From positions 1-13,706 of the forward strand of contig CAYOXM010000029.1 of assembly GCA_964407925.1 (NCBI GenBank): DNA of 13,706 bases, in the 5' to 3' direction. This DNA comes from an uncultured Gammaproteobacteria bacterium. GTDB lineage: Bacteria > Patescibacteriota > Patescibacteriia > SG8-24. Shown here in pieces: positions 1 through 13,706 of this stretch (position 1 is its first letter; each line of letters starts with the position of its first letter). Both the position numbers and the translations under genes were made by a program. The notes beneath the pieces are model-generated. The model saw nothing but the letters and a program-made list of their open reading frames with translations. It was not told where the DNA came from and ran no database searches.

Positions 1-1335
1 ATCGCCGGCGCGTATTGGCGCGGCGACCAGGCGAACAAGCAGCTGCAGCGCGTCTACGGCCTCGCTTTCGCGACGAAGGAGGACTTGGCGAACTACCTCG
101 CCATGATGGAAGAGGCGGAGAAACGCGACCACCGCAAGCTCGGCGCCGAGCTCGACCTCTTCGTGTTTTCCGACCTCGTCGGTCCGGGCCTGCCGCTCTT
201 CACGCCGCGCGGCCAGTTCATCCGCGCCGCGCTCGACGGCTACGTTTGGGAGATGCGCTCCGCCAAGGGCTACGAGCGCGTCGAGATTCCGCACATCACG
301 AAGAAGGACCTGTACGAGAAGAGCGGGCACTGGGCGAAGTACAAGGACGACCTCTTCAAGTTCACGACGCGCGAAGGGCACGAGTTCGCGATGAAGCCGA
401 TGAACTGCCCGCACCACACGCAGATCTACAACCGCCGCCAATGGAGCTATCGCGACCTTCCGCAGCGGTACGCCAATTCGACGATGTGCTACCGCGACGA
501 GCAGACGGGCGAGCTCTCCGGACTCTCCCGCGTCCGCGCCTTCACGCAGGACGACGCGCACGTCTTCTGCCGGATGGATCAGGTGAAGAAGGAGACGCTC
601 ATCATTTGGGACATCATCCATAAGTTCTACGGCGTGTTCGGTCTGAAGCTTTCGCTCCGCCTGTCGCTGCACGACCCGAAGCATCCCGAGAAATACCTCG
701 GCGACAAGGCGTTGTGGGCGAAGGCCGAGGGCGCGCTCCGCGAAGTCGCGAACGCCAAGAAAGTGAAGTTCGTCGAGGCTCCGGGCGAAGCGGCCTTCTA
801 CGGCCCCAAGCTCGACTTCATGGCCGTCGACTCCATCGGCCGGTCGTGGCAGGTGGCGACCATCCAGCTCGACATGGTCATGCCGGAGCGGTTCGACCTG
901 ACCTGCGTGAACGATAAGGGCGAGAAGGAACGCATCGTGATGATCCATGCCGCCATCATGGGTTCGATCGACCGCTTCATGTCGGTGCTCATCGAGCACG
1001 TCGGGGGCGCGTTCCCGGCCTGGCTCGCGCCGACGCAGGTGCAGATCATCCCGGTCGGCAAGGATCACTGGAATGTCGCGAAGAAGTTGAACGACCTGCT
1101 CGCCGCCGAGGGCATCCGCACCGCTTGGGACGAACTGCGCGAGACGGTCGGCTACAAGATACGCAAGTCCGAAAAGATGAAGATCCCGTATATGCTCGTC
1201 ATCGGCGACAAGGAGAAGTCGCTCAAGACCGTGAACGTCCGCATCCGCGGCAAGAAGACGGAGAAGCGGATGACGCTCAAGCAGTTCGTGACGTACGTGA
1301 AGGAGAACGCGGCGAAGAAGAAGTTGGCGCCGTAA
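1..1335 (+). CDS. thrS: Threonyl-tRNA synthetase, C-terminal about 445 aa; 5' end lies outside the window
   Basis: The frame is open from base 1. The class II aaRS catalytic core and anticodon-binding region are recognisable (HRKLGAELDLF, MKPMNCPHH, FTQDDAHVFC, GPKLDF, IHAAIMGSIDRFM). TAA stop at 1333-1335. Confidence 0.9.
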   Translation: MAGAYWRGDQANKQLQRVYGLAFATKEDLANYLAMMEEAEKRDHRKLGAELDLFVFSDLVGPGLPLFTPRGQFIRAALDGYVWEMRSAKGYERVEIPHITKKDLYEKSGHWAKYKDDLFKFTTREGHEFAMKPMNCPHHTQIYNRRQWSYRDLPQRYANSTMCYRDEQTGELSGLSRVRAFTQDDAHVFCRMDQVKKETLIIWDIIHKFYGVFGLKLSLRLSLHDPKHPEKYLGDKALWAKAEGALREVANAKKVKFVEAPGEAAFYGPKLDFMAVDSIGRSWQVATIQLDMVMPERFDLTCVNDKGEKERIVMIHAAIMGSIDRFMSVLIEHVGGAFPAWLAPTQVQIIPVGKDHWNVAKKLNDLLAAEGIRTAWDELRETVGYKIRKSEKMKIPYMLVIGDKEKSLKTVNVRIRGKKTEKRMTLKQFVTYVKENAAKKKLAP

Positions 1336-1348
1336 TGCGCGAACGCGA

Positions 1349-1402
1349 GGGTCCGCCTTCCGTGACCTGCGAAAACGGTCACGGCAAGGCGGACCCTTTG
1401 CG
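1349..1402 (+). terminator. Long stem-loop immediately downstream of thrS. The arms are 19 nt (GGGTCCGCCTTCCGTGACC) and 20 nt (GGTCACGGCAAGGCGGACCC) with one bulged base, followed by TTTG. Probably the thrS terminator or a 3'-UTR structure.
   Basis: Complementarity read directly from the sequence. The T-run is short, so this is not a textbook intrinsic terminator. Confidence 0.45.
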
Positions 1403-1445
1403 ATCGCGGTGGTGTGCCGCGTTCAGGTGGGGGATGGGATAGCGA

Positions 1446-1476
1446 AAACCGCCTCGAATGGCGGTTTTCGGTCACG
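1446..1476. terminator. Bidirectional intrinsic terminator: AAAACCGCC-tcgaat-GGCGGTTTT
   Basis: 9-bp GC-rich stem flanked by an A-run and a T-run. It sits between convergent thrS (+) and the coiled-coil gene that ends at 1491 (-). Confidence 0.55.
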
Positions 1477-1490
1477 CTCTCTGATATCTT

Positions 1491-2579
1491 TTATGGTTTG
1501 CGGCGTTCGCCCTTGAGCTTCATCGCCTGGGCGACCTGTTCGGGCCGGTTGAGGCGGTTTTCGGTCTCATTGAGTTCCTCTTGACGTTCGGAGTAGCGAT
1601 CGCGGAGGCGTCGGTAGTCCTCAAGTGCGGCGTTCTTCATGCTCTCCTTCTTGCTGAACAGTCCGCCGAAGAAGCTCTTCAGCGATTCCCATCCGCTCGA
1701 TGCGCGTTTCGTCATCTCCGCGTCGGCATCCTGGATGCCGAATTCGCGGTGCAGGCGCCGTTCGGCGGCCGTGACGGCGTTCTGGAGCCCGGGAAGTTCA
1801 GCGCGGAGCAGCTCCGCACGCTCCTCAAGCAACGACTGGTCTTGCGAGCGTCCCTCGTGCCGGTCCTGACGGCGCTGGCCGAGCCGTTCCGTCTCGGTCG
1901 CCTCGAGCTCCTCGCCGGCCTCGTGGGCGGCGCTGATTTTTTCGCCGCGGGCGAAGAACGCATCCTCGGCGGCCTGTTCGTTCAGTTCCGCGAGGTCGAC
2001 GTCGACGCTCTCGTGCTCCTCGGCGGCTGACGCCATCTTCTTCGGAATTTCCACGTCGACGAGCGTGTCGCGGTTTGCCTCGCGTTCCAGGTTCTCGAAC
2101 GCCGCTTCGAGATCGGCCTTGTGTTCTTCGTAGGTGCGCGGCGGTTCGCCGGCCTTGCGCGGGCCGGGTTTCGCGGCCGGCTTCGCCTTGCGCGATTTCG
2201 GCGCGAGCTTTTCGAGCGGCGGGGCGGACGTCACGATGCCCTCGAGCTCGTCGCGCTTGCGGCCGAGCTCCTCGATGTTGCGGTCGATTTCGGCGTTGAT
2301 CTTTTTCGCCATCGATTCCGAGAGCGCGGAGTTTTTCAGGTTGACCTCCTTCTGTTCGGCCATCTGTTCCATCTTCCGCGTCAGCGCCGCGGCGGATTCG
2401 CCGCCGTCGCGCAGCACCACGCCCGACTCGCGGTCGTTCGTCTCGTTCGCGGGTTCGCTCCTGAGCTCGGACGCGTCGGTCAGCCCCTCCATCTCGACGG
2501 GGGACTCCTCTTTCTTTTTCTTGCCGCGCCGTTTCGGCAGTTCCGGCGGCTTCGCGCGTCCGTGTTCGGCTCGCATCAT
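1491..2579 (-). CDS. Coiled-coil protein B, about 362 aa, E/K/R/A-rich; paralog of the upstream gene. Unknown function.
   Basis: Minus-strand ORF with protein-like coiled-coil composition; the plus-strand frames here are low-complexity junk. It shares a C-terminal module with protein A (RDTLVD; AEDAFFARGEKISAAHEAGEELE; GIQDADAEMTKRASSGWESLKSFFGGLFSKK). The start is placed at the ATG-ATG at 2579/2576 because the ORF track's start at 2825 would run through the upstream gene's terminator. An alternative start is the ATG at 2492, preceded by GAGGAG 12 nt upstream. TAA stop at 1491-1493. Confidence 0.6.
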   Translation of the reverse strand: MMRAEHGRAKPPELPKRRGKKKKEESPVEMEGLTDASELRSEPANETNDRESGVVLRDGGESAAALTRKMEQMAEQKEVNLKNSALSESMAKKINAEIDRNIEELGRKRDELEGIVTSAPPLEKLAPKSRKAKPAAKPGPRKAGEPPRTYEEHKADLEAAFENLEREANRDTLVDVEIPKKMASAAEEHESVDVDLAELNEQAAEDAFFARGEKISAAHEAGEELEATETERLGQRRQDRHEGRSQDQSLLEERAELLRAELPGLQNAVTAAERRLHREFGIQDADAEMTKRASSGWESLKSFFGGLFSKKESMKNAALEDYRRLRDRYSERQEELNETENRLNRPEQVAQAMKLKGERRKP

Positions 2580-2620
2580 AAGGGTGGCGGTGAGGGCTGT
2601 GGATGTGTGGTTACGAGGGC

Positions 2621-2629
2621 ATTCTAGCA
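2621..2629 (-). promoter_or_regulatory. Extended -10 promoter element TGcTAGAAT on the minus strand, located between the protein-A terminator and the protein-B start.
   Basis: Reverse complement of attctagca. This fits the TGnTAnAAT consensus. The -35 is weak (TTTTGC/TTTGCG), which is typical for extended -10 promoters. Confidence 0.4.
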
Positions 2630-2645
2630 CGAACGCCGCAGACGC

Positions 2646-2674
2646 AAAACCCGCCCCTGTGCGGGGCGGGTTTT
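2646..2674 (-). terminator. Intrinsic terminator AAAA-CCCGCCCC-tgtgc-GGGGCGGG-TTTT, bidirectional in form, 12 nt downstream of the protein-A stop.
   Basis: Perfect 8-bp G/C stem flanked by an A-run and a T-run; on the minus strand it reads hairpin then TTTTGCG. Confidence 0.7.
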
Positions 2675-2685
2675 CGGCCGTGCGA

Positions 2686-4089
2686 TTACTGGCGGCCCTG
2701 GCGGTTTTCCATGGCGATGCGCGCCATTTCCTTCTGCCTGTCGGTAGGGTTGAGCTGCATGTCGAGTTTGGCGAGCTTGTCTGCCATCTCGTTATGCTGG
2801 TCACGGACGCTCTCGTACAGGCCAACGGCGTGGTTCAGCTCGCGGGCCTTCTTATTGAAGAGTCCGCCGAGGAATCCCTTAGCCTTGCCGAAGAAGCCGT
2901 CCTTGGCGCGCTGCGTCATCATTCCGTCGACGTCCTTTACGCCGAGGTCGTTGAGGTACTTCTCGGCACGGGCGAGCTGGCGCTGCATTTCCGGCATCTG
3001 GCTGCGGAGCTTCTCCGCTTCCTGAGCCATCTCCGCGCGCTCGGCGCCGGCGTCGCCGCGCCGTTCCGCGGCGCTGCGGTTCTCGAGCGTCTGGCCCGCG
3101 CGATGGACGGCATCGATGACTTCTCCCTTCTGGAAGAATTCGTCCTCGGCCTTGGTGTCCGCGGGTTCGTCAATGAGTTCTTCCGCCTGGACTTCGATTT
3201 CCGGTTCGTCGACGAGGGTGTCGCGTCGGTCTTCGGCGACGTTTTCCATGCGTCCGGCCATTCCGGCATCGGGGAGCGTGTCGCGTTTGCCCGCCTCCTC
3301 CTCTTTGACGCGCTGCTTTTCAATTTCGAGAAGACCTTGCACGTCGATCGGATCTTCCTGTGCGATCTTATCCATGGCCGCCATCTTTTCGTCCACGCGC
3401 TCGCCCATGGCGGCGATGCGTTTTTCGCGCGCGTCTTCATTGAGTTCCGTAAGGTCGACGTCGACCTCTTCCGGCGTCGCTTCTTTGAGCGGCTCGAGCG
3501 CCGCGTCGATGTCGGCTTCGGTCGCGCCGGCGAGTTCCGCCTTGGCGGCGGCTTCCTTGGCGACGTACTTGTCCTTCATTCCGCCGAGTTCGTTGCGCGC
3601 TTCCTGCCATGCGGCGGTGGCGTCTTCAAGCTGGCGTTCCAGCTTCGCCTTCGCGTCCGGGTTCTTCTCGTTCTTGTAGTCAGCTTCGAGGCCGCGCATG
3701 ATCGCTTCGGCGTCGGCGACGTTGTCCTTCAGCTCGCCGACGCGGTAGGCGTCGATCTGGAAGGCGTTCGCCTCCTTGCCGTACTTGCCGAGGACGGCGT
3801 TGACCTTGTCCTGCAGCGAATCGATTTCCTTGTCGATGGCGCCGGACGCGACCCCGGGCTTCAGCTCAAGGACGTTGCCGGCCTTGGCGAGCTCGTTCTT
3901 CTGGTCGATCATCTTGTCGCGCTTCGCTTCGAGGGCGAGGAGCGCTTCGGCATCCTTCATGAAGTCCGGCATCCCGGGCTCCGCGCCTTCCGCCTCCAGC
4001 TCGTCGGCGACGCTCTCGAGGTCGTGCTTAGGTTTGCGTTCCTTTGACGCTTCGTTAGGCATCATAGGGGAGGATTCCCTGCTGCGCAT
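2686..4089 (-). CDS. Coiled-coil protein A, 467 aa, D/E/K/A-rich with long predicted helices. Unknown function; paralog of protein B.
   Basis: GC3 of the minus frame is about 85% in a sampled stretch (3361-3420). The only plus-strand ORF here (2134-4047) is Ser/Ala-rich with no protein-like composition. Motifs shared with B: RDTLVD, EDEFFQKGEVIDAVHRAGQTLE, and GVKDVDGMMTQRAKDGFFGKAKGFLGGLFNKK. There is an internal repeat of the DVDLxELNE block. No Walker or other catalytic motifs are seen. Start is the ATG at 4089 (alternatively the ATG at 4065/4062); no Shine-Dalgarno (SD) sequence is present. TAA stop at 2686-2688. Confidence 0.7.
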   Translation of the reverse strand: MRSRESSPMMPNEASKERKPKHDLESVADELEAEGAEPGMPDFMKDAEALLALEAKRDKMIDQKNELAKAGNVLELKPGVASGAIDKEIDSLQDKVNAVLGKYGKEANAFQIDAYRVGELKDNVADAEAIMRGLEADYKNEKNPDAKAKLERQLEDATAAWQEARNELGGMKDKYVAKEAAAKAELAGATEADIDAALEPLKEATPEEVDVDLTELNEDAREKRIAAMGERVDEKMAAMDKIAQEDPIDVQGLLEIEKQRVKEEEAGKRDTLPDAGMAGRMENVAEDRRDTLVDEPEIEVQAEELIDEPADTKAEDEFFQKGEVIDAVHRAGQTLENRSAAERRGDAGAERAEMAQEAEKLRSQMPEMQRQLARAEKYLNDLGVKDVDGMMTQRAKDGFFGKAKGFLGGLFNKKARELNHAVGLYESVRDQHNEMADKLAKLDMQLNPTDRQKEMARIAMENRQGRQ

Positions 4090-4119
4090 AGGGAAAATCG
4101 ATAGGGTTAATCACCCGTT

Positions 4120-4148
4120 AGCATAGCATTTTTTTGCTCCGTTGTCAA
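4120..4148 (-). promoter_or_regulatory. Sigma70-like promoter on the minus strand: TTGACA (4148..4143), 17-nt spacer, TATGCT (4125..4120). It lies in an AT-rich gap and drives protein A.
   Basis: Perfect -35 consensus with 17-bp spacing in a locally AT-rich intergenic region of a GC-rich genome. The predicted transcription start is near 4113, about 24 nt before the ATG at 4089. Confidence 0.5.
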
Positions 4149-4174
4149 TCATTTTGGACATTTTTTGCCTAAAG

Positions 4175-4217
4175 AAAGATAAAAAATACCGTGACTGGAT
4201 CACGGTATCCGTCACGG
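4175..4217 (-). terminator. Hairpin (CCGTGA-ctgga-TCACGG, or alternatively CCGTGAC/GTCACGG) followed on the minus strand by TATTTTTTAT. Putative terminator of the small gene; it overlaps that gene's stop codon.
   Basis: Inverted repeats and a 6-T run read on the minus strand. The stem is short (6-7 bp), hence the moderate confidence. Confidence 0.4.
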
Positions 4218-4604
4218 TTTCGCTTGGAGAAGCTGGATCAGCGGTTCGACGCGCTCGAGGCCGCTGGCCGTTGTGATTTTGAGGAAGGACCCCGCCTCTC
4301 GGCGGGTATCTTCTTTGACGGCAGCCTTGAACGGCTCCGTCACCACAACGATGTACCCATCATTGTGCCTCATGATCTTTTCGACCTTCGCGACGCCCGT
4401 CAGGTCATCGCCGTTCCTCACGACGCAGGTGAGCGTCTGAAGCCAGGGAAGGGGGAGCAGCGGTCCCGGCGCATGGAGCTCCATCAGGAGGCGGTTGCAG
4501 CGGATGTGCGCTGCGGTGACGGAGAGGATGCGGCCGAAGAGGCGCTGATCTGTTGTCCTGGAGGTGAAAAGGCCGCGGACGTTGCTTTGATTTTTTTCTT
4601 GCAC
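4212..4604 (-). CDS. Small hypothetical protein, about 130 aa. Function unknown.
   Basis: The minus frame has GC3 of 75-80% in two sampled 60-nt stretches, against about 50% for the competing plus ORF (4191-4637). The proposed start is the GTG at 4604, with AAAGGGGG placed 6 nt upstream. Alternatives are the TTG at 4634, which the ORF track used, or the ATG at 4484. TGA stop at 4212-4214. No recognisable domain by eye. Confidence 0.5.
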   Translation of the reverse strand: MQEKNQSNVRGLFTSRTTDQRLFGRILSVTAAHIRCNRLLMELHAPGPLLPLPWLQTLTCVVRNGDDLTGVAKVEKIMRHNDGYIVVVTEPFKAAVKEDTRREAGSFLKITTASGLERVEPLIQLLQAKP

Positions 4605-4649
4605 GGCGGACCCCCTTTCGGGGTGAGGGTTCAATAGCCAGCTAGCCAG

Positions 4650-4668
4650 ATTTTAGGCCGTTTGTCAA
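4650..4668 (-). promoter_or_regulatory. Possible promoter for the small gene: a perfect TTGACA (4668..4663) and a TAAAAT (4655..4650), but they are only 7 nt apart. One of the two is probably functional with a weak partner.
   Basis: Both hexamers were read on the minus strand. The spacing is not canonical, so confidence is low. Confidence 0.25.
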
Positions 4669-4880
4669 GGGTGGCTCGGACGCATGCCCTGCGGACACGG
4701 GATAGCCGCTTCTGGCGGCTTCCCTCGCACTCGGAGCGAACGGCTCGCGACTAAAGTCGCGGCCGCTTCGCTCCTGCGCGCGCGGTCCGTCAGGGCGTGC
4801 GTCCTTCGCTGGCGGAGTCGCGGCGGCTTCGCGTCATGCGCCACGGTCGACCGCAGGGGGCAACCTTCGCTGGCTCAGGT

Positions 4881-4909
4881 AAAGAAAAACCCGCCGCCGA
4901 TGCGGTGGG
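4881..4909 (-). terminator. Putative intrinsic terminator of the flotillin gene: CCCACCGC-atcg-GCGGCGGG (one mismatch) followed by TTTTTCTTT on the minus strand.
   Basis: Read on the minus strand about 35 nt after the TGA at 4943-4945. Suggests the flotillin gene is monocistronic. Confidence 0.45.
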
Positions 4910-4942
4910 TCAAGTCGTTCGCGGGAGGAGAGTCGTGACGCC

Positions 4943-6982
4943 TCAGGCCTGCTTCGGGGTGGCGCCGTTGCCGGGGCCTTCCTTACGGGTCGCGGGCGCA
5001 GGTTCGACCGCTGCCGGCGCTGCGGATGCCGCGACCGTCGCGCCGCCGAGCAGTCCGCCGGAGCGGAGGCCCTTGATGAGCGTCGCCGCGAGGCCTTCGG
5101 TGGCACCGCCGCCGCCCGTGACGAGAACGTCCGGGACGAGCCGCGTGTTGCTGCGCGCGATCGCTTCGAGGGCGTTGACGATGGCCGTCGCTTCCTTGCC
5201 GAGCGAGTCGACCTGCTTCTGGTAGCCGGCCGCCTTGGCTTCGCCGATCGCCTTGATCTCTGCGCCCTTGGCTTCGCCGACCTTGTTGAGGTAGTAGGCC
5301 TCGCCATCGGCTTCCTTCTGGCGCGACTGCGCCTGGTTGCCCTTGATGTCGATGCCGACCTTTGATCGCGCGAGGTCTGCCTGCATGTCGGCCGTGCCTT
5401 TCGCCATTTCCATGGCGACGCGCTGGTCCTCGGACTCCTTCTGCTTCTTGAACGTCTCGATTTCCTGGTTGGCGATCTCGCGTTCCGTCAGCACCTTCAC
5501 CAGCTCCTCGGGCAGGATGACGTCCTGGATGTAGACGCCCTTCGTCTCCACCTTGTAGTCCTTGAGCTGTGCGCTGATGTGCTCGTTCGCCTTGGACTGG
5601 ACGTCCTGGCGCTTGGCGATGAAGTCCACGGCCGGCATGCTCTGCAGCTTGTCGCGGAAGTGGTTGCCCACCGCCGCCTGCAGGACCTCGTTGACGAGGT
5701 TGTGCATGGTGCCGACGCTCGAGATGACCTTGGGGGCCATGGCGTCGGGGACGTGGATCTGGACCTGCAGGTCGATCTTGAAGACGAACCCTTCGTTCGA
5801 CTTCGCGACGATCTGCTGGAGGCCCTGATCGAGCGTGTGCGCCTTCGACGTCGCGTCCGCCCAGTTCAGGGTGAGGATCGCCGTCGGGACGAGTTCCGCC
5901 TCGTAGCAACGCGGGTTGAGCGCGTACTTGCCGGTGCGGAGCGGCTCTTGCCAGATGCCGCGGTGGCCCGGCTTCACGATGGAGCCGTGCTTGAACTGCT
6001 CGCCGGACGTGTCCTCGGTCGGCAGGCCGACGTAGGCCTTGATGACCGCGACCTCGCCTTGCTTCACGACGAGCATGCGCACGAAGTCGACCTTCACCAG
6101 GAACGGGTTCAGCGTGTACTCGCCGTAGAGCAGCGGATCGTGCTGAAGCCCGATCTTGCCGCCCGCGTCGAGGAACGCCTGGAAGTCCTGGTAGTTGTTG
6201 TGCTTGTCGTTCTTGGTGCCGAGCACCTTCTCGACGAGCTCCGCGTCCTTGCAGTCGCGGCCTTCCATCTCGGAGATGTCCGTGAAACCGCCCAGGCGGC
6301 AGGCGATGTCGCCCGAGGCGAGCGGGTCGCCTTCGAACGTCGTCACGATGCCGACGATGTCGGTCACCTTGCCGCCCTCCTCCTTCATCGGCTGGATGCG
6401 CACCAGCTTGAGCTGGTCCGGCGTCAGGCCGAAGGCACCGCAGTTGAGCTCTCCCTTGCCGTACCGCCGCAGCTCGGGCGAGACGGGGAGGCCGAACACC
6501 TTCTTCTGCGTGATGACGAGGAAGGCGACGGGATGGAGCGGCAGGAGCGTGCCCGGAGGCAGCACCGGCCGTTGGACGCCCTTCTGCCCCTCGCCGGTCA
6601 GGAACTCTTGGACCTTCGAGAAGTTGCCGAACTCCTTCTTGTACTTCGCCGATTTGGCGCCGTTCGGAAGGGGTTTGCCGACCTGGGCGATGACCACGCC
6701 GATCTCGTCGGACGCGACCTGGACCCACGGGAACTTCTGGACGCCGTAGAGCGGCCAGAACTTGAACCGGAGACCGGGCATGAGGAGCTCGGCCTGATAG
6801 CCCGCCTCGCCGTTGAAGGCGATGGGGTTGTCGTCGGTGAGCTTCTTCGTGGACCACCGCTTGGTGATCAGGCCTACCTCGGTCGGACCGACCGAGTGGA
6901 CGGACTTGAGGACGATGAACGCCAGCGTGAGCGTGGCGAAGATCGCCGCGTACAGCGCCGGGTTCAGCAGAATTTCAGCCAT
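4943..6982 (-). CDS. Flotillin-like SPFH/band-7 membrane protein (YqiK/FloT type), about 679 aa.
   Basis: N-terminal transmembrane helix (ILLNPALYAAIFATLTLAFIVL), then a long SPFH-like region, then the flotillin EA/coiled-coil region (GEAKGAEIKAIGEAKAAGYQKQ). The C-terminus has RLVPDVLVTGGGGATEGL, which resembles the conserved flotillin tail (…IVIIDGGSGG…). Start is the ATG at 6982, with a perfect AAGGAG 8 nt upstream. The ORF track's longer N-terminal extension has no SD and is not protein-like. TGA stop at 4943-4945. Confidence 0.85.
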   Translation of the reverse strand: MAEILLNPALYAAIFATLTLAFIVLKSVHSVGPTEVGLITKRWSTKKLTDDNPIAFNGEAGYQAELLMPGLRFKFWPLYGVQKFPWVQVASDEIGVVIAQVGKPLPNGAKSAKYKKEFGNFSKVQEFLTGEGQKGVQRPVLPPGTLLPLHPVAFLVITQKKVFGLPVSPELRRYGKGELNCGAFGLTPDQLKLVRIQPMKEEGGKVTDIVGIVTTFEGDPLASGDIACRLGGFTDISEMEGRDCKDAELVEKVLGTKNDKHNNYQDFQAFLDAGGKIGLQHDPLLYGEYTLNPFLVKVDFVRMLVVKQGEVAVIKAYVGLPTEDTSGEQFKHGSIVKPGHRGIWQEPLRTGKYALNPRCYEAELVPTAILTLNWADATSKAHTLDQGLQQIVAKSNEGFVFKIDLQVQIHVPDAMAPKVISSVGTMHNLVNEVLQAAVGNHFRDKLQSMPAVDFIAKRQDVQSKANEHISAQLKDYKVETKGVYIQDVILPEELVKVLTEREIANQEIETFKKQKESEDQRVAMEMAKGTADMQADLARSKVGIDIKGNQAQSRQKEADGEAYYLNKVGEAKGAEIKAIGEAKAAGYQKQVDSLGKEATAIVNALEAIARSNTRLVPDVLVTGGGGATEGLAATLIKGLRSGGLLGGATVAASAAPAAVEPAPATRKEGPGNGATPKQA

Positions 6983-7104
6983 TTTTCTCTCTCCTTGCGC
7001 GAATTGTGAGGGAACTTTTGCCGCCTTTTGGCGGGCTCCCCGTGTCTTCGGGAAGCGCCACCACTGTGCGCTTTCTGCCGAAAAAGTCAATGCCCCCGCG
7101 ACTG

Positions 7105-7133
7105 TTGACGGTGGCCTTTTACGGTGCTAATTT
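7105..7133 (+). promoter_or_regulatory. Putative sigma70 promoter for miaB: TTGACG, 17-nt spacer, TAATTT.
   Basis: Hexamers with canonical spacing lie 18 nt upstream of the ATG at 7151, in the divergent region between the flotillin gene and miaB. Weak SD (AGGCGGA). Confidence 0.35.
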
Positions 7134-7150
7134 TAGGCGGATTTACGCTT

Positions 7151-8488
7151 ATGCCCGGTGCCAAATACCACCTCATCACCTACGGGTGCCAGATGAACAA
7201 GTCCGACTCCGAACGGGTCGCGTCGCTCTTGGACAGGATGGGCATGAACGAGACTCCCGAGGCGGAGGACGCGGACCTGATTTTGGTGAATTCGTGTTCG
7301 GTGCGGCAGACGGCCGAGGATCGCATCTTCGGGAAGATGCGGGATTTCGCGGCGCTCAAGGAGAAAAACCCGAAACTCATCGTCGGCGTGACCGGTTGCC
7401 TGCCCGGACGCGACCGCGACGGCGTCATCCGCGCCAAGATGCCGACCGCCGACCTGTATTTCCCGATCAAGGATTTGCCGCAGCTGCCGCGCTGGATGGC
7501 GGAACTGAATCCCGACCTCGCGAACACCGCGGACGTCGAGGAGGACTACCTGCGCATCGCGCCGCGCCACGCGAAAGAGAAGCAGGCGTACGTGTCGATT
7601 CAGACGGGCTGCGGGAAGTTCTGCACGTATTGCGTCGTCCCGTTCGCGCGCGGCACGGAGAAGAACCGGCCGGCGTTGGACATCTTGCGCGAGATTCGCG
7701 AGCGCACGACGCAGGGGACCGTGGAAATCACGCTGCTCGGGCAGACGGTCAACTCGTACAAGGCGCCCGACCGCGGGACGTTCGCGGCGGAGAACCCGTA
7801 CAAGGACGATTTCGCGGCGCTCCTGTGGGAGGTGAACCGGATTCCCGGCGTCGAACGCATTCACTACACCGCGCCGCATCCGATTCACATGACCGACGAG
7901 GTCATCGACGCGCTGACGTTACCGAAGCACGTGCGTTACCTGCACCTGCCCGTGCAGTGCGGCAGCGACGAGGTGCTCCGCCGGATGAACCGCCGCTACG
8001 GCCGTCAGTTCTTCATCGACATGATCGCGAAGATCCGCGAGCGCGTGCCGGGCATCGCCATCGGTACGGACATCATCGTCGGGTTCTGCGGCGAGACCGA
8101 GGCGCAGTTCGAGGACACCTACACGCTCTACCAGGCGTGCGACTTCGACATTTCCTATACCGCGATGTACAGCCCGCGCTCCGGTACCGCCGCCTACCGC
8201 GCGTTCAAGGATGACGTGTCGCGGCAGGAGAAAAAACGGCGTTGGCTGCGCCTGCAGGCGCTCATGGAAGAGACGGTGCTCCGCAAGAATCAGGCGTACG
8301 TCGGCCGGGAGGTCGAGGTGCTGGTCGATTCCTGGGATCACGGCGTCGCCTCGGGCAATTCGCGCGAGATGAAATTGACGCGTTTCAACGCCAAGGAGGA
8401 TTTGCGCGGGTCGACCGTGAAGGTGCGCGTGAATAAGGCTTTTGAGTGGATGTTGAGCGGGGATGCGGTTAGCGTGCTAAGGCGGTAA
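7151..8488 (+). CDS. miaB: tRNA-i6A37 methylthiotransferase MiaB (radical SAM MTTase with C-terminal TRAM domain)
   Basis: N-terminal MTTase cysteines (ITYGCQMN, NSCSVR, GVTGCL), radical-SAM CxxxCxxC motif (CGKFCTYC), and a C-terminal TRAM-like GREVEVLVD. Adjacent to miaA. The start is placed at the ATG at 7151 (MPGAKYHLITYGCQMN); the track's 7124 start is also in frame. TAA stop at 8486-8488. Confidence 0.9.
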   Translation: MPGAKYHLITYGCQMNKSDSERVASLLDRMGMNETPEAEDADLILVNSCSVRQTAEDRIFGKMRDFAALKEKNPKLIVGVTGCLPGRDRDGVIRAKMPTADLYFPIKDLPQLPRWMAELNPDLANTADVEEDYLRIAPRHAKEKQAYVSIQTGCGKFCTYCVVPFARGTEKNRPALDILREIRERTTQGTVEITLLGQTVNSYKAPDRGTFAAENPYKDDFAALLWEVNRIPGVERIHYTAPHPIHMTDEVIDALTLPKHVRYLHLPVQCGSDEVLRRMNRRYGRQFFIDMIAKIRERVPGIAIGTDIIVGFCGETEAQFEDTYTLYQACDFDISYTAMYSPRSGTAAYRAFKDDVSRQEKKRRWLRLQALMEETVLRKNQAYVGREVEVLVDSWDHGVASGNSREMKLTRFNAKEDLRGSTVKVRVNKAFEWMLSGDAVSVLRR

Positions 8489-8605
8489 CCCCGTGGCCGG
8501 CGCATCGCGTCGTTGCGGGGCCCCTGTTCACGCCTCACCGTACGTCGAGTACGCCTCGGCGCAAACTTTCCCCGCGCCTAGCGCTGCATCCGGCCACGGG
8601 GTTAC
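8485..8605. repeat. Structured intergenic element between miaB and miaA. Two 16-bp perfect inverted repeats (GTAACCCCGTGGCCGG at 8485-8500 and CCGGCCACGGGGTTAC at 8590-8605) enclose an 89-nt core with nested stems.
   Basis: The inverted repeats were read directly. The inner pairings are GCGGGG (8515-8520) with CCCCGC (8570-8575) and CGTAC-gtcga-GTACG (8539-8553). The left repeat overlaps the miaB stop codon. Confidence 0.6.
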
Positions 8606-8613
8606 GTACCAAT

Positions 8614-9558
8614 ATGAAAGTAAAACAATCCCTGCCTAAGCTGATCGCCGTCGTCGGGCCGACCGCGAGCGGCAAGACCGACCTCGCCGTCGCGCTTGCG
8701 AAGAAGTTCAAGGGCGAGATCATCTCCGCCGACTCGCGGCAGTTTTATCGCGGGGCGGAAATCGGGTCGGACGTCATTCCGGGGAAGTGGGTGATGAAAT
8801 GGGGGAGGCGGACGTATGTGGCGAAGGGCGTGCCGCACTATCTTCTTGGCTTCCTGCCCCCGTCGAAGACTTTTACCGCCGCCCAGTTCAAGGATCACGT
8901 CATACGCATCAGTCGCGACATCGCGAAACGCGGGCACATCCCCATCCTCGCCGGCGGGACGGGACTGTTCATCCGTACGGTCGTCGATAACTTCACCATC
9001 CCCGAAGTCCCGCCGAATGCGGCCTTCCGGAAGCGGATGGAGAAGAAGACGACCTTCGCCCTCTATGCCGAGCTTAAGAAGAAAGACCCCGTGTACGCCG
9101 CACGCATCCCGGAGAACAACCGGCGGTACGCCATTCGCGCCCTTGAGGTCATCGCCGCGACCGGTAAGCCGTTCTCCGAGGCGCAAAAGACCGGCGAACC
9201 GCTCTTCGACGTCCTCCAGATCGGCATTAGGCGTCCGCGCGAGGAGATGTACCGTCGTATCGACGCCCGCGTGGGCGTGCAAATGAAGCGGGGACTCTTA
9301 AAAGAGGCGCAGAAGCTCGGGAGGCGTCACGGTTGGAGCGTTCCCGCGATGACCGGGCTCGGCCATCGCCAGCTCGGGCTGTATCTGACAGGAAAAGTCT
9401 CACTTGAAGAGGCTGTCGCGCTCATAAAACGCGACACGAGGCACTACGCCAAGCGCCAAATGACGTGGTTTCGGCGCGATAAGCGCATCATTTGGGTTAA
9501 AAGTGATGCCGAAGCCGTAAGGCTCACGAAAAAGTTTTTTGGGCGGAAAAAGGGGTGA
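8614..9558 (+). CDS. miaA: tRNA dimethylallyltransferase (tRNA isopentenyltransferase, IPTase)
   Basis: The N-terminal P-loop IAVVGPTASGKT, the SADSRQFYRG motif, and overall similarity over about 314 aa are typical of MiaA. TGA stop at 9556-9558. Confidence 0.9.
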   Translation: MKVKQSLPKLIAVVGPTASGKTDLAVALAKKFKGEIISADSRQFYRGAEIGSDVIPGKWVMKWGRRTYVAKGVPHYLLGFLPPSKTFTAAQFKDHVIRISRDIAKRGHIPILAGGTGLFIRTVVDNFTIPEVPPNAAFRKRMEKKTTFALYAELKKKDPVYAARIPENNRRYAIRALEVIAATGKPFSEAQKTGEPLFDVLQIGIRRPREEMYRRIDARVGVQMKRGLLKEAQKLGRRHGWSVPAMTGLGHRQLGLYLTGKVSLEEAVALIKRDTRHYAKRQMTWFRRDKRIIWVKSDAEAVRLTKKFFGRKKG

Positions 9559-9582
9559 ATCAGTGGATAACGGCAAAAATGA

Positions 9583-9616
9583 AAAAACCGCTCAATGGAG
9601 CGTATTTTTTGCGTTT
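9583..9616 (+). terminator. Putative miaA terminator: A-run, CGCTC-aatg-GAGCG hairpin, then TATTTTTTGCGTTTTG.
   Basis: 5-bp stem followed by a strong T-tract about 30 nt after the miaA stop. Confidence 0.45.
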
Positions 9617-9700
9617 TGTCGTCGAAAAACCGAGTAAAACCCTCGCCTTATTTCCGCTTATTTGCTATACTTCTTGCAGAACTCTTAACCATCACTATCT

Positions 9701-9877
9701 ATGGCCGAAGCGGTCATCGGATACTGCGTCAAGTGCAAGGAGAAGCGCGAGATGAAGGACGCGAACCAGATCGAGATGCCGGCGAAAGGCGGCGGCACTC
9801 GCCCTGCCATGAAGGGCACCTGCAGCGTTTGCGGGACCGGCATGTTCAAGATTCTTCCCAAGTCGGCGGCCAAGTAA
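9701..9877 (+). CDS. Small zinc-ribbon-like protein, 58 aa (GYCVKCKEK … GTCSVCGTG). Resembles the widespread DUF5679-type CxxC...CxxC mini-proteins.
   Basis: ATG at 9701, TAA at 9875-9877. GC3 is about 85%. Two CxxC pairs are present. A strong terminator follows immediately. The gene is absent from the supplied ORF track because it is under 60 aa. No SD is present. Confidence 0.65.
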   Translation: MAEAVIGYCVKCKEKREMKDANQIEMPAKGGGTRPAMKGTCSVCGTGMFKILPKSAAK

Positions 9878-9890
9878 GCCGTCGGAAGAC

Positions 9891-9926
9891 GAAAAATTCC
9901 GCCATAACGGCGGAATTTTTCTTTTG
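9891..9926. terminator. Strong intrinsic terminator GAAAAATTCCGCC-ataac-GGCGGAATTTTTC-TTTTG; bidirectional in form.
   Basis: Perfect 12-bp stem with an A-run and a T-run, 14 nt after the small-gene stop. Confidence 0.7.
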
Positions 9927-9929
9927 TAC

Positions 9930-10188
9930 GCGACATTTCCACGGTTATCGTGTCAAAGCCGGCCGCGGAATGGTCCGCCCCGTGCGGACCGGGGTAATTG
10001 GTCCGCAGGGGCTGCCCTTCCGCGGCCTCCGCCCTCGCCGCTCGTCGCTCCGCACTCGATGATGGGGGATGGAAATCCGACCTCCGGCCCATGCGTCGCC
10101 ATTGATGCCTCGTCGGGTCGGATTTCTCGAAGCATCTCTAACCTCGGCTCCGAACCCGGCCGCTAGAAGGATGATAAGAGGGGGTGAC
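9930..10188. ncRNA. Candidate structured noncoding RNA of unknown class and unknown strand, about 260 nt, bounded by terminators on both sides.
   Basis: No credible ORF: all frames give Arg/Gly/Pro-rich junk. Multiple stems are present: GGTCCGC-cccgt-GCGGACC (9972-9990), and a perfect 11-bp stem GAAATCCGACC (10070-10080) paired with GGTCGGATTTC (10114-10124) enclosing 33 nt. Intrinsic terminators flank the region on both sides. Confidence 0.25.
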
Positions 10189-10229
10189 AAAAACCGCCCG
10201 TCGACAGGGCGGTTTCATATTTTCTTTTT
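10189..10229. terminator. Bidirectional intrinsic terminator AAAAACCGCCC-gtcgaca-GGGCGGTTT-catATTTTCTTTTT. It serves gatB on the minus strand and any plus-strand transcript coming from the 9930-10188 region.
   Basis: 8-9-bp G/C stem with T-runs on both strands. Lies 115 nt downstream of the gatB stop. Confidence 0.7.
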
Positions 10230-10330
10230 AGCCGAGCGGAGCCGTTTAGCCGAGCGCGGAGGCCGCGCCGGGCGTTCCGCAAGGCGACCGTTTCCGCAGG
10301 TCGCCGGCGGAATGCCCAGGCAGGCCGGCT

Positions 10331-11866
10331 TCAGACGAGCTTCTTCAGCTGTTCTTCGATAAGCGTCCTTGCCGCCTCCGGCGGCGCTTTGCCTCGGGTC
10401 GCCCGCATCACCTGGCCGACGAGGAACTGCGCAGCGTTCGTCTTGCCCGCCTTCCAGTCTTCCACGACTTTGGGATTTGCCGCGATGACGTCCTTCACCG
10501 CCTTTTCGAGCTCGCCGGTGTCTTCGATGGCGCCGAGGTTCTTTTCCTGCTTGATGACCGAGGGATCCGCGCCCGAGAGCGCCATCTCCGTCAGGATGAC
10601 GAGCGCGTTCGGGCCGGTGACCTCCTTCTTATGGACCATCGCCAGCAGTTCGGCGAAGTTCTCGGGGGTGATCTTGAGCGTGCGGATGTCGATCTTGTGC
10701 TCGGTCATCACGCCGCCGAGCTTCGAGAGGATCCAACCGGAGGCGAGCTTGGCATACTGCTCCTTGCAGGCGTCCCAATGCGCCTCGCCGTCGCCGGAGG
10801 AGCGGACCCATTCCTGGAGCTCGGACATCACCTTCTCGGCGTAGTCGCCGAGTTCCTTGTCCTCGACGAGCGTCCGGCTGTCGGCTTCCGTAAATTTGTA
10901 CTCTTCCATGAACCGGCGGCGGCGCGCTTCGGGGAGTTCGGGAATCCGCCCGCGGAGCGCCTCGGCCATCTCGTGGAGCATGAGCGGCGGGAGGTCGGGT
11001 TCGGGGAAGTAACGGTAGTCGGCGGCGTCCTCCTTGGATCGCTGTTCGACGGTAAGGCCGCGGACGTCGTCCCATCCGCGGGTGGTCGAAATCATCGGCG
11101 GTTTGCCGTCGAGCCAGAGCTTGGTCTGGCGCTTGATTTCGTATTCGAGCGCGCGCTCCACCGAGCGGAACGAGTTGATGTTCTTCACCTCGGTCTTCGG
11201 GTTGAGGCGCGTCTTCCACTCCTCGTTCGCCGGATCCTCCGCTATTTCGCGGAGCGAGACGTTGGCATCGCAGCGAAGGTGTCCTTTTTCCATGTCCGCG
11301 TCAGACACGCCGATGTAGCGCATGATGAGGCGGAGTTCCTGGAGGAACGCCTTTGCCTCGGCCGGCGTCCGCATGTCCGGTTCGGTGACGATCTCGATGA
11401 GCGGCGTGCCGCCGCGGTTGAAGTCGACGAAACTCGACGAGCCGTCGTCGGCATGGACCAGTTTGGCGGCGTCCTCTTCGAGGTGCGCGCGGTGGATGCG
11501 GACGGTGACGTCACGCCGCTCGCCGCTGCCGGCGGGAACGCTGACGGTCACGGAGCCGTCGCGGACGACGGGAAGGTCGAACTGCGAAATCTGGTAGCCC
11601 TTCGGAAGGTCGGGATAGAAGTACTGCTTGCGGTCGAACTTGGAGAATTCGGTGATCTTGCTCCCGAGCGCGAGGCCGACCATCACGCCGAATTCCACGG
11701 CCTTCGCGTTGATGACCGGGAGCGTCCCCGGCTGGCCGAGGCAGACGGGGCAGACCGTCATGTTGGGCGCCTCGTATTCGCCGCGGTTCGAACAGCGGCA
11801 GAACATCTTGGTCTTCGTCTTCAGTTGGACGTGGATTTCGAGGCCGATGACGGATTCGAATTTCAT
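10331..11866 (-). CDS. gatB: Asp-tRNA(Asn)/Glu-tRNA(Gln) amidotransferase subunit B
   Basis: N-terminus MKFESVIGLEIHVQLKTKTKMFCRC; the C-terminal GatB/YqeY-like domain is full length at 511 aa. TGA stop at 10331-10333. No SD upstream. gatA and gatC are not adjacent. Confidence 0.9.
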   Translation of the reverse strand: MKFESVIGLEIHVQLKTKTKMFCRCSNRGEYEAPNMTVCPVCLGQPGTLPVINAKAVEFGVMVGLALGSKITEFSKFDRKQYFYPDLPKGYQISQFDLPVVRDGSVTVSVPAGSGERRDVTVRIHRAHLEEDAAKLVHADDGSSSFVDFNRGGTPLIEIVTEPDMRTPAEAKAFLQELRLIMRYIGVSDADMEKGHLRCDANVSLREIAEDPANEEWKTRLNPKTEVKNINSFRSVERALEYEIKRQTKLWLDGKPPMISTTRGWDDVRGLTVEQRSKEDAADYRYFPEPDLPPLMLHEMAEALRGRIPELPEARRRRFMEEYKFTEADSRTLVEDKELGDYAEKVMSELQEWVRSSGDGEAHWDACKEQYAKLASGWILSKLGGVMTEHKIDIRTLKITPENFAELLAMVHKKEVTGPNALVILTEMALSGADPSVIKQEKNLGAIEDTGELEKAVKDVIAANPKVVEDWKAGKTNAAQFLVGQVMRATRGKAPPEAARTLIEEQLKKLV

Positions 11867-11884
11867 ATTCCGGAGGCAAAACGA

Positions 11885-11905
11885 AATGCGGGTTCACCCC
11901 GCATT
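11885..11905 (-). promoter_or_regulatory. Perfect 8-bp hairpin AATGCGGG-ttcac-CCCGCATT, 19 nt upstream of the gatB start. It may be a terminator or attenuator of the upstream membrane-protein gene, or a 5'-UTR structure. A possible promoter (TTGTAA at 11931..11926, 17-nt spacer, CACAAT at 11908..11903) lies just upstream of it.
   Basis: Read directly from the sequence. Functional assignment is uncertain. Confidence 0.3.
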
Positions 11906-11934
11906 GTGCGTCCTTGAGCGGTTTTTTACAAGGT

Positions 11935-12699
11935 TTACGCGGTCCTCTTGAGGTCGTACCAGAGGACGAGGTCGGCGCCCAGGAAGAGGGGAATCGCGAA
12001 GCCGTTAATGACGTTGGGAACGACCATGGTGATGAGCGTATGAGTGTTCGAGAGTTCGCCGATGTCCGGCTGGTTGCCGAAGAACAGGCCGGGGTCGCCG
12101 AGAGCCGCGCCGAACAGCAGGTAGGCGAGCGCTGTGGCGAAGGCCGCGGCGACATAGAAGAACAGGCCGGGAACGACGATTCGGGCGAAGACGGCCCACC
12201 ACCTGCCCGATGAGAGCTTCTTGCTGGCCGCGAGCGCCGCGGTTCCGCGGACGTCGTCGACGACGACGTACGCCTGGCTGAAGCGGTACCAGACGAGGAA
12301 GACGAGAATCGGGACGATGAGCAGGATGATGCCGAGCAGGTACATCAGTCCGACGAGGATGGAGACCCAGATGACCGGAAAGACCTTGTGCAACCCGACC
12401 GAGAGCATCTCCTTGAGGTCGGTTTTTTTGCCGCGGAGGGCCTTCGCGGTGAAATCGAGCATCGACGTCGTGATCACCGCGACGGTGAAGAAGATCGGCA
12501 AGGAGAGGAGCCCGAGCAGCGTCACGCGCAGGTAGCGGTCGTCGATGACCGTCTTGAGGAGCACGGAGAACGCCCATTGAATGACGCTGAGGAGCGCGAT
12601 CCAGACGACGAATTCCGCGTAAATCCGGACATGCTTCCGGAAATTCAGCCACGATTCGACGATGATGTCGCCGGGGGCGATAAGTTGACCTTGAGCCAT
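11935..12699 (-). CDS. Integral membrane protein of unknown function, 5-6 predicted transmembrane helices, about 254 aa.
   Basis: Several long hydrophobic segments (VVWIALLSVIQWAFSVLL; VFPVIWVSILVGLMYLLGIILLIVPILVFLVWY; and others). Start is the ATG at 12699 (MAQGQLIAP…) or the ATG at 12717; TATACT lies 8 nt before the ATG at 12699. No SD. Confidence 0.6.
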   Translation of the reverse strand: MAQGQLIAPGDIIVESWLNFRKHVRIYAEFVVWIALLSVIQWAFSVLLKTVIDDRYLRVTLLGLLSLPIFFTVAVITTSMLDFTAKALRGKKTDLKEMLSVGLHKVFPVIWVSILVGLMYLLGIILLIVPILVFLVWYRFSQAYVVVDDVRGTAALAASKKLSSGRWWAVFARIVVPGLFFYVAAAFATALAYLLFGAALGDPGLFFGNQPDIGELSNTHTLITMVVPNVINGFAIPLFLGADLVLWYDLKRTA

Positions 12700-12717
12700 A
12701 TGCGGGGAGTATAGCAT

Positions 12718-12746
12718 AAGAAAAGACCCCCGGGGTAGCGGGGGTC
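12718..12746 (-). terminator. Intrinsic terminator after tmk: GACCCCCG-ctaccc-CGGGGGTC-TTTTCTT on the minus strand.
   Basis: Perfect 8-bp G/C stem plus a T-run, 8 nt downstream of the tmk TGA at 12754-12756. Confidence 0.6.
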
Positions 12747-12753
12747 CTGAGGG

Positions 12754-13410
12754 TCAGGCGAGGAGCGTCGCGATGGCCGCCCAGACCTTTTCGTGGACTT
12801 CGGGGATGGAGAGCAGGCGCTCGCCGTCCATGCATTCCACGGCGACGAAGCCGGGGAAGGTCGCCGCGATTTCGCGGTACGTCCGCTCTGCCTGTTCGAG
12901 GTGGGCGAGGTTCTCGTGCTCGTCCTTGGCGAGTCCGCGCTTCTCGATGAGCGAGAGCGAGATTTTCGCCGGGACGTGCAGGATGACGTTCACGTCGGGC
13001 CGCGGGATGGCGAAGAGCCCGAATTCGAGCTCGTCGTTCCAACGGTAGAACGCCGCGCGTTCCTCCGCGCGCCGCTCCTTGGAGCCCTGATGGCCCATGT
13101 TGGAGGCGACGTAGCGGTTCGCGACGACGATCTTGCCCTCGGCGAGCCAGGCGCGGATGCGCGGGGCCGCCGTGTAGCGGTCGACGGCGTAGAGGATCGA
13201 CGCGCGCTTCGCGCCGACTTCCTCGGGCGGGCCGAATTCGCCTTTCAGGTACTGCTTCACGACGGCGCCGGCGTGGGTCTCGTACTGCGGAAACGCGATG
13301 GTCTCCACGGTACGGCCTTCCTTGCGGAGCCGTTCGACGAGCAGATTGGACTGCTCGGTCTTACCCGAACCGTCCGTGCCCTCGATGACCAGAAATACTC
13401 CTTTTGGCAT
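12754..13410 (-). CDS. tmk: Thymidylate kinase (dTMP kinase)
   Basis: P-loop FLVIEGTDGSGKT and overall dTMP-kinase architecture over about 218 aa. Start is the ATG at 13410, with a perfect AAGGAGG 5 nt upstream. The track's start at 13440 is a GTG with no SD. Confidence 0.9.
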   Translation of the reverse strand: MPKGVFLVIEGTDGSGKTEQSNLLVERLRKEGRTVETIAFPQYETHAGAVVKQYLKGEFGPPEEVGAKRASILYAVDRYTAAPRIRAWLAEGKIVVANRYVASNMGHQGSKERRAEERAAFYRWNDELEFGLFAIPRPDVNVILHVPAKISLSLIEKRGLAKDEHENLAHLEQAERTYREIAATFPGFVAVECMDGERLLSIPEVHEKVWAAIATLLA

Positions 13411-13436
13411 ACGTTCCTCCTTTGGAACGAACAAAA

Positions 13437-13706
13437 TCACTTTTGATCGAGCGCCGCTTCCTTCACCCGTTGCCGGGCTTCCTGGTCGGCGCGCGTCCAG
13501 AAATAGTCGCCGTGGTCGGCGAACGCCATCGCTTCCGCGCGCCAGGGCGAACGGGCGGCGACGGCCTTGTGCATCATCTGGCAGACCTTCCTGTAGGAAG
13601 GATGGCCGGCCGGCTGGGTGCGCAGCTCGATCATGTGCATGAGCGCGCGGTCGTTGATGCCGAGCGTCCAGCGCACGAGTGAGCCGTGGAGCGTGGCGTA
13701 CGACGC
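13437..13706 (-). CDS. Hypothetical protein, C-terminal about 89 aa; the gene continues beyond the window end.
   Basis: The minus-strand frame is open to the window edge and has very high GC3. TGA stop at 13437-13439, 26 nt upstream of tmk, so probably co-transcribed with it. Family not recognised. Confidence 0.55.
   Translation of the reverse strand, partial: ASYATLHGSLVRWTLGINDRALMHMIELRTQPAGHPSYRKVCQMMHKAVAARSPWRAEAMAFADHGDYFWTRADQEARQRVKEAALDQK

What the first reader, a model, noticed from the sequence alone, without database searches (positions are those of the whole stretch)
1491..4089. Tandem paralogs define a candidate new coiled-coil family with a conserved C-terminal module
Proteins A and B are otherwise divergent E/K/D/A-rich helical proteins, but they share an ordered set of motifs. 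These are RDTLVD, then an acidic stretch, then (A/E)ED(A/E)FF(A/Q)(R/K)GE(K/V)I(S/D)A(A/V)H(E/R)AG(E/Q)xLE, then a coiled coil. Next comes G(I/V)(Q/K)D(A/V)D…MT(K/Q)RA…(W/F)…FFG/FLGGLF(S/N)KK, followed by a final helix. A contains an internal duplication of the DVDLxELNE block. Neither protein has a P-loop or other catalytic signature. The Gly-Leu-Phe motif with flanking lysines could be a membrane-binding amphipathic segment, loosely reminiscent of the H0 helix of PspA/Vipp1 but positioned at the C-terminus.
Basis: seen in the sequence. Interest (0 to 1): 0.65.

Follow-up and report, generated by a model that had tools for sequence, protein, structure and literature searches.

The report
Orphan coiled-coil paralogs with amphipathic motif
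Two neighbouring genes encode related, mostly helical proteins of a very rare, unnamed family from uncultured bacteria; they share a C-terminal module whose conserved greasy, positively charged stretch looks like a membrane anchor, but what they do has not been tested.

Summary
Genes A (1491-2579, minus strand, 362 aa) and B (2686-4065, minus strand, 459 aa) are true paralogs. They are 35% identical over 188 C-terminal residues (E 2e-23; 89 bits against 17±2 for shuffles).

The shared ~165-aa module matches no Pfam, NCBIfam, PADLOC, PHROG or PDB entry. An exhaustive profile search of 1.84 billion representative proteins found 19 hits, of which 18 are family members. The family is real, unnamed and very narrow.

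In every locus long enough to show neighbours, the genes lie between miaB and thrS. There are often two or three paralogs per locus. The first gene sits behind an invariant TTGAC-N17-TGCTAnnnT promoter.

AlphaFold2 predicts all-helical proteins. The module has two long helices with heptad periodicity, and fold matches are generic coiled coils. No link to PspA/Vipp1/ESCRT-III was detectable.

The conserved K-G-F-[FL]-GG-L-F-x-K-K stretch copies the hydrophobic pattern of the E. coli MinD membrane-targeting tail (KKGFLKRLFGG). It is the best cationic amphipathic window in 21 of 24 members.

My best guess, which is inferred and not shown, is a cytoplasmic coiled-coil scaffold that docks on the membrane. 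The claimed internal duplication in A was not found. Interest is moderate to low.

The parts
2686..4065 (-). Gene B, 459 aa, the upstream paralog. It is acidic (net charge -35) and all-helical. It has an N-terminal helical domain specific to the B type, then the shared C-terminal module.
   Evidence: ORF. The start at MMPNE is set by orthologs P0001-P0003 and by the called NCBI product P0012. AlphaFold2 model: all helix, pLDDT 66.7. Charge.
1491..2579 (-). Gene A, 362 aa, the downstream paralog. It has a basic N-terminal peptide (MMRAEHGRAKPPELPKRRGKKKK), an IVTSAPPLEKL motif, and then the shared C-terminal module.
   Evidence: Identical to P0004 from an NCBI contig of 13706 bp. Orthologs P0005-P0009. 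Sequence.
2689..3183 (-). C-terminal module of B (residues 295-459), about 165 aa. This is the family-defining unit.
   Evidence: Alignments A3 and A4. AlphaFold2 pLDDT 83, pTM 0.62, with helices at 10-28, 38-79, 85-107, 111-144 and 148-163. The long helices show heptad periodicity. Coordinates checked.
1494..1994 (-). C-terminal module of A (residues 196-362).
   Evidence: BLASTP against B, alignment A3, coordinates checked.
2848..2895 (-). Cationic amphipathic motif of B: FFGKAKGFLGGLFNKK (residues 391-406).
   Evidence: It is the highest HeliQuest-type score in the whole protein (D=1.45). It resembles the E. coli MinD tail KKGFLKRLFGG. It lies in the lowest-confidence interior block of the module model, residues 101-110 with pLDDT 69.
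1647..1691 (-). Cationic amphipathic motif of A: WESLKSFFGGLFSKK (residues 297-311).
3094..3150 (-). First conserved helix of the module in B: AEDEFFQKGEVIDAVHRAG. It is preceded by an acidic tract. The first Phe is invariant and Gly and His are nearly invariant across 23 sequences.
   Evidence: Alignment A4, coordinates.
1914..1970 (-). The same helix in A: AEDAFFARGEKISAAHEAG.
2205..2237 (-). IVTSAPPLEKL short motif in A. After an acidic run it follows the pattern V-[VI]-T-S-A-P-x-[LM]-E-x-L. It is shared with many single-copy and short family members but is absent from B.
4120..4148 (-). Promoter of B: TTGACA, 17 nt, TG-n-TATGCT (sigma-70 type with an extended -10).
   Evidence: Scan: 10 of 12 matches plus TG. 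TTGAC and TGCTA...T are invariant upstream of the first family gene in 8 loci.
2650..2665 (-). Intrinsic terminator between B and A (CCCGC-ACAGGG-GCGGG followed by TTTTG). A TGCTAGAAT extended -10 for A follows it.
1441..1475 (-). Terminator-like hairpin after A (CGAAAACCGCC-ATTCGA-GGCGGTTTTCG).
   Evidence: Read directly from the sequence. The pattern scan did not list it.
4212..4634 (-). Conserved 140-aa ORF upstream of the pair, of unknown function, ending in LLQAKP. It was found only in four of the loci that carry two family genes. It has its own terminator at 4184-4210. It may be functionally associated with the pair.
   Evidence: Alignment A5, 78-81% identity to L001 and L002 and 29% to L006. 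tblastn finds it only in L001, L002 and L006. No Pfam, NCBIfam, PDB, PADLOC or PHROG hit. Terminator.

Best explanation
A and B are two paralogs of a small, lineage-restricted and so far unnamed family of cytoplasmic coiled-coil proteins. Every member ends in the same ~165-aa helical module.

Module layout, in order:
- an acidic tract;
- a conserved helix, E-D-x-F-F-x-R-G-E...H..G;
- a long heptad helix;
- a short helix carrying a Gly-rich, Lys-flanked hydrophobic stripe, K-G-F-[FL]-GG-L-F-x-K-K;
- a second long heptad helix;
- a short basic tail helix.

Proposed mechanism (inferred):
- The two long helices pair, within or between subunits, into a coiled-coil hairpin or bundle that drives oligomerisation. 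This may include A/B hetero-oligomers.
- The amphipathic F-F/L-F stripe and the net-positive C-terminal ~100 residues dock the assembly onto the anionic cytoplasmic membrane surface, much as the MinD tail or the DivIVA loop does.
- The variable, highly acidic helical middle acts as a spacer.
- The conserved short motifs (N-terminal MMxxE..PE..KRRxKK, VVTSAPxLExL, RIxAMGxRVD) act as handles for unknown partners.

What is shown: paralogy, family boundaries, rarity, synteny, promoter conservation, predicted helicity, heptad periodicity, and the amphipathic and cationic character of the motif.

What is inferred: membrane binding, oligomerisation and the scaffold role.
For: PARALOGY AND FAMILY.
- A against B: E 2e-23, and 89 bits against 17±2 for shuffles.
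- The exhaustive profile search found 19 hits in 1.84 billion representatives, 15 of them at E<=1e-10. In every full-length member the module is at the C-terminus.

REAL, EXPRESSED GENES.
- An invariant TTGAC-N17-TGCTAnnnT promoter lies upstream of the first family gene in 8 loci.
- Each gene has its own terminator.
- The reading frame and motifs are conserved down to about 23% identity.

STRUCTURE.
- AlphaFold2 gives all-helical models. The module scores pLDDT 83 and contains helices of 42 and 34 residues.
- The strongest hydrophobic periodicity in those helices is 3.5 residues.

CYTOPLASMIC, NOT INTEGRAL.
- There is no hydrophobic segment: the maximum Kyte-Doolittle 19-mer score is 0.19 for A and 0.69 for B.
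- The N-termini are hydrophilic and carry no signal peptide.

MEMBRANE-ANCHOR-LIKE MOTIF.
- It is the best cationic amphipathic 14-mer in 21 of 24 members. In two of the other three, the best window overlaps the same stretch. It sits a fairly constant 65-86 residues from the C-terminus in 23 of the 24.
- Distant members replace GG with KK (FFKKLFNKK, FFKKMFNEK) but keep the i, i+1, i+4, i+5 hydrophobic pattern.
- The E. coli MinD tail reads KKGFLKRLFGG.
- In B (net -35) the only net-positive stretch is the last ~100 residues.
- The motif lies in the module's lowest-confidence interior block, pLDDT 69. That fits a segment that orders only on a surface.

RETAINED PARALOGS.
- Two or three paralogs occur in the window, L001, L002, L006, L011 and L005. 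L003 has a long copy plus a frameshifted short one.
Against: - There is no experimental or contextual evidence for any function. The neighbours (miaB, thrS, miaA, gatB, tmk) are unrelated housekeeping genes, and each family gene is its own transcription unit.
- The amphipathic stretch is internal, not terminal as in MinD. In the monomer model it is part of a helix (85-107) that could simply pack against the two long helices as a buried core. I had no access to the model coordinates to check exposure.
- Its hydrophobic moment is moderate, 0.3-0.5, below that of Vipp1 and PspA H0.
- Three short members (P0019, P0022, and the frameshifted copy in L003) have a degenerate or missing motif.
- The adjacent SPFH membrane-scaffold gene, which might have supported a membrane role, is present only in this window.
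Confidence: 0.4

Rival explanations
1. The proteins are soluble coiled-coil scaffolds or adaptors with no membrane contact. The FFGGLF stripe is a buried hydrophobic core or hinge that holds the third helix against the hairpin. The module is purely an oligomerisation domain, and the conserved short motifs recruit cytoplasmic partners.
For: In the AlphaFold2 model the motif lies within a helix (85-107) and at the kink before helix 111-144, inside a fairly compact module with pTM 0.62. The invariant GG in close members fits a structural helix break. Fold matches are to generic soluble coiled coils such as MukB, Rad50, Shroom2 and prefoldin.
Against: Distant members replace GG with KK while keeping the amphipathic pattern and the flanking lysines. 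That is easier to explain by surface or lipid contact than by a buried hinge. The motif region has the lowest confidence inside the module. The surrounding ~100 residues form a basic island in an otherwise very acidic protein.
Confidence: 0.27
2. The family is a very divergent branch of the PspA/Vipp1/ESCRT-III membrane-remodelling superfamily. The two long helices would be the alpha1-alpha2 hairpin, and the amphipathic stretch would replace helix alpha0.
Confidence: 0.07
3. The proteins bind nucleic acid or the nucleoid. The basic N-terminal peptide (KRRGKKKK) and the basic C-terminal tail would bind DNA or RNA, and the coiled coil would bridge between them.
For: A has a Lys/Arg-rich N-terminal peptide, and the C-terminal ~100 residues are net positive. 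The neighbours are tRNA-related genes (miaA, miaB, thrS, gatB) in all loci.
Against: Overall the proteins are strongly acidic: B has net charge -35 and pI 4.7, A has net charge -10. There is no known nucleic-acid-binding domain. B lacks the basic N-terminal run. The family genes have their own promoters and terminators rather than sharing an operon with the tRNA genes.
Confidence: 0.08
4. The proteins are hydrophilic stress protectants of the LEA or hydrophilin type, or a storage-granule coat of the phasin type. They would act through bulk physicochemical properties rather than specific interactions.
For: The composition is rich in E, K, A, D and R. The proteins are predicted helical with long low-confidence linkers. 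The promoter is strong and conserved.
Against: Several short, position-specific motifs with invariant Phe, His, Gly and Arg are conserved down to about 23% identity. That pattern is not what bulk protectants would be expected to show. There are no 11-mer repeats and no internal repeats. No LEA or phasin family appears among the Pfam families listed at E<=10.
Confidence: 0.06

Closest known systems
MinD C-terminal membrane-targeting sequence (E. coli MinD ...EEEKKGFLKRLFGG)
   Same: Both are short, Lys-flanked amphipathic stretches with the same hydrophobic pattern, Phe/Leu at i, i+1, i+4 and i+5. B has KGFLGGLF against MinD's KGFLKRLF, which is 6 of 8 identical. The hydrophobic moment, hydrophobicity and charge are comparable. 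That the MinD tail binds membrane as an amphipathic helix is established knowledge (my recall, not tested here).
   Different: In this family the stretch is internal, 65-86 residues from the C-terminus in 23 of the 24 members, and is flanked by helices. The carrier is a coiled-coil protein with no P-loop, not a ParA/MinD ATPase. This is a resemblance of a short motif, not homology.
PspA / Vipp1 (IM30) / ESCRT-III superfamily
   Different: No sequence or profile similarity is detectable. The amphipathic segment is near the C-terminus instead of being the N-terminal helix alpha0. The proteins are 1.5-2.5 times longer, with acidic spacers. There are no psp-type neighbours.
DivIVA/GpsB-type and other bacterial coiled-coil-rich scaffold proteins
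   Same: The concept is the same: cytoplasmic coiled-coil oligomers that touch the membrane through exposed Phe and basic residues at a helix-turn element and recruit partners through short motifs. This comparison rests on my knowledge of DivIVA.
   Different: No DivIVA family appears among the Pfam families listed at E<=10. In DivIVA the lipid-binding element is N-terminal. There is no division or cell-wall gene context here.
BAR / F-BAR / eisosome (Pil1/Lsp1) helical bundles
   Same: The top Foldseek hits of the full-length B model are APPL BAR-PH chains (E 0.016-0.06), followed by F-BAR and Lsp1/Pil1. All of these are membrane-binding helical bundles.
   Different: TM-scores are only about 0.2, rmsd is about 40 Å, and no hit reaches E<=0.001. 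The model has low confidence outside the helices. I treat these as generic long-helix matches.

Membership tests
PspA/Vipp1/ESCRT-III superfamily | Detectable sequence or profile similarity to PspA_IM30 (PF04012), Snf7 (PF03357), or solved PspA, Vipp1 or ESCRT-III chains | tested here: not met
   The Pfam scan of A and B at E<=1 gave nothing relevant, and neither family is among those listed for the 24 members at E<=10. The PDB profile search at E<=10 returned no such chain. hhalign against E. coli PspA gave probabilities of 1.5% and 0.6%.
PspA/Vipp1/ESCRT-III superfamily | An N-terminal amphipathic helix (alpha0/H0) directly preceding the alpha1-alpha2 hairpin | tested here: not met
   The N-termini are hydrophilic (MMRAEHGRAKPPE in A, MMPNEASKERKPK in B). 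The only strong cationic amphipathic window lies 65-86 residues from the C-terminus in 23 of the 24 members.
PspA/Vipp1/ESCRT-III superfamily | The ESCRT-III fold: a long alpha1-alpha2 hairpin plus alpha3-alpha5 | tested here: inconclusive
MinD-type membrane-targeting sequence (functional motif class, not a protein family) | A short amphipathic helix with hydrophobic residues at i, i+1, i+4 and i+5, flanked by Lys or Arg | tested here: met
   The family motif is K-G-F-[FL]-[GG or KK]-L-F-x-K-K, against MinD's KKGFLKRLFGG. It is the top-scoring window in 21 of 24 members.
MinD-type membrane-targeting sequence (functional motif class, not a protein family) | Located at the extreme C-terminus of a ParA/MinD P-loop ATPase | tested here: not met
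   The motif is internal, with a 34-residue helix and a tail helix following it. There is no Walker A motif.
MinD-type membrane-targeting sequence (functional motif class, not a protein family) | Demonstrated binding to lipid bilayers | not testable with these tools
   This needs liposome co-sedimentation or localisation experiments.
   None of these is among the families listed in a Pfam scan of all 24 members at E<=10. The most recurrent family was DUF4407, in 3 members with a best E of 0.17.
SPFH/flotillin-associated partner (NfeD-like logic) | Conserved adjacency to an SPFH/Band_7 gene | tested here: not met
   The SPFH gene (4943-7090) is present only in the window. tblastn finds it in none of L001-L007, and the gene tables of the other loci show none.
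The new family itself (working definition) | A C-terminal ~165-aa module with E-D-x-F-F-x-R-G-E...H..G, two heptad helices and K-G-F-F-G-G-L-F-x-K-K, encoded between miaB and thrS | tested here: met
   Both A and B carry it. The synteny holds in the window and in L001-L006, L011, L012 and the P0025 contig.

The most novel reading that the evidence does not exclude
A and B, and their paralogs elsewhere, form a previously unknown membrane-associated cytoskeletal or membrane-shaping polymer in an uncultured bacterial lineage. They would be hetero-oligomeric coiled-coil filaments that bind the inner membrane through an embedded MinD-like amphipathic stripe and recruit partners through the conserved N-terminal and VVTSAPxLExL peptides. 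In function this would parallel DivIVA, PspA or ESCRT-III, but with an independent origin.
Probability: 0.15. Interest if true: 0.65.

Novelty: new variant of a known kind. Interest (0 to 1): 0.35.

Why it matters
If the membrane-scaffold reading is right, this would be an independently evolved coiled-coil membrane adaptor. It would reuse the MinD-type amphipathic solution in an internal position, in a lineage known only from metagenomes. It would also give that lineage a first candidate for an abundant structural protein, since the genes sit behind a strong, invariant promoter.

In practical terms, the work defines a clean orphan family that could be deposited as a new domain of unknown function. 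The family has about 18 clusters at 50% identity, a fixed genomic position between miaB and thrS, and recognisable motifs. If the function turns out to be mundane, the finding is only a lineage-specific hypothetical protein family.

Tried and rejected
FAMILY LIBRARIES. Pfam, NCBIfam, PADLOC and PHROGs scans of A, B and the small ORF gave nothing significant. A Pfam scan of all 24 members at E<=10 gave nothing recurrent.

PDB SEQUENCE SEARCH. The profile search gave only keratin at E 0.059 and noise.

FOLD SEARCHES.
- The afdb50 library was unavailable.

PspA. hhalign against E. coli PspA was negative.

OTHER COLLECTIONS.
- The word-indexed protein search with the 23-sequence profile returned only 2 hits, because of the candidate cap.
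- The metagenome contigs and viral-contig scans found no relatives, so nothing points to a phage origin.
- The genome-contig scan found one locus only.

LITERATURE. Searches for the motif strings and for the accession prefixes found nothing relevant.

TAXONOMY.
- I could not establish it.
- The only named relative is labelled 'uncultured Gammaproteobacteria'. That label fits poorly: the window's MiaB is 37% identical to E. coli MiaB, the window's GatB is closest to the Thermotoga and Aquifex proteins, and the relative's own ThrS is closest to the S. aureus enzyme and lacks the TGS domain.

OTHER.
- Internal repeats in A and B: none by self-BLAST.
- Rfam in the two long non-coding stretches gave only sub-threshold noise.
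- The long plus-strand ORF 2134-4047 that overlaps both genes is treated as a high-GC artefact. It crosses the B/A terminator, and the conservation is in the minus-strand frames.


Full report
WHAT IS THERE

The interval holds two co-oriented minus-strand genes.

The downstream gene, A, runs from 1491 to 2579 and encodes 362 aa. It starts at an ATGATG, not at the TTG at 2825 that the mechanical ORF list gives. The longer reading would overlap gene B and run through the hairpin-plus-T-tract terminator at 2650-2665. The 362-aa product is identical to a called NCBI protein, P0004, on a contig of exactly 13,706 bp.

The upstream gene, B, runs from 2686 to 4065 and encodes 459 aa. All orthologs and the called product P0012 start at MMPNE, not 8 codons earlier.

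B is preceded by TTGACA-17-TG-n-TATGCT at 4148-4120. A is preceded by a TGCTAGAAT extended -10 and followed by a hairpin with a T-run at 1441-1475. The two genes are therefore neighbours with separate transcription signals.

IS THE SIMILARITY REAL?

Yes. BLASTP with compositional adjustment aligns A 170-344 (362-aa numbering) to B 261-439 at 35% identity, E 2e-23. The real score is 89 bits, against 16.9±2.2 (maximum 24.3) for 200 shuffles of B.

Neither protein has a Walker A motif.

One detail fails. DVDLxELNE occurs once in each protein, not twice in A. The only short repeat is RDTL, twice in B, and self-BLAST shows no internal duplication.

FAMILY AND DISTRIBUTION

Word-indexed searches found three B orthologs (56-65% identity) and five A orthologs (49-77%).

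A profile of the C-terminal ~165 residues (alignment A3) was run exhaustively against 1.84 billion cluster representatives. It returned only 19 proteins at E<=0.001, 15 of them at E<=1e-10. One weak hit is a TPR false positive.

Members are 192-542 aa long, and in every full-length member the module is at the C-terminus. Across 23 sequences the first Phe of the FF pair is invariant. Nearly invariant positions (numbered in the 165-residue module of B) are G20, H27, E40, L77, R92, K102, L108 and F109.

No Pfam, NCBIfam, PADLOC or PHROG model matches. No PDB sequence matches. Literature searches for the motifs or accessions found nothing. Scans of viral and JGI metagenome contig collections found no relatives. 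Among 185,579 species-representative genomes only one locus was found.

The family is real, unnamed and extremely narrow.

GENOMIC CONTEXT

In every locus long enough to show neighbours, the family gene or genes lie between miaB (divergent) and thrS (convergent). These loci are the window, L001-L006, L011, L012 and the P0025 contig.

Multiple copies per locus are common:
- B-type plus A-type in the window, L001 and L002.
- An A-like short gene plus a B-like gene in L006.
- A long 422-aa gene plus a short 208-aa gene in L011.
- A long gene plus a frameshifted short copy in L003.
- Three copies in L005, two of them between miaA and miaB.
- A single copy in L004 and L012.

A rough neighbour-joining tree puts the B clade with the long single-copy forms and the A clade apart from it. 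The A/B duplication therefore predates the divergence of the window, L001 and L002 genomes.

A conserved 140-aa ORF (4212-4634) was found in four of the loci that carry two family genes, namely the window, L001, L002 and L006. It matches nothing known.

The SPFH/Band_7 gene next door (4943-7090) is unique to this window, so it gives no conserved functional link.

Upstream of the first family gene, TTGAC and TGCTA...T at 17-nt spacing are invariant in eight loci that are otherwise poorly alignable. This argues for strong housekeeping-type transcription.

STRUCTURE

AlphaFold2 predicts full-length B as entirely helical, with low-confidence linkers (pLDDT 66.7). The module alone, modelled with 23 sequences, scores pLDDT 83 and pTM 0.62. 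Its helices are at 10-28 (the FF..GE..H..G helix), 38-79, 85-107 (ending in KGFLGG), 111-144 and 148-163.

The two long helices have their strongest hydrophobic periodicity at 3.5 residues, which indicates coiled-coil packing.

Fold searches were not informative:
- Foldseek gives nothing at E<=0.001. Vipp1 appears at E about 1, and BAR/F-BAR domains appear for full-length B at E>=0.016 with TM about 0.2.

The fold is a generic helical hairpin or bundle and cannot be assigned to a known superfamily.

THE AMPHIPATHIC MOTIF

There is no transmembrane segment and no signal peptide.

B has net charge -35 and A has -10. In B, the last ~100 residues are the only net-positive stretch of the protein.

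Within that stretch, FFGKAKGFLGGLFNKK (B) and WESLKSFFGGLFSKK (A) give the best HeliQuest-type scores in their proteins, D of 1.45 and 1.28. Across the family the best 14-mer falls in this motif in 21 of 24 members. In two of the other three it overlaps the motif just upstream. The motif sits 65-86 residues from the C-terminus in 23 of the 24.

Distant members replace GG with KK (FFKKLFNKK, FFKKMFNEK) but keep hydrophobic residues at i, i+1, i+4 and i+5. The E. coli MinD tail, read from the genome, is EEEKKGFLKRLFGG, so KGFLGGLF in B and KGFLKRLF in MinD share 6 of 8 positions. That the MinD tail is a membrane-targeting amphipathic helix is established knowledge, recalled rather than tested here.

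This is the main basis for my preferred mechanism. It is a resemblance and not a demonstration. The segment could instead be a buried core element of the bundle, and I could not inspect the model coordinates.

PspA/Vipp1 TEST

- hhalign of the module or the full-length alignment against E. coli PspA gives probabilities of 1.5% and 0.6%.
- There are no PspA, Snf7 or Vipp1 hits in the PDB searches, and none among the Pfam families listed, at E<=10.
- The amphipathic segment is at the wrong end of the protein.
- The gene context is unrelated.

OTHER CONSERVED PIECES

Several short motifs recur:
- An N-terminal peptide, MMxxE(R)G..PEE..KRRxKK.
- An acidic run followed by V-[VI]-T-S-A-P-x-[LM]-E-x-L (A 115-125), absent from B.
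- An R-I-x-A-M-G-x-R-V-D motif, present once in B (216-225) and repeated four to five times in P0021.

Conserved ends with a variable acidic helical middle is the layout of a tether or adaptor. This is part of why I favour a scaffold role.

LINEAGE

The lineage is unresolved. The single named genome is titled 'uncultured Gammaproteobacteria bacterium'. Three results make that label doubtful:
- The window's MiaB is only 37% identical to E. coli MiaB.
- Its GatB is closer to the Thermotoga and Aquifex proteins than to the Pseudomonas one.
- The ThrS of that named genome (L003) is closest to the S. aureus enzyme and lacks the N-terminal TGS domain.

VERDICT

My best mechanistic guess, at 0.4, is a cytoplasmic coiled-coil scaffold, possibly an A/B hetero-oligomer, docked on the membrane by the embedded MinD-like amphipathic stripe. 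The main rival, at 0.27, is a soluble scaffold in which that stripe is structural. Membership of PspA/ESCRT-III is unlikely (0.07).

Because nothing ties the family to a process, and coiled-coil orphan families are common in uncultured lineages, interest is moderate to low (0.35).

Noticed in passing
window 4943-7090 (-): A 715-aa SPFH/Band_7 protein (Pfam E 1.9e-17) lies between miaB and the small ORF. It has an N-terminal hydrophobic segment, a long unannotated region before the SPFH domain, and an Ala/Gly-rich tail. It is absent from all related loci, where miaB directly abuts the small ORF or the family gene, so it looks like a lineage-specific insertion. This exact sequence is not in the 15-billion-protein collection.
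   Followed up: partly
window 4212-4634 (-): A conserved 140-aa ORF of unknown function ends in LLQAKP and has its own terminator at 4184-4210. It was found only in four of the loci that carry two family genes (window, L001, L002, L006). It has no hit in any library.
   Followed up: partly
window 9701-9877 (+): A 58-aa zinc-ribbon-like ORF (CxxC...CxxC) lies downstream of miaA. It sits where the related loci have a gene annotated with PF18930 (DUF5679). It falls below the 60-aa default of the ORF list.
   Followed up: partly
window 9880-10330: About 450 bp lies between the DUF5679-like ORF and the end of gatB with no convincing ORF. Rfam gives only sub-threshold hits (best 23 bits against a gathering score of 114).
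   Followed up: partly
L003 10480-10931 (+): A second, short-form family member (P0019-like, starting MNEMLKPEM) lies directly after the 401-aa gene. It is split into two ORFs and lacks the amphipathic motif. It is either a pseudogene or an assembly frameshift.
   Followed up: partly
L005 4882-6532 (+) and 8001-9452 (+): One locus carries three family members: P0027 (283 aa) and P0024 (192 aa) between miaA and miaB, and P0020 (483 aa) between miaB and thrS. The called start of P0020 is probably 22 codons too early, since the conserved MMRGEGFNPEE is internal. The same probably applies to P0018 in L004.
   Followed up: partly
P0016, P0017, P0021, P0023 and L011 5419-6687: The long single-copy forms carry an extra conserved, probably globular insert (ELYTETVGAAGSIEALKNVVDMIG...WIDMA.QFP...NYGLR[D/E]KV). 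They also carry repeats of an R-I-D-A-M-G-K-R-V-D motif. B has one copy of that motif (RIAAMGERVD, residues 216-225).
   Followed up: no
P0003 (L002 7368-8996) against A-type tails: The B ortholog in L002 has an A-type C-terminal tail (NRLNSPEAVRQAMQLKAERK), unlike the other B orthologs (MQLNPTDRQKEM..). This suggests gene conversion between the tandem paralogs, or retention of an ancestral tail. P0002 and P0003 also carry a 21-residue insert before the DxD motif.
   Followed up: no
window 85-1335 (+) and L003 11000-12820 (-): ThrS in this lineage is about 605 aa and aligns from about residue 69 of the S. aureus and E. coli enzymes, so it lacks the N-terminal TGS domain. Together with the window's MiaB (37% identical to E. 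coli) and the GatB affinities, this makes the 'Gammaproteobacteria' title of the only named relative doubtful.
   Followed up: partly
window 2134-4047 (+): A 637-aa ORF lies on the opposite strand and spans both genes and the intergenic terminator. This is typical of a 63% GC antisense frame. No evidence supports it as a gene.
   Followed up: no
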